DNA from: a virus
Taxonomy: Duplodnaviria; Heunggongvirae; Uroviricota; Caudoviricetes
Direction: 5' to 3' (one strand)
Length of the DNA: 64,000 nucleotides
IMG/VR virus record: IMGVR_UViG_3300020045_008999
Coordinates: 352,001-416,000 of that record
A program made the position numbers and the translations under genes. The notes under the pieces are model-generated. The model saw only the letters and a list, made by a program, of their open reading frames with translations, had not been told where the DNA came from and made no database searches. This document shows, piece after piece, positions 1-64,000 of the stretch. The stretch's first letter is position 1. The number at the start of each line of letters is the position of its first letter.

Positions 1-1
1 A

Positions 2-328
2 ATCGATAAGGTTGGTCGAATATATAAAGTAGTCAATGTACCACCAAATGAAATAGGTACTAACTTCAATCTTAAAAAATCAGACATTGATCGAATTTCA
101 TTAGGTTATATCAATTTGTACAAAGATAAGTTGGCTCTATATCTAAATAATATAGGATTAATTGAACTTTATTCTGAATATGAAGTCCGTAAAGTAGGCA
201 AATATAATTATTTGATTGTATTTGGATATTCATTATTCAGAAGTGATAAGATAGTTAAAACCTTATTATATAAAGTCTTGCCAGTTTCAATTGTTCTAAT
301 TTCCATAATTTGTTATTTTTTTATATAA
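2..328 (+). CDS. Hypothetical membrane protein, 5'-truncated by window edge
   Basis: Frame of ORF 116..328 is open back to position 2 (IDKVGRIYKVVNVPP...); C-terminal hydrophobic helix. Confidence 0.7.
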   Translation: MDKVGRIYKVVNVPPNEIGTNFNLKKSDIDRISLGYINLYKDKLALYLNNIGLIELYSEYEVRKVGKYNYLIVFGYSLFRSDKIVKTLLYKVLPVSIVLISIICYFFI

Positions 329-334
329 TTTTTT

Positions 335-362
335 AAACTTTTTTTATATTAATCTGTATAAC
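335..362 (+). promoter_or_regulatory. AAACTT-N16-TATAA(C) promoter (class shared by several replication/regulatory genes)
   Basis: aaactt 335-340, 16 nt spacer, tataac 357-362; same spacing at five other loci. Confidence 0.6.
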
Positions 363-390
363 TATTAATTAATAATTAAATAATTTAAAA

Positions 391-816
391 ATGGAAGACA
401 AAGTAAAATTTTATGAAGTATCAGAGGATACAGTGGACAAGTTTATGGAAGTGTATAACACTAAAACATTCGGAAATGGTATTGGTTTTGATTTCATCGG
501 AAATGCTAAACAAAAGACAATGATTTTGGTAACTGTAATCCCACCAAGGTATGCATTCAAATTGAATAAAGAAGTTTCGGTTTCTATTAATGAAGATTTA
601 ATGGATGCTTTTGGAGATGATGAGACTGTGACTATCTTAATCGAACAAGAGTTGGATAAGTTAAGTTTTGACTTGAAAACTGGTGAAGTTAAAATGAACA
701 AGCACCGTTTAATCACATCACCTGGTTTGGTTAACAAATATGGAATTGATAAAGTTGGTAGAGCCAATAGTATTGACGAATTGGCGGTAAAGCAGTACGC
801 TGATGAATTGTTGTAA
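391..816 (+). CDS. Hypothetical protein, possibly degenerate phage metallopeptidase-like
   Basis: 141 aa; ILIEQELDKL...GLVNKYG resembles LLxHELxH...VVxRYG of putative phage metallopeptidases but lacks the His ligands. Confidence 0.45.
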   Translation: MEDKVKFYEVSEDTVDKFMEVYNTKTFGNGIGFDFIGNAKQKTMILVTVIPPRYAFKLNKEVSVSINEDLMDAFGDDETVTILIEQELDKLSFDLKTGEVKMNKHRLITSPGLVNKYGIDKVGRANSIDELAVKQYADELL

Positions 817-841
817 TAAAAATTAAAAATTAAAAAACGAA

Positions 842-1495
842 ATGGGTAAAGAGAATATTGAAACGCATGTGAATAAACCAGCAATGGTTTTGTTTTCAGG
901 GGAACAAGAAATGAGATTAATTTCAGTTGAAAATGAAACTGAATTGGACCAATTGATCGTAAATGTTGAAACGTTTATGCGCGAAAGTGTTGGGTTTGGT
1001 AAGACGGATGAGGAAAAAGATCAGTTGTATGCGGATGCGATTTCTAGATGGAAAGAATACGCAACAGCATTAAGAGAAGTGAAATTTTCATTTTATTTGA
1101 ACCGAAAACAATATCAATTTTTAACTGATTTGTTACTTAAAAAGTTGGAATATAACATGGATACTATTTTTATAGCTATTGAGTTAACTAACATGTTAGG
1201 TAGTTGGAAAGCAAAATCTGGTCACGATGACGACAGAAGTCTTAAAGTGTATGAGGCAACTTCGAGTGAGGTAACTTATATGTATCATTTGATCTCAAAA
1301 TACGTTACCAAAGGACTTGATGCAAATGCATATACTTTTGCTGAGGTTTTGCGTAAAATTGGTGATATTTCTAAAATAATTAACTATTATGATGGAAATG
1401 CAAAAAGTATTTCTGGCGAAATTCAAACTTGGGTTGCAGCATTTGAACCGGAAACTACATTACTTGAAAATGAATTAGTGTTAGAAAGTGAATAA
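842..1495 (+). CDS. Hypothetical helical protein
   Basis: 217 aa ORF, A-rich leader, no recognised motif. Confidence 0.75.
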   Translation: MGKENIETHVNKPAMVLFSGEQEMRLISVENETELDQLIVNVETFMRESVGFGKTDEEKDQLYADAISRWKEYATALREVKFSFYLNRKQYQFLTDLLLKKLEYNMDTIFIAIELTNMLGSWKAKSGHDDDRSLKVYEATSSEVTYMYHLISKYVTKGLDANAYTFAEVLRKIGDISKIINYYDGNAKSISGEIQTWVAAFEPETTLLENELVLESE

Positions 1496-1537
1496 AGATT
1501 TTTTGTAAAGGTGAGTTTTTGGAAAAGTTCGATGTAT

Positions 1538-3214
1538 TTATATACATCGAACTTTTCCGTTTATAAATCCCCAATATTTATATTGCACCGCTTTAATATC
1601 GTCTAGAATATTATTCACATTTTGAATGTGTCTAGTGTCCTTCATTCCACCTTTATCTGAAACTGCAAATTTAAATTCATTACAAGGTATTACTTTAGGT
1701 GAGTTGTAATGGAAAAATTGATTTATATAACTTTCATCGTTTACTGCTGGTTCGTAATTGATCAGTTTATCTGAAATTTGATTATCATACAGTACCTTGC
1801 ACATTTTAAGTACTTGATCGGATTTGCCCCCGAAAAAAGCACCGTAATAGTAAGTTTGTGGTAGTGTGGTATCATGTGGTATATATGCCCTTGAGGCAGG
1901 GTTTCTATCATAATTTTTACACAAACTATCTTTGTTTATAAAATGCTCACCACCCACTAAATCACCCATGAACCAAGACTCATCGAAGTCCAAAAGTATA
2001 TTAGTATCTGCATCAAAATAATAAATGTGATCACCATAGGTATCCATTGATAATATATTTGAAAATTTGGAATTGGTCCCATCTACCCAATTATAATTTT
2101 CAAAGTGTGTTTTTTTGACTAAATATTTTCCATGATCATAATTATGTAAATATTCATCTATTTCTATATCACTGAAAATATTAAATATTATTTTACTATT
2201 GCCTTTATAGAATCTTATAAAATTATTTATAAACCTGATTCCTAGTACTGAGTAACTATTGGTGCATATTAATACGATCGATATGGTGTTAGTTAAGAAA
2301 CTTTTCGCACCGACTTCTTGTACATATTTATAATAGTTATACGCACATACATTTGTGTTTAGATTTTCTAAATTCAAATTATATGGTAGTGTATTAGTGA
2401 AATTGTTTTTAAAAAACATACTTTCATTATTAGTAACCCCCGCATTATGATACATTGCTCGTGAATTCCACTCAGTGATTGGTGTTGTTGACCAATTGAA
2501 ATTCATATTTGGATCACATATAGTATTATATCCACGTTTCCAAGCATTCCAAAGAACTGCCCACATATCAGCACACCAAATTTGTATTTCGTGATATGAT
2601 GGATCCGCAGCTTTTTTCATATTGTTCAATTTAGTAATCTCTATGAATAAATTTTCACAATCAAGATAAACATCATGCCAATATTCTGCATTGATGTTTT
2701 TCATGATATATTGAGCACCTCCACTATTTTGTTGATTTTGCTTAACAATATCTTTGCTTATATCACAAATATCACACATTAGATCTAATACATCTTCACC
2801 CTTAGAAAGTATGTAATCATGCCCTATGTATGATATGGTGTCAGAAACGTACCAGTCATCTGTATTTTCATATTCCAAGGATTTTAGTGACTTAGTGAAT
2901 ACTATATCAGAATCATGATAGATGAGCGTAGTGGATGCTAGACTAGGCATGGAAATGAAATGTTTTTCTAAAAGATGTGGTCTAATTGATGATATATATC
3001 CGGGGTTTAGTCGTGTATCGTCGTAATAAAAAAATTGCACACTTGGGTACCTAAGTTCTAATAAATTCCATTTATTCAAGACACTAGGTACATGTGAGTT
3101 ATCACATATGATATGTATGACATTTTCTGGCAAATGTTCTAATATGCTATTTATTACAACTTCCACTTGCCAAGTATAGTAGTCTATTTTAGGCTGAACA
3201 ATTAAATGTATCAT
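1538..3214 (-). CDS. Two-domain glycosyltransferase: N-terminal GT-A (HPAT/SRGT peptide-O-glycosyltransferase-like) fused to C-terminal GT6 (ABO-like)
   Basis: N-half HDSDIVF (DxD), GGAQY, WCADMWAVLWNAW; C-half FDADTN (DxD), YYYGAFFGG, NDESYINQFF typical of CAZy GT6. Confidence 0.8.
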   Translation of the reverse strand: MIHLIVQPKIDYYTWQVEVVINSILEHLPENVIHIICDNSHVPSVLNKWNLLELRYPSVQFFYYDDTRLNPGYISSIRPHLLEKHFISMPSLASTTLIYHDSDIVFTKSLKSLEYENTDDWYVSDTISYIGHDYILSKGEDVLDLMCDICDISKDIVKQNQQNSGGAQYIMKNINAEYWHDVYLDCENLFIEITKLNNMKKAADPSYHEIQIWCADMWAVLWNAWKRGYNTICDPNMNFNWSTTPITEWNSRAMYHNAGVTNNESMFFKNNFTNTLPYNLNLENLNTNVCAYNYYKYVQEVGAKSFLTNTISIVLICTNSYSVLGIRFINNFIRFYKGNSKIIFNIFSDIEIDEYLHNYDHGKYLVKKTHFENYNWVDGTNSKFSNILSMDTYGDHIYYFDADTNILLDFDESWFMGDLVGGEHFINKDSLCKNYDRNPASRAYIPHDTTLPQTYYYGAFFGGKSDQVLKMCKVLYDNQISDKLINYEPAVNDESYINQFFHYNSPKVIPCNEFKFAVSDKGGMKDTRHIQNVNNILDDIKAVQYKYWGFINGKVRCI

Positions 3215-3232
3215 GATATATTTATATATTTT

Positions 3233-6200
3233 TTATACTGAGCAGATAGTATTTATCGAAATGACACCTATATTATCGATATAACACACTCTTGAACCCT
3301 CAACCTCAGTCCATAGTGATAGTGCTAGATTGTAATATTTATAGTCACCATTAAATGGTGTTATACCATCTAGTTCATACATTACATCACCAGAAGTAAT
3401 TTGATTGTTATTTTGTGTAGCTATTTTACAATCGGTCGTGATAGGGATCATACATATATCAGTTTCGCTAGTAGTTAAATACCCTTGCCCGCTTCGTAAT
3501 GCAGATACTGTTACTGGAGCAGGTTCTGGGCACGTTGTTACCTCAAAAGTACCACCTGGCCAAGTTATGTCATTACCACTAGCTATATCATACATAATTA
3601 TGGCAGTAGTTGAGCATATGTAATGTTTGAATGTGCCATCCAAGTTGTCTTCAACAAGTAACGTGGTTAATGGAACACTCATTAAACTTCCGCCATCTGG
3701 TGTATATCGAACACCTACATTTTCTACTGGTTCACTTCCATCGGTGATCATTGCGTAACAAGTTTCCGAGCCTACGCAAGTATCACAGTAGCATCCACCA
3801 CCCACTTCAAATGTAGCTAAAATGCTATTAGAGATTATTAAAGGATTGTCCGCGCTTATCAATCTAAATGTTGTATTTTGTGTAATATCAAATCCACATC
3901 GAGGGCTTAAATAACTTCCTGGTGTTGAAATCCAAGAAGATCCACCATTATAACTTTCTTCAACAATTATACCGGATGGTACTGGTCCGGTTATCGTGAA
4001 GTACAAACATCCGGATAAGTATGAATCCAAAGTAATTGAGGTTGGTGCCGCAGTAGTTGTACTCGTAGTGCTCGTAGTGCTCGTGGTAGTCGTTGTCGGT
4101 GGCGCAGTGGTTGTACTGGTAGTAGTTGTTATTTCAACTACTGATGCACTCAATATATCGAAATAACAGTTAGGTGGTGTTGTAGTTGTACTAGTAGTTG
4201 TACTAGTAGTAGTTGTACTAGTAGTAGTTGTACTTGGTGGTACCAATGGTGGAGGTATTCCTAGTCTAACCGGTAACGGATCCACTTCAATTATCGATAC
4301 GACATCGGTAAGATCTTTGGTTCCTCTAATTTCATAATTCTTGATCATTTTGTAAATTTGTCCGTATCCATTATCACTTGTTATATTAATATTAATATAT
4401 GGGTCTAAATTGGAATCAATTACAATATGAAAAGGTTCTAGAGTAGTTCGAAATTCTTTTATAGTTTGTACCGGAACATAATCAACTTCTTTCCACTCAG
4501 TGATATTGCGCCAATTGCTGGTGTCTGTCAATGGACTGGCAGCCGGTTGATTTTCAAGTTCAAATGTGTTCCCGGCGAATGTTAATTGAAAGTAAAGATC
4601 TGCATATCTTACGATGTCATTTGTTTTATAATTAACATCGCTTGACCATTTACTAGTGTTTGTATATCTTCGTGGATCCTTAACACGGTTTTTCCCGGGT
4701 AATACTGATTCATATATAAAATTATAATAACTAACTTTATCGCCTGTGTTGTAGGTCTGGAATGGACTCCATTCTTTTTCTGTTTTATATGTAGTTACGT
4801 CAATTGTGAAATAATCTGGTACACTCCCACTTACTGAAAAGTCAACAACAACATCATATACAGTGCTACCGCTATTTATTGGCATTAGATAACACTCGTG
4901 TATGTCAAAATTAATTGGCGACATCGATTCTCTGATATATGATGACTTGGTATCGTAACATTTGTGTACAATTGACGATGTATTGACAAAATCCATCTGT
5001 CCAGTAATATCCATTATTTCGTGTGACATCGGTATTACATTATCTTGTAACCAGTATTTAAGTCCTTGTAATTTAATAAGAACTTCCCTCAATGAGTATG
5101 ATAGAATGTTATTACCATCTTTGTCAGTTATGCGGTAAGCTAAATTGAATAAGTTGGTGTCTTCATAATTGGAATTAGGCATAGTTTGTTTAATATAGTC
5201 ACTCTCATTCCATCCGATCACTGAATTATCGAATATATCTGGTATTTCTACTTTATATAAATCACCAAAAGCGGTAGATGTTGTGTCTATATTTCTATAG
5301 TATTCATATAATTCTAAATCGTTATAACCGAAGTAATTAATTGCGTTTATAATTGCTTTATACGACCCAATATATGGATAAATTTCATGTCGATTGATTA
5401 GTAATTCTTTTCTTTTTTTATTCAAATAGATCCAGTCGATTCCTTGTTCATTGATATCATAGTCTTTAAAAATGTATGTATCGTTTACTGATATATTCTG
5501 GCCAACATTATCCAACTCTAATTTAAACCTAATATCTTCAATTTCGGTTTGTCCGGTTACGGTGAAAGAAGCTATTTCTTTTTCTATTACACGTATTGAT
5601 GTATCAAGGTATAATGTTTCACCGTGATAGTCAGAGATGACATTTGATTCCTTATTCATGTTACCGTTAGTGAAATCGATTATTATGATTCGATTGTATA
5701 ATTCTCGTATTTTGAATATTAAATGATTGTTGTTTGAAATATATTTATCTGACGTGTTTATAGTATCATACAATAATATTGAAATCATTTGACCTACTTT
5801 TAAACCGGTTACTGATCCATCATCATGTGTTAAAAAATTACTTGAACTATTATTGTTCAATTTTAAAATACCATATCCATTTATTACTTCTAAATCTAAT
5901 TGGTTATTAGTATCCGCATTATTTACTATTGTCCAAATAATTTCTTCTTTCTCATATATTTTTAAAATATTAGATTTAACCCCCTCATTAATATCATTAT
6001 GTCCAATGAATAATTCAATTGGTTCTGGTAGGAAACTTAAATTTGTATCACTATCTACAAAATCAAGCTTATGTAAAATTTCTTCAAAAATGGTTTGCTG
6101 GAATTCTGATTTAGTAATTTTATTAATGTCCTTATTGCCAGAACGATTTAGGGTGATTAATGGTAGTGGTTTTTCACCAATGTATGCGAGTGATCCAGAG

Positions 6201-9200
6201 GTACTTAATTGGTCGCCGGATATATCGTATAAAAATATTTCCGGTGTAGTGTCATCTACCCACTTAGTATTGTACAACATTTGAGCATCACCTATGAAAT
6301 TAGCACGTGGCCGTCTTATATAGTCATGTGTATTTAACCATATGTATTCTGGTTGGGTATAATCCGGTGACAAACTACCAAATTGACCATCGACGATTGA
6401 ACTGTTAATATCCGGATTTAACACCAGATTTAAGTTTATGGTGGTTGATAATTCAATTATTCTACTATCAACACTTTGAATACCCATCATAGTATTTCTA
6501 TCAGGGTTGAATATTAATTTAGTAGCGTTATTGGAAAGTGATTTTATTTCTTCTATGTGTCCGGTAACTGAATTGATTACCACAATACTACGCGATCCAT
6601 CCGTTGTGGTTATATAAATATAACCATCATATTGATTCATGTATATATCACCAATATTTGCAATATTTGAAAAATTATTAGTTCCGGTAGAAGTGATTAT
6701 CACATCTGTATTGGTTATTATGTCACCTGTCAGATTGTTGTGTAATACATAATTATTGGTCCCTGAAATTGTAGGGGTTTGTGTTAATGTTCCATTTGAA
6801 ATGTAGTATAAGTAATCTGATCCGAATACATAAACGCGATGATCATAATTATCATATATCATTTCACTTTCAATAAATAATGGCACAATGTAGGTTTCAT
6901 CCAATGCCCTGGTATTGCCATCAATTGAAATTACACCACCGGTCGAATTGATGTACATGTTATTTTCGTACTTATTGAAAATAATATTAACGCATCTGTT
7001 AGTAGTATTGCTCGTGTAGATGTTATTGTAGATATCAATAATTATGAAACCTAAGTCATGTGTTATATAAACATCACCATTGATGGTATTTATTGCCATC
7101 TTGTTTGGTACTATGCTTAATGTTATCGTTTTACTATTGATTATTGTGTTTAGAATTGGATCTACTGTGTACAATTTATTATTGGTTAATACCATCACAT
7201 AACTAGTTACTGAATTATAATAAAGGCACTTGCTATTGTTATTATTTGGTATGTCTATGGTACCAGTTGAGACATTATTAAGTGAATCGATGATTGTTAT
7301 ATTATTACCTAGTACGTATATAGTATTGGAAATTCCCAAATAAATCACATCAACCATATTATATGAATCGATATTATATGTACTCATATCATATGTATTC
7401 CCTGGTGTATATTCTAATAAAAACTCAGATGAGGCGAAGTCATTATTAAATTCACCGGAAAGTACCGTTGGTTCTGGTATAGCACATGCATCCCCCTCAA
7501 ACCCATTATTAAATGCAATAGTGATAAAGGGTGATTGCCAGCAAGAATCCCCGTTGGTGTCCCAAAATGGTCCTTGGTAGCTAAGATTTATAACATGTGG
7601 TTCCAACGATAATATATTATAGTCCTGATTATTGAAAGGGTAGGTGGTGTTATTAACCCCCACGATCATACCCGTCGCAAACCCAGAATTTTCAAAAGAA
7701 ACTTCTGATAAATTAGATAATATAATAGAATTGCTAGTTATTATAGCACCCGAATTTCCTTTATTTTTATGAATTATATTAAACAGGTTATCACCCGGAA
7801 TGTCCAGTTTGCTTGTGGTTACCACTACGTCATTATTCAATGTAGTTTGTTCTTTCGTATCAAAATACAATGCATTATTTATATTTGAGACAATTACACC
7901 ATATTCCATTAATTCACTTTGGTATTTAGTAACCCAATTCGTTAAGGTTTGTTGTACATTCGCGATTGGTGAATTTGTACCTATTTGATATTCTTTACCT
8001 AGTACTCTTATTGATAATGAGCTTCCCATATCTTTGAATATGATTAAAGTATCTTCTATGTAAAAATTAGCAACGGTACCAACTTCTACTTCAAAATCAA
8101 TTGAAACGTTCGGGTAGAATGAGTTTAAACTGATTGTATTGTAATATAATTGATTATTCGAACGTATGGATTTTAATACACAAGTGATTCCTAGTGCATA
8201 TAAGCGTACATAATTTTTACTTAACCAATTTCTTATGGTTTTATCAATTGATCGTTCTAAGTCTAGGATATTAGCGTTATAAATGCCCACAAAGTCTTCT
8301 CTATATGGCATTCCATTTATAGTTATGAGAATTCCATATTCGCTGATGTCGGTAAATACAATATTCGTGTTGGTTTGTTCTGAAATGTTTGTAACTTTCT
8401 CGGTAGTTAATTCTTCTCGAACTGATATAAGACGCTCTATCGAAGTATCTATCGTTGTTATATCTAGGTTATCCAATTTATACTTGACGTCAGCCCAATT
8501 ATCTGAATAGATTAATCTGGACACAATCTTACCATTTAATACTAATAGATCAATATTCAACAAGTTAAAATCACTTTTCCATTTTTCTACAAACGTTGCC
8601 GCAGTTTTGACTGCTGTTGTATCAAATGCATGATTATATGTAAATATGTGCGACGTTAAATACACGTTAGATGAAATGGTTTCGTTGGTCAATGTAGTAT
8701 CCACCGCGATGTAAGTGATGTTACTTGACCAATATTCTTCGTCGGAAGGTGTTATTATAGAATTTGCATATTGAGTGTAGGCTTTGAAACATTGGTATAT
8801 TTTATTATTGAATATAACTTGTGCACCAACTATATAATCAGTGCTGCCAATATTAGAGCTAAATTTCCCAATTTGTGACACATTTATACTATGAGTATTT
8901 AGTATCGAGTCTATTTTAAATGATCTCCCCGGTAATAGTGTTTTCGGAACACCATCTAAGAAATAAACAATATTATCATTGATAACTAACCCACCATAAT
9001 ATATGTTTGGGTTATTTGTTTTCATGGTCACTGTCACCGTTAGGTCCTCTGTTATCTGTTGTATAGGACAAGTGTATTTGTAATTTATTTTATCAAGTAA
9101 TTCATAATTATCAACGGTAACTACCATATTATTTGATTCCGTGCCAATTAGATTCAACTTGCGGCCATTGTATAACATTTCGTAAAAATTAGGCTCGGAC

Positions 9201-9778
9201 CAATTTGATATTAAGTTATTTAGATTTTGGTCGAAGTAATTTAGTACGCTGATATAGTTTACACCGGAAATAACCGTGTTACTATAGTCAACATTGACAT
9301 TATTTGTAGAATATAATAAATTATTTTCATTTGATATGATCATTATTGCACCGCGCTTCGAATTTAAAACGGTATATGTTTGATTAATATTTGAAAATTC
9401 AGCAATACTATTTTTGAACACTACCGACGAACCAATCTTGAATATGTTTTCAATATTTGGTGCATATAACCATTTAGTAAAGTAATTTACATCAGAATTG
9501 GTGGGTTCTATTTTAGAAAGAGTAATTGTTGATAATGATGAACCATTGATGTTGAACCCGTATTCATTAAATAGTTGGAATTTAGAAAGTTGTAAATCGG
9601 TATTTGCTTCGAATTCAAATGATTTGATATTTTCAAACAAATAAAGTCCGATTGTTTTGTGTGTATCACTACTATTTTCGTGAAAAATTAGTTCACCCTC
9701 GTGTTTCTCTGTAATTGTGTTGTATTTGGTATTTATGAAGTTACCTTCTTTATCAAAGAATACGAGATCTTTACTCAT
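3233..9778 (-). CDS. Very large virion structural protein (baseplate/tail-associated) with beta-propeller-like region, CBM5/12-like motifs and Thr-rich tract
   Basis: 2181 aa; late promoter motif at 9799-9807; YIGSYKAIINAINYFGY baseplate-wedge-like segment; WSPFQTYNTGDKVSY and WSSDVNYKTNDIVRY motifs; poly-Thr/Ser tract. Confidence 0.7.
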   Translation of the reverse strand: MSKDLVFFDKEGNFINTKYNTITEKHEGELIFHENSSDTHKTIGLYLFENIKSFEFEANTDLQLSKFQLFNEYGFNINGSSLSTITLSKIEPTNSDVNYFTKWLYAPNIENIFKIGSSVVFKNSIAEFSNINQTYTVLNSKRGAIMIISNENNLLYSTNNVNVDYSNTVISGVNYISVLNYFDQNLNNLISNWSEPNFYEMLYNGRKLNLIGTESNNMVVTVDNYELLDKINYKYTCPIQQITEDLTVTVTMKTNNPNIYYGGLVINDNIVYFLDGVPKTLLPGRSFKIDSILNTHSINVSQIGKFSSNIGSTDYIVGAQVIFNNKIYQCFKAYTQYANSIITPSDEEYWSSNITYIAVDTTLTNETISSNVYLTSHIFTYNHAFDTTAVKTAATFVEKWKSDFNLLNIDLLVLNGKIVSRLIYSDNWADVKYKLDNLDITTIDTSIERLISVREELTTEKVTNISEQTNTNIVFTDISEYGILITINGMPYREDFVGIYNANILDLERSIDKTIRNWLSKNYVRLYALGITCVLKSIRSNNQLYYNTISLNSFYPNVSIDFEVEVGTVANFYIEDTLIIFKDMGSSLSIRVLGKEYQIGTNSPIANVQQTLTNWVTKYQSELMEYGVIVSNINNALYFDTKEQTTLNNDVVVTTSKLDIPGDNLFNIIHKNKGNSGAIITSNSIILSNLSEVSFENSGFATGMIVGVNNTTYPFNNQDYNILSLEPHVINLSYQGPFWDTNGDSCWQSPFITIAFNNGFEGDACAIPEPTVLSGEFNNDFASSEFLLEYTPGNTYDMSTYNIDSYNMVDVIYLGISNTIYVLGNNITIIDSLNNVSTGTIDIPNNNNSKCLYYNSVTSYVMVLTNNKLYTVDPILNTIINSKTITLSIVPNKMAINTINGDVYITHDLGFIIIDIYNNIYTSNTTNRCVNIIFNKYENNMYINSTGGVISIDGNTRALDETYIVPLFIESEMIYDNYDHRVYVFGSDYLYYISNGTLTQTPTISGTNNYVLHNNLTGDIITNTDVIITSTGTNNFSNIANIGDIYMNQYDGYIYITTTDGSRSIVVINSVTGHIEEIKSLSNNATKLIFNPDRNTMMGIQSVDSRIIELSTTINLNLVLNPDINSSIVDGQFGSLSPDYTQPEYIWLNTHDYIRRPRANFIGDAQMLYNTKWVDDTTPEIFLYDISGDQLSTSGSLAYIGEKPLPLITLNRSGNKDINKITKSEFQQTIFEEILHKLDFVDSDTNLSFLPEPIELFIGHNDINEGVKSNILKIYEKEEIIWTIVNNADTNNQLDLEVINGYGILKLNNNSSSNFLTHDDGSVTGLKVGQMISILLYDTINTSDKYISNNNHLIFKIRELYNRIIIIDFTNGNMNKESNVISDYHGETLYLDTSIRVIEKEIASFTVTGQTEIEDIRFKLELDNVGQNISVNDTYIFKDYDINEQGIDWIYLNKKRKELLINRHEIYPYIGSYKAIINAINYFGYNDLELYEYYRNIDTTSTAFGDLYKVEIPDIFDNSVIGWNESDYIKQTMPNSNYEDTNLFNLAYRITDKDGNNILSYSLREVLIKLQGLKYWLQDNVIPMSHEIMDITGQMDFVNTSSIVHKCYDTKSSYIRESMSPINFDIHECYLMPINSGSTVYDVVVDFSVSGSVPDYFTIDVTTYKTEKEWSPFQTYNTGDKVSYYNFIYESVLPGKNRVKDPRRYTNTSKWSSDVNYKTNDIVRYADLYFQLTFAGNTFELENQPAASPLTDTSNWRNITEWKEVDYVPVQTIKEFRTTLEPFHIVIDSNLDPYININITSDNGYGQIYKMIKNYEIRGTKDLTDVVSIIEVDPLPVRLGIPPPLVPPSTTTTSTTTTSTTTSTTTTPPNCYFDILSASVVEITTTTSTTTAPPTTTTTSTTSTTSTTTAAPTSITLDSYLSGCLYFTITGPVPSGIIVEESYNGGSSWISTPGSYLSPRCGFDITQNTTFRLISADNPLIISNSILATFEVGGGCYCDTCVGSETCYAMITDGSEPVENVGVRYTPDGGSLMSVPLTTLLVEDNLDGTFKHYICSTTAIIMYDIASGNDITWPGGTFEVTTCPEPAPVTVSALRSGQGYLTTSETDICMIPITTDCKIATQNNNQITSGDVMYELDGITPFNGDYKYYNLALSLWTEVEGSRVCYIDNIGVISINTICSV
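4051..4235 (-). repeat. Low-complexity tandem repeats encoding mucin-like Thr/Ser-rich linker (STTTTSTTTT..., TTTTSTTTAPPTTTT)
   Basis: Repeated gtagtagttgtacta and ctcgtagtg units on + strand. Confidence 0.9.
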
Positions 9779-9798
9779 TTCAGTATCAAAATTTTAGT

Positions 9799-9843
9799 TA
9801 TATATTAAAAAAGTGGTTTTCTATTATAAAAAATTAATATATA
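9799..9843. promoter_or_regulatory. Divergent pair of putative late promoters TAATATATA
   Basis: tatatatta 9799-9807 (minus) and taatatata 9835-9843 (plus), each about 20 nt before an ATG. Confidence 0.7.
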
Positions 9844-9865
9844 ATATTCAAAAAACTATGTAATT

Positions 9866-10474
9866 ATGAATAAACCAAATGAACTAGATGGTAAACGAAT
9901 TAAGCTTATTAAGATAGATGATAAGTTTACTGACCTCAAATATGGTGATGAAGGAACTGTGAGTCACGTCGATGACATTGGTCAGATACATATGAAATGG
10001 GATAATGGTTCAACATTAGCAATTGTGCCTAGTATAGACACTTATGAGGTTTTGGCGGAGTCTGTTAATAATAAGACTAGATATGGAAAAAGCCGCCATG
10101 TAATGCTTTTCGAATCATATAATTTGGCTATCGCAGTAGATAAAATGAAAAATACTATCGAGCGAATTAATAAATTAGTCATACACTCACCAATTACATT
10201 TAAAAGTGAGATTGATAAATATGATGCCAGGTTGGAATTATCGTATGACGATGTTGAGAATGATGAATATTCCCAAGGTATTATTTATGAAGTAGACTTA
10301 GAAATGAATTCAATAATGAAATTAGCGTATACGAAGTCTACCAATCCTAAGGATATAGATGATGATCCAATTGAATCACATTTTCAAACTGTAGAGGAAT
10401 TGCTGGAGTATTTATATACCGAAGCGGTGAGTTATGTTAAGATAGTTGAATCTATTAAATATAAAAATATATAA
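9866..10474 (+). CDS. DUF4314-like domain protein
   Basis: GDEGTVSHVDDIGQIHMKWDNGSTLAIVP matches the DUF4314 pattern. Confidence 0.75.
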   Translation: MNKPNELDGKRIKLIKIDDKFTDLKYGDEGTVSHVDDIGQIHMKWDNGSTLAIVPSIDTYEVLAESVNNKTRYGKSRHVMLFESYNLAIAVDKMKNTIERINKLVIHSPITFKSEIDKYDARLELSYDDVENDEYSQGIIYEVDLEMNSIMKLAYTKSTNPKDIDDDPIESHFQTVEELLEYLYTEAVSYVKIVESIKYKNI

Positions 10475-10475
10475 T

Positions 10476-10504
10476 AAAAAGTGGAATTTGATTCCACTTT
10501 TTTT
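10476..10504. terminator. Intrinsic terminator
   Basis: aaaaagtggaat-ttg-attccactttttt hairpin flanked by A/T runs. Confidence 0.8.
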
Positions 10505-10548
10505 GATTCATACATTTTTTTATATATATTTGTGTAAAAATATAAGCG

Positions 10549-11367
10549 ATGGAAAATATTCAAGTAAATGCCCAAATGATTTCCAATGACTTGTGTGAAA
10601 TTGTACATACGTCTATAAATATCAAAGTTGTTGGGTTGGATAGTAATAATAACATGATTTATTCATATACATTACCTAAACATATTTATGATAACATGGT
10701 CGATGTTGAACCGGAATATCAGTCCTATCAAAATTATATGCTGATGAAAAGAGATTATGTAAAAAGCGGTAAGACTGGTATCTATGGTCTGAAGTACTTG
10801 AAGAAAACTATAGAGTCTAATCTAATATCGACAATTCTGTCAACAATCCTATTTTATTCAAATTACATACATGAACAGTTACATAAAAAAGAACTATTAA
10901 AAACGAAAAAAATATTCATTCGTTTCAAAGGAGCTGAGCATCATAGTAGATGTGACTGGAATGGTGCCTATACTGGTAAGGTGATAAATACAAATTTTCA
11001 GTATTTTATCGGATACGAAATTGCCGAGCTTGAAAAAATATCAATGCGTAATTTTACCGATTCCAATTCAGTGCGTAATATTGTTGAAAATTATTATACA
11101 CTAATTCTTCATTCAACCGGGTCTTTAGTTAGTAGGTCTACCAACTTCCAAGAGGGATCGGTGTTAATGCAACTGTATATGAATCAAAATCGAAAAGAGT
11201 TTCTATTGAACCATAGCATTATTGATTGGACACAAGAGCGTGAAGATTTTTTTAAAAAAATTCAGAATCAGTTAACATCATTGAATACATCACTCACTGA
11301 TTATCTATGTGATTTGGATAATGATAAAGTTGATTTAATAATGACAAAGACTATTTTATTGATTTAG
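10549..11367 (+). CDS. Hypothetical protein
   Basis: 272 aa; TATATTTG (TAnnTTTG) shortly upstream. Confidence 0.75.
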   Translation: MENIQVNAQMISNDLCEIVHTSINIKVVGLDSNNNMIYSYTLPKHIYDNMVDVEPEYQSYQNYMLMKRDYVKSGKTGIYGLKYLKKTIESNLISTILSTILFYSNYIHEQLHKKELLKTKKIFIRFKGAEHHSRCDWNGAYTGKVINTNFQYFIGYEIAELEKISMRNFTDSNSVRNIVENYYTLILHSTGSLVSRSTNFQEGSVLMQLYMNQNRKEFLLNHSIIDWTQEREDFFKKIQNQLTSLNTSLTDYLCDLDNDKVDLIMTKTILLI

Positions 11368-12442
11368 ATGTATGTATTTTGATAATGGCATTTAACTCAT
11401 TTAAAATTCCATTTTTTGTATCATCATCATATTTTTGTTGACTGACATAGTTGGTAATTATGGTATTTATATCCAAATTTGTTTCTACTATATTCACTAA
11501 TTCTACGGAATCTGGCGGGGCGACTTCCGGTTTTGGAATATCATCAACATATTCAACAGATGTGAAATTATTAGTTTCTAGTATTGGGTCTAATATTCTA
11601 CGTATTTTGCGATTTTTAATTAAATTTTGCGAAATTATTACTTCATTATAGTCACTTTTTGTAATTTGTGATAGTTTATCAATATCATCTTCGTTGTTTA
11701 TTAAAATTTTATTAAATTTTGGTGAAATGTTATTTAATATTGATACAACAGTATTGGTTATTGTATCTAAAATTAATATACCCTTATCATTTTGATGATC
11801 CCCTGAATGCATTTGAAATATATTGCCAACAAATTTAAAATTGTCAATTTGTTGTGATATATGTAAGTGTCCGCTAAAAATTTGATTATATCCCACAAAA
11901 TTGGCTATTGATATTTTGTCTTTACTTTTATTCAAGTTTTTAGAACTGTCTGGTATTGCTTCTGCTAAATCAGAATGACAAAATAAATAATTTTTTCCTT
12001 TGTATTTATCTAATAATGTAATTTGGGTTTCTAATTTATTTACCCATGGCATCATAAGTACCGATTTATTAAACAATGTTAACTCAGTAGTCTCGGTGTG
12101 TATGATGACATTGGGTATATGTTTAAATAAACTTAGTGCATTTATTTTATTAGATGATTTTGAATATAAATCACGATTGCCAATTATAATATGTACTTCA
12201 CAAATTTGTGATAATTTTTCTAATATGTGTTGTGCATAGTTTAAAATAGTTATTGGTAGTATGTTACTATTGTCGAAGAAATTGCCAAGTTGAATGATTT
12301 TATCATTCGCACTTAGTTTTGACTTCAATTCTGGAATTAGAAATTTATTAAAATATGTTTGGTGTACCTCTTGCCAATGTTTGATATTGTTTGGATAACC
12401 TAGATTTAAATGTATATCACCAATTAATGCAATTTTTGACAT
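11351..12442 (-). CDS. gp47: T4 gp47/SbcD/Mre11-like metallophosphoesterase nuclease subunit (motifs partly degenerate)
   Basis: GDIH, GNFFD, GNRD, FCHSD, SGHLH in calcineurin-like order. Confidence 0.8.
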   Translation of the reverse strand: MSKIALIGDIHLNLGYPNNIKHWQEVHQTYFNKFLIPELKSKLSANDKIIQLGNFFDNSNILPITILNYAQHILEKLSQICEVHIIIGNRDLYSKSSNKINALSLFKHIPNVIIHTETTELTLFNKSVLMMPWVNKLETQITLLDKYKGKNYLFCHSDLAEAIPDSSKNLNKSKDKISIANFVGYNQIFSGHLHISQQIDNFKFVGNIFQMHSGDHQNDKGILILDTITNTVVSILNNISPKFNKILINNEDDIDKLSQITKSDYNEVIISQNLIKNRKIRRILDPILETNNFTSVEYVDDIPKPEVAPPDSVELVNIVETNLDINTIITNYVSQQKYDDDTKNGILNELNAIIKIHTSKSIK

Positions 12443-12549
12443 ATGCTTCTTATTTATTTATATTGATCATTATATATAAAAAAAAGCATAAAGTTTTAGC
12501 AAGGGGATCGGTATAAAATTATATATAATAAAAAACATAATATAAATAA

Positions 12550-13494
12550 ATGGATGAATCGAAAGAAAATGACGAAGCATTTTTAAGAGAACATTTAAAT
12601 TCCTTAGGATCCGGGGCTGTACCAAGTAATGGTGAACCGGAATCGGTACAGGGCACTAAGTTAGCGGCCAGTAAGATGGGTATGCAGAATTCGAATTTAG
12701 AATATTTATCATTCGATGTCAAAGGATTTCCATGTGGGATGTTTTATGCCCCTGGGACAGTTTTTAAAATTAGGGCGGCCGCAGTTAAAGAGATCCAAGC
12801 ATATTCTATGGTTGATGATAATCTATATGATATAGTGGATAAAATGAATGATATGTTAATGAGTTGTGTACGCATTCAATATGCGGATGGTACATATGGT
12901 ACTTATTTAGATATTCGTGATCCGGATAGATTTTATTTAGTATTTACGATCCGTGAATTGACATTCCAATCCGGTAATAATTTAGTTAGCCCCGCAGTTT
13001 GTAATTGTGGTGATGAAATAAACATTGACTTAGTTCGTAAAAACTTTAAATTTCATATAACTGATGAAAAATTAATGGATTATTTCAGTCCCGCAGAAGG
13101 ATGTTTTGTTTTCCAAATTAATAATGGTAGTGTTTTCAAATTGGCCCCGCCTAAAATTGGCTTACAAAAAGCTTTTACTGAATACATTATTAGTGAAAAT
13201 GCTGCTAAGAAGAAAATTAATCTTTCTTTTTTGAAAAATATACCATTTTTATTATATGATAGAAATACAATTACATATGATGGTATTGTAGCTAAAGTAA
13301 CTGAATATAGTAATATGGATGATGAATCATTTCAATTTTTGAATGAAGTTGTAGGTATGCTCAAATATGGAATTAGTGGTTTGGTAACTAAATGTGGCTG
13401 TGGTTCGGAGGTGCACAGCGAAATGATATTTCCCAACCGAGCGTCAGATCTTTTCCTTGTTTCAAATGCCTTTGAAAAGTTTATTAAAAAATAA
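12550..13494 (+). CDS. gp26: Baseplate hub assembly protein, T4 gp26-like
   Basis: FPCGMFY, IRAAAVKE, DRFYLVFTIRELTF, two CxC(G) pairs; next to tail tube. Confidence 0.65.
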   Translation: MDESKENDEAFLREHLNSLGSGAVPSNGEPESVQGTKLAASKMGMQNSNLEYLSFDVKGFPCGMFYAPGTVFKIRAAAVKEIQAYSMVDDNLYDIVDKMNDMLMSCVRIQYADGTYGTYLDIRDPDRFYLVFTIRELTFQSGNNLVSPAVCNCGDEINIDLVRKNFKFHITDEKLMDYFSPAEGCFVFQINNGSVFKLAPPKIGLQKAFTEYIISENAAKKKINLSFLKNIPFLLYDRNTITYDGIVAKVTEYSNMDDESFQFLNEVVGMLKYGISGLVTKCGCGSEVHSEMIFPNRASDLFLVSNAFEKFIKK

Positions 13495-13711
13495 ATTATT
13501 ACTACAAAAGCATTATCATACACAAGAAGATGCAATGGATAATTGGCCATTTTGGCAATTTGAAGAAAATATTAAAATCATCAACGAGTTAACTGATGAT
13601 GAGGAAGCACAAAGAAAGAAACAGGAATCCGCACAACAGGCTGCTTCGCCTAGCTTCAATCCGAGTTCATATATGAATAAAATGGGTGGTATGGGTGGTA
13701 AATTTAAATAA
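13466..13711 (+). CDS. Small baseplate hub assembly catalyst, T4 gp51-like
   Basis: LLQKHYH...MDNWPFWQFE pattern, overlaps gp26-like gene; ATG at 13466 preferred over TTG 13457. Confidence 0.55.
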   Translation: MPLKSLLKNKLLLQKHYHTQEDAMDNWPFWQFEENIKIINELTDDEEAQRKKQESAQQAASPSFNPSSYMNKMGGMGGKFK

Positions 13712-13740
13712 AAAAGGAATCAAAATGATTCCTTTTTTTA
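13710..13740. terminator. Bidirectional intrinsic terminator
   Basis: aaaaaaggaatca-aaa-tgattcctttttt between convergent genes. Confidence 0.8.
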
Positions 13741-14355
13741 TTATATATAACCCCCAATGAATGGTGGGTCAATTGTGAAGTTACTATTGATGTATTCATC
13801 ATTGAAGAAGTCACTTACGAATTTTGCAGTCACATCTTTCCAGATTTCATTACTTGACCAGTCTAAATCGATCCCGCTCACACCTCTTAATTGTGCATTT
13901 TGGAATGTTACTCTACGTAGTACAACACCTTTTTTATCATGTTGATTAACAATTATAGTACCAATTATATCGGATTTGTAATGTAATGTTCCGTCCTGAG
14001 AATTCCATACTAAATCATACCATGCTTTTACAACGTTCCAGGTTTCCATAGAACCAGAATCATTTACGTTCACATTGAACTTAATATCAAACTCAACGTG
14101 AGTTTGGTCTGGCATGCTTAGAAACGCTCTTGTAGAGTATTTATATCTCTGATCAACGATAGAGATATCTTCTGTTAACGCTAGTGATACACTCAATGCT
14201 TGTTGTAGCATCATAACTGGATCATGTCCTTGTGCTTGTAATATTAATGGTAATATAAAAGTAATCTCAAACAGGTTTAAGAATACTGGCTCCTGAGGTT
14301 TTGTGCCTGGTCCGCCGCTATCGTTCATCGACAAATTAGAGAAGTGTGGTAGCAT
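13741..14355 (-). CDS. gp19: Tail tube protein, T4 gp19-like
   Basis: EPVFLNLFEITF, WYDLVWN, YKSD...GTIIVNQHDKKG, LDWSS, F.SDFF; close to the sheath gene. Confidence 0.8.
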   Translation of the reverse strand: MLPHFSNLSMNDSGGPGTKPQEPVFLNLFEITFILPLILQAQGHDPVMMLQQALSVSLALTEDISIVDQRYKYSTRAFLSMPDQTHVEFDIKFNVNVNDSGSMETWNVVKAWYDLVWNSQDGTLHYKSDIIGTIIVNQHDKKGVVLRRVTFQNAQLRGVSGIDLDWSSNEIWKDVTAKFVSDFFNDEYINSNFTIDPPFIGGYI

Positions 14356-14588
14356 AGTTTTTTATTTTATTTTATATATTAAAACAACCGTTGGTGGTTA
14401 TCTTATTTTATATATATATTAAATAAAAAATATGTTTTTTTGATAAATATTGCATAAAACACAGGCATGTGATAAAAGTGTTATATTGTGGGAATATGTG
14501 TTCTCTGGTTCTCAATTAAAAAGTTATTTTTTTTGTATTGTATCTTTAATTTGTGTATATTTGTACTATTATAATCAATCTCATATTT

Positions 14589-14873
14589 ATGAAAGTAGTT
14601 GAAATTATTAAATCGTTCCGAAATGGAGCGATTAAACATTATTTAGTGATTCCGGATAACGAATGTGATGATATAGACTATTTGGTAGAAAAATGGTGTG
14701 AGTCCGATCCAGCCGGGTCTAATTACGGATATGAGTATGAGTGGGCATATGTTACTGATGTAATACTCATCAACAAAGCGGTTGAAGAAAATATTAATAA
14801 ACTTGACTATACTATTGTTGCGGCTAATAAAAGACGCGCTGAATTGGTAGACTTTATTAAAATTATTAGTTAG
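14589..14873 (+). CDS. Hypothetical protein (accessory insert between tube and sheath)
   Basis: ATG at 14589 after TATATTTG promoter motif. Confidence 0.7.
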   Translation: MKVVEIIKSFRNGAIKHYLVIPDNECDDIDYLVEKWCESDPAGSNYGYEYEWAYVTDVILINKAVEENINKLDYTIVAANKRRAELVDFIKIIS

Positions 14874-14874
14874 T

Positions 14875-15093
14875 ATGAGACAAGCATTTATCATTATATC
14901 ATGGGTGTTGTGTGTAGTAACTATAATACTTTGTTCAATGTTTTCGATAGGAAGCGCGTATGACATACAGGACGTATTATATTGTGATATTTTTAGATTT
15001 ATTTCATCATTCACTGGTGTGTTATTTTGTTGGTGGGTAGGTGTGCTTATATATTGTTTATCATATGATAAATTTAAGGAAACTGATTTTTAA
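14875..15093 (+). CDS. Small two-TM membrane protein
   Basis: 72 aa with two hydrophobic segments. Confidence 0.6.
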   Translation: MRQAFIIISWVLCVVTIILCSMFSIGSAYDIQDVLYCDIFRFISSFTGVLFCWWVGVLIYCLSYDKFKETDF

Positions 15094-15131
15094 AAAAAAA
15101 GCCCAATGTAAATTTACATTGGGCTTTTTTT
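15092..15131. terminator. Bidirectional intrinsic terminator
   Basis: aaaaaagcccaatgtaa-at-ttacattgggctttttt. Confidence 0.85.
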
Positions 15132-15153
15132 AACTATTTTAATTATTTTTAAG

Positions 15154-18100
15154 TTATTGTATTCTAAATCCACTTGATTGAATAGCACCAGTTCTGAGTA
15201 TAGTAACTTCATTTACAATTACTGCTAAATTCTTAGTAATTTCTACGAATGTACTTAAAACACCCATTTGGTTATCAATTAATTCGTCAGTGTTGTTTTC
15301 ATCATCACATTTATTGAAGTATGTATAAAGTCCACCTTTGTTAACATAAGTTCCACATATTATATCGGCTCTCAGTTTAATTTCCGCTCTAACTTCTGGT
15401 GTATTTGTTTTCCATTGGAAATCTAATAGCATCGCAGCTAGATCTCTCTCTAACTCAATAAGCGTTTCACGAGAATGTATAAATGAAAGTGAAGATCTGT
15501 ATAATGTCAGTGCGGTATTTTCCGTTTCGATTACATAACCTCTGTTTCTTTTGAATACAATTGGATTCATTTGTGCAATGTTTAAGAATTCAATATCTTC
15601 ATCTGATAACAATTCTTCTACCCCAGCGATTCCCGTGATTCTTCCATTCGTAATACCGGCAGCCACCGTATATGGTGTGATTGTAGATACATTAGAATTC
15701 GATTTTCTTAGGTAAGTACTCGCTACGAACATTGCTGGTGGTACATCTAATGGACGTCCATTGTCATCTACTGTTAAATATGGTAGAAAGTAACCAGCCG
15801 CTGATACACCATCACCTTCGGCAAATGAATATAAAAATGATGGACTAGATTCTGGATTACCACCTTTGGCAACATATTCCATTTGTAAAACCCCCTCATC
15901 ATTTGTAAATGATGGAGAAGATGAATGTTTGAACGATTTAAGAGACGGCATGTTTATAAATCCAAACACATCTAATCTTTTACCACATATATCAACCAAT
16001 TGTTGTTTAGAAAAATCAGTTAATCCAAGACCAAAACCATCTACTAAATATCTGAAATCAATAGCTTCTTTATTAGTAATCGCTTTGAATAAAGGTGTTC
16101 CTTTAGAAACAAGATTCAATAATGCATTTTGGCGAGATTCAGTTCCATCAGGCATTGATTCAGATCTAACTCTAAAACCTTTTAATGTAATACCATTATA
16201 TGCACCAACATAGTCTTCTAATTTAGTAAATCTAGTTGTTTGTAAATCACCATTGTAATCTGTTTTTTTAATACCACCATCAGTTACTATTTCTACTAAA
16301 GTGTTATCGCCGCTGTATAATCTTTTTGATAGTATTCTTACCATTCTACGTGGTTCTCTATCAGCATCGTAGTCACTACTAGTCAACCAAGTTGATTCCC
16401 AATCAGACTCTAAGAAGTCGCCAACTTTTACCTCAGTATATCTTGCGGCATTTACCAATATTTTATTAGAAATTTGGTCATAGTTATTTGGCACTTCGAT
16501 TTCAACAGTTTGTTTAAAATTAGATTTATTTGAAGTTACTGTAATTGTGTTAGTTACAGTGGATGTTGTATAAGTTCCACCCTCAACCGTTTTGAAATTA
16601 GCAACCATCCCGGATACGGTATCGAACATTTCTAAATATACTTCATTAAGACCATCTTTGAAGTAATCGCCGCTATTGATGACACCTTGTTGAAAATTAA
16701 CACTGAAATCCGACCACGCTGATACTACACCATTTGTGGTAGTAGCTACTGAATTGGTTTCCGATAACATAGATGTTCCTAGAATCATCTCATTGTCTAA
16801 TTTGTAAACGATTAGGTTACCTGCTAAAACATAACTAAGGTTCGCTGCTGGTAAGTTAGTAACAATAGTTACCGACTTATTGTTTATAGTATTCGTAGTG
16901 ATATTCTTAACACTCATTGATGAGAATAAAGCTTTGTCGAATGCTGTGTTTAATACAATAGCTGCTTTCGAGCTATTGTTTGAATTTACAAGACTTAGTA
17001 AATAGTTAAAAGCTTTTAGTTTTCTATATTTCGCATAATCAGCGGTTGTAATAGAACCTGATGTATTTAAAAATTCAATTTTAAGCTCAGCACTTGCCAC
17101 AGATCCTACATTAGTGATTGTGTAATCCGTACCTAATATTAGATCGACGAATCCAGTAGTGTTAGTTACCGTAATATCTTTGAACGAATTTGGATTTAGT
17201 ATCATTGCACCATCGATAACTGAAAATTCTAATGTTGAAAGAACAATATCAGTAGCGTCAACTTGTGGTAAAGTTGTAAGTCCAACTCCACCAACCTGAG
17301 AAATTACACCGGCTGCATTTAATTTATATGCATATTTGTATGATGCGGTTGCACCAACACTTTCTGGGAAACTTGCAGTACCACCAGTAAATGTGAATGT
17401 TTTAGATTCAAATTCAACTAAATTTTCACCTATAATTGCAAATGCATCTGGTGCACTAGTAAAGGCTACTGATACGGATGCAGTTGCACCAGTATAAACA
17501 CTTGTTAGTCCATCTACATATCCCTCGGCATAGAATCCAGTTCTATTAGTTGTTGTTGGTTCAGCATGTGCAGTAGCACCAATTGTAAATACGTTACCCA
17601 CCCTATCAAGAAGCGTATTTTCATAAACAATATCTTCAACTATTATTTCATTATATGATAAGAAATTAAATGCGGTAGCACCAGATCCTACGATTGAATT
17701 ACCAATTAAGTCAATTTTATTATTTTGAACTTCGGTTTCGAATAAATCACTATTAAATGCACAGAATATACCAGTTTTATCGGTATCTCTGTTCAATACA
17801 GTCTCTATGAATACATTAGTATCATTTGAGTTTCTGAAGTATGGGATTAATGATAGTCCTTCGTAAAACCCTAAATTATTCACTAAAGAATCATTTGCGA
17901 AGTTGTAAATTTGATCTTTTTTCAATCCGGATGTGTTGAAATATCTAGACCATTTCGCATCAGTTGATAATGTTGCATAATCAGACCACTCACCACCAAT
18001 TATCATTACATCTACCATGAAATCAGATGCCCAATCTGCTTGATTTAAATAAGTTGGTAATTTATCAACAGACCCGTACCATTCGAGTAGAGTTCTATCG

Positions 18101-18639
18101 TATCCGGTTATTTTAGATTTGAATATAAACACAGTAGCGAATTTATCACTTAAATTTGTTAGATTTAAGACTCTATTATCATCACCTACTTGACTGGCAT
18201 CCAAATTGACTAAATTAATGAAGGCATCGGTATCTCTTTTCCAAAAACCAGTAGTATCAAAGAATTTTCTATAGGCACCACTCCTAGTAATATCATTACT
18301 AAAAATAGCTGATGTTGAAAGTGATTTATAATCAATTATATCTAGATTATCGTCAGTTAGTAATAGATTTATAGCATAAACTGGACTAGACTCTATTAAT
18401 TTACCAATGGTTCTGTGGAAAAAAGATCCTTTTCTTTCTAAATTTCTATCAATAGTTCCAAATATTTTATCAACGTCTCCGCTATTTGTTATTAATACTG
18501 GTGTGTTAACCGGTCCTTTTTTAGAAAACCCAATAACCATGGTTGAAAGTCCTTCAACAGTTGGACTAGATAACACTGAGTCATCTATCTCAACGCTAAA
18601 TATGCCTGGTCTTTTATACTTTCCAATTTGAATTGCCAT
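15154..18639 (-). CDS. gp18: Contractile tail sheath protein, T4 gp18-like (enlarged)
   Basis: KRPGIFSVEID, GFSKKGPVNTPV, AGITNGRI, MNPIVFKRNRG, CDDENNTDELIDN; 1161 aa. Confidence 0.92.
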   Translation of the reverse strand: MAIQIGKYKRPGIFSVEIDDSVLSSPTVEGLSTMVIGFSKKGPVNTPVLITNSGDVDKIFGTIDRNLERKGSFFHRTIGKLIESSPVYAINLLLTDDNLDIIDYKSLSTSAIFSNDITRSGAYRKFFDTTGFWKRDTDAFINLVNLDASQVGDDNRVLNLTNLSDKFATVFIFKSKITGYDRTLLEWYGSVDKLPTYLNQADWASDFMVDVMIIGGEWSDYATLSTDAKWSRYFNTSGLKKDQIYNFANDSLVNNLGFYEGLSLIPYFRNSNDTNVFIETVLNRDTDKTGIFCAFNSDLFETEVQNNKIDLIGNSIVGSGATAFNFLSYNEIIVEDIVYENTLLDRVGNVFTIGATAHAEPTTTNRTGFYAEGYVDGLTSVYTGATASVSVAFTSAPDAFAIIGENLVEFESKTFTFTGGTASFPESVGATASYKYAYKLNAAGVISQVGGVGLTTLPQVDATDIVLSTLEFSVIDGAMILNPNSFKDITVTNTTGFVDLILGTDYTITNVGSVASAELKIEFLNTSGSITTADYAKYRKLKAFNYLLSLVNSNNSSKAAIVLNTAFDKALFSSMSVKNITTNTINNKSVTIVTNLPAANLSYVLAGNLIVYKLDNEMILGTSMLSETNSVATTTNGVVSAWSDFSVNFQQGVINSGDYFKDGLNEVYLEMFDTVSGMVANFKTVEGGTYTTSTVTNTITVTSNKSNFKQTVEIEVPNNYDQISNKILVNAARYTEVKVGDFLESDWESTWLTSSDYDADREPRRMVRILSKRLYSGDNTLVEIVTDGGIKKTDYNGDLQTTRFTKLEDYVGAYNGITLKGFRVRSESMPDGTESRQNALLNLVSKGTPLFKAITNKEAIDFRYLVDGFGLGLTDFSKQQLVDICGKRLDVFGFINMPSLKSFKHSSSPSFTNDEGVLQMEYVAKGGNPESSPSFLYSFAEGDGVSAAGYFLPYLTVDDNGRPLDVPPAMFVASTYLRKSNSNVSTITPYTVAAGITNGRITGIAGVEELLSDEDIEFLNIAQMNPIVFKRNRGYVIETENTALTLYRSSLSFIHSRETLIELERDLAAMLLDFQWKTNTPEVRAEIKLRADIICGTYVNKGGLYTYFNKCDDENNTDELIDNQMGVLSTFVEITKNLAVIVNEVTILRTGAIQSSGFRIQ

Positions 18640-18738
18640 ATTGTATTGTTTTTATTTTATAGTATATATAAAAATAAAAAATCCACTTTTTCCTTATTTT
18701 GAAGAAGTGGATACTTTATTTAATAATGTTTTATAATC

Positions 18739-19272
18739 TTAACTACCAATTGTTTTGCTATCAGATTTCATTTTATTTTGTAATTCTTTCATCTCATCAA
18801 TTGCTTTAGATTCTAACTCGGCCATTTCTTTCATAATGTCGTTTATCTTGGTCTTTTTATCCGCTATACTTGTCTCGATTCCCTTATTTTGTTCGATAAT
18901 TGTATCCTTTAAATCTGGATCCAAATTCATTTTTTTAGAATTTTCGGTTAATGAATTTTGTAACAAGTCTAGTTGTTTTTTTATGTTAAAGACTTGGCGA
19001 CTTTTTGATGCAACCGATGCCCAAGATGCTAGTAGTGGATTTGTGAATTGTACCCCATCCCCATCTTTATTAATAAGACCCTTTGAGAGTAATTTGCTTC
19101 TTAAATCTTTTTGATCTATGAAATCTCGATAAATAACATCAACTGAACTTTTCTTATTTTTGAATTCGGAAATCCAATCATTCATTTGATTTATTGAAAT
19201 TTTTGCAGATGATATGCTAGGATCCTCAGTTGGTGAAAGGTCGTAATTCTCGAATGTTTTTAAGTGTTTCAT
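18739..19272 (-). CDS. Coiled-coil protein with N-terminal MKHLKTFENY motif (putative internal head protein)
   Basis: 177 aa; shared N-terminal motif. Confidence 0.7.
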   Translation of the reverse strand: MKHLKTFENYDLSPTEDPSISSAKISINQMNDWISEFKNKKSSVDVIYRDFIDQKDLRSKLLSKGLINKDGDGVQFTNPLLASWASVASKSRQVFNIKKQLDLLQNSLTENSKKMNLDPDLKDTIIEQNKGIETSIADKKTKINDIMKEMAELESKAIDEMKELQNKMKSDSKTIGS

Positions 19273-19275
19273 AAG

Positions 19276-21678
19276 CTATTTTTTATTATAATCTGAAAAC
19301 GTTTTGATTTTTTCATCAATAGGAGCATTATCAATCAATGTTCTTTTCAACATCATGCAAGCATCATGGTTGTAAGTTTCATTATCTTTAATGTCTATTC
19401 CATTATCTACTGCGGTAATTTCTTTTCCATTTTCTCTCAAAACTGAAACTGATGATATTTTAGTAATCATGAATTCAAGTACTTTACTTTCATCAATGCG
19501 TAATACATTTGATGGCATGATTCGTTTTTCCACTTTCATTGTCTGAGATTTGGTTTTACTACCATCTTTGAAAAAAATGTGGGATATTTTAGAAACCTTT
19601 CTACTAGGTTCATATCCTTCCGCATATTTTTTGATAATTTCATCGGATTGTGACATTTTGTATAACATATGTCCGTCAAATACCCCTAGCCCAACAAAAT
19701 AAAAATAATTATCAACCGATTTGCCTTCAACATTACCGGAAATTTTTAGCTTGTATATCAAATCTTCTTTAAATTCACCCAATACAGTGTCGAATGTGAA
19801 ATTACCACCAACTTTTTCAGATTTTATTTTCTCTTTCTCTATTGGTGCTTCTGTAATTGGGTATTTAGATGTTCTTCTTGATTCGTCTTTGTCGTTCAAG
19901 GTATCGGAAATTCCAAAATAGGTGTGTAAATATTTAGATTGGTTTCCTTTGAAAAACATTTTGGAATTATCCAATGAATCTGTCATGAATTTGGTGATTG
20001 GGTATTTACTTTTAATCAATTTGCCATTATCATCCACTAATTTAGCACCTTTTAGAATTTCTGAATTATTTTTGATTATTAATAATACACCATCATTCCA
20101 AGCTTGGAACAGTACATCATTTCTAAACGGACCAGTTCCTGGATTTGCAGGGTCAACCCCACCCCCATCAATTTTTGTCCATTTGTTAGATCTATTTACA
20201 TTTATTCTACCATTTGTTCTCGAGGATGGTATGTTATTTTTGACAATCAGTCTATTTGCCTTATTGAAAATACGAACAATTTCAATAACATCAATGACAC
20301 TTTTCTCAATCACAGTTGATAATTCTTCTTCATCTATATTGATTTCTTTAACTTTATCGGTAATTGATTGTAGATTTGCTTTTGCCAGTTTATCCATCTC
20401 TTCCTGAGTATTGTGTTCAATACCGTTATACATAATAGTCACTTTATTACCAAAACCACTTACTCTTATTTTGTTTTCCGAATTGTCTTTACTAAACAAA
20501 TTTGATAAAAAACTTTCCTTAATAATTTCAGTAGGCAAGTCAACATTTTCGGTTACTTTCTCAGATGATTTGTGAAATTCGATGATTTTGGACATAGTTA
20601 AATTAAACCGTTTTAGCGATTTTCCTAAATCACCCATTGCACCATAAAAATTACCATCCTCTAACTTGTTGGAAATTGAATAGAATGCTGCAATTTTTTC
20701 GGCAATCGTGTGTAATGTACTAGGGGTTTCTAATGACGATAATTCTTGGTGCCCTTTATAAACCGCAACGTAATTATATATCTCTGCATATAATTTTTTA
20801 ATACTTATTTTACTATCAGTATTATTTGCTTTGGATATATACCCACTTAATAATTTAGCATCAACCGCAATTCCTTTATTGTTAGTATCTGTTAATTTTT
20901 GTATTGCCCCACTAATAGAATGGTATGCATTTTTTAACTGTGAGTCTTCATTTCCAATTTCTACTTTTTCGCTTATAGTATGGTAGTCTGAAAATTTCAA
21001 AACAGTTAATGATTCCCCGATTGGTTGTGTATCGTTCTTAGTGACTTCTTTCCATGACCCACCTTTTACGACATGTTCCTTTGGGCTACTGTCTGGTGCT
21101 GCGTTATGGTTACCATTGGATGGTCTAGGGTTTCGTTTACCACCAATTATTTCAAATGTTAAATCATCTTTTGTTATTTCTAAAAGGGCTTTTAAATTAC
21201 TTACCATTGTTGGGTAAATTGAAGCCTCTTTAGTTGAGGGTATATCTTTATTATCATCATTCCCGTAATCGATAAGAGCTGCCAGGATGTCCTGTAATTC
21301 TTGTGGCAATGCATTTATGATATTTTCCAATTTATCTTCACCATTCTCTTCTGCTAGACTCTTTAAAATAGATTCGATTGTATTTGGTTTTTTCTTAACC
21401 CCCTCGATGATTGCATCAGTAATCCCTGCATTTTTTACGTCATTGATTGCATCTGATATATTTTCGTCTTTAGAAATTTCTTCCAACACTTTAGCATTTA
21501 TGGCAGCGTCTAATTGATTTAGAAGACTCGGAATTGCTATTTTTAGATCTAGTGCAAGTTTTGCATTTCTAAATATAGAGGAAAATATTCTGCCCGCCCA
21601 TGAGTCACCCCAGGTGATGTCATTTTCAAGTGCTTCGTTTACCATGCGATACTTACCTTGTTCTTTATATGTTCTCAT
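19276..21678 (-). CDS. Large hypothetical protein, putative internal head/ejected protein
   Basis: 800 aa; MRTYKE...VNE start, internal VLKFSDYHTISE and IIKESF, late promoter at 21701-21709. Confidence 0.7.
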   Translation of the reverse strand: MRTYKEQGKYRMVNEALENDITWGDSWAGRIFSSIFRNAKLALDLKIAIPSLLNQLDAAINAKVLEEISKDENISDAINDVKNAGITDAIIEGVKKKPNTIESILKSLAEENGEDKLENIINALPQELQDILAALIDYGNDDNKDIPSTKEASIYPTMVSNLKALLEITKDDLTFEIIGGKRNPRPSNGNHNAAPDSSPKEHVVKGGSWKEVTKNDTQPIGESLTVLKFSDYHTISEKVEIGNEDSQLKNAYHSISGAIQKLTDTNNKGIAVDAKLLSGYISKANNTDSKISIKKLYAEIYNYVAVYKGHQELSSLETPSTLHTIAEKIAAFYSISNKLEDGNFYGAMGDLGKSLKRFNLTMSKIIEFHKSSEKVTENVDLPTEIIKESFLSNLFSKDNSENKIRVSGFGNKVTIMYNGIEHNTQEEMDKLAKANLQSITDKVKEINIDEEELSTVIEKSVIDVIEIVRIFNKANRLIVKNNIPSSRTNGRINVNRSNKWTKIDGGGVDPANPGTGPFRNDVLFQAWNDGVLLIIKNNSEILKGAKLVDDNGKLIKSKYPITKFMTDSLDNSKMFFKGNQSKYLHTYFGISDTLNDKDESRRTSKYPITEAPIEKEKIKSEKVGGNFTFDTVLGEFKEDLIYKLKISGNVEGKSVDNYFYFVGLGVFDGHMLYKMSQSDEIIKKYAEGYEPSRKVSKISHIFFKDGSKTKSQTMKVEKRIMPSNVLRIDESKVLEFMITKISSVSVLRENGKEITAVDNGIDIKDNETYNHDACMMLKRTLIDNAPIDEKIKTFSDYNKK

Positions 21679-21783
21679 TTACGTGAATTATTTTATAGGC
21701 TATATATTAATTTTCCTCTTTATATAATTGGTTTGTATGCATATTTTTACTATATTTGTAATCAAATCAAATTATTTTGTATT

Positions 21784-22740
21784 ATGGAAAATGGTAAAAT
21801 TATTTCAATAGATGAGACAAGTTTAAAATGTTCCCTTTTCAAAGCATTAGAAGAGAATGGATATAATGGGATGATTGGTAATTTAGTTATCAATGAACAC
21901 AATCCTAGCGCACCCGTATTATACAATCAAGTGATTAATGAGAATGATTGTAACTATTTCAAAAGAGTATTACTTACCAATACAATACACTCATCTTCAC
22001 CCATCATAGTTGGGTACCGAATTAAACTCGGTTTTAGTGATTGTATTTTGCGTGATTTTGACATGAGTGGTGACTTTGCAATTAGTAGTGGGTTTAGTAA
22101 ATTAGTTTTAAATAACCCACCAAGTAGAATCCGTTTAGATAGTTCAGGAAATACCCACAAATCAAAAAATGTACATCAAATATTAAATCAGGACCAGTTT
22201 ATCACATTGGACATCAGTAGGAAAGATTTGACTAGTACATTAAGTCAGTTTAATATTGATCGAAATAAAATCATATTAAATTATGGTAGTACAAATTATG
22301 AGATTGTTAATTTAAGAAATTTATACGATAATTGTATTGATTTGGTGTCATTATATAAAATAGGTGAGTACTATTTACTCATATCCACTTCGGTTAAGAC
22401 CAAAATGCACAAACGTAAATTGATTTATAATCAGGGTTTTTTGAATTATCTTATAAACATGGATGATACTCAACTAGGTAAACAACCCGATCATAGTATT
22501 AAAACAAATGTAAATTTACCGGACTCGAATGTAAAGTCTGAAAAAATATTTGACCCAAGAGTGATAAGACCGTCATGTCCAAAACGCCGAGGTCCTATAG
22601 TGAGTGTTGAAGACAGAAGTGCGTTATGGGTTGATAAAATGCCGGGCGTAAATTACTTAAATCAGTTACTTGATAAGATTTCAAAAGACGGTTTTGATTC
22701 ACTATCCACTGATGAACAATCATTTTTGGAAAATATGTAA
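21784..22740 (+). CDS. Hypothetical protein with C-terminal DUF6576-like motif
   Basis: ATG 21784 after TATATTTG; ends LNQLLDKISKDGFDSLSTDEQSFL. Confidence 0.7.
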   Translation: MENGKIISIDETSLKCSLFKALEENGYNGMIGNLVINEHNPSAPVLYNQVINENDCNYFKRVLLTNTIHSSSPIIVGYRIKLGFSDCILRDFDMSGDFAISSGFSKLVLNNPPSRIRLDSSGNTHKSKNVHQILNQDQFITLDISRKDLTSTLSQFNIDRNKIILNYGSTNYEIVNLRNLYDNCIDLVSLYKIGEYYLLISTSVKTKMHKRKLIYNQGFLNYLINMDDTQLGKQPDHSIKTNVNLPDSNVKSEKIFDPRVIRPSCPKRRGPIVSVEDRSALWVDKMPGVNYLNQLLDKISKDGFDSLSTDEQSFLENM

Positions 22741-22896
22741 ATAATCAGTTTAATATAAAAATCCTCTGCTTTTAGTAGGGGATTTTTTTTGATACAAAAT
22801 ATTAATTTAACGTAATAAAATATTATAAAATCCATATCAATAGGAAAGTGGTAATGGATATTGAATATATAGATAGTAAAAAAGATTTAATACGCA

Positions 22897-23169
22897 ATGC
22901 GATATGCTGGGCTTTATTATAAAAATAACAGAATTATTGATAATCATATTATTGATGATATTCTACAAAAGGAAGGATTGTCTTGGCTACTGGACTGCGA
23001 ACTAGAGAATGCTGAGATTGAAATTAAAAATGCTACTATTATTTGGAAATCAGGAACACTATATAGTGGTAGGTGGCACTATGGCATATGGGAAAATGGC
23101 ACATTTCATGGCATATGGGAAAATGGCATATGGGTAAATGGTGATAAACTGGGTAAATTTCTAAGTTAA
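22897..23169 (+). CDS. Small protein with G-x-W-x-N-G repeats
   Basis: HYGIWENGTFHGIWENGIWVNG; duplicated ggcatatgggaaaatggc. Confidence 0.7.
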   Translation: MRYAGLYYKNNRIIDNHIIDDILQKEGLSWLLDCELENAEIEIKNATIIWKSGTLYSGRWHYGIWENGTFHGIWENGIWVNGDKLGKFLS

Positions 23170-23214
23170 TGACCGATCCGAGGTAAGAAATAAATAAAAA
23201 TAATCAACGTAATT

Positions 23215-23655
23215 ATGAGTGGGAAAAAACGACAATTGGGAATTGATATACAAATTCTGAATAAATATACCACAATAATAACCGAAGAAAGTGGTCAAAT
23301 GTTTTTCGAAATTGGAAATGAAGTTACGAATGATATTGCCGAAGCAGTTGCCCTATTAATCGAAAAAAAGATAGATGATCCAACTATATGGGATATTCGA
23401 ATTGGCGTAAATCGTGAAATATCACCCATTAAAAGCTTATATTGGATTATGGGTGGTGATAAAATTTGGGGATCTGGTAAAGGTCGCATTGATGGATGGG
23501 GTATTTGTGGGTCTATATTTGAAGAAGAATTTGGTGATGATATTACGTACATAGTCAAAAATTCAGTTAAATTATCAGATGTGCGTGATGCATTTGTTGC
23601 TAAATTGTTAATATTACGTAAAGATCATAAAAAATATTATAAGTATTGTGGTTAG
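23215..23655 (+). CDS. Hypothetical protein
   Basis: 146 aa ORF. Confidence 0.65.
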   Translation: MSGKKRQLGIDIQILNKYTTIITEESGQMFFEIGNEVTNDIAEAVALLIEKKIDDPTIWDIRIGVNREISPIKSLYWIMGGDKIWGSGKGRIDGWGICGSIFEEEFGDDITYIVKNSVKLSDVRDAFVAKLLILRKDHKKYYKYCG

Positions 23656-23675
23656 TATAATTAATATATAGTACT

Positions 23676-24530
23676 ATGAAAGCACATTTTTTTGACATTG
23701 ATACATTATTAATTATGGATACTAAAGCTTGGATCATATCTAAATCTGATCCGAGTAAGGCTATTATGAAATTAAATAAATCAGAGTTTAATATTATTAA
23801 AAGTGGGTTATATCGCTCACAAAATAATCGGGTGGATTTCAATGGTAATATATTTTGGTTACCGGATTCTCTAATGTCCAAATTAATGGTGCTGATTAAA
23901 AAACGCAAACTTAAACTATCGGATATGGCAATTTCTTTACGTGAATTTATTGATGAGGAAATAATAAACGATAAAGAGTTCACACTTGATATGCGACTTA
24001 TAAAAACAATTAAGAATACTGGTGATGATGTGTATATAATTTGTCCCAAGGAAACTAAGCAATCACACGCACGTGTTATTGAGCGAATTATAGAACGTCT
24101 CAAAGAAGATGGGATTAGTATTAAAAAGTTCTATCATATTTCAGAAACATTTTATAACCAAACCGAAGATATAATTGAGTATAAAAAATTAGGCCTTTTT
24201 GTTCAACATCTAATTGGATATAAAACTAATGATAGAAAGTTTATTAATGAGGAGTTAGTTAGATATGATACATTATCTTATTATGGTAATGATAAAACAG
24301 CCTGTGCTTATGCCGATAAAATAAATCAAACCTTTAGAGAGTTATATGTCAAAAGTGATGAGGTGTTAAAGTCTATTATTAAAGAAGATATTATACTTGA
24401 TCGACCACATTTTATAGCGAATCAGGTGACCGATAATCATATGAATAGTGTTCTCACATCCGAAACTACTATAAGTATTAATTCTTTTATAAAGAATTCA
24501 ATTATGTATAAAAAAGAAGAATCTAAATAG
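23676..24530 (+). CDS. Hypothetical protein with HAD-like N-terminal motif
   Basis: HFFDIDTL resembles HAD motif I; TAATATATA 5 nt before ATG. Confidence 0.65.
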   Translation: MKAHFFDIDTLLIMDTKAWIISKSDPSKAIMKLNKSEFNIIKSGLYRSQNNRVDFNGNIFWLPDSLMSKLMVLIKKRKLKLSDMAISLREFIDEEIINDKEFTLDMRLIKTIKNTGDDVYIICPKETKQSHARVIERIIERLKEDGISIKKFYHISETFYNQTEDIIEYKKLGLFVQHLIGYKTNDRKFINEELVRYDTLSYYGNDKTACAYADKINQTFRELYVKSDEVLKSIIKEDIILDRPHFIANQVTDNHMNSVLTSETTISINSFIKNSIMYKKEESK

Positions 24531-24542
24531 ATTCTTCTTTTT

Positions 24543-25175
24543 TTATAACATCGGTCCAGATCCGTTTGATTTGCCAAATTTTAAATATTTTTCCATCATA
24601 TCATTCATTGCCCGATTGTCCATCACTTTTGTATTTTCAGTACTTTCATCTTCTGGTGTTTCCAATGATTCTGAAATGTCATTCATACCTAAATCCTTCC
24701 TCATTATTTTATAAAATGATTCTAATGATGTACGTTGGGTTGTAGAAAATTTAATATTTTCACGCATTTGAGTAAATGTATTATTTACTACCTCATGCAT
24801 TCTACTTGAATTGTCCCCATTATCAATTTGTCTCATCAACGTCAGTAAGTTCTTTTTGGTCATTCTTTTTAAAAATAGTGTCTCCGCATATATCTCAGCG
24901 TCTTCATTCATTTTATTCTGAATGTATGGGTGATTTTTGATTGCTTCAGAATCACCTAAAAAAAGATCTACTAATGACGAAACCACATCCGACGCTTTTT
25001 CAGAACATTCAGCAGCGTCGATATCATAATTATAAATATCTATATCCCCAAGATCCGGTAAATATTCTTCGTGGTTTGTTAAGTATTTGGGGATGTTAAT
25101 TCCCCCGGATATTTGTTCAATGCGCTCATATTCTGCCTTAAGACTGGATAATTTTTCTTCGTTCTTTTTAGACAT
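24543..25175 (-). CDS. Helical protein, candidate terminase small subunit
   Basis: Divergent from terL; DNSSRMHEVV loosely recalls the HPRAYEV motif of gp16-like proteins. Confidence 0.4.
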   Translation of the reverse strand: MSKKNEEKLSSLKAEYERIEQISGGINIPKYLTNHEEYLPDLGDIDIYNYDIDAAECSEKASDVVSSLVDLFLGDSEAIKNHPYIQNKMNEDAEIYAETLFLKRMTKKNLLTLMRQIDNGDNSSRMHEVVNNTFTQMRENIKFSTTQRTSLESFYKIMRKDLGMNDISESLETPEDESTENTKVMDNRAMNDMMEKYLKFGKSNGSGPML

Positions 25176-25262
25176 AAAATTAGTTTAGTTTATACTATAT
25201 ATAAAAATATGCAAATGTGATTTTTATTATTAATATATATAATCAAAATAACCCAATTAAAA

Positions 25263-25778
25263 ATGGCCGCAGCTAAGGAGAAGCAAATGGTTTTTACCGC
25301 CAAATTGGTAGAAGAAATGACAAATAAACTCAATGATGGGGTAATTTTAAAACGATACGAAAACCCTTGGATGAAGAGTGAAATCGGTATTAGGCGAGCG
25401 GGTGTTACATATGCATTTACTGAACATGAGATTGAGGAATATGTTAAATGTTCACAGGATATTCATTATTTCACTGAGAAATATTGTAAAGTGAAAACTG
25501 AGGATGGTAGTATTGGTGCAATAAAACTACGTGATTACCAGAAAGATATAATGGATAATTTCGTCAGTAATCGATTTAATATATTGATGGCCAGTCGTCA
25601 AGTTGGTAAATGTAGTTCATTAGAAACCAATGTTACATGCCAAATTGTTGATAAAAATGGTGAGGTCAGTCAGCAAGAAATCCCATTGTATAAATTGTTA
25701 TTTATCTGCAAATCGAGAAGAACAGTAGTGGATTATATTAGGTATGTAATTTATTTCATTATTGGCCTATTATCATAG
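25263..25778 (+). CDS. terL: Terminase large subunit N-terminal part fused to split intein N-fragment
   Basis: KCSQDIHYFTEKYC, LRDYQ (Q motif), ASRQVGK followed by intein Cys1 (CSSLET) at 25611. Confidence 0.9.
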   Translation: MAAAKEKQMVFTAKLVEEMTNKLNDGVILKRYENPWMKSEIGIRRAGVTYAFTEHEIEEYVKCSQDIHYFTEKYCKVKTEDGSIGAIKLRDYQKDIMDNFVSNRFNILMASRQVGKCSSLETNVTCQIVDKNGEVSQQEIPLYKLLFICKSRRTVVDYIRYVIYFIIGLLS

Positions 25779-26249
25779 GTATGTTGGAAAATAAATAATA
25801 AAATGTTAGAAATAAAACAACTAGTTGTACATTGTTTGTATAAACTTTTAGAGATTATCGAGTATTTTGAGTTGCGTGACAGGGACCTGAATGAAGATGA
25901 TGATAGTAAAAAAATAATACAATCTAATTTAGTGTCTGGGTATAAGGTACTAACCGATACTGGATATGTAGATATTGAAGAAATTAATCAAACACAACCG
26001 TATCGAGTACACCGAGTATGGTTGGAAAATGGGCTTTACTTAGATTGTGCAAGTAATCATATTTTATATACTAGTGAATATAAGGAAGTATTTGTATCTG
26101 AATTGGTCATTGGGGACTTTATCATTACTAAGGATGGGCCAGTTAAGGTTATTGATGTTATTAAAATGCCTTATAAATTAACGATGGGTGATTTGAGTGT
26201 TGATCATCCCAATCAACGATATTATACTAATGATATTTTATCACATAAT
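25611..26249 (+). mobile_element. Split mini-intein in terL (IntN 25611-25775; IntC 25803-26249)
   Basis: Block A CSSLETNV; block B DCASNH; block F GDLSVD..RYYTND; block G SHN followed by Thr+1; no endonuclease domain. Confidence 0.88.
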
Positions 26250-28037
26250 ACTATATCTTCGTCTATATTCATATTACATACTATTTTATTTAGTAATGAT
26301 AAAAATGTAATGATTGTTGCAAATAAGGGGGATACTGCTATTGAAATTATTGATAAAATAAAATCAATCTATACATTATTACCATTCTTTTTAAAACCTG
26401 GTGCTAAAATATGGAATCAGAAGTCACTTACGTTTGAAAATGGATGTAGATTGAAAATTTCAGCACGTAGTAAAACACCCGCGATTGGATTTACCATAGA
26501 TTTATTATATCTGGATGAGTTCGCACATATCCCATCAAATATAATTGAACCGTATTACACGGCCGCTTTTCCAGTTACCGCGGCGGTTAAGAATTCCAAA
26601 ATTATTATTACGTCAACGCCAAATGGTATGAATTTATTTCATAAGCTTCTTACTAATGCTGAGCGGCCAGATGGTGATCCACTTAAAAATAACTACAAGG
26701 CGTTGCGTGTATACTGGCATCAGGTACCCGGAAGATTTGTTACGTATGTTAGATTAAATGATCATCATATGTATAATTTAGGAATTACTAGGGATGAAGT
26801 TTTTCAACAATTATATGACGCATATAGTGCAGTTACCAAAGTTGAAATGGAATACTTGACTGATAATATGAAGTACACCATTAATATTTTCAATAATGAT
26901 TTATGTTCGGATGAAGACGTGAATGGATTTATGTTTGTTGATTCTGGCGGTAAAGAACGATGGTTGCATGAATTTGCTGAGGTTACATCATGGAAAAAGG
27001 AAGCAATTAAAGATATCGGGGGTGAGGATGCATTTAACCAAGAATATGATCTTCGATTTATTAACGGATCACGATCATTATTGACTGAAAGCGTTATAGA
27101 AAAATTAATTGGTGGAAAGAGACATTATGCACATCGCATGCTGGATGCACTTGAGAAGAGACTCAAATTCTCATATGCTGGCATGTCCTGGGTGGATAAT
27201 GATGATGTATTTAATCATGCGAATCGATTAAATGTCAAGGGAGTCATGTCAATTGATATTGCTGAGGGATTGGGACAAGACTATTCAATTATTAATATTT
27301 TTAAAATTGATAAAAAACCGGATGATGTCATAGAAATGAATCGTGCAAAGTATACGAAGATGTCTGATTTTTTCAACTTAACACAAATTGGGTTATTTAG
27401 ATCTAATTTAGTTTCGGTTAAACAATTGGCTGAAGTATTTTATACATTAGCGTTTGAATATTTCAACCCTGATAATTTTAAAGTCGTTTTGGAAATGAAT
27501 ATGTTTGGTGGTGAATTATTGGCACATCTACCACATTTGTTCGGTGGTAATAATAATTACGGATCCTATATATTCTTTAGGTATAAACACCGTGCTGATG
27601 CAGAAGAAGAAAAGATCGGATTAAAAATCGGTGAAAATAAAAACATAATTGTTAAGAAATATCAAGATGCCATGAATGGGAGAGATTTTGTAATATCTAA
27701 TGAGGACAACGTTCGTGAGATTACTACATTTGTGAAACATGTGACCGCATCTGGTAACATTCGATATGCCGGTGATTCAGGTAATGATGATTCTGTAATG
27801 ACGGTTGTTAATGCTTCAACTGTATTTGAGAAGTCTGTGTATTATGAAATGGTTGATGATTATGCAAAAACCATATTAGATAATGTGACGTATAATAAAT
27901 ATAACGAATATCTTAAAAATAGCGTAGAACATGTAGAAAGTGCTGACTATACTGCATTGTTAAACGTTAACAGGAGACGAAAGTTACAAAATGTAAGTTA
28001 TCAGCCAAAAATTGACTGGAGTAAAAAGAGTGGATAA
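25803..28037 (+). CDS. terL: Intein C-fragment fused to terminase large subunit C-terminal part (T4 gp17-like)
   Basis: ILSHN|TISSS; LYLDEFAHI (Walker B), ITSTPNG, FNQEY, SIDIAEGLGQDYS, NDDSVM (RNase H-like nuclease). Confidence 0.93.
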   Translation: MLEIKQLVVHCLYKLLEIIEYFELRDRDLNEDDDSKKIIQSNLVSGYKVLTDTGYVDIEEINQTQPYRVHRVWLENGLYLDCASNHILYTSEYKEVFVSELVIGDFIITKDGPVKVIDVIKMPYKLTMGDLSVDHPNQRYYTNDILSHNTISSSIFILHTILFSNDKNVMIVANKGDTAIEIIDKIKSIYTLLPFFLKPGAKIWNQKSLTFENGCRLKISARSKTPAIGFTIDLLYLDEFAHIPSNIIEPYYTAAFPVTAAVKNSKIIITSTPNGMNLFHKLLTNAERPDGDPLKNNYKALRVYWHQVPGRFVTYVRLNDHHMYNLGITRDEVFQQLYDAYSAVTKVEMEYLTDNMKYTINIFNNDLCSDEDVNGFMFVDSGGKERWLHEFAEVTSWKKEAIKDIGGEDAFNQEYDLRFINGSRSLLTESVIEKLIGGKRHYAHRMLDALEKRLKFSYAGMSWVDNDDVFNHANRLNVKGVMSIDIAEGLGQDYSIINIFKIDKKPDDVIEMNRAKYTKMSDFFNLTQIGLFRSNLVSVKQLAEVFYTLAFEYFNPDNFKVVLEMNMFGGELLAHLPHLFGGNNNYGSYIFFRYKHRADAEEEKIGLKIGENKNIIVKKYQDAMNGRDFVISNEDNVREITTFVKHVTASGNIRYAGDSGNDDSVMTVVNASTVFEKSVYYEMVDDYAKTILDNVTYNKYNEYLKNSVEHVESADYTALLNVNRRRKLQNVSYQPKIDWSKKSG

Positions 28038-28056
28038 TAATTATCCACTCTTTTTT
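28023..28056. terminator. Bidirectional intrinsic terminator
   Basis: aaaaagagtggataa-taa-ttatccactctttttt. Confidence 0.85.
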
Positions 28057-28337
28057 TAGTTTGTTTCCATGGACACCGTCAGTCCAGCACTTTTTAATTT
28101 GTTATGCATTTTGGTGATCGTGTCTTTATCACCTCTCTTCACATCACATTTCCCGGTGAAATGTACAATATGTGCCACTTGTTCTGCTTGTTCAGCCACA
28201 TGTCCACAGTATTTCATAAGACTGTTTATGACGTGTGGGAAAGTGTTGTGATCATCGTTATGAACGATCAGAACGTAAGAACTTGTGATGTTTTCTTGTG
28301 TTTTTTCTTGTGTTTTTTCTTGTGTTAGTATTCCCAT
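28056..28337 (-). CDS. clpS: ATP-dependent Clp protease adaptor ClpS
   Basis: LIVHNDDHNTFPHVI...QAEQVAHIVHFTGKCDVKRG...AGLT. Confidence 0.92.
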   Translation of the reverse strand: MGILTQEKTQEKTQENITSSYVLIVHNDDHNTFPHVINSLMKYCGHVAEQAEQVAHIVHFTGKCDVKRGDKDTITKMHNKLKSAGLTVSMETN

Positions 28338-28409
28338 TGTTCGTTAAGATTTTATATTTTTGAATAATGTTAGTATATATTAATATTTTTTTAGCTCTTT
28401 TGTAAAATA

Positions 28410-28814
28410 TTAGTTGATTATTTTTAGCCAACCATATTTTACTTGTTCTTCAATTGTTAAATCACCAAATATATAAGCATACCCCTTGCTGCGCAAATAA
28501 TCTACTACAATGCTTGGTAGGCTACTCTCAGAGCGACCAAATGTATTTATTAATGCTATTCCAGAATCTGGTGTAGATGTACTTATTTTATAATGCATTT
28601 TTGATATTTCGATAGCATCTTCATCTGATATACTACTAAGATCTCTCAGTTCTATATACGAATCTTGTTCTAAGCAAGTGTAAAACCCAACGATGTCATA
28701 TTCATCTAGTAAACTTCCATAAGAAAGACCAGTGGTGGTAGTGTAGTGATAATCGATATTTGGGTAGTGCATGAAAAATGCGGCTTTATTCGTTAATGTG
28801 TTTTCCATATGCAT
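28410..28814 (-). CDS. Hypothetical phage protein
   Basis: LRDLSSISDEDAIEI...VDYLRSKGYA...EEQVKYGW. Confidence 0.7.
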   Translation of the reverse strand: MHMENTLTNKAAFFMHYPNIDYHYTTTTGLSYGSLLDEYDIVGFYTCLEQDSYIELRDLSSISDEDAIEISKMHYKISTSTPDSGIALINTFGRSESSLPSIVVDYLRSKGYAYIFGDLTIEEQVKYGWLKIIN

Positions 28815-29332
28815 TATGTTGAAATTAGTTGAATTTGGTTTATCGAATCAATTATGGTTATTTTAATTGGTTGTACTTTTGCCCATTCGACAAACTTAAC
28901 CAAGTGTTCGGCCCTATCGTCATACATAATAAGTTCAGTTGCATTTGGATACTCTTTTATTTTTTGTTCATATACCCCAATTTTGAATGAATATGTATCG
29001 TGTGTTGGGTTACATAATACGTCCTTGAATGAAAGTGCATGTTTATCCAAAATTTTGCGTACACCATCTTCCATTCGCTTTATTCTACCAGTTACTAAAT
29101 ATACTACACTATTTGGTTCATTTGTGTGTATATCGTAATAGTTTTTTATCCATTCGTTAACTGGGTGGTCAAATATTTCGGTGTTCAGTGAATCTCTACT
29201 AGCCCACCAACTACCTTTTGGAAATGGTTCGCCCATTTTCTCTGCCCATATACGCTTCCCATCTTCGGCATTCATTGTGTTGACTAAAGTTGAATCAAAG
29301 TCAAATATAACTATTTTATCGATATTGCTCAT
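28814..29332 (-). CDS. HAD-superfamily hydrolase (Swiss-army-knife RNA repair HAD-like)
   Basis: IFDFDSTL, WW, LVTGR, FK, YDDRAEH. Confidence 0.8.
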   Translation of the reverse strand: MSNIDKIVIFDFDSTLVNTMNAEDGKRIWAEKMGEPFPKGSWWASRDSLNTEIFDHPVNEWIKNYYDIHTNEPNSVVYLVTGRIKRMEDGVRKILDKHALSFKDVLCNPTHDTYSFKIGVYEQKIKEYPNATELIMYDDRAEHLVKFVEWAKVQPIKITIIDSINQIQLIST

Positions 29333-29519
29333 TTATGTATTGTATTTTTTTATTATATTGTGGGTGATTTATTGTGTAATTAAACTATCACTTGTGCTTG
29401 TAATTAATTTAAGTTTTTTACCTCTTTTGGTAGCCACTTATTAATGCAAACATAAAACAAATAATTCATATTTCAAAATGGATAAGGATAAATAATATAT
29501 ATAATAAAAAATATAAATT

Positions 29520-29942
29520 ATGATGAACTATAATATTAAGAATATATTATTGGCAATAATGGTTGCAATTTCGGTTTTCTTTTTTTATAAATGGTATTTC
29601 AGTACAGATGAAGTAGATGCTGCGGAAATTGCTGAACTCAAAACAGAAAATGTTAAAATTGAAAAAGAACGTGATAGTTTGATGCAAGCAAAAGATTCTA
29701 TCGTGTTACACTCTGAGGAATTAGAACGTATAGTGGTTATCAATCAGACCAGTGTATTAGAACTACGTAAACAATTGGTGGAACTTGAATATAATTTAGG
29801 CGAGGCTAAAACTGAATTGGTTAAATCACAAATTGAAATCGCGCTGAGTCTAAAAGAAATTGCCGATTTAAAAGCTCACCCGAATAAGAGAACCGGTGAG
29901 GAATTATTAAATTCTCTTGCTGAAAAAATAAAAAGAAATTAA
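29520..29942 (+). CDS. Membrane-anchored coiled-coil protein (i-spanin-like topology)
   Basis: N-terminal TM, long heptad region, late promoter at 29493-29501. Confidence 0.55.
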   Translation: MMNYNIKNILLAIMVAISVFFFYKWYFSTDEVDAAEIAELKTENVKIEKERDSLMQAKDSIVLHSEELERIVVINQTSVLELRKQLVELEYNLGEAKTELVKSQIEIALSLKEIADLKAHPNKRTGEELLNSLAEKIKRN

Positions 29943-30430
29943 TGAAAAATCTAATATACATTTTTATACTATTATTCTCGTTTATAGGTACCTATGCACA
30001 GGGAATGAAAACCCCAAGATTTCATATTGTTGAAAAGGATACACTGGGTGTATTAATATCAATATCAGATGCACAGAAGTTGGACAATGATGGTGATATT
30101 TTAAAAATATATGAACAGTTGGCACTTGACTATGATACAACAGGCTATAAATATTTGACAATCATAGATAATATGGGAAAACAAATAGCAACGCTAAAGT
30201 TGGAAATTACTAAAAATGGTACAATAATAGCAACACAGGCCGATCTTATTACAGACCTTAAACGAATCATAGCAATTTATGAGACCGATCGGGATTTATC
30301 AAATTTACAAGCTGCTAATAATGTAAATATTATTAAAAATTTAGAAAAGAAAGTGAAACGATCATTTTGGCAAAAAATAGGTGGGTCATCGGTTGCTTTG
30401 GTAGTTATTGGATTTTTAATACTTAAATAA
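29942..30430 (+). CDS. Signal-peptide coiled-coil protein with C-terminal TM (spanin-partner-like)
   Basis: MKNLIYIFILLFSFIGTYA|Q signal peptide, coiled coil, C-terminal hydrophobic helix; TAATG overlap with upstream gene. Confidence 0.55.
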   Translation: MKNLIYIFILLFSFIGTYAQGMKTPRFHIVEKDTLGVLISISDAQKLDNDGDILKIYEQLALDYDTTGYKYLTIIDNMGKQIATLKLEITKNGTIIATQADLITDLKRIIAIYETDRDLSNLQAANNVNIIKNLEKKVKRSFWQKIGGSSVALVVIGFLILK

Positions 30431-30482
30431 CCAAAATTACGTTTTATAAATATAATATATAATAAAAATAGATTTTATAAAA

Positions 30483-30995
30483 ATGAAACACGTTAGAAAT
30501 TACGAAGCTCATAAAAGTTTGAAGAATAATGTATCTGAAACAGTTCTGCCTATGGATGATGGGTTTGTGATTGTTACAACGGTAACAATTCCTAAATCAA
30601 TGATTAATTCATATGTTAAAAAAGTTAAGGATTTAACTGGTCAGGATTTGAAATCAATATATGGTGAGCAAACAATTGGTGAGGAATTGGTGAAATATGT
30701 TCACAAAACATTTCTTGATACTGATCAATTACCCGCAAATGCATTAACTGGTGGTCCGGATCCACAAGTTCAAGTTCAGGTACAAGGTGAGCCACAGGCG
30801 CAAATTGAGCCACAGGTTCAACCACAGGTTCAGCCACAAGTTCAGCCACAGGTTCAAGCACAAGCTCAACCAGTACAAGGTCAGGCAGAAGTTCAAACAC
30901 AAGTACAAGGCCAAGCAGCACAAGATGAGTTTGAAGATGTACAGGCCCAAGATGATGCGGAAGTACAGGAAGAAAATAATGATCTACCAATATAA
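30483..30995 (+). CDS. Gln/Val/Pro-rich protein with MKHVRNYE start (putative head/scaffold-associated)
   Basis: 170 aa; QPQV repeats; acidic tail; late promoter 30453-30461. Confidence 0.75.
   Translation: MKHVRNYEAHKSLKNNVSETVLPMDDGFVIVTTVTIPKSMINSYVKKVKDLTGQDLKSIYGEQTIGEELVKYVHKTFLDTDQLPANALTGGPDPQVQVQVQGEPQAQIEPQVQPQVQPQVQPQVQAQAQPVQGQAEVQTQVQGQAAQDEFEDVQAQDDAEVQEENNDLPI
30762..30905 (+). repeat. Degenerate 12-nt tandem repeat encoding (QPQV)n
   Basis: cagccacaggtt / caaccacaggtt units. Confidence 0.8.
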
Positions 30996-31066
30996 AGGTA
31001 GTACATAACATAAAAAAAGTTGGACTAGTTCCAACTTTTTTTATGTGAATATTTAATATATACGGT

Positions 31067-31699
31067 ATGAATTATATTAAACTTTTTGAAAATTATAAAA
31101 ATAGTAGCTTATTGATAATAGATGTCCAAAAATCATTTAAGGATTTTTTCACAGAACAATATGTTATTGAGTTAAAAAAATATGCAAAGTCATTCAGTAA
31201 TGTTTACCAAGTGTGGGATAATCACGTGGATGGTAAGGATGTTGATTTAGATTACTTATATGATAGTGAGCCAGATATCCCAATGCATAGTGATTTATAT
31301 CGATTTCCAAATGAGATTGAAATTATTGAAAAGCGATACAATTATGATGTTGATATTGATTTTTATAAAAGTATTATAAGTAACGAAGATTATAAACGAA
31401 TTTCCGATATGGTCAATGGCAACACAATAAAGCCAGGTGATTATGTACAAACCAATAAAGGTACTATAATTGTTTATATAGGAAACAAACATATATATTT
31501 TCACTGTCCTAAGAAATTGTATGATATTCTATCTACTGTAAAAGAAAATCAAATGAATGGCGCGGCAGAAGACTTGATAGTGGTTGGTGGTAGTGATAGT
31601 GAATGTTTAGAAGATGTAGTTATATGTGCTAAGGCTATGGGTGTTCGCATTACTAGAAATAATCAATATATTTACACGGCAACAAATTGCCCAATTTAA
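31067..31699 (+). CDS. Isochorismatase/cysteine hydrolase family protein
   Basis: LLIIDVQKSF (Asp), IEKRY (Lys), VVGG.DSECLEDV (Cys) triad. Confidence 0.75.
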   Translation: MNYIKLFENYKNSSLLIIDVQKSFKDFFTEQYVIELKKYAKSFSNVYQVWDNHVDGKDVDLDYLYDSEPDIPMHSDLYRFPNEIEIIEKRYNYDVDIDFYKSIISNEDYKRISDMVNGNTIKPGDYVQTNKGTIIVYIGNKHIYFHCPKKLYDILSTVKENQMNGAAEDLIVVGGSDSECLEDVVICAKAMGVRITRNNQYIYTATNCPI

Positions 31700-31731
31700 A
31701 ACCAAAAACACCAAATATTTGGTGTTTTTTA

Positions 31732-32118
31732 TTAAATATTATATCTTTTACCAATCTCGGCATATACCTTGTAATCGCTTATTTCAAAATTTATAATCAT
31801 TATTTCACGAAAATCTGTTAAGTCTTCTATGAATACTACATCTAATTTGTACCCAATGTTTATGATCTCCGGTATATAATTTAAAATTTGGGTGGTTAGT
31901 ATTTTTTTAATTTGTGACGCGGCAACTTTGGTTTGGTATAAATAATGTAACAAATCACCGCCGAAATCATAATCACCTAAAACTTCACCTTTGTTCGTGA
32001 AAATTATCATTTCCCATTTTTGGATAACCACTCGCATAACATCATCTTCGATAAGTTTACTATCTGTGTATTTTGGATGTCCGGGATATTGGATGTAAAA
32101 ATCATTATAATCTACCAT
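31732..32118 (-). CDS. gp25: Baseplate wedge subunit, gp25-like
   Basis: IIFTNKGEVLGDYDFGGDLLHYLY...ILNYIPEI. Confidence 0.8.
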   Translation of the reverse strand: MVDYNDFYIQYPGHPKYTDSKLIEDDVMRVVIQKWEMIIFTNKGEVLGDYDFGGDLLHYLYQTKVAASQIKKILTTQILNYIPEIINIGYKLDVVFIEDLTDFREIMIINFEISDYKVYAEIGKRYNI

Positions 32119-32121
32119 TCA

Positions 32122-33093
32122 CTATATATTAAAAACTTTTCTCACCTCACCAATGAAAGATACACCAATTACGATTGGGTCAGTTTGGCTTTCTAATAAC
32201 TTGGTGTATTTACAAACTATTGGAAATACTTCAAACAATTTTTCAACATCTAACTTATTTTGTATGGCATAATCCATTAGTGATGAGCCAAATTGTGAAA
32301 TCATCGAATCAATTTTAGTTGGACCAAACGTGTCCATTACGAAATGATATGTGTCGTTAAAATTGGTACCATTGAAAGTAATATTGAATAGTTGATTCCT
32401 TGCTTGTGAATTTATATTACCCGACGAATTTATGACCCCATTTAGTTTGAAATCGTCCAATGCTATGAGTGATGCGCGCATATCTGGTGCATTTTTAAGA
32501 ACAATTTTCTTGATATCATCAATATGAATTGTGATATTTTCAATTTCTGCAATTTTTACCATTTTTCTAACCAATGATATCATTACTTTATTTGACTCTT
32601 CTTTTGATTCCGAATCAAAATTTACTTTAGTGAATCTCGACAAGATGCCAGGTGATATTTTCCCAATGTAGTTAGTGACCAATATAAAGCGAACATTTCT
32701 CGCTGAATATTCTTCTACGAATACTTTCATTGCGTCTTGTGCAGCTTGACTCATTCGTTCATATTCATCCATGAATACATACTTGATGTCATTTTTATTG
32801 TTCCCGACTAAGTCAAAGCCCATGGGGATGCTTGAACAGAATGATTCCACTTTTGTTCTGATTACATCAATCGATGTTTCCTTGGAGCTATTTAATTCCA
32901 AAAAAGCTTTGTCTTTAGTGTACTTTCCGATTAAAATTCTAGCAAGAGAAGTTTTGCCGGTTCCGAAATGTCCGTATAAAATAATGTTACGGTCTAGTAT
33001 ACCATCTATGAATAAATTTCTTATTCTATCTGGTAACACTAAATCATCTATCGTTTTTGGTCGGTATTTCTCGCTTAATAGTAGTTCTTTCAT
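32122..33093 (-). CDS. gp44: Clamp loader AAA+ subunit (T4 gp44/RFC-like)
   Basis: EKYRPKTIDDL, GHFGTGKTS, ELNSS, MDEYE, ILSRF, DMR. Confidence 0.92.
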   Translation of the reverse strand: MKELLLSEKYRPKTIDDLVLPDRIRNLFIDGILDRNIILYGHFGTGKTSLARILIGKYTKDKAFLELNSSKETSIDVIRTKVESFCSSIPMGFDLVGNNKNDIKYVFMDEYERMSQAAQDAMKVFVEEYSARNVRFILVTNYIGKISPGILSRFTKVNFDSESKEESNKVMISLVRKMVKIAEIENITIHIDDIKKIVLKNAPDMRASLIALDDFKLNGVINSSGNINSQARNQLFNITFNGTNFNDTYHFVMDTFGPTKIDSMISQFGSSLMDYAIQNKLDVEKLFEVFPIVCKYTKLLESQTDPIVIGVSFIGEVRKVFNI

Positions 33094-33145
33094 TGGTATA
33101 ATGTTTATTTAATATATATGATACACAAAAAAAATAAAATAGTTT

Positions 33146-33850
33146 ATGGTTGGTGATAAATTTAATATGAAAGATACTTTTTTCAGGGACCTTACCGTGT
33201 CAGTTTTGGATAAGTTTGAATCACAAATTAGGTGGGTAAACCGCTTTTCATCTGGTGACGTTAGTGTAATTGTACCATTTTTCTATTCATTGACAGGTGA
33301 TGAACGATTTTTGATGGATGCATTTGTTGATGATGTGGTTTCATGTAATCGGTTTACTGAATTTAACACCGATCGAATTCCCAGAGGACATATTACAATG
33401 TCTGGTATCGATATACTCTCGGATGAATTTGCAAATCCAAATGTGTGGTTAAAAAATGTAATTGAGGAAGAATCGGAATTGCGTAGCGTATTAACTAAAA
33501 TAAGAGCAATCCCAATGAGTATAAGGTATAGTACTAAAATTATATTATCTAGTGAACAAGATGTGTTTAATGCACAGGCATCACTATTAGACACACTATG
33601 GTTATATAATTTTTTAAATTTTGAATTCAATGGTATGTATATTGATGCAGTTATTATGCTACCAGATAGTAATCAAATAAATATAAACCGCGAAATAAAC
33701 ATTGGCACTGATAATAGTATAAGTATTGACTTTGACTTTGAGGTACAAACTTATTATCCAGCATTTAGGAAAGACAACCTGGGTGATGCAAATAACCGAG
33801 GTAGTAGCAACGCAAAGCTACCTACGAGATGGAATAATATTATAGAATAA
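33146..33850 (+). CDS. gp15: Tail completion/sheath stabiliser, T4 gp15-like
   Basis: FFRDLTV..F, IVPFFY, IPRGHI, FEVQTYYP; late promoter. Confidence 0.55.
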   Translation: MVGDKFNMKDTFFRDLTVSVLDKFESQIRWVNRFSSGDVSVIVPFFYSLTGDERFLMDAFVDDVVSCNRFTEFNTDRIPRGHITMSGIDILSDEFANPNVWLKNVIEEESELRSVLTKIRAIPMSIRYSTKIILSSEQDVFNAQASLLDTLWLYNFLNFEFNGMYIDAVIMLPDSNQININREINIGTDNSISIDFDFEVQTYYPAFRKDNLGDANNRGSSNAKLPTRWNNIIE

Positions 33851-33922
33851 AAGTGGAAAAAAATGGATTTTTAAACTTAATATATACACTATAAAACATA
33901 CAAAAAATAATTATTTGTTATT

Positions 33923-35206
33923 ATGAAGAATATCAAATTGGAGTTATTCAACTTTAAAAAAACCTTGACATTAGATCAAGAGGACATATCCAGAATTGTA
34001 GAAAGTCACATAGATATATGTAACGACTATTCCGAAAAGCAGATAATTGCCTCATTGGATGTTAGGTTAAAGCCTTATACATATGACCGAGATGTGAAAT
34101 CATTATTAGAATCATTGAATGATGATTTTAGTCAATATCAATTAGTATATGAATTGAAACACTTGTATAGTGTTTTAAATACTAAGAACCAAGGTGAGCT
34201 ATATAGACAACCTATTAATGTTCTTTTACAGACAATTAATGTTGAATCTGATGAAGACAGAATGTCAATGGTCCTTAACGAATTAGCTATATATGACTGG
34301 GTGCCTGAAATCAAACTTTTCGTGCACAATTTGACAAAATCACCAGAGCAAAAAAGTAATTTATTATCAGGTGGTAAATCTGAATCAATCTATACGATCG
34401 TTGAGAGTGTTGAGGGTGGTCATGTTGCATATGTTAATGACTCATGGTTTTTCCTAGGTGAGGATGTTATTGAGAAAACACAACTTTCAGTACATGTTAA
34501 GGATACTGATAAATTGAGAGTTCTTAATATGTTAGAAACTGCAATGAGTTACGCTACTGTTAGTGAAGAAAGAATCGATTTTAGAGTAAGTGAGGGTTTA
34601 ACTATTGGGATTTCAGTTGCCAAAGAGGGAACAATATTTATCAATGAAGATGAAATGAACCAAGAAACTACGCTAGAGAGTTTATTTAGTTCGCCGATTA
34701 TTCCGATCGTAAATAGAAATTTTTATCCATTATTATTGGAAACGATTAACAATGTTGATAAATTTATAGAATTGGATATTGTAAAGAGAATTACCAATTT
34801 AATTAATCCATATTTAGAAGCATATGCATTTAACTACAAAGAATCAATTTATTTATATCGTTGTGACGAAAGATGTGGTAAGAATTTTTACAAATACGAA
34901 GACTCAATGAGTTTAGTAAATGAAGTTAGAAATGAATTAAATTGTGACTTGACATTTTTTTATGAAGATAAAATTGATAAGGAAGTTATCACTAAAAGAC
35001 GATTGGAGGATAAAGAAAGAGAAATAACATTAAAATTGGAAGATGTTAATTTTAATATTTCTAAAGTAATTACCTCTCTTGATTATATTGGTGAATCAGC
35101 AGTTTTGGAAACAGCATTATCAAATTTGAACAGTAGAAAAAACGCATTGGAAGATGAGTTGCAACAAACTGTTGAAGCAAAATATTCTGAACGAATTCGT
35201 AAATAA
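33923..35206 (+). CDS. Hypothetical late protein with C-terminal coiled coil
   Basis: 427 aa; late promoter 33878-33886. Confidence 0.75.
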   Translation: MKNIKLELFNFKKTLTLDQEDISRIVESHIDICNDYSEKQIIASLDVRLKPYTYDRDVKSLLESLNDDFSQYQLVYELKHLYSVLNTKNQGELYRQPINVLLQTINVESDEDRMSMVLNELAIYDWVPEIKLFVHNLTKSPEQKSNLLSGGKSESIYTIVESVEGGHVAYVNDSWFFLGEDVIEKTQLSVHVKDTDKLRVLNMLETAMSYATVSEERIDFRVSEGLTIGISVAKEGTIFINEDEMNQETTLESLFSSPIIPIVNRNFYPLLLETINNVDKFIELDIVKRITNLINPYLEAYAFNYKESIYLYRCDERCGKNFYKYEDSMSLVNEVRNELNCDLTFFYEDKIDKEVITKRRLEDKEREITLKLEDVNFNISKVITSLDYIGESAVLETALSNLNSRKNALEDELQQTVEAKYSERIRK

Positions 35207-35265
35207 AAAAACATTAAAAAACAACAAAAACTTCGATTAATATTGGAGTTTTTGTTGTTTATATC

Positions 35266-35293
35266 AAACTTTTTTATGATTGTTTACTATAAG
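35266..35293 (+). promoter_or_regulatory. AAACTT-N16-TATAAG promoter of late sigma gene
   Basis: aaactt 35266-35271, tataag 35288-35293. Confidence 0.6.
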
Positions 35294-35333
35294 TATTATA
35301 CCAATTAAATTTGGAAAAAACTAATTAACTTTA

Positions 35334-35699
35334 ATGTATTTACAAAACAAAGATTTATACTATGAAATAATCGTTTCAAAGGCTCAGGGCAAATTAACAA
35401 GAAATGCAAAATTGATGCTAGAATTATTAGCAAAGCGTACTATTAAGAAAATGCGTTACTGGAGTAATGATGATCGAATGGATTGTTTCCAATCCGGCAT
35501 CCTTGATTTATTCGCAAATTGGCATAATTATAATGATGAAAAATCAGATAATCCATTTGCTTATTTTACTGAAATTTTTAAAAGGGGTGCAGCTAAGGAA
35601 TTTAATTCGTTGTATAAGAAAAAGGGTGATGCTGAACATAGAATTAAACTAATAAGTATTGAATCATCAAATGATGGTCAGGGCTTACATTCTATATAA
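35334..35699 (+). CDS. gp55: Late-transcription sigma factor, T4 gp55-like
   Basis: YLQNKDL, DDRMDC, YNDEKSDNPFAYFTEI. Confidence 0.88.
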   Translation: MYLQNKDLYYEIIVSKAQGKLTRNAKLMLELLAKRTIKKMRYWSNDDRMDCFQSGILDLFANWHNYNDEKSDNPFAYFTEIFKRGAAKEFNSLYKKKGDAEHRIKLISIESSNDGQGLHSI

Positions 35700-35725
35700 A
35701 AGGCCGGGATTTCCCGGCCTTTTTT
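35699..35725. terminator. Bidirectional intrinsic terminator
   Basis: aaaggccggga-tt-tcccggccttttt. Confidence 0.85.
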
Positions 35726-35727
35726 GT

Positions 35728-37962
35728 CTATAATTCATTTACTTGGTCCATGTTATGTAATACACGTTCATTGAAGTAATCATCGTCATAACTGGTGTAA
35801 TTATCATCACTTGGATATCTAAGTGATCCATGTTCATTTATGTACGTGTTTATAATATCGCTTGAATCGAAATCTATACCAGCATAATCAATTACTTCGA
35901 CTAAGCCAACTTTTTCAAGCATGTAAAATGCATCAAACAGCAATACTATATTACCTTCGATCCATTTTGTGACATTTTTTCCATCCTTGTGGTACTGGAA
36001 AATATCAGATAATTTATCATCTAAATTTTTATAAAATTCATCAGATGACTTAGACTCAGTTGCGTCCATTGCTGATCGCCCAAGTACTCTCTTTACCCCA
36101 TCGTAAGAATCGTCTTCCGCTTCTATTGCATCTTCTACCGATTGTTTCAGATATTTCAATGCAACATGTGCTTCATCACGGTAAATTTTATTAGATTCGT
36201 ATAAATTCATTTTTAAAAATTCATCAACATTATATAAGTTATAATTTTCTTCTTGTATTTCAATCAAATCATTATCAGCATAGTATTTATAAATTTTTAA
36301 AATTGAGGATATATTTAAGTCGGTCATGCAATATTCCCAGTCATTATCAGTACCTTCATGGTAGAAATGATCCCCAATATCCTCTAAATCTAAGTCCCCG
36401 TCGAAATACTGTCCCAGGTCGCCATATCCGGATAATTTAATCTCGGATACCATATCCTCATTTAAATCTAACTTCTTTTTGATTAGATCCTTGTAGTGGT
36501 TATTTATATCGGTACCGGGTGGTGTATTGGTGTATGCAACAAATTCAAAAGCAGTATTATCCCATCCTTTGCGCACATTTAGTAGTTCGATAATTCTACC
36601 ATATGATGCAAATTTATCTGGGAAATTATAAAAAGAATTATCATCAACATCATCTTCACCTGGTATGAATTTTTCTAAATCGTCTACTTTAATGTTGCTG
36701 TCCATTACTACTTCTTTCAGCACATTTAACATATCGGTATCTTCTTTGGGTATGGCATCCATGACACATATTAATATAAGTATTGCCAGTGATTGATTGT
36801 CTATATAAAACGAATCACCTAATGGTTCAAAGAAAACTGAACTATCAAACCCATCACTAAATAAATTCGCGGTTTTTTCGAGTTCGACTGCTATCGATTT
36901 AGATGCCAGTGTTGTAAATTCTTCATTTGACAATAACGCTTCAAGTGTTTCGGTGCTATGAATTGATGATATTTCAATTACTTTATGAAATATATTTTCA
37001 CTTGAACTAATCTCTTTAATTATATCCATAAAAATATTGTCAAACATTTCTTTTTGAATTCCAGTAGTTTTATAAATATGATCCAGATTGAAATATGAAT
37101 TTTCTCGATCTTGACAACCACCATACATTGGCTCATCATTAATATCTATACTGATGCCCAATAAACTATAACGATGTGATTGTGGCAAATTGAAATTAAA
37201 TAATAAATACTGTGTGCCTAAGTTTTCACCCCCCACATATTCATCAAAGTAACTATCTGGTGCGTATACAATACACCATCTCTGTGACCCTAGTTTGATA
37301 ATCAATTCTCTGTTGTTGGATTGGATTAATAATACGTTTTCCGAATCATATACTATTTTAGCATCAGTGGTTTTTTCAACTACACTTAGCACCCCGGCCC
37401 TGGATGAATTAACGCTGCCGTTTTTTACAAAATTAGTAATTGCATTGATGAAGTCCCCAATACTAAGACTATTAGCTTCAAAATATTTAAGTGGTGGAAA
37501 TTGTTTGCGAATATCATCTGGTAATAACATGAATTCGATTACTGTTGCGTCTAATTCATTCTTAACATTGGTACTAAGTCGTTCAATTTTATCTTTCATT
37601 GATCTATATAAAGATCCATAAAATTTATCACAAAGATGTGCTGTTTCAACTCTCTTAATATCGTCTTGAAGTTCCTCAATTGACGTATAATCGTGTATTC
37701 CCTTTGGTAGCTTATTGGCCAAATGTGCTTTATTCAACATCCAATCCGCAACATCATTAAATTGTGCTTCGGTTCCATGTATTTTACCATCATCACTTAC
37801 CATCATTTTGGTAAATATGTATATAAAATTTGGTTTTTTCACAAATTTATCTTTTATGAATGACAGCTTACTTTCCATATTAGATAATCCATTTGCTGCT
37901 AAATACTCACGCATTTGTTTAATATTCTCTGTTATTAGAAATTCTTTTAATTTAATTATCAT
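35728..37962 (-). CDS. Large acidic protein, paralog of 39967..42180 (putative internal head protein)
   Basis: MIIKLKEFLITE start; shares FPPLKYFEAN, RWCIVYAPDSYFD, GGCQDREN with paralog. Confidence 0.8.
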   Translation of the reverse strand: MIIKLKEFLITENIKQMREYLAANGLSNMESKLSFIKDKFVKKPNFIYIFTKMMVSDDGKIHGTEAQFNDVADWMLNKAHLANKLPKGIHDYTSIEELQDDIKRVETAHLCDKFYGSLYRSMKDKIERLSTNVKNELDATVIEFMLLPDDIRKQFPPLKYFEANSLSIGDFINAITNFVKNGSVNSSRAGVLSVVEKTTDAKIVYDSENVLLIQSNNRELIIKLGSQRWCIVYAPDSYFDEYVGGENLGTQYLLFNFNLPQSHRYSLLGISIDINDEPMYGGCQDRENSYFNLDHIYKTTGIQKEMFDNIFMDIIKEISSSENIFHKVIEISSIHSTETLEALLSNEEFTTLASKSIAVELEKTANLFSDGFDSSVFFEPLGDSFYIDNQSLAILILICVMDAIPKEDTDMLNVLKEVVMDSNIKVDDLEKFIPGEDDVDDNSFYNFPDKFASYGRIIELLNVRKGWDNTAFEFVAYTNTPPGTDINNHYKDLIKKKLDLNEDMVSEIKLSGYGDLGQYFDGDLDLEDIGDHFYHEGTDNDWEYCMTDLNISSILKIYKYYADNDLIEIQEENYNLYNVDEFLKMNLYESNKIYRDEAHVALKYLKQSVEDAIEAEDDSYDGVKRVLGRSAMDATESKSSDEFYKNLDDKLSDIFQYHKDGKNVTKWIEGNIVLLFDAFYMLEKVGLVEVIDYAGIDFDSSDIINTYINEHGSLRYPSDDNYTSYDDDYFNERVLHNMDQVNEL

Positions 37963-37968
37963 GGGTAT

Positions 37969-38646
37969 CTAGTCTTTTTGGAAATCGTATATTGATAGTG
38001 CATTTTCATTATCAAGTATGTAGCTAAATAATCGTTCTGTATCTGATAGTATTTTTTTAAGTTTAAAATTAATTACTATCGTGAATATTTTCCACATGTT
38101 AACATAGTCTGTTTCTGATAAAACTTCTATTACAGCACCACTATCAGATGGCATGAAGCTCACGAAGCCAGACCTTGACGAATATTCCGTTTTTAGATAG
38201 TCCATGAAATCTTGTGAATCTAACAATTTTAGAACCAATTTGGTAAAATATTCAACATCAATATTTATAATAAAATCAACTTCGTCATTTACACTCATGG
38301 TAGTTCGTACTCTACTAACCCCGGATGCTTTTATCGAATTTATCCCAGGGAACTCATTTTTTAATTCAGAGAATAATTCAGTATCAATCCACCGTTGTAT
38401 ATAATTTATAATCATCTTATTGTATTTTTCTGAATCAAATTTTTCTATCATTTCTTCGTGGTGTGACTCGTAATCTTCATCATCATCATCCATATCATCT
38501 TGGTATCCATAATCATATAATAATGCTTCTGGTTCTATTATAGACGCATCGATTATTTCAAATAAATTAGACGAAACCTCAATATCAATAGTTTTCTTAT
38601 CATAATCTGGTGTATTAAATTCCTCGAATATTTTTATGTGTGCCAT
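37969..38646 (-). CDS. Acidic protein with MAHIKIFEEF start
   Basis: 225 aa; late promoter 38668-38676. Confidence 0.75.
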   Translation of the reverse strand: MAHIKIFEEFNTPDYDKKTIDIEVSSNLFEIIDASIIEPEALLYDYGYQDDMDDDDEDYESHHEEMIEKFDSEKYNKMIINYIQRWIDTELFSELKNEFPGINSIKASGVSRVRTTMSVNDEVDFIINIDVEYFTKLVLKLLDSQDFMDYLKTEYSSRSGFVSFMPSDSGAVIEVLSETDYVNMWKIFTIVINFKLKKILSDTERLFSYILDNENALSIYDFQKD

Positions 38647-38711
38647 TTTATGTATTATTTTATCTTGTATATATTAAAAAATATCATTAGGTTTGTATAA
38701 AAAATAAGAAT

Positions 38712-39014
38712 TTGGAAGATGTTAATTTTGCAATAATGCAATATTGGGAGATAAGTGATGTAGAATTTGGCAATATGTCAAATGGATGTAGTTTACACAT
38801 TGATATGATAAGCCATGCTAAGTATGTTGGGGAGATTTATAAATACCGAAGTAGTACCGTAGTTGACTCTGAATATAATAGAATAGTTGGCCTACCGATT
38901 GTAGTTACCATAAATGATGAAATATTTTCGAGATTAGTAGATAGTCGAGATTTGACATTGGAAGAAGTTGAAATGAATAACTTGATAGAATTTGAAGATT
39001 TGATATTAACATAA
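38712..39014 (+). CDS. Hypothetical phage protein
   Basis: QYWEISD..G.MSNGCSLH; TAGGTTTG upstream; TTG start. Confidence 0.65.
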   Translation: MEDVNFAIMQYWEISDVEFGNMSNGCSLHIDMISHAKYVGEIYKYRSSTVVDSEYNRIVGLPIVVTINDEIFSRLVDSRDLTLEEVEMNNLIEFEDLILT

Positions 39015-39021
39015 TTTAAAT

Positions 39022-39417
39022 ATGGTTAAATCTAGTTTATTGCGTAAATTACAAATTGAAATTTTATTAAATAACCAAAGCGAAGTGGTTGATGGTTTCC
39101 GATCAATTATTACTGGTTGTGATGTGGTTACATTAGAAATATTCGACAACGGTGGTGATGAAATTGTGTATTATAAAACTGTTGGTGATAAAAAGAAATT
39201 TGTGATATATCTTAATGTTGAATTTAATCTATTGTTTTTAAGTTATGAGAACTATTATGAAATAGCGCGGGACCTATTAGGACAATGTGACTATGAAGAT
39301 GTATGTGCGATTTCAGCGTTTCTTTTGTCAATTGAACTAAATCATAGTTTATTACCCGCACAAGGAGCATTATCTCACATCGAAAATGATATAAATCGAA
39401 GACTAAATTTGTTGTGA
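39022..39417 (+). CDS. Hypothetical protein
   Basis: 131 aa ORF. Confidence 0.65.
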   Translation: MVKSSLLRKLQIEILLNNQSEVVDGFRSIITGCDVVTLEIFDNGGDEIVYYKTVGDKKKFVIYLNVEFNLLFLSYENYYEIARDLLGQCDYEDVCAISAFLLSIELNHSLLPAQGALSHIENDINRRLNLL

Positions 39418-39927
39418 TTATTTTCGATTTATGTGCTTCTCGGTTAATATAATAAATTCAAACCCTTTTCGCTCGCAGTATTCGATCATATATTTCCACT
39501 TTGACATATTCGCATTGTACATTTTTAAAGAATATTCTAAATTTTTCAATTGTTTCGCATTCATATTTTCTTTGATGATGGGTGGTCTAGTTTCTGAATC
39601 TGGTTTCACTTCGGCAACTACTTTTCGGGTGGTATTGTCTTTCAGTAATATTTCGTAGTAGAAATCTGGGTAATACGTATGTGATGTTTCGATAAATGAT
39701 TGTAATTGAGCGTTCCAAGTTTTTTTAAGATATGGGATTTGTATCCACTCGGCGGACCATCGTATGATAGCTGGATTTTGGTCCAAATAAGTCATCATTT
39801 TTTCCTCTAGTCCACTGCGGTAGTAAAGTCCCCCTTTTCCATTTAGTTTAATTACTTTCATTTTATTCTTTGGTGTGAATAATCCTTGTTTGTATTTTCC
39901 TCCGGATCTAGGCGCGCTATTTATCAT
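39418..39927 (-). CDS. gp4: Head completion nuclease, T4 gp4-like (TnsA N-terminal fold)
   Basis: YKQGLFTPKN, YRSGLE, WSAE.IQIPY, YYPDF, EVKP, KW..CERKGFEFIILTE. Confidence 0.88.
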   Translation of the reverse strand: MINSAPRSGGKYKQGLFTPKNKMKVIKLNGKGGLYYRSGLEEKMMTYLDQNPAIIRWSAEWIQIPYLKKTWNAQLQSFIETSHTYYPDFYYEILLKDNTTRKVVAEVKPDSETRPPIIKENMNAKQLKNLEYSLKMYNANMSKWKYMIEYCERKGFEFIILTEKHINRK

Positions 39928-39966
39928 AATTTCTATTTTTTATTTAGTTATATATTAAAAAACACA

Positions 39967-42180
39967 TTATTCAGTATCGATACCATTACCTTCCAGTTCT
40001 TCATTTATCCGTTCATTTAAATAGTCCTCGTCTATTGAACCATGTACATCTTCCGGAATTGAAAGCTTCCTGTTCATATCAAGGTAATTGAGTACTAATT
40101 CATTTGCACCAAACACTTCCCCATAATCGGCAATGAGATTATCCATGTCATCATCGGTCAATAGATTGAATGCATTTACTTTTAATATCAATTTATCCCC
40201 CACGTACGTTGCATGTGAACCATTTTCATATGCTATAAAAATATTACCTAGTTGGTTTTCAATTTTTTTGTGAAATTCCTCGCCCTGGCCACTCGCATAT
40301 GCGAATGAATATGCCTGATTTAATGAATCTTTGATATCATCGGACTCATCTTCATCTATTACTTCGCGTAAGATGTCATATAACTCGCGTAGTGCGATAT
40401 GGTCATTGTTCTGATATATTAAATTCCTAGAATTTGAATAATTCAAACTTCGATATTCTTTGGTGTCATATTTCAATACCGTATTGTGGTCAAAGTCATC
40501 ATTCCCTTCTGATATGTAATATTTCGCTATTGAAATTAATGTATTAATTGTTAAATCATCAACTGCGGTTTGCCAATCATCCGTTGAATAATTATCAATC
40601 CATGCTTCATCTGGATTTTGGAAATCCATATTTGTATCCTCGAAGTATACTTTAAGGTCATCCCAATCGTTGTGGTGTATAGTAGAAATCATTTCGGAAT
40701 CCGCGTCTAATGCTTTTACCAATCGTTGTTTGTAATAGGAATGTATCTCACTTTCTTCAGGGGTATTTTTATATGCAATAAAATCAATCATTGTATTGTC
40801 AGTACTATGTTTGTAGCCGAATGCCACGATTCTATTACCATATGTCTCGAATTTGTCTGGATAATTATAATATTCCTCATTATGCTCAAATATAAAATCA
40901 TATGCGTCCAAACCATCAATATTTTCCAAATCGGAAAATATTTTCTGGAAGTCTAAAATCATATCAGTATTGCTAATATCAATCGAATCGAATATGTACA
41001 TTAACATGGTATCCAGTACACCACGGTGTCTCATGTAGAAATCATCATCTAAAATGGATAGCGCACTTTCCAAATCGTTAAAGTTTGAAGATATATCACT
41101 AAAATATTTGATTGTGTTATCTTTGAATTTTTCCAAATCCACTGTTTTCTCTAACTCTTGTTCAGTCAGTTTCTCACCCCATTCAATTACAGCTGATAAT
41201 GGATTTTCGTCGATCAGTATATTATCAATAAGGTCAGTGAAAATATTGGTGAAAATACTTTGTGACAATTCCGTTATTCCAGTTACTGCTGTGATTTTAG
41301 CAATGGACATACCATTATTTTCCCGGTCCTGGCAACCACCATGTATGGACTTACCATCTGTATTGATACTTATCCCGAACAGACTAAACTTACTAGATTG
41401 TGGTAAGTTGAAATTAAAAACCAAATATTGCGTTCCTAGTGAATAACCACCTACGTATGTATCAAAATATGAATCGGGTGCGTATACAATGCACCATCGA
41501 TTCGATCCAAGTGTGGTGACTAAGTCGCGATCATTTGATTGTATGACTAGTACATTATTTTTATCATATACTATTTTCGCATTATCTGTATCGGAGACAA
41601 CTGATAGCACACCATCTCTCGAAGAATTCACCATCCCATTAGTGATAAAACTTTCCATTGCCTTTGACAAATCATTTATTGATAAGTGGTTTGCCTCAAA
41701 ATATTTTAGTGGTGGGAATGTTTTTCTAATATCATTTGGTAGCAGCATAAACGATGCTACAATAGTATCTAGTTCTTGTTTTTGTGTTGATGATAAATTA
41801 TCGATTGTTATTTTCATAGATCGGTATAATGAATTATAGAATTTATCACAAATATGTGCAATATCTACCTTTCTAATATCATCCTGAAGTTCCTCTATTG
41901 AAATATAGTTTGTAACATTCTGTGGTAGTTTATTGACCAAATGAGATTTATTGATAATCCAATCAGCCACTAAGTTAAATTGTTCAATTGTTCCTTGTAG
42001 ATTTCCATCTGTATCCACCATCATTTTGGTAAACGGGTAAATTAAGTTTGGTTTTTTTGAAAACTTATCTTTGATGAACGATAAATCATCTTCCATTTCT
42101 GATATACCATTACTTGATAAGTAGGCTCTCATTTGTTTGATGTTTTCGTTAATTAGGAATTCATTTATTTTCTTTATCAT
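39967..42180 (-). CDS. Large acidic protein, paralog of 35728..37962
   Basis: MIKKINEFLINE start at ATG 42180; shared N-terminal ~300 aa. Confidence 0.8.
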   Translation of the reverse strand: MIKKINEFLINENIKQMRAYLSSNGISEMEDDLSFIKDKFSKKPNLIYPFTKMMVDTDGNLQGTIEQFNLVADWIINKSHLVNKLPQNVTNYISIEELQDDIRKVDIAHICDKFYNSLYRSMKITIDNLSSTQKQELDTIVASFMLLPNDIRKTFPPLKYFEANHLSINDLSKAMESFITNGMVNSSRDGVLSVVSDTDNAKIVYDKNNVLVIQSNDRDLVTTLGSNRWCIVYAPDSYFDTYVGGYSLGTQYLVFNFNLPQSSKFSLFGISINTDGKSIHGGCQDRENNGMSIAKITAVTGITELSQSIFTNIFTDLIDNILIDENPLSAVIEWGEKLTEQELEKTVDLEKFKDNTIKYFSDISSNFNDLESALSILDDDFYMRHRGVLDTMLMYIFDSIDISNTDMILDFQKIFSDLENIDGLDAYDFIFEHNEEYYNYPDKFETYGNRIVAFGYKHSTDNTMIDFIAYKNTPEESEIHSYYKQRLVKALDADSEMISTIHHNDWDDLKVYFEDTNMDFQNPDEAWIDNYSTDDWQTAVDDLTINTLISIAKYYISEGNDDFDHNTVLKYDTKEYRSLNYSNSRNLIYQNNDHIALRELYDILREVIDEDESDDIKDSLNQAYSFAYASGQGEEFHKKIENQLGNIFIAYENGSHATYVGDKLILKVNAFNLLTDDDMDNLIADYGEVFGANELVLNYLDMNRKLSIPEDVHGSIDEDYLNERINEELEGNGIDTE

Positions 42181-42190
42181 TATTGTCAAT

Positions 42191-42240
42191 ATATTGATTT
42201 ACCTATATATTAACTTTTTTATATATAGGTAAATGAATAT
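42191..42240. repeat. 20-bp inverted repeat (1 mismatch) overlapping two back-to-back late promoter motifs
   Basis: atattgatttacctatatat ... atatataggtaaatgaatat around a 10-nt loop. Confidence 0.85.
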
Positions 42241-42245
42241 AAATT

Positions 42246-43160
42246 ATGGGTAGATTGACTGATAGTGAATTTATATTGAGATCAATTAAAAAACATGGGG
42301 ATGTGTATGATTATTCTAACGTGAAATATATAAACTGTATGTCTAAAGTTGTGATAATATGTGATAGTCACGGTGTATTTGAACAAACCCCACTCAATCA
42401 TATGAATGGGCATGGTTGTCGGAAATGTGCAAATGAAACAACCAGTTCGAACCAACGGAAACATCTAGAATTTATACAAAATGCAAATATCATATATGGT
42501 GGGGTGTATGATTATAGTAAAGTTGAATACAAAAATAGAGTAACTAAAGTAAAGATAATATGCAGTCAGCATGGGGTCTTTTTGATGACACCGGTTAATC
42601 ACATAACTAAAAATGGATGTCCTAAATGTAGTATTGAAACTAGACAAAATATTAATTGTATAAAATTTATAGAAAACTCTAGACAAGTGCATAAAAATTC
42701 ATACTGTTATGATATGGTTGAATATAAAACTGATAAATTAAAGGTACAGATCATTTGTAATAAACATGGCTCATTCATACAGCAACCAAGGGTACATTTA
42801 AGTGGTAGTGGCTGCCCAACATGTTCTTCTAGTAAGGGGGAATTATCAATTTCTGAATATTTAAATGAAAACAATATTTATTATATCAGTGAGTACAAAT
42901 TTGAGGATTGTGTTCATGTAAATAATTTGGTTTTTGATTTTTATATACCTGGTAAACATATATGTATAGAGTTTGATGGTAAGCAACATTTCCAACCGAT
43001 AGCTTTTTTTGGAGGTGATAAAGGATTTGAACTGACTAAAAAAAGGGATACTCTAAAGAATTCGTATTGTACTGATAATAATATAAAATTGATAAGAATC
43101 CCTTATACTAAATATCAAGAAATATCAAAAATATTAAAAGAAGAGTTATGGGTGAATTAA
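42246..43160 (+). mobile_element. Putative free-standing homing endonuclease (three YDYS..EY/C..HG.F/H..G.GC..C repeats + DUF559/Vsr-like nuclease)
   Basis: Three DUF723-like Zn repeats; SKGE, FDFYIP..ICIEFDGKQHF, IKLIRIPY. Confidence 0.8.
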
Positions 43161-43837
43161 TAGAACGAATAAAACTAAGTAACTTAGTTAATGGTAATGG
43201 ACTTGTTGATAATTTTAAAAAAAATTCTTTATATTTTTTCGATAAATACAAACAATCTGATAAAGAAGTAACCAACATACCAGTTGGTAAGATGTCAGTC
43301 GGTGGTTTTTATTTTCTGCATTATCGTGACGATTCAAATTTTATGAAATATTCACCAATATTTGTATGTGATTTTCGCAAATTCGGGAACATGATTGTAG
43401 TATTTGGCGTGAATTTTAATTTTATTCCGATAGAAATTAGGGCTAGTATATTTGACAAGTTTATTAGTGAGAAAGATTTCGAAAATGATCGGGACATTGC
43501 GGTTAAATATCAGGGTATGTATGATGAGCTTCGTAAATATGGATTCGAATATGCGATAAATGAGTACAATGTGTCCCAAATAGTGAGTGTCCATCGCATA
43601 ACAATGTCAATTGTACCCCGGTTCCTTTACAGTCAACATCCTATTAATAAATATGATCCCAAAAAACTTTATAGTATAATGTTGGCTAAGATTGAGGGTC
43701 GTGACGCTCGTCATAAAGAAATGACCAATTCATTCATTAAAGATTTCTTTCAGGCTTCTGATGACATATTAGAGAATTATGATCAATTGAATGCGCACAT
43801 CAAGCGACTTCAAACGTCCCTACGAAAATATGGGTAA
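43148..43837 (+). CDS. DNA end protector, T4 gp2-like
   Basis: GGFYFLHY, YSPIF, GVNFNFIP..IR resemble gp2 motifs; upstream of portal. Confidence 0.5.
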   Translation: MGELIERIKLSNLVNGNGLVDNFKKNSLYFFDKYKQSDKEVTNIPVGKMSVGGFYFLHYRDDSNFMKYSPIFVCDFRKFGNMIVVFGVNFNFIPIEIRASIFDKFISEKDFENDRDIAVKYQGMYDELRKYGFEYAINEYNVSQIVSVHRITMSIVPRFLYSQHPINKYDPKKLYSIMLAKIEGRDARHKEMTNSFIKDFFQASDDILENYDQLNAHIKRLQTSLRKYG

Positions 43838-43876
43838 TATGTGTCAGGGGGAAGACATAATTATATATATAGGTAT

Positions 43877-44023
43877 ATGAAAGCAAAAGAAGTTATGACA
43901 AAGTATGGTATTACGAGAAATACACTTTGTAATTGGGTAAAGAAAGGTCTCATTGGATATGAGTTAACACCTAGTGGTAGATATATTTACATCTTGCCAG
44001 AAGTTAAAAAAGAGATGGAATAA
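43877..44023 (+). CDS. Stand-alone MerR/IS607-type helix-turn-helix protein (48 aa)
   Basis: MKAKEVMTKYGITRNTLCNWVKKGLI...TPSGRYIY; TTATATATA just upstream. Confidence 0.75.
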   Translation: MKAKEVMTKYGITRNTLCNWVKKGLIGYELTPSGRYIYILPEVKKEME

Positions 44024-45718
44024 ATGGCGGCATACAATCAAGGATTCGGTAATAATGATAATTTAGGGGTTATTAATAATGGTGGCGGTACTAATAGGGG
44101 CATATTTGATAAAATGTTGCGATCATTATCCAATCTTGGTATGGAGTATGATGACATGATTTTAAAAAATCAAGTTGGTGTTGGTATTAACGAAGACCCA
44201 TATGCCATGCGTAATAGTATGTACGACTTTTTTTCACAAAAAGCTGTTGCCCGAGTCTTATCTTCAAAATCAATTCCGTATTTGGATAAGGCTTATGGTG
44301 ATAAGCGTAGGATATTGAGAGAATATTCTATTAAGGATGAAATTCGAGATTTCGTATCCACATTAGCAGATGATTGTATTATCTATAATGAAAAAGATTT
44401 TTGTTATCCCAAGCCAATGAGTAATGACTACAGTCAGGATATGCGTGATAAATATCAAGAAATATTTGAGAAAGTGTACAATCGTTATGGTTTTTCCGAT
44501 AGTATTTCCGCTTGGAATATGATGAAAGATTTTCTGATCGACGGATTTGTGGTAAACGAAATTGTATGGGATGATAAAAAGAAAAATATAATCCACTTCA
44601 ATCGTCTATTACCTGAAACATTAGTACCTGGATACGAGCCTGGAATTGGTAATCTTTGGATTCAATATCCGGAAGATCCACAGTTACGAAGAATTTTTCT
44701 AGATTCCCAAATTGTATTTGTATCTTATTCAACCCAAAATGATTATGGTGAAATATCATATTTAGAGGGGTTAATCAAACCTTATAATCAATTAAAGATA
44801 ATTGAACAAACAAGAATAATGTTCAATTTGATAAATGCGACGGTTTATCAAAAATTCATTATACCTGTACGAGGATTACCACGTGCTAAGGCAGAAGAGC
44901 AAATTGGTCAATTGATTGCAGATTATTCGGAAGAAGTTGAATGGGATGACGCATTGGGTACTGTTAGTATAAATGGATCAAAGCATTTGCCGTTCCATAA
45001 GCAAGTATGGTTCCCTGATGGTGAAGCTGGTACACCAACAATGGAATTGGTATCACCCGAAGGCCACAATCTAAATGAATCCGATATGCTTACATGGTTT
45101 TATAACATTCTAAAAAGAGCGTCTAAAATTCCATTTCAGCGTTTTGATCGTGAAAATGGTGGTGGTAATATTTTTTCAGATTCTTCTGAAATGACCCGTG
45201 ATGAAATTAAATTTGGAAACTTCGTCAATAGAATTCGTGCAATATTTAAGGAACTTATAGTTAAGCCAATAAAATTGCAAATGTGTGTTGAATTCCCAGA
45301 ATTAATAAATGATGAAATTTTCCTGAACGAATGTGATATCGTATTCAATAGTAGTCAAATTTTCGAAACTTGGAAGCGTTTGAATAACATGGACAAACGT
45401 GCCGAAATAGTATCAAATTTACTTGCAATTGAAAAAAGTGAGGGTCGGCCATATTTCCACATCGAATACTTGATGGACACTGTTTTTGAACTAAGTCAAG
45501 AAGATAAAGATAGTAATGAATCATACTGGATCAAATATCCAAATGGTGGAATGTCTGGTGATGCAGAATTTGGTGGTGGTGATCCTGGTATGGGGCCAGA
45601 TCCTGGAATGGGTGATGAGACCGGAATGGGTGATGAGACCGGAATGGGTGATGAGACCGGGGACGATGGTGGGAGTGATGCTGGTGGGAGTGAGGATAGT
45701 AAAGATTTCGATTTCTAA
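44024..45718 (+). CDS. gp20: Portal vertex protein, T4 gp20-like
   Basis: DFLIDG, SYLEGLIKPYNQLKIIE, LPRAKAEE, ASKIPFQRF, TRDEIKFGNFVNRIR. Confidence 0.92.
   Translation: MAAYNQGFGNNDNLGVINNGGGTNRGIFDKMLRSLSNLGMEYDDMILKNQVGVGINEDPYAMRNSMYDFFSQKAVARVLSSKSIPYLDKAYGDKRRILREYSIKDEIRDFVSTLADDCIIYNEKDFCYPKPMSNDYSQDMRDKYQEIFEKVYNRYGFSDSISAWNMMKDFLIDGFVVNEIVWDDKKKNIIHFNRLLPETLVPGYEPGIGNLWIQYPEDPQLRRIFLDSQIVFVSYSTQNDYGEISYLEGLIKPYNQLKIIEQTRIMFNLINATVYQKFIIPVRGLPRAKAEEQIGQLIADYSEEVEWDDALGTVSINGSKHLPFHKQVWFPDGEAGTPTMELVSPEGHNLNESDMLTWFYNILKRASKIPFQRFDRENGGGNIFSDSSEMTRDEIKFGNFVNRIRAIFKELIVKPIKLQMCVEFPELINDEIFLNECDIVFNSSQIFETWKRLNNMDKRAEIVSNLLAIEKSEGRPYFHIEYLMDTVFELSQEDKDSNESYWIKYPNGGMSGDAEFGGGDPGMGPDPGMGDETGMGDETGMGDETGDDGGSDAGGSEDSKDFDF
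45605..45658 (+). repeat. Three perfect 18-nt tandem repeats (GMGDET x3) in portal C-terminus
   Basis: ggaatgggtgatgagacc x3. Confidence 0.95.
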
Positions 45719-45751
45719 GCAAATAAAAAGATGTGAATTTTCACATCTTTT

Positions 45752-46096
45752 TTATTTATCTAATTTTTTATTAATAGAACTTCGAATTAGTGAATTTTGT
45801 AATGGGTAATCTACCCCATGTGATTTATTCAATGTTTCTTTGCGTTTAAATTCCGAATGTTTCCGACAATAGTATTCGCCCCAAGTATTATCATATTTAA
45901 TATAATTTTTATAGATCACTTCCTTTTCAACTCCACAAACATCGCATTTGCACAGAATTTTATATTGGCTGCCATTTTTCAACAGACCAACCGGTATGCT
46001 TAAATCAGAACCGATTTCGGTATTATAACCTAGGCTTTCGTAATACTCTAAATTACTTTCATTTATTTTAATTAAAATATCGGTTGTTATTATCAT
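45752..46096 (-). CDS. Zn-ribbon protein resembling the accessory domain of phage homing endonucleases
   Basis: YYESLGY, CKCDVCG, YYCRKH, ETLNKSHGVDYPLQ; no nuclease domain seen. Confidence 0.6.
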   Translation of the reverse strand: MIITTDILIKINESNLEYYESLGYNTEIGSDLSIPVGLLKNGSQYKILCKCDVCGVEKEVIYKNYIKYDNTWGEYYCRKHSEFKRKETLNKSHGVDYPLQNSLIRSSINKKLDK

Positions 46097-46154
46097 TATA
46101 TTTTTGTATTTTTGTATTATATACTTTATATATACGATAAATCAGATTTAGTTT

Positions 46155-46541
46155 ATGAAATGGATACGAACATTTGAATCATTTATAGACCCGAATATTT
46201 TATCACAGTTAAATATTCGGGCGATTGTGCATAGTGACTATTTTTTTACGGATAAGACAGTTGGTAACTTCTATACTAATAACATATTTGACATAACAGT
46301 CAATAGTATGTCATCTGACCATGAAGTAATTTATTTATATACTACTGTTAAATTCCAAATGGTGGAATATACTATAAGAATTTCATTTGACAATGAACGT
46401 AATGTAGATTACGGTGGTGAATATTTTGATCTCAAACACAGAAATCGTTATGATCTGGATGGATTTAACAAATTGACTAATGAGATTTTAGACGATTTAG
46501 TTCCGAACGATATTTGGGATGTGCGATTTGAAAATAATTAA
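46155..46541 (+). CDS. Hypothetical protein with MKWIRTFESF start
   Basis: 128 aa; shared N-terminal motif. Confidence 0.7.
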   Translation: MKWIRTFESFIDPNILSQLNIRAIVHSDYFFTDKTVGNFYTNNIFDITVNSMSSDHEVIYLYTTVKFQMVEYTIRISFDNERNVDYGGEYFDLKHRNRYDLDGFNKLTNEILDDLVPNDIWDVRFENN

Positions 46542-46571
46542 ACTTTATGAGTATATTTCCATATAATCAAC

Positions 46572-47345
46572 ATGGAAGATATATATAATAAAATTACCAA
46601 AGATATTATTTTTTTCGATTTAGAAACTACCGGTGTCGATATAAAATATGATCAAATCATAGAAATATATGCGGTGCGATATACTACTGGTCGAATGAAA
46701 AAAATACTACATAAATACATCAAGCCTACTATACCGATTTCACCCGGTGCAATCGAAACACATGGTATTACTGCAGAAATGCTGGCTATTTACCCAACAA
46801 TGTCCGAGTGTGTAGATGAAATTTTTGATTTTTTCATAGATGCTGATCTGGGTGGATATAATTGTTTGAAATTTGATATTCCATTTCTTTTCGAAGAATT
46901 ATCTCGATTTGGTAAGACCCTTACTATGAACGTCAGTGTCATTGATTCTTATAATTTAATAAATAAATTAGAACCAAGAACACTTGGTGATGTGTATAGG
47001 GAATATTTTGGACAAGATATTATTAATGCACATTCTTCTAAAAATGATACAGAAGCAACTATTCAGGTTTTCATCAAACAAATTGAAAAGTATGGATTGG
47101 GTAGTTCGACAATTGACGAAATATCAAATATTGTTCGCAGTGATAAAGATGGTAATAGGATTATTGATTTGTCTGGTTGGTTTATAAAAATAGGGTCCGA
47201 ATATTTTTATAATAGAGGGACCAATAAAGAAACTAAAGTATTTGATAACTTAGATTATCTGAAATGGATGATTGGTAGTAATCGTGTTGAAAATAATTCT
47301 AGATTAGTTGCTAAAAAATTATTAATGTTACATGCAAAATTATAA
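46572..47345 (+). CDS. dnaQ: DEDDh 3'-5' exonuclease (DNA pol III epsilon-like)
   Basis: FFDLETTG, ETHGIT, GYNCLKFD, AHSSKND. Confidence 0.9.
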   Translation: MEDIYNKITKDIIFFDLETTGVDIKYDQIIEIYAVRYTTGRMKKILHKYIKPTIPISPGAIETHGITAEMLAIYPTMSECVDEIFDFFIDADLGGYNCLKFDIPFLFEELSRFGKTLTMNVSVIDSYNLINKLEPRTLGDVYREYFGQDIINAHSSKNDTEATIQVFIKQIEKYGLGSSTIDEISNIVRSDKDGNRIIDLSGWFIKIGSEYFYNRGTNKETKVFDNLDYLKWMIGSNRVENNSRLVAKKLLMLHAKL

Positions 47346-47640
47346 AATAAAAACATCGACATTAGAAGAAGTTGCACAAGTGAGAGATATCATCAAAGGG
47401 ATCCAGTTGCCAAATATTCTTTTTGTTGAGGGGAGTGATGAAGTCGGTTTTTGTTTATATTACTATAGTCCAGTGACGAATCGTGTAATTTTTATGGTAC
47501 GCAAAGAACGTGATAATGATTCGTTACTCATGCACATGGAGCACTGTTGGAATGTTTTACCCTTGGAAGAAATTAGTTTTTCTAAATTTCGCTCAATGAG
47601 TCGTGTGGAAAATATACAAAAAATATTAAATAATGATTAA
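47332..47640 (+). CDS. Hypothetical protein
   Basis: 102 aa, overlapping operon arrangement. Confidence 0.65.
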   Translation: MQNYKIKTSTLEEVAQVRDIIKGIQLPNILFVEGSDEVGFCLYYYSPVTNRVIFMVRKERDNDSLLMHMEHCWNVLPLEEISFSKFRSMSRVENIQKILNND

Positions 47641-47941
47641 TAATATTATATTGGAGTTATACGCAGAGAGGCGCGAACTAATGTCTAAACTATTATTCTC
47701 TTTACAAGACATTGATCCTGATTATGACGAAGTTCCTGGTTTCACCAATAACATAGATGATTTGATAGTTGATCGACCCGATAACATTAATAGCATGGCT
47801 GCAATAACAGAACGATTATATGTGTTGTGTGATGGTGATTACTTATTATTAGATATGTATCGCAGATTGTCTCTGGCACTCAGTAAGGAAAATTATGAAG
47901 AGGCTACGGGAATAAAAAATGAAATATTGAACCATAAGTAA
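47633..47941 (+). CDS. Small protein with C-terminal UVR (UvrB/UvrC) motif
   Basis: LSLALSKENYEEATGIKNEI. Confidence 0.65.
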   Translation: MINNIILELYAERRELMSKLLFSLQDIDPDYDEVPGFTNNIDDLIVDRPDNINSMAAITERLYVLCDGDYLLLDMYRRLSLALSKENYEEATGIKNEILNHK

Positions 47942-47994
47942 TTGTATTGTAAATATTATTTTTATATATTTGTAAATAAAAAATATTGATATTA

Positions 47995-48273
47995 ATGTTA
48001 GATGAAAAATTAATTAAGGCGGCATTTGAGTATAATGCAATTATCAAGAGTGTAGATGTGCTAGACGATGATGCTGATGTGTTCACTCGTATTAATAAAT
48101 GTAGTGATTTGCTGACCGGATATATGTTTTTTTTAGCACTATACAACGAGGACTATATCTTATTCAATCTGTATACTGGCCTAGCGGAAGCTATAACGAA
48201 TGAAAATTATGAATGTGCAAATGAATACAGAACCAACATATTGATTTATGAAAACAAACATACGAACGTTTAA
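47995..48273 (+). CDS. Small protein with C-terminal UVR-like motif
   Basis: LAEAITNENYECANEYRTNI; TATATTTG upstream. Confidence 0.6.
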   Translation: MLDEKLIKAAFEYNAIIKSVDVLDDDADVFTRINKCSDLLTGYMFFLALYNEDYILFNLYTGLAEAITNENYECANEYRTNILIYENKHTNV

Positions 48274-48673
48274 AGTGTCATTGGACATACATGGTGTCAT
48301 TGATGAATTGCCCGTTTTTTTCTCAGCATTCAGTAAATCATTGGTTGATAGTGGTATGGAATTACATATTGTGACCGGTGGTTCAATCGAACGAGCAAAG
48401 CGTGAATTGAAATTGCACAACATTACATATACTCATTTATTTTCAATATTGGATTATCATGTTGAAAATGGTACCCCAACATTTGGAAATCATCCCAAAT
48501 ATGGCTTCCCAATGATTGATGATGCCATATGGGATCAAACTAAAAGTAAGTATTGTGAAGATCATGACATTGACTTACATATTGATGATACTGTTGCTTA
48601 CGGGGATTCATTCACAACCCCGTTTTCTAAATTGTGGACAAAAACTAAAGGGATTAAACCTAAAAACAAATAA
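48248..48673 (+). CDS. HAD-superfamily protein
   Basis: VSLDIHGVI, IVTG, K..C, HIDD. Confidence 0.7.
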   Translation: MKTNIRTFKVSLDIHGVIDELPVFFSAFSKSLVDSGMELHIVTGGSIERAKRELKLHNITYTHLFSILDYHVENGTPTFGNHPKYGFPMIDDAIWDQTKSKYCEDHDIDLHIDDTVAYGDSFTTPFSKLWTKTKGIKPKNK

Positions 48674-48676
48674 AAA

Positions 48677-49096
48677 ATGGATAAGATGAACATTGAAGCT
48701 AAAATAAATGCAGATTTCACTGCAGCATTCAAGGCAAAGGATTTCGATCGCAAAAATATTTTAGCGGTTGTTAGAGGTGAAATGCAAAATTTGAAAAAGA
48801 TTTTAATTATTGACGAATTGGATGATGAAAATAGTACCATCATTTTAACTAAATTTGTTAAAGGAATTCGGATGAACATAAAACAATCCGCAATACCAAA
48901 ATCGAGTGATTTATATGAGTTAGAGGTATTGGAAGGGTATTTGCCTAAGGAAATTTCAGAAGATGATATACGTGATCAAATAAAAGAATTGATCGAATCA
49001 GGGGTAACTAATATAGGTCAGGTTATGCGAGCATTCGCTAATAAACCGGTAAACCGACAACTAGTTTCCGAAATATATACACAATTAGATAAATAA
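48677..49096 (+). CDS. GatB/YqeY domain protein
   Basis: AAFKAKD, ELEVLEGYLPKEISED, NIGQVM. Confidence 0.88.
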   Translation: MDKMNIEAKINADFTAAFKAKDFDRKNILAVVRGEMQNLKKILIIDELDDENSTIILTKFVKGIRMNIKQSAIPKSSDLYELEVLEGYLPKEISEDDIRDQIKELIESGVTNIGQVMRAFANKPVNRQLVSEIYTQLDK

Positions 49097-49136
49097 AAAA
49101 AACCCCTATAGATATAGGGGTTTTTTGTGGGTTGGA

Positions 49137-49625
49137 TTAATGTGCATAAAAATCATTCACAGATAATTTAGTAAATTTCACCTCTTTCAATTCATCTGAT
49201 ACAAATTTGTTACACATATCTACAAATTTCTTTGCATCTTTTCTGGTTTTGAATTTAATATCGCTTTTTGAAAACTTCTCGCCGGTATTTGATAAATCAA
49301 TTTTGAAAGTATCAGCTGGTTTTTTAAACGAAACCACTAAAATATATTCATATTTTTTTTCCTTATCAGTTTTTTTAGATACATCATTTTTAGTTACGTT
49401 CATCTCACTGATTACATTCTCGAAATAGATTGGATTAGTGACTTTAGTGTTGTGTGGTGCTGAGTAATAAACAAATGATGCATCTTTAATTTCAATTGAT
49501 GCTGCATGTTTATTTAAATTGTCCGCTCTTTTAGCGTGGCCTTTCGTTGCCAACATTTTAGCGGCATTAACGTAAGTTGATTTTTGTAATTCTTCGTATA
49601 CTTTAAACGTATTTAAATGTTTCAT
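49137..49625 (-). CDS. Basic protein with MKHLNTFKVYEE start
   Basis: 162 aa; late promoter 49649-49657. Confidence 0.75.
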   Translation of the reverse strand: MKHLNTFKVYEELQKSTYVNAAKMLATKGHAKRADNLNKHAASIEIKDASFVYYSAPHNTKVTNPIYFENVISEMNVTKNDVSKKTDKEKKYEYILVVSFKKPADTFKIDLSNTGEKFSKSDIKFKTRKDAKKFVDMCNKFVSDELKEVKFTKLSVNDFYAH

Positions 49626-49696
49626 TATAGAATATAGTATTTTTTATTTATATATTAATTTATAAAACTAAAAAAAAGCGATTGCTCGCTTTTTTT

Positions 49697-49933
49697 TTAT
49701 ATCATTTCGAAAGTACTTTCTATAAAATGGTCGATGTTGGTGTCGTGGTATATGTATTCGTAATTTTCATGAAGAAATATTAAAGATTTACGACCGATGT
49801 TTAGAACCTCTATTTCCTTGTGTATGGTTATGTTTACTTTGGACTGCTTCCCAATTAATAAATATGGCTCGCATATTATATTAATTGGCTTAGTTGTCTT
49901 AAACTTATTGCCATTTAAATATTTGTCAATCAT
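49697..49933 (-). CDS. Hypothetical protein
   Basis: 78 aa, end of greA operon. Confidence 0.6.
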   Translation of the reverse strand: MIDKYLNGNKFKTTKPINIICEPYLLIGKQSKVNITIHKEIEVLNIGRKSLIFLHENYEYIYHDTNIDHFIESTFEMI

Positions 49934-50318
49934 ATATAAATTCCTCTCTCCAATTCGGGTTTCCTATATTAATCACTTTGCAAATTTGATGATATATTGA
50001 GAGTTCATATTGATCATCATCGAAATGAATATCTATATTATTCCGTCTCAATTCTGCAATTTTAAGTTCTCGATTAGTGAAGCGAATTCGATCACGTCCT
50101 AAGCCTAACTGTTCGGCTACCTCAAAAACCTTAGATGCTTCATCGATATTTTTTATATAATTTTCGGCATATCGTTTTGTTATAATGTATATGGTATTGT
50201 CTTTTGACAAATCTAACAATAATTTACGAACATTATCTTTTTCAGAATTGATAGATCCGTCAAAATGATCATCCAATGTTCCGTCAAAGTCGAAAGATAT
50301 TCTTTTATTTATTATCAT
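49926..50318 (-). CDS. HAD-superfamily protein
   Basis: ISFDFDGTL, IITKR, HFDDD. Confidence 0.75.
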   Translation of the reverse strand: MIINKRISFDFDGTLDDHFDGSINSEKDNVRKLLLDLSKDNTIYIITKRYAENYIKNIDEASKVFEVAEQLGLGRDRIRFTNRELKIAELRRNNIDIHFDDDQYELSIYHQICKVINIGNPNWREEFIYD

Positions 50319-50527
50319 GTTTTATTTTTGATTAAAGTTTTTTTGATTAATATCCATTTATAGTATCCTGGTTCTAACCCACAGCGTTCAGTGGCGCAGG
50401 TAGTATCACATTGAATAATGTCTATGCTTCGGTACACATACTCTTCCATATATCTACATAACCATATAATTTTGGAATTAATTTTGACTGGTAGATATGC
50501 AAATTTATATATGGTTTTTGTAATCAT
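50315..50527 (-). CDS. Hypothetical protein
   Basis: 70 aa, ATGA-type overlaps with neighbours. Confidence 0.6.
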   Translation of the reverse strand: MITKTIYKFAYLPVKINSKIIWLCRYMEEYVYRSIDIIQCDTTCATERCGLEPGYYKWILIKKTLIKNKT

Positions 50528-50718
50528 ATTTTTTCGAATAAAAATTTTACAATACTAGATTTAGGGAATAATATTTTCATCAATAAAAATGGTAATAATA
50601 AAACCCACCAAAAATTCAAAACATCAGTTGTGATGTTAATTTCTAGAAATACAATACTCAATAATAGTATCATTGTACCACACATAATGCCGAATAATAT
50701 TACCTCGAAGCGGGACAC
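50524..50718 (-). CDS. Small membrane protein
   Basis: 64 aa, two hydrophobic segments, GTG start overlapping greA stop. Confidence 0.55.
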   Translation of the reverse strand: MSRFEVILFGIMCGTMILLLSIVFLEINITTDVLNFWWVLLLPFLLMKILFPKSSIVKFLFEKI

Positions 50719-51188
50719 TATAAAGTAATTTCTAGAATTTCCATTTCTATAATTCCAACAGGTACTTCGATGGTTGCAATTTCATTCAACTTCTTACCAT
50801 TTAAGCCTTTTGCAATCGGACTATTCATTGAAATTTTGCTATTTTTGACATCGATGTCGGTTTCTGGTACAATATGAAATGTTTGTTCACAATTCATTTT
50901 GCGATTAAATACTTTTACCGTTGTGAATACTTGTACACTGTCGGTTGATATGGCAGTATCATCTAATATAATCACGGTTTTTATCTTTTCGGACAGGACT
51001 GATATTTTACGTTGCAAATTATCATAGTTTTCTTTGGCTATATCATATTCCGCATTTTCGGAAATATCCCCTTTGTCTCTAGCATCACTGAGACTATTTA
51101 GTACTTCGCGAAGTTGTACACCTTTGAGTTCATTTAACTCATTTTCCATTTTTCTTAAACCCTTTAGGTTTGTCTTTACATTTTCCAT
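50718..51188 (-). CDS. greA: Transcription elongation factor GreA
   Basis: ARDKGDISENAEYDIAK, ISMNSPIAKGL, VPVG. Confidence 0.95.
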   Translation of the reverse strand: MENVKTNLKGLRKMENELNELKGVQLREVLNSLSDARDKGDISENAEYDIAKENYDNLQRKISVLSEKIKTVIILDDTAISTDSVQVFTTVKVFNRKMNCEQTFHIVPETDIDVKNSKISMNSPIAKGLNGKKLNEIATIEVPVGIIEMEILEITL

Positions 51189-51212
51189 ATTACTTATCTT
51201 TAATATTGGAGT

Positions 51213-51240
51213 ATTATACCAACAAATGTTTGGAAAGTTT
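51213..51240 (-). promoter_or_regulatory. AAACTT-N16-TATAAT promoter of greA operon
   Basis: Reverse complement aaactt-tccaaacatttgttgg-tataat. Confidence 0.65.
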
Positions 51241-51288
51241 AAAAGCGGATCATAAAAATAATATATAGTATGTGAAAAAAAAATATTT

Positions 51289-52002
51289 ATGAAAAAAATT
51301 AAAACATTCGAAAATTTTTTAGATACCCGACCTGATACTGTAATGAATCCGGAAATGGACCAAAGTATGCAACTTGACGTACGAAATTATGTTGATGATA
51401 TATTAAATGGTGATAAATTTAAACAGTTGTTCGACTTACTCGGTAGAGAAATTCCTGGTGAATCTGATAAAGTTGCGTTTGATGCAGCATTCGACGAGGT
51501 ACGCGATTTAGCGATATCGCACTTTATTAAAAATCCAGAAGAAATGGTGGATCGAGATGTTGATATTACTAATATGGTTGTTGATGGTGGTGATGGCATT
51601 CCGAGACTTAATAATGTGGGTGGTGTAATAAATGAGGATAAGTATGATGACGATTTCAAATTTGATCGAGCAGAAGATGATGCTGATGAGGTTGATATTA
51701 CTCTTTCAGACGCGATTAGTGCCATGATCGAAGAAACAGTGAATACTGGTGATATAAAAACAAAAGAAGGCTTCATACAGGCTTATTTGAAAGATGATAC
51801 CGAGGATACTGAAATAATTGGACTTATCAATGATTCGGATGTTTATGAATTTTATCTTAAATATAGAATCGAGGTTGATGAAGTGTTGAATAAGATAGAC
51901 TTTTTCGATGAAGCACCTAGTTCTGATAATATTTTCGGGGTGTATGATTACATTGTATATGCAACTAAGTTTGCGGTCAAAAATGTAGTCACTAATTTAT
52001 AA
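51289..52002 (+). CDS. Acidic protein with MKKIKTFENF start
   Basis: 237 aa; late promoter 51259-51267; internal VINE. Confidence 0.75.
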   Translation: MKKIKTFENFLDTRPDTVMNPEMDQSMQLDVRNYVDDILNGDKFKQLFDLLGREIPGESDKVAFDAAFDEVRDLAISHFIKNPEEMVDRDVDITNMVVDGGDGIPRLNNVGGVINEDKYDDDFKFDRAEDDADEVDITLSDAISAMIEETVNTGDIKTKEGFIQAYLKDDTEDTEIIGLINDSDVYEFYLKYRIEVDEVLNKIDFFDEAPSSDNIFGVYDYIVYATKFAVKNVVTNL

Positions 52003-52069
52003 TAAAAACCCCCTCTGTATAAAATTTATAGAGGGGGTTTTAAGCATGATATATTATTTCACTGATAGC

Positions 52070-52465
52070 TTATAGCAAATTTAATCCATTCATTACCTCT
52101 TTAGATTTACTAAGAGACCATTGATAATTTTTTTCTTCTAAATCACCTAAATCTTTGCGTTTTAAATTTTGATTTGCATCGGCAAAATAACACTGAAGTG
52201 CTTTTTCTAATACATTAATAGTTGGTTTATCGATTAATGTGAATGTAGTCAATTCACACATACCTAAATTGCTAATATAGTCATCACTAACAATGTATCC
52301 ACCAGACATGTCTTTAATTGTTTTCGCTTTTTCGATGAGTGTATCTATCGATTCACCATGATTGTATATAAAAGGAGTATCTGATTCGTAAACACCTTTT
52401 TGCAACAAGTTCGCATCTATGAATTTACCGAAGTAAGTTAATGCTTTTAATTTTAGTTGTACCAT
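52070..52465 (-). CDS. Hypothetical protein
   Basis: 131 aa ORF. Confidence 0.65.
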   Translation of the reverse strand: MVQLKLKALTYFGKFIDANLLQKGVYESDTPFIYNHGESIDTLIEKAKTIKDMSGGYIVSDDYISNLGMCELTTFTLIDKPTINVLEKALQCYFADANQNLKRKDLGDLEEKNYQWSLSKSKEVMNGLNLL

Positions 52466-52529
52466 GATTATTTAATTTAGTATTTATAATGATTTTGTCC
52501 GTATTACAGTGATATTATATTTATATATG

Positions 52530-52967
52530 TTAAATTCTGTCCAGCAAAAACTCACCAGATTCTAGTATTGTGTGTTTGGTGTACAGTTGCTCCTTAAGTT
52601 CGTTTATCCATCTGTCCCAATTATCATCTATCATCGCAATGAATTCTGGTGAACTATTTCGATTTTTATAACGACGTAAATATTCGAGTTTTAATTCATT
52701 TTTTGGGTAAATTAATCTAACATCAATCCCTAAATCATGCAATTTGTTTAATACAATAGGGTCTGTTGATATAAATAAATATTTTACATCACCGGTGACT
52801 GACATTATATTCGCTATATAATTTTCCGGGAAGTCCGAATCTCTATATTCCCAACACTCTAGTTCTTTGTAGGTATCTGGGAATTTTGAACATAAATAAC
52901 TTTTACCAGTGCCACAAAATGCAGCACATATTTCGGTATTTTTATTGGTGTATTTATTTGATTTCAA
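52530..52967 (-). CDS. Small P-loop protein
   Basis: ICAAFCGTGKS Walker A-like motif; start codon uncertain. Confidence 0.65.
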   Translation of the reverse strand: MKSNKYTNKNTEICAAFCGTGKSYLCSKFPDTYKELECWEYRDSDFPENYIANIMSVTGDVKYLFISTDPIVLNKLHDLGIDVRLIYPKNELKLEYLRRYKNRNSSPEFIAMIDDNWDRWINELKEQLYTKHTILESGEFLLDRI

Positions 52968-53144
52968 AAATATAATATCTAATCATGGAAAATATACACA
53001 AATATAATGAAATAATATGGAACAATCCACTAAAATTTATATTCTTTATTAAACTTGTAAAAATATTAATGGGAATGTGAGGATGTAACTTATGATAACT
53101 ATGTAACATGCATTTTTTTATATATAATAAAAACAAAACATTAT

Positions 53145-55799
53145 ATGGCCTCGACCCCCCTTTACCGCCCGATGAAAAATAGAGGAACTTCGTTCTATGC
53201 ATTCCCTGGTGCTGGTGATGATATTGCCATTGCATATCAAAATCAAAATCAGAAAATGTATTTTAGTAAATATGCACTTATTAATATACCTATCGATAAT
53301 TCGAGTACTAATGATATCACACCAAAATATTTTAACTTTGATGCGGCATTTAATCGTTCGGAAAGTTCAACTTCTTCCTCATCATTTAATGACCGTCTAG
53401 TAGAGTCACTTCGAAATTATGTTGCCAACCATGAGATCACTATGAAGGAATCGCGTATTAATAATACTGAATACTTCTATAACCAAAATGTATTATCAAC
53501 ACCGACCGAACGAATTTTTTGGAAATGGGCTAAGAAATTAAATCTGATTGAATTTGAACCAGCAAACGTAGGTGATGAATACTTTGGAAATTTGATTGAT
53601 TTTGAGCGACGTGATGCTACTGATGATTCATACTTTCCAGAAATTTTGTGGCGTGAGAGGGCAGTTGTGGACTATCGAATAGTTGATTTTTATGAGACTG
53701 ATAATTTAGTTTATATCAACAAGATGGAAATAGAATTTACCGGATCAGTTAATTATAAAGTTGGTGATATTATAAAACTAAATATTCCAAATTATTTAGA
53801 CTTTAATGTCGTAGTGTTGTACGTAATACCAATTAGTGGGGTTAGGGGACAACGTGTAATTATTGATCTGTATTCTACTGATAACTCAAACCCAACTCTT
53901 AATGTGGGTACCTCGACACTTGTCTATAATAAATTAATACAATATGTTGGTGAAGTTAATGGGGTAAATAATGTACAAGAGGCAAATCGCTCATATACCG
54001 AGGTGTATGCACATATACCAGATCATACCGGCCAAACACCTGACGTTTTATTTAGAACTACATATGATGAAAATTATTCACCGAATTTACAATTTCCAAT
54101 TCAGCCCGGTCAAATTCAGCCGGAGATAGTGGGTGCCGAGATATATGCTAACCCAATTGTTGCCTCACCACAAAATTACCCAGGTGATTACTATGGGCAA
54201 TTCGATACTGAATTCTATACATACGAGACAGCAAGTGGTGATCAATTAAGAAGAAGTGGTGACTATTATGGTGTACGCGGAACCGTTGATAACCCTTTAT
54301 TTGATGGTAGTGGGATTGATGGTATTAGTATGGATTTTGATATATCACATTATGTTAAAATGAATGTCATCGGTGAGGAAATTACGAACTTTGACCAATT
54401 CAATGCATTGATGGTGAACAATCAGGTTCCTAAAGATTTCGAATATAATGCAATTCTGTGGTATTATACTGTTGAGGATGAACTTGGTAATAAAGTAAGT
54501 AATTTATATGGTGTTTCGTTTGTGGATAATCCGGTTAATAATGAAATCGCATCCGAAGCTAATTTGAAAATACAATCTGTGAAAAAATTTGTTTCTACAG
54601 ATTTACAAGATGGTACTGCTTATATGCATTCGTTAAACTTGAACTATAATATCATTAATGAAAATACACAAGATACGTATAATCCAGAGGCAATAAACTC
54701 TCTTTATAGTTTTAATTTATACAATGAAGCAATGCGTAAATTGTCTATAGCGAATGATTCTTTTATGAAAATATTAGTGTCTCATAGTAATTTACAAACT
54801 GATGTTTTGAATTTAAAGCAATTGATATATACACAATCTGATCTATCTACGATTAATTCAAAAATTAATAATTTGGATAAATTACTCAATTTATACCAAA
54901 CAAACCAGATAACATCAACAAACAGTATAGAGGTTATTTTAGACAATGTTACCAGTCCGCCAAGTATAAAACTTAACTCAAAAGATACTTTATATGAGCG
55001 ATGTGATACCATATATACCAGTGATATGTATAATACGAGTGGTATAATCGCGGTCAATACGATGGTACCGAATCACAAAAACTTACTAATACGCGTTAAT
55101 AACGATGATACTGTCAAATCTGATATAGGTGATGGGAATCTGAGTATTGTACTATCTAAAGATTTGAAGCCATTACAATCGGTGACCATAATAGTGGCCG
55201 GGATTGATAAATCACTTGAAAATAAAAAGTTAGACATATTTATAAATAGAGATACTAATACCAATAATGGTGCTACGTATACCATACAAAATAAATTAAT
55301 TGGTGATGTGAATTTGCCAGTATTAGGTAAAACGGTTGGGGATGGTGTGAATGCTGCTAAATGGATGCAAGCGTTTGATTATTCTATCAAAATGGATGGG
55401 TATAATATGGTTGTTGATTCAAATGCTCACATGAAAATACTGTTAGATGTAAGTGATTGGGATGTTTCGCTTACAAAAGGGGATACCTTATTATTGACTA
55501 ATTTTATTATAGATAATGGGGGTGTTAAACAAGATTTATCCGATCAATTTAATATTTATGATGTTGGTTTTGAGGGTGTTGATGGGAAGTTTTACTATAA
55601 AATAATACTAGATGTTGGTACAAGTGAATTATTCCAAAACATCAATAGTATCTTTAATGATCGCACTTCAACTACCAATAGGTTATTGTCAAAACCATCT
55701 ATTAAATTAAATATAGGATCTAAAATAACGATTACCAAGATTGGTGATGATTCTATTTTTAGCGATGATGATTATTTGATTGAGGTACAGTCACTTTAA
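53145..55799 (+). CDS. Large putative virion structural protein
   Basis: 884 aa, Asn/Thr/beta-rich, late promoter 53118-53126. Confidence 0.65.
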   Translation: MASTPLYRPMKNRGTSFYAFPGAGDDIAIAYQNQNQKMYFSKYALINIPIDNSSTNDITPKYFNFDAAFNRSESSTSSSSFNDRLVESLRNYVANHEITMKESRINNTEYFYNQNVLSTPTERIFWKWAKKLNLIEFEPANVGDEYFGNLIDFERRDATDDSYFPEILWRERAVVDYRIVDFYETDNLVYINKMEIEFTGSVNYKVGDIIKLNIPNYLDFNVVVLYVIPISGVRGQRVIIDLYSTDNSNPTLNVGTSTLVYNKLIQYVGEVNGVNNVQEANRSYTEVYAHIPDHTGQTPDVLFRTTYDENYSPNLQFPIQPGQIQPEIVGAEIYANPIVASPQNYPGDYYGQFDTEFYTYETASGDQLRRSGDYYGVRGTVDNPLFDGSGIDGISMDFDISHYVKMNVIGEEITNFDQFNALMVNNQVPKDFEYNAILWYYTVEDELGNKVSNLYGVSFVDNPVNNEIASEANLKIQSVKKFVSTDLQDGTAYMHSLNLNYNIINENTQDTYNPEAINSLYSFNLYNEAMRKLSIANDSFMKILVSHSNLQTDVLNLKQLIYTQSDLSTINSKINNLDKLLNLYQTNQITSTNSIEVILDNVTSPPSIKLNSKDTLYERCDTIYTSDMYNTSGIIAVNTMVPNHKNLLIRVNNDDTVKSDIGDGNLSIVLSKDLKPLQSVTIIVAGIDKSLENKKLDIFINRDTNTNNGATYTIQNKLIGDVNLPVLGKTVGDGVNAAKWMQAFDYSIKMDGYNMVVDSNAHMKILLDVSDWDVSLTKGDTLLLTNFIIDNGGVKQDLSDQFNIYDVGFEGVDGKFYYKIILDVGTSELFQNINSIFNDRTSTTNRLLSKPSIKLNIGSKITITKIGDDSIFSDDDYLIEVQSL

Positions 55800-55833
55800 A
55801 TTTTTAATATATAGTATAAACTAATATTAAACA

Positions 55834-56619
55834 ATGGGATGTGGAAATAAATCTTTATTTGGAGAGACCTCTGGTGGTAACATAAAGTATCAGGGTAATG
55901 ATTTGGTCTCTATTGAGGGTGCTAATATATTAGAGCGACTTTTATTGGGTGGTATTTCAATTCCATATCAACAAATACTTAAAAGTCGAATAATTCTTAA
56001 AGCTGGTCAAACTAACTATCTAATGAATCATCTAGGGCTTGGACACAACGTTACATTTGTTGCGATTGTTGCTAAATATGCAGTTAAATCTAAGTTGGAG
56101 ATAGATAATTATATTACATACTCGTATGTCGATAATCCAACTATTACATTTCCAATGTCCCAGATATTGACTCTTAGTGGAAATAGTACTCATAGAATAT
56201 CTCAACTATATTTGAATAATCCAAATCCTAATTATCAAGTCATATTGGATGTGATGGTAGCGACCATTGATGAGGTGGTTGAATTTTCACAAAATGGTCC
56301 TGTTATAACATTTTCAAACAATGTATTTATTGGTAGTTCACTTGGTTTAACACAATCTGGTATTCCAAGTACAGAAACCGCCACTGAATTTTATACAACG
56401 ATTGACACTGTGGTTGCAAGTACGTTAGATATATATGACTTAGTTCTGACTGTTTTGGATGATATTGATACAATTTCAAAATCGGATATTCGTATAGAAT
56501 TTAATGGTGCGCCTTATGTAGGAATTGGAATCACACAAAGTGGTGTTTATTCATTTAGTGTTGTGGACACTAGTTACAATTTAACCGAAGCGAATTTATA
56601 CATCAACTTAATAAATTAA
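55834..56619 (+). CDS. Putative structural protein (beta-rich)
   Basis: 261 aa; late promoter 55805-55813. Confidence 0.65.
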   Translation: MGCGNKSLFGETSGGNIKYQGNDLVSIEGANILERLLLGGISIPYQQILKSRIILKAGQTNYLMNHLGLGHNVTFVAIVAKYAVKSKLEIDNYITYSYVDNPTITFPMSQILTLSGNSTHRISQLYLNNPNPNYQVILDVMVATIDEVVEFSQNGPVITFSNNVFIGSSLGLTQSGIPSTETATEFYTTIDTVVASTLDIYDLVLTVLDDIDTISKSDIRIEFNGAPYVGIGITQSGVYSFSVVDTSYNLTEANLYINLIN

Positions 56620-56624
56620 CAATT

Positions 56625-57566
56625 ATGAAATCAATATTAAAATTTAACGAGTACATAACCGAAGATTTCTCTCAGAAATTTAGAGGATTTCCATCTGTCG
56701 GGGATTTTGTAGAAAGTCATATTGATGATGAATACATACTATCTATGGTTAATTTCTACATAAAAGATATGGATCACACTGTAAAAGTTGCTAACGCTGT
56801 AAATACGTTAGATTTATCTACACTTGATTATTTGTATAAAAAAATATGTAGTTATTTAGATCATGGTGATGCGGATGATGCGGGTATAAATGAAGCGATC
56901 GGGATTGTTGCTGGTAAAAATATATTCAAATCATTTCTTCGTATGTTGGCAGCATTGGGATTAAAAGAAAATAAACCGGATTGGGAATCTACACCATCTG
57001 ATTTCTTATTGTACTATCAATTTGATAGTTTGCGATTTGACGACATTCGAACAATGATGGGCCGATTTAAATCTTTAGTGCCTTTCATAGAGCGTCTGGA
57101 GCAAAATGATAATCAGAAATTGTATTTTGGAATCAATAGTAATATGGAATTTGAATATGGTATATTTGTGAAAAATCACAATTATATAGGCAAATTCAAA
57201 ATGAATAAATCAAATTATAATTGGTTAATTACACAAGAAACTGCCGCATCTAGTTCGTTAAAACGTGAATTGGTGGATTTATCTATTGATAAAATTGCAT
57301 TATTTAGCAAGATAAAAAAAGATATACAATCGTTTGTACCAGGTAAATATAAATCTAAAACAGTACCTACTATTGTTGGTGATGTAATGACCTTCTCGTA
57401 TCATGGTATTGGGAGGTGGGCAGATGGTGAAATAGATCAATCGGATATGATAACACTGAAAGAAAATTTTAAATTATGGGCATCTAAGTTTAAGTGGTCA
57501 TATAAATGTAGAATTAATGTATCGGCGAATGACTTCTGGATAAAATACCAAATTAAAATAAGTTAA
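56625..57566 (+). CDS. Hypothetical protein with MKSILKFNEYITE start
   Basis: 313 aa; shared N-terminal motif, internal GINEA. Confidence 0.75.
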   Translation: MKSILKFNEYITEDFSQKFRGFPSVGDFVESHIDDEYILSMVNFYIKDMDHTVKVANAVNTLDLSTLDYLYKKICSYLDHGDADDAGINEAIGIVAGKNIFKSFLRMLAALGLKENKPDWESTPSDFLLYYQFDSLRFDDIRTMMGRFKSLVPFIERLEQNDNQKLYFGINSNMEFEYGIFVKNHNYIGKFKMNKSNYNWLITQETAASSSLKRELVDLSIDKIALFSKIKKDIQSFVPGKYKSKTVPTIVGDVMTFSYHGIGRWADGEIDQSDMITLKENFKLWASKFKWSYKCRINVSANDFWIKYQIKIS

Positions 57567-57606
57567 TATCTGATTTTTTGACATGTCATGATAAATTTTT
57601 ATTCTT

Positions 57607-57720
57607 ATTCAGGTGAACTGAATGAGTGAACCCCAAGAGTAGCGAATTCTTGGGGTTCTTTTTATAGCTTAAACTATAACCGGTCCTAAAGTGTGGGAGT
57701 GTTTCACCCACCCGGTTGAG
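57607..57720 (-). ncRNA. Candidate structured small RNA
   Basis: GC-rich nested hairpins in a 230-nt ORF-free gap directly downstream of a minus-strand TAATATATA (57724-57732) that has no convincing CDS. Confidence 0.35.
57628..57663 (+). terminator. Intrinsic terminator
   Basis: gaaccccaaga-gtagcgaat-tcttggggttc followed by TTTTT. Confidence 0.75.
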
Positions 57721-57798
57721 TATTATATATTAACTTTTTGTTCTCAAAAAGACAACTTTACGGCTTTTTTATTATAAAAGAATAAATGAAAATAACAT

Positions 57799-58566
57799 AT
57801 GAGTATAATGAACGTTATTAAAAGTTTGTGCACCCGTAACAAACAGATAAATATTAATGAATTACCATCAATGGGATTATTTTATCCATCTGATATGAAG
57901 CTATATATAGGTAAATGTACCAAAGAAGACATAAATACATATAGTAAATCATGTGATCCCACTAACATACTTTCAATTGTACACTGTATGAAAACAATTG
58001 TTGAAAAATGTGTAACTCTTAATAAAGAATATTGTAAAAATTCAATAAAGAGTATTGATATGCTTTATATTTTCTTAGAAATTGTCAAGTATACTACAAA
58101 TAAACCTATATTGGTATCTTTTTATGATGATGAAATTGGCGCAACTAGTGAAATTGAAATGTCCTCAGAAACATTTGAATATATGGACACCACCGATTTA
58201 ATGCAATATTATCGATCGGATACCCGTGAATTTGAAATCAATGGTTATCGCCTATCACTACCTTCTAAAGGTGTTGAAAATTCATTGACCGAGTATCTTT
58301 CTAGAAATGTTTCGGACGAAAGTGCAATGCTATTGTCCAGTTACAGTTATGATTTTATTTATTTTCTAGGCAATCGTAATATAATAACCTTTGATGAAAT
58401 TGACAATCTGATTGAAATATTCAACGATGATATGAATGATGCTAATAAAGCAATCGTATCTGATATAGTTATGTTATTTTCGAAAATGATTAGTTATAAT
58501 TTAATCAAAAATGGTCGTCAAATTGAACTTCGTTCTAAAATAAAAATGTCTACAATCTGGAAATAA
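57799..58566 (+). CDS. Second gp26-like baseplate hub protein
   Basis: LPSMGLFYP, IDMLYIFLEI; same architecture as 12550..13494 without Cys pairs. Confidence 0.55.
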   Translation: MSIMNVIKSLCTRNKQININELPSMGLFYPSDMKLYIGKCTKEDINTYSKSCDPTNILSIVHCMKTIVEKCVTLNKEYCKNSIKSIDMLYIFLEIVKYTTNKPILVSFYDDEIGATSEIEMSSETFEYMDTTDLMQYYRSDTREFEINGYRLSLPSKGVENSLTEYLSRNVSDESAMLLSSYSYDFIYFLGNRNIITFDEIDNLIEIFNDDMNDANKAIVSDIVMLFSKMISYNLIKNGRQIELRSKIKMSTIWK

Positions 58567-58594
58567 ATGGAATTTTGTTTTTTATATATAATTC

Positions 58595-59293
58595 ATGAAT
58601 TGTGTGAAAAATGAAGACTGTTTAATAGGAATAAAAAAAATATCAAAAAATATGGTAGATCTGATTTTGACGGATCCACCATATTTCATTTCAAAACCAT
58701 CCAATTTCCATATTGGCGGGTCGGTAGATGGAAGATTTGAGTCTATGACTCATGAATTTGGCAAATGGGATACCGAAGAGACATCGCTTCCACTTGGGGA
58801 ATTATTTCTGGAATATTATCGTGTTCTCAGAATGGGTGGAACCCTTATCATTTTTTTTGATATTTGGAAATGTAATGAGATAAAAAAGGCAGCAGAACTT
58901 GCTGGATTTAAACAATCAAGAGTATGTCAGTGGGTTAAAACAAATCCAACACCGGTCAATTCAAAGTACAACTATTTATCAAATGGTATAGAGTACTTCT
59001 TCACTTTTGTGAAATATCGAAAGGGTACATTCAATTCTAAATATGATCATGGTATATATCATTATCCTATATGTCATGGACATGAGAGAACTTCCCATCC
59101 TACTCAAAAACCATTGAAATTATTTATGGACTTAATTGAGAAACATAGTAGTGAGGGAGATTTAGTATTGGATACATTTGCTGGGAGTGGGACAACAGCA
59201 ATTGCCTGTATTAATTTGAATCGAAAATATATGCTATTTGAATCAAACCCAGAATATTATGAAATTTCGTTAAAAAGAATTGTAAATAAGTAA
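58595..59293 (+). CDS. DNA amino-methyltransferase (N6-adenine/N4-cytosine, beta class)
   Basis: LTDPPY, HPTQKP, VLDTFAGSGTT. Confidence 0.93.
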   Translation: MNCVKNEDCLIGIKKISKNMVDLILTDPPYFISKPSNFHIGGSVDGRFESMTHEFGKWDTEETSLPLGELFLEYYRVLRMGGTLIIFFDIWKCNEIKKAAELAGFKQSRVCQWVKTNPTPVNSKYNYLSNGIEYFFTFVKYRKGTFNSKYDHGIYHYPICHGHERTSHPTQKPLKLFMDLIEKHSSEGDLVLDTFAGSGTTAIACINLNRKYMLFESNPEYYEISLKRIVNK

Positions 59294-59349
59294 AACTTTA
59301 GTTTGTAATATTAATATATAGTGTGTACCTTTGTGGTATAATAAAATAA

Positions 59350-59711
59350 GGGGGTGCCTGGTTTTGATTCTCTTTGTGCTTATATGATGCAAGTAACGGT
59401 AGTATTACCCGTTTAATAAATAGATATAAAACGCTTTAAATGGCAAAACAAATGAATTAGGGACTAGTGAAGATTTAGTAGCTGCCCTTGCAAACATCCT
59501 ACCTGTTAAAGAGGTTGCTTTCGCTTAATCGCAAAACGCATAAAAGATTAACAAAAAGTCCGTACGACTTAAAAGTGCCGATGCTAGGTTTCTAATTCGT
59601 ATCGTTAAGAAGTATTAGATATTCACCACTATAGAAATTGTGGTTATAAACTTGTGAACGAATTGTGTTTGTATGAATTGTAAGACGGGGGTTCGATTCC
59701 CCCCACTTCCA
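59350..59711 (+). ncRNA. ssrA: tmRNA (transfer-messenger RNA)
   Basis: 5' GGGGGTG pairs with 3' CACTTCC-A (G3:U wobble); T-arm GGGGG-TTCGATT-CCCCC; tag frame 59442-59528 GKTNELGTSEDLVAALANILPVKEVAFA*. Confidence 0.9.
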
Positions 59712-59712
59712 C

Positions 59713-59747
59713 AAAAAAGATGATCTAAAAATAGATCATCTTTTTTT
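59713..59747 (+). terminator. Intrinsic terminator after tmRNA
   Basis: aaaaaagatgatcta-aaaa-tagatcatctttttt. Confidence 0.8.
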
Positions 59748-59799
59748 AATATATAGTATTTTACTAGGATAAATATATAAATAACACTAAATTTACCAA

Positions 59800-60498
59800 A
59801 TGGATATACGCGATACTTTCTTAAAATTGACCTCGAAAACTTACCCACACGGTACCGAGCACGAATTACTTTCATTATTAGAAATTGAACTTCAAGAAGA
59901 TTCATATGGTAATTATTTTATAGAAGTAGGCGATTCTGCGACTTTATTCACTAGTCATTTAGATACGGTTACCGATATCCAAGAAGAGGTAACACACGTG
60001 TTTGACGATGATTTTATAAAGACTGATGGTAGTACCATACTAGGGGCAGATGATAAGGCAGGGGTCGTTGCAATGCTATACATGATACGCAATAATGTAC
60101 CAGGGTTATACTACTTCTTCATAGGTGAAGAAAGTGGCGCATTGGGATCTAGCGCAGTATGTGGTGATTATAAATTTAGAAAAATGAAACGGGTCGTATC
60201 GTTGGATCGGCGAGGAATTAGTTCCATAATAACTCACCAACAAATGATCCCATGTTGTTCTATTGACTTTGCATTAGATCTGTCTAATGAATTTGTAAAA
60301 AATGAGCTACCATTATATTTAGATAACAGTGGATATTTTTCAGACTCTTTTGCGTTTAATGATATTGTTAAAAATTGTACAAACATATCGGTTGGATATT
60401 ATAATGAACATACAACAGATGAGTGTTTGAATATTAAATATTTAGAAAAACTTTGTGAAGTTTTGTGTAAAATAAATTGGGAAAAATTAACCGAATAA
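59800..60498 (+). CDS. M20/M28 family zinc peptidase
   Basis: SHLDTV, LGADDKAG, GEESG, LDRRG, GYYNEHT. Confidence 0.9.
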   Translation: MDIRDTFLKLTSKTYPHGTEHELLSLLEIELQEDSYGNYFIEVGDSATLFTSHLDTVTDIQEEVTHVFDDDFIKTDGSTILGADDKAGVVAMLYMIRNNVPGLYYFFIGEESGALGSSAVCGDYKFRKMKRVVSLDRRGISSIITHQQMIPCCSIDFALDLSNEFVKNELPLYLDNSGYFSDSFAFNDIVKNCTNISVGYYNEHTTDECLNIKYLEKLCEVLCKINWEKLTE

Positions 60499-60499
60499 T

Positions 60500-60829
60500 A
60501 TGTTTCGAAAAATTTTCATTTTTTTAGGTATTTTAAAATCTAAGCATAAAGTCCCTTTAGTAGATGTTGATCCACTATCTAATGATTGTATAATATCGGT
60601 TGATGTGTTCAATAATTGGTTTAATGATCCATTGAATAATGCGGTATATGCTCATTCCGGTATATTTATGAGATTAGATAAATTATCATTTTCGCATGTG
60701 GAAGATTATTTGGATAAGAAGCATGATATAAATCGCCAGCACCCATTATATGCGGATCCGCTTTTTTATTTATTATTGTGTGATTTCCATGAAGATATAC
60801 GAAAGGATTGGATACGAAAAAGCAAGTAG
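60500..60829 (+). CDS. Hypothetical protein
   Basis: 109 aa ORF. Confidence 0.6.
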   Translation: MFRKIFIFLGILKSKHKVPLVDVDPLSNDCIISVDVFNNWFNDPLNNAVYAHSGIFMRLDKLSFSHVEDYLDKKHDINRQHPLYADPLFYLLLCDFHEDIRKDWIRKSK

Positions 60830-61057
60830 TTATTTACTTGCTTTTTTTGGCCTATAATGATCAATTATATCAGCGGCGGTGATTATTTCATCCGGTGCAT
60901 TTTTTATAATAGATTCTGGGATGTTGTGTGTTATTTTATATTTTCTACCAATCAGTTCTGTGATTTCACATACGCAAATCATATCATTGTACCAGTATTC
61001 CAAAATTATTTTATCGCCAACATTATAATAAGATTTGTATTCAAATATATATTTCAT
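60830..61057 (-). CDS. Small SH3/Tudor-like protein with MKYIFEYKSY start
   Basis: YNVGDKIILEYW; TAATATATA 4 nt upstream of ATG. Confidence 0.65.
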   Translation of the reverse strand: MKYIFEYKSYYNVGDKIILEYWYNDMICVCEITELIGRKYKITHNIPESIIKNAPDEIITAADIIDHYRPKKASK

Positions 61058-61084
61058 TCTCTATATATTAAAAATTTCCATTGC

Positions 61085-61831
61085 TTATTTTTTATTTTTT
61101 TCTTCCCATTTGTCAAATTCGTCTTCGATCATCATGATTATTTTGTTTCTAACAATATCTGCAATCGTGAATGACATTGTTCCGATATTAGGCTTATTCT
61201 CAAACATTTTAACCACCGTGTCTAGTGATGACAATGATCGGTCCTTTAGATCTATTTGTTTGGAATCCCCAGTAATTATCATTTTTGAATTTTCACCAAT
61301 TCTAGTTAATGTCGACCTCATGTTTTTCAATGAAATGTTCTGACCCTCATCAACTATTATAATGGAGTTGTCAATGCTACGTCCTCTTATAAAGGCTAGG
61401 GGCAATACTATGATCATGCCCATTTCCATCATTCGTTTAGTATTATCTTCACCAATTATTTTGTGAAAATTATCTAAAAAACTCGCCATGGGCATTTCCA
61501 TCTTGGAGTCTTTGTCACCAGGAACAAACCCAATTCCCTCACCTTCTAATTCAGTCACACTTTTGACCAAAATTATTTTTGTATACCCCACATCTTTTTT
61601 TAATAATTTCAATGCTTGACCACACGCCAAAAAAGTTTTTCCAGTTCCTGCTGGTCCGGCACATATCGTAATGTCATTATCATTAATCATGTTTACAAAC
61701 TTTTTTTGAGATTCATTTTTACATTTTAAATCAAATGTTATTTTTTGAATGTTGAATGTTGGTACGCGTCCGGTTGTAGGCCTGTCTTCATCAACTTTAA
61801 TAAATTCTTTTCTAGTAGTTGGTTTTCGCAT
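61085..61831 (-). CDS. phoH: PhoH-like ATPase
   Basis: GPAGTGKT, IGFVPG, LAFIRGRS, DEGQN, LTRIGENSK, GDSKQID, DIVR. Confidence 0.95.
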   Translation of the reverse strand: MRKPTTRKEFIKVDEDRPTTGRVPTFNIQKITFDLKCKNESQKKFVNMINDNDITICAGPAGTGKTFLACGQALKLLKKDVGYTKIILVKSVTELEGEGIGFVPGDKDSKMEMPMASFLDNFHKIIGEDNTKRMMEMGMIIVLPLAFIRGRSIDNSIIIVDEGQNISLKNMRSTLTRIGENSKMIITGDSKQIDLKDRSLSSLDTVVKMFENKPNIGTMSFTIADIVRNKIIMMIEDEFDKWEEKNKK

Positions 61832-62033
61832 AGAGTTATTATTTTTGTTTTTCTTATATATTATATTTCTCCCACTGGAAGCGACCAGAATGCCATAATA
61901 ATGTTTTTTATTTTCGAGTTCTTAAAAATATACAATATCTACACAACGCGAATTATTGCTGATACAAAGATATATTTTGTTTAAAATCACATTATTCAGT
62001 AATCTACCGGATGATATTTTTTATATATAGGTT

Positions 62034-62270
62034 ATGAAAAATGCGACATTATTACGCGAAAAAGTAGATGATTTAATATATGATTTGATTTTCTCTAAGA
62101 AAGAAGAATATGAAATTATTGTAAGCGACTACATATTAGATATATACACATATGATAAATTTATCATTAATATCAAACGGGTTTTGAAAAAATCCAAAGT
62201 GAAAATAATTAATGAAAAATTAACAACAACACCCACCGAAGTTTTGTGGAAAATTAATATAAAAAAATAA
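62034..62270 (+). CDS. Hypothetical protein
   Basis: 78 aa; TTATATATA 4 nt upstream. Confidence 0.65.
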   Translation: MKNATLLREKVDDLIYDLIFSKKEEYEIIVSDYILDIYTYDKFIINIKRVLKKSKVKIINEKLTTTPTEVLWKINIKK

Positions 62271-64000
62271 TGTGGAATAAGGATAAAGATTCAGGTAAGT
62301 GGTTAAGTGTTAACCAAAGTATTAATAAGGATATTTATGATGGGTACAAACAAGACCAGATAAAAGTTAGAATGTATTCCAAATGTCTTAGTGGTGCTGT
62401 TTATTTTCCGGCAAATGACATTAATAATTTATATACGATGAGCAAGTATCGCAATAAGTATAGTTGGTATTATGGGACCAATTCACCATATGCAATTCAA
62501 CAATTGCCCGCTCGCGAATTATCACTAATTGATCAGGGTACAATCAGTAATTATAAGTCATATACCCGAGATTATGGTATGACCGTTAAAAATTTATTCA
62601 CCCCGGGTAAATTAATTGATAGTAGCTTTTTAAACTTCTATAATGTCGATGTAGCAACTACCGAATACTCTGACATGCTTGCCTCTATGATAATTGACAA
62701 ATTGCAAAATTTAAATTTATACATCGATGGTGTTAGAATAGTTGAAGGACATACCATATTAATAAAAGATTTATACAGTATTGTGGCATTACCAAATTCG
62801 GTGAACCCAGAAACCTTTTTTAAGGGTAATTACTATATGGAAAGTGATTTTAATCCAAGTAGTGTGGATTATAAATATTTCAATGAATATAATGGCATAT
62901 ATAAATATAAAGATGGTTTTTTAGTTAATACTGATATTTTTGCGAATTATGATACCTCATTTAATTTATCCGTAGTTCCTAAAATGGGTGAGGTAAATAT
63001 TGGTAAACAATTCCACTTATCACGACTTCTTAATGGTATATTCCCAATTGAAAATGATCCAATTGAGTTTCAAGAGTCTAAGAATTGGATCATTAGAAAC
63101 ATTCTAGATTATAATAATATTTTCGATGTAGTGTTAAATGATGTAATTAGCACAAACTCGCAGAGTATCCCGAACAATGACATTATATACACAATCGAGC
63201 CTCGGATTATTAGCATAGGTGAATTTGGCACAATAATAAATACAGAACTTGTAAATGGTACGTACCGTTCACATTTAATTCACACAAAGTATCGTGAAAC
63301 CCTTAATTCTATTTATGAAACGAATAGGTATTATTGGACATGTGGGAAAGTTGGTACTTTGATAAAAATTGATAAACTTACATTTGATATAGAAAGTATT
63401 GACCTTGGCATATCGACGGATCTCAACAAAGTACATTTTTATAATGCACTTAATGGTGTGGTGGTAGGCGATTTTGGAACAGTATTCATCACAAATGATG
63501 GTGGTGTGACTTGGTCTGGTATAAAATACGAGCAACTTGACGATTTTATGTTTCTAGATGTGGTTTTCCATAAATTAAATCAAATATTCATCACCGGTGC
63601 TGTTGGAACTTTCGTCGAACTTAATATATCGAATGGGATTTGGAAGCCTTGGGTTAAAAAACTAATAACAACTATAGATTATTATGATGAACATTTATTA
63701 TATGGTGATGTGACTTGTATAAAATATGTCAATTCACCAATTAATATCCACAGCCAAGAATCAAATACTACTTACACAATTTCTGAATATTTTTTAATGG
63801 GGACCAGTGATGGTCAGCTGATCATAAAGACCCTACTGGATGATAGTGAATTTATTTTCTTAAAATTAGAGAACGTAAAAAATATACGCGGATTAGCGGA
63901 TACACAAACACCGGTAAGCCTATTTATAATAACAGACACGGTTATATCTTTAGAATTAACTGATGTTGTATTAACGATTGGTGGAAATTATAGTGCATAT
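62270..64000 (+). CDS. Large tail/baseplate-associated protein with Asp-box/YCF48-like beta-propeller, 3'-truncated (absent from supplied ORF track)
   Basis: ATG 62270 (TAATG overlap), MWNKDKDSGKW...; VDVATT...IDGV..VEGHTILIKD; WTCGKVGTL, VVGDFGTVFITNDGGVTW; no stop seen before window end. Confidence 0.75.
   Translation, partial: MWNKDKDSGKWLSVNQSINKDIYDGYKQDQIKVRMYSKCLSGAVYFPANDINNLYTMSKYRNKYSWYYGTNSPYAIQQLPARELSLIDQGTISNYKSYTRDYGMTVKNLFTPGKLIDSSFLNFYNVDVATTEYSDMLASMIIDKLQNLNLYIDGVRIVEGHTILIKDLYSIVALPNSVNPETFFKGNYYMESDFNPSSVDYKYFNEYNGIYKYKDGFLVNTDIFANYDTSFNLSVVPKMGEVNIGKQFHLSRLLNGIFPIENDPIEFQESKNWIIRNILDYNNIFDVVLNDVISTNSQSIPNNDIIYTIEPRIISIGEFGTIINTELVNGTYRSHLIHTKYRETLNSIYETNRYYWTCGKVGTLIKIDKLTFDIESIDLGISTDLNKVHFYNALNGVVVGDFGTVFITNDGGVTWSGIKYEQLDDFMFLDVVFHKLNQIFITGAVGTFVELNISNGIWKPWVKKLITTIDYYDEHLLYGDVTCIKYVNSPINIHSQESNTTYTISEYFLMGTSDGQLIIKTLLDDSEFIFLKLENVKNIRGLADTQTPVSLFIITDTVISLELTDVVLTIGGNYSAY

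Follow-up and report, generated by a model that had tools for sequence, protein, structure and literature searches.

The locus under study belongs to a ~597-kb phage (genome of 596,785 bp) and lies in the window, that is, the whole stretch of 64,000 nucleotides analysed here. It comprises two genes of the minus strand: a large one coding for a 2181-aa protein with Thr-rich tracts and, directly downstream, a gene present in a single copy that codes for a 558-aa fused glycosyltransferase. The original prediction had placed this enzyme 18 nt downstream of the large ORF on the same strand, and the coordinates agree. The elements of the two genes are as follows.

1521–1558, minus strand: perfect 17-bp hairpin across the stop codon of the glycosyltransferase gene (fold −25 kcal/mol, z −8.5)
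1538–3214, minus strand: ORF of the fused dual glycosyltransferase, 558 aa (P0001)
3215–3232, minus strand: 18-nt spacer after the TAA, with both ORFs in one frame
3233–9778, minus strand: ORF of the 2181-aa protein (P0002), the proposed acceptor, with TAA as its stop
3236–4036, minus strand: C-terminal module of 267 aa with 12 Cys
4037–4129, minus strand: Thr/Ser/Pro tract 2, aa 1884–1914
4172–4240, minus strand: Thr/Ser/Pro tract 1, aa 1847–1869
4232–9772, minus strand: conserved core, aa 3–1849, common to the orthologues that end there
4709–4774, minus strand: best of three CBM5/12 repeats, aa 1669–1690 (Pfam PF02839, 34.3 bits for a cut-off of 26.2)

A single read-through protein made from both ORFs is ruled out by the TAA stop between them; it is also excluded by the full-length homologues of the fused enzyme, which begin at the same Met. 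The hairpin is likely a terminator shared with the convergent ORF at 842–1495. That the 2181-aa protein is a late one, as the original prediction has it, stays a supposition. A T4-type late promoter was considered and rejected, as TATAAATA is only weakly enriched in the window (35 copies versus 22.6 ± 5.3 expected) and none of the 35 copies stands upstream of the 2181-aa ORF; a copy found in the 18-nt spacer ends 4 nt (TATC) ahead of the ATG of the glycosyltransferase gene.

Genes for sheath and tube are found 4.5–5.4 kb upstream of the start of P0002 on the same strand, and it is solely from these genes and from the CBM5/12 repeats that the 2181-aa protein is inferred to be a tail appendage. 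It has no PHROG match and no PDB relative, and BLAST matched it to none of the poly-Thr proteins from viral loci. Two Thr/Ser/Pro tracts are present, followed by the Cys-rich 267-aa module, for which no homologue was found in the viral loci compared or in the Atlas and whose AF2 single-sequence model (pLDDT 34.5) is unusable. Tracts of this kind occur in 2 of the 1036 non-nested ORFs of the whole genome, namely the gene directly upstream of the sole glycosyltransferase copy and a gene located elsewhere that codes for a 211-aa protein. Because only two ORFs are poly-Thr and one of them adjoins the sole enzyme gene, the pairing is more than chance would give.

Two glycosyltransferase domains in one polypeptide

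The 558-aa protein has no membrane segment and no signal peptide, its sequence opening with the first Rossmann strand. It divides into the following parts.

2300–3214, minus strand: N-domain, aa 1–305, phrog_4417 (PHROG E 7e-62), the proposed Thr-priming enzyme
2906–2914, minus strand: DxD of the N-domain, D101-S-D103, in invariant columns of the family
1541–2299, minus strand: GT6 domain, aa 306–558 (Pfam PF03414; phrog_3317), the proposed extender
2006–2014, minus strand: DxD of the GT6 domain, D401-A-D403, located by alignments and invariant in fused homologues
1826–1852, minus strand: donor-site motif YYYGAFFGG (YYMGAFFGG in GTB), from alignment to ABO chains
1733–1735, minus strand: Glu494 (NDESY), at the place of the catalytic Glu in GT6 enzymes (HDES)

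The assignment of the C-domain to GT6, already made in the original prediction, is borne out by a Pfam match above cut-off, by PDB matches and by an intact DxD and catalytic Glu. The match to PF03414 (44.8 bits for a cut-off of 25, E 9e-12) covers only profile positions 197–286 of 313, while BoGT6a (4ayj) aligns over ~200 aa to aa 311–508 (E 5e-11 in the PDB) and chains of ABO transferases match with E 2e-8, PDB matches to BoGT6a and ABO chains covering E 1e-10 to 1e-8 overall. FDADT (aa 400–404) is aligned with FNANL of BoGT6a, so that the metal motif is in place: the phage domain has a DxD like the animal enzymes, in contrast to the NxN of the metal-independent BoGT6a. Glu494 stands at the catalytic Glu of GTA/GTB (E303), and both NDESY and the donor loop are invariant across 16 fused homologues. 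With BoGT6a, human ABO GTA/GTB and bovine alpha-1,3-GalT the domain shares this Glu and the YYxGxFFGG donor loop, in which an Ala occupies the position of Ala268 of GTB and is thus blood-group-B-like; it differs in its identity of only ~25–30%, in its fusion to another glycosyltransferase and in its likely acceptor, a peptide-linked sugar and not the H-antigen. The use of a Gal donor is an inference from the known specificity of GTA/GTB, without an enzyme assay. Characterized GT6 enzymes have as acceptors the beta-Gal of free glycans and not a peptide-linked monosaccharide, a habit that counts against the extension of such a monosaccharide.

The N-domain belongs to a family annotated as of ‘unknown function’, for no member of which there is biochemical evidence. 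The motifs named for it in the original prediction are present, namely YHDSDI with its DxD (aa 99–104), GGAQY (165–169) and WCADMWA (213–219), and a distal His-x-x-Gly is invariant in the family. From its AF2 model (pLDDT 94.9), the domain is modelled as a retaining-type GT-A fold with GT8 enzymes as nearest neighbours: VIA gave Z scores of 15.0 for LgtC (rmsd 3.5, 234 residues aligned), 14.7 for glycogenin, 14.3 for Skp1 GalT and 13.5 for GlyE, and Foldseek gave E values of 1e-7 to 1e-5 with probability 1.00 for GT8-type structures. The likeness to these enzymes (LgtC, glycogenin, Skp1 alpha-GalT, pneumococcal GlyE) consists of the DxD, Z of 13.5–15 and 215–234 aligned residues, and several of them are cytoplasmic enzymes acting on proteins or on glycans bound to proteins; identity, however, is 8–10%, and neither the N-domain nor 52 relatives matched Pfam Glyco_transf_8 at E ≤ 1, so that sequence does not place the domain in GT8 and phrog_4417 stands as a separate sequence family. 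Glycoprotein-acting enzymes (glycogenin, Skp1 GalT, GlyE and UGGT) are among its best solved neighbours, but since the nearest folds also include the LPS/O-antigen enzymes LgtC and WbbM, the acceptor is not fixed by fold. GT27 (ppGalNAc-T) was not within the best 50 matches of either fold search, which does not exclude it.

The likeness of the N-domain to the plant peptide O-glycosyltransferases HPAT/SRGT, noticed by eye, did not find such support. Across the whole genome the HPAT profile PF23452 is without a match (E ≤ 10), and hmmscan found none in the N-domain or its relatives, so that GT95 membership is not borne out by profile; the likeness rests only on a lead from the Atlas, where 10% of the proteins in neighbouring viral clusters are annotated as HPAT and a TM of 0.76 to a green-algal HPAT cluster is given.

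That the two halves form one enzyme, as predicted, is seen in 15 full-length fused homologues (39–77% identity) that keep both catalytic motifs. The domain identities, the intact motifs and the fusion are matters of observation. In its fusions the N-domain is always N-terminal, its partners being GT6, GT2 (+PF04488), GT11, GT7C, methyltransferases and radical SAM/SPASM enzymes, a variety that fits an initiator with variable extenders. In IMG/VR loci, N and GT6 are mostly separate adjoining genes.

Coupling of the N-domain gene to poly-Thr genes

In a metagenome set of 80 loci picked for their N-domain, position −1 of the N gene holds a poly-Thr ORF in 45/76 loci (59%) and position −2 in 22/66, versus 3/518 downstream ORFs (0.6%). 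Compared with ORFs >3 genes away in these loci, this amounts to an odds ratio of 27 (p 1e-28). Loci that are related cannot count as fully independent; when they are grouped into clusters of 70% identity, 13/20 are positive. Among IMG/VR loci, 24/42 have a poly-Thr ORF no more than 3 genes away from N, versus only 2/34 for loci with GT6 alone, and where N and GT6 lie apart (L036, L041, L065) the poly-Thr ORF goes with the N gene. Linkage thus tracks the N-domain gene rather than GT6. This and the recurrence of the N-domain with many glycan-tailoring partners both fit a reading in which N primes and GT6 extends. The coupling has exceptions: no poly-Thr ORF lies closer than 10 kb in one clade with N and GT6 (L005–L014) or in several loci that stand singly, and among two more distant fused loci the poly-Thr ORF is 5 genes upstream in one (L095) and missing in the other (L096).

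Deposited phages have the same arrangement: in 9/9 inspected, Thr runs closely precede the N-domain homologue on its own strand. The proteins concerned include the major tail and head proteins of phiFL1A, gp08 and gp14 of PLE3, the tail protein of bIL285, the capsid of P1046 and the tube of phiCTP1; Semele, RQ1, Planchet and Chryseobacterium MA9V-3 are further carriers with this linkage. Among these phages, capsid and tail-tube proteins end in Thr runs, and in siphophages the N-domain homologue sits between head and tail genes. BLAST sorts the poly-Thr proteins into at least 28 families, of which at least 9 are represented at position −1, and the poly-Thr neighbours include a subtilisin-type protease with a Thr/Pro linker. 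Co-occurrence of the enzyme with Thr-rich proteins in relatives, proposed as a check, is therefore strong, and a lack of genomic linkage, set beforehand as refuting, gave way to its opposite. Hundreds of further phages have this first enzyme beside such almost purely Thr stretches. Genomic coupling to poly-Thr tracts is, like the fusion, directly observed.

Orthologues of the 2181-aa protein occur in huge ‘uncultured phage’ genomes of 634–735 kb, with partial ones in Lak, Tenacibaculum, Chryseobacterium and Flavobacterium phages. Those of 1891 and 1910 aa align to aa 3–1849 and 3–1843, ending within 2 residues. In four huge-phage genomes the orthologue stops where the Thr tract begins, and these four have no N-domain homologue; a DNA pattern for the Thr tract, validated on the phage's own genome, has 0–1 matches in these genomes without the enzyme versus 11 in its own. 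A fifth orthologue (L131) does have Thr tracts, and an N gene stands 100 nt away from it.

These data also bear on a target other than a phage protein. The enzyme could act on host envelope polysaccharide, LPS, teichoic acid or phage DNA, poly-Thr genes being close only through shared variable tail-fibre regions; LgtC and WbbM among the best structural neighbours, the N+GT6 loci without poly-Thr ORFs and a GtrB-like GT2 in one locus would agree with this. We nevertheless consider it unlikely, as the position of the poly-Thr gene is exact and directional, the gene of small siphophages lies between capsid and tail-tube genes with Thr-run ends, presence or absence of the enzyme tracks the Thr tract among orthologues, the protein lacks any membrane segment or signal peptide, and no DNA glycosyltransferase is among the 50 best folds.

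It is quite unlikely that the tracts are modified by another chemistry, the N-domain transferring a sugar-1-phosphate in the manner of Stealth/GlcNAc-1-phosphotransferases, or GT6 acting independently on another glycan. Weak matches to Stealth_CR2 in 2/52 family members (E 0.006) and VIA Z of 10.3–10.5 to GlcNAc-1-phosphotransferase and CpsY point that way; GT8-type transferases, however, score clearly higher (Z 13–15 versus ~10), the DxD and distal His-x-x-Gly fit a GT8-like metal binding, and the conserved fusion order, N and then partner, suggests sequential action on one product. Finally, plain flexible linkers, unmodified or host-modified, beside an accessory enzyme of unrelated role are very improbable: modular secreted enzymes often contain Thr/Pro linkers, of which the protease neighbour is a reminder, but the linkage upstream of the N gene stands against them, as does the near absence of such tracts from genomes without the enzyme, and phage assembly is cytoplasmic, beyond the reach of periplasmic host O-glycosylation.

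A proposed two-step O-glycosylation and its known counterparts

The preferred reading, two-step O-glycosylation of the upstream poly-Thr protein by the fused enzyme, is considered likely, although no glycan has been shown; it agrees with the original prediction in that N would prime and GT6 extend on the phage's own protein, and its support comes from linkage and fusion partners. The 558-aa protein would be a soluble, cytoplasmic two-step protein O-glycosyltransferase, whose N-domain, as an Mn-dependent retaining GT-A enzyme, would use a nucleotide sugar to place the first sugar on Thr/Ser hydroxyls of the upstream protein's tracts, the 211-aa poly-Thr protein being a probable second substrate. 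The GT6 domain would then add an alpha-linked Gal, probably from UDP-Gal, onto this first sugar. In this tail-region protein, the CBM5/12-bearing core and the distal Cys-rich module would then be joined by a glycosylated, mucin-like stalk, which may add stiffness, shield against proteases or antibodies, or promote adhesion. Acceptor, order of steps, sugars, linkages, location in the virion and benefit are all inferred.

To our knowledge, mycobacteriophages are so far the only phages whose particles have been shown to be glycosylated. Freeman et al. 2023 reportedly found their virions O-glycosylated at the C-terminal ends of capsid and tail-tube subunits, and reportedly saw little evidence of glycosylation outside actinophages. 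As in that system, phage-encoded glycosyltransferases stand beside structural genes, a feature seen here in the position of the sheath and tube genes, and the glycan sites are where Firmicutes phages of our set carry Thr runs; in contrast, the phages here are Bacteroidota-type huge, aquatic and Firmicutes phages, the enzymes are not known to be shared, and a recognizable poly-Thr tag or linker is the proposed acceptor. HPAT (GT95, PF23452) and SGT1 (GT96) are likewise peptide O-glycosyltransferases for Ser/Hyp-rich repetitive proteins (plant/algal extensin), but the phage acceptor would be Thr and the phage enzyme is soluble, not a Golgi membrane protein. Streptococcal serine-rich-repeat adhesins (GtfA/B, then GlyE and others) share stepwise cytoplasmic O-glycosylation by an initiator and variable extenders, whereas they are cellular adhesins exported by the accessory Sec and their initiator is a GT-B enzyme. 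A064R of the chlorovirus PBCV-1 is also a virus-encoded multi-domain transferase acting on the virus's own major capsid protein, and its glycosyltransferase domain (2p6w) matches the N-domain at VIA Z 11.1; it differs in that its virus is a eukaryotic one, the glycans are atypical and N-linked, and a poly-Thr acceptor is lacking.

A full-text search of the literature found no paper linking phrog_4417, poly-Thr tags and phage glycosylation. As a tentative proposal, for which the odds are slightly adverse, phrog_4417 may serve as the shared initiator in a phage pathway that is widespread but has not been described. In Firmicutes, Bacteroidota and aquatic phages, this pathway would place mucin-like O-glycans on the poly-Thr tags that capsid, tail-tube and fibre proteins carry, exchangeable partners setting the glycan. 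If true, a family of ‘unknown function’ (983 clusters at 50% identity) would gain a function, a Thr run beside its gene would predict sugar-coated virion proteins, and the partner set (GT11 fucosyltransferase-type, GT7 beta-GalT-type and GT6) would allow histo-blood-group-like virion epitopes. Cultured carriers exist, so that the idea is directly testable. Virion glycans have a bearing on recognition by antibodies, resistance to proteases, adherence to mucus and binding to the host, and the phenomenon would extend to phages of Enterococcus, Staphylococcus, Lactococcus and Lactobacillus, used in therapy or of concern to dairies, and to huge Bacteroidota phages. Phages with this enzyme beside poly-Thr stretches probably sugar-coat their own particles, although no sugar has been measured.

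Genomic setting of the gene pair

The IMG/VR virus record (596,785 bp, 98% complete according to CheckV) encodes a T4-type portal, a large terminase and a clamp loader; GC content is ~31%. Within this record the window spans positions 352001-416000. Its nearest kin in the phage collection are 'uncultured phage' genomes of 634-735 kb (LR756501-04 and LR745206), which are the huge phages reportedly described by Al-Shayeb et al. (2020), with Bacteroidota as predicted hosts; Lak, Tenacibaculum, Chryseobacterium and Flavobacterium phages are remoter kin. The original observation, namely that a large Thr-tract protein is followed on the same strand, after an 18-nt gap, by a fused transferase, is borne out by the ORFs.

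Features of the window
15154-18639, minus: tail sheath
13741-14355, minus: tail tube
3233-9778, minus: ORF of the 2181-aa protein (P0002), stop TAA
1538-3214, minus: ORF of the 558-aa fused enzyme, 18 nt past this TAA, same frame
1521-1558: perfect 17-bp hairpin spanning the stop codon of the 558-aa ORF (-25 kcal/mol, z -8.5)

The spacer separating these same-frame ORFs (3215-3232; TAA plus six codons, including TATAAATA) gives no sign of read-through. The hairpin sits between convergent genes and is probably a two-way terminator; since it lies across the second stop and faces a convergent gene, the ORF pair closes a transcription unit.

The two halves of the fused enzyme

The sole match of the N-terminal half (aa 1-305, the N-domain) is phrog_4417, of 'unknown function' (E 7e-62), and no Pfam match was found for it or for any of 52 relatives. 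When modelled by AlphaFold2 from the 52-sequence alignment (pLDDT 94.9), it is predicted to have a GT-A fold, the best solved neighbours of the model being retaining GT8-type enzymes, with which Foldseek concurs. Fold neighbours are LgtC (Z 15.0), glycogenin (14.7), Skp1 alpha-GalT (14.3), WbbM (13.9), UGGT (13.8), GlyE (13.5), LARGE1 (13.1), BoGT6a (12.7) and PBCV-1 A64R (11.1). Two segments do not vary in the family, in either the 52-sequence or the fused-homologue alignment: the DxD (YHDSDI) and HNAG...K. The modelled fold cannot by itself separate protein from LPS acceptors. The resemblance to plant HPAT enzymes formerly perceived by eye is not backed by the PF23452 (HPAT) profile, which has no match at E<=10 in the whole genome; its sole remaining support is an Atlas lead, with HPAT on 10% of the members of neighbouring viral clusters and a TM of 0.76 to an algal HPAT cluster.

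The assignment of the C-terminal half (aa 306-558) to GT6 stands: PF03414 is matched at 44.8 bits (cut-off 25), phrog_3317 'glycosyltransferase' is matched as well, and BoGT6a is alignable across ~200 residues and ABO/alpha-3-GalT chains across the catalytic core. The DxD is present as FDADT (NxN in BoGT6a), the catalytic HDES of GT6 enzymes aligns with NDESY, and the donor loop reads YYYGAFFGG versus YYMGAFFGG in B transferase. In ABO enzymes, Ala (B) or Gly (A) at one position separates Gal from GalNAc donors; by inference from this established enzymology, the Ala at the B-type position would indicate a Gal donor.

Full-length fused homologues (n=15, 39-77% identity) keep both sets of catalytic residues. 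In IMG/VR, the two domains are mostly encoded by separate adjacent genes in the order N-domain then GT6, reversed in two loci (L039 and L078). The N-domain family comprises 983 clusters at 50% identity. In a search for longer proteins (P0127, P0151, P0182, P0188 and others) the N-domain is always N-terminal and the second part varies, being GT6, GT2 (sometimes with PF04488), GT11, GT7C, a methyltransferase or a radical SAM/SPASM enzyme, the last in many proteins of 658-665 aa; the gene after an unfused N-domain gene is again that of a methyltransferase or radical SAM enzyme. Judged from sequence, such a constant N module with swappable tailoring modules is the expected look of an initiator plus putative extenders.

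Linkage of Thr tracts to the N-domain gene

Both domains are single-copy in their own genome, where Thr tracts occur in only 2 of 1036 ORFs, those of the 2181-aa protein and of a 211-aa protein (G000:C1:290387-291022, minus, ~61 kb before the window start and with a 2314-aa ORF upstream). The C-terminal half of the latter consists of TTTSTTTSTTT and (M/V/I)(V/I)PEEPE repeats up to its end; it is likely a second substrate of the enzyme. The predicted co-occurrence with Thr-rich proteins in relatives is upheld by 80 metagenome loci picked via N-domain peptides.

Poly-Thr ORFs around the N-domain gene in metagenome loci
Directly upstream (-1): 45/76
Position -2: 22/66
Position -3: 11/52
Downstream: 3/518
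More than 3 genes away: 26/512

The odds ratio of position -1 versus far positions is 27 (p 1e-28), and the pattern is kept in 13 of 20 clusters once enzymes are grouped at 70% identity. A further 76 loci, from IMG/VR, were picked via GT6 peptides: 24 of the 42 with an N-domain gene (9/17 clusters) have a poly-Thr ORF no more than three genes from it, compared with just 2/34 loci in which only GT6 is present. Where the two genes are apart, the poly-Thr ORF tracks the N-domain gene. With tracts masked, BLAST sorts the poly-Thr proteins into 28 or more families, of which nine or more occur at position -1. Among these proteins are a protease of the subtilisin type and some encoded next to tail-fibre proteins. 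The protease (L148:6741-8636) combines an S8 domain, poly-Thr linkers and a small Cys-containing end domain, and its gene is flanked on one side by a tail-fibre gene and on the other by that of the N-domain.

In all nine deposited phages inspected, the only Thr runs within the fetched stretches are just upstream of the N-domain homologue, and on its strand.

Thr runs in deposited phages
phiFL1A: major tail and major head proteins
PLE3: gp07, gp08, gp14
bIL285: tail protein
P1046: capsid and upstream protein
phiCTP1: tube and head gp11
Semele: gp074, gp075
Staphylococcus phage RQ1 (L081:3229-3931): major tail protein and overlapping long poly-Thr frame
Enterococcus phage Planchet (L082:3772-4000): tail protein and unannotated poly-Thr frame after the major capsid gene
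Chryseobacterium MA9V-3: two upstream ORFs

The extra frames of RQ1 and Planchet may reflect a programmed frameshift giving a Thr tag to some subunits only. Poly-Thr neighbours are absent from one clade (L005-L014) in which N-domain and GT6 are present. About 3 kb downstream, this clade encodes a protein of 1191 aa (L005:14416-17991, L034:3805-7380) in which Gly-Thr-Ser/Gly-Ser-Ser triplets recur in collagen-like fashion; that it serves as alternative acceptor there is speculative.

Orthologues of the 2181-aa protein and proposed glycosylation

Orthologues of 1891 and 1910 aa in LR756502 and LR745206 (42% identity) cover aa 3-1849 and 3-1843, ending where Thr tract 1 (1847) starts, and shorter relatives exist in LR756504 and LR756501. 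All four genomes lack an N-domain homologue; a distant GT6-like gene is present in two (LR756502.1 444204-444815 and LR745206.1 425992-426576; 28% identity), ~215-260 kb from the orthologue. A DNA pattern coding for Thr-Thr-Thr-(Thr/Ser)-Thr-Thr-Thr has 11 matches in the phage's own genome, all within its two poly-Thr ORFs, and 1, 0, 0 and 0 in the four others. The orthologue in metagenome locus L131 (42% identity over aa 320-1823) does have Thr tracts, eight in all, as well as a short domain distally, and 100 nt separate its 3' end from a convergent N-domain gene. The genomes with the shorter orthologues lack the enzyme and L131 has both, so on one and the same protein backbone the enzyme is present or absent along with the Thr-rich extension.

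Neither a signal peptide nor a membrane segment is present in the 558-aa enzyme, so under the proposed mechanism it would modify its substrate in the cytoplasm, soon after synthesis. The N-domain would prime Thr/Ser in the tracts of the 2181-aa protein and the GT6 domain would then add alpha-linked Gal, yielding a stiff, hydrophilic, protease-resistant stalk that would join a conserved core (three CBM5/12 repeats) to a distal 267-aa Cys-rich module. On sequence grounds, the two domains look competent for catalysis, and they are coupled to Thr tracts in the genome; all further steps are inference, and no glycan has been measured in any family member. Virion O-glycosylation by phage-encoded transferases is known in mycobacteriophages, as reportedly described by Freeman et al. 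in 2023 (cited in PMC12894461 and PMC12582341). Among the papers searched, none connects the N-domain family, poly-Thr tags and phage glycosylation. What the present case contributes is the fusion with GT6, a catalogue of the N-domain's partners in fusions, and the presence/absence comparison of huge-phage orthologues.
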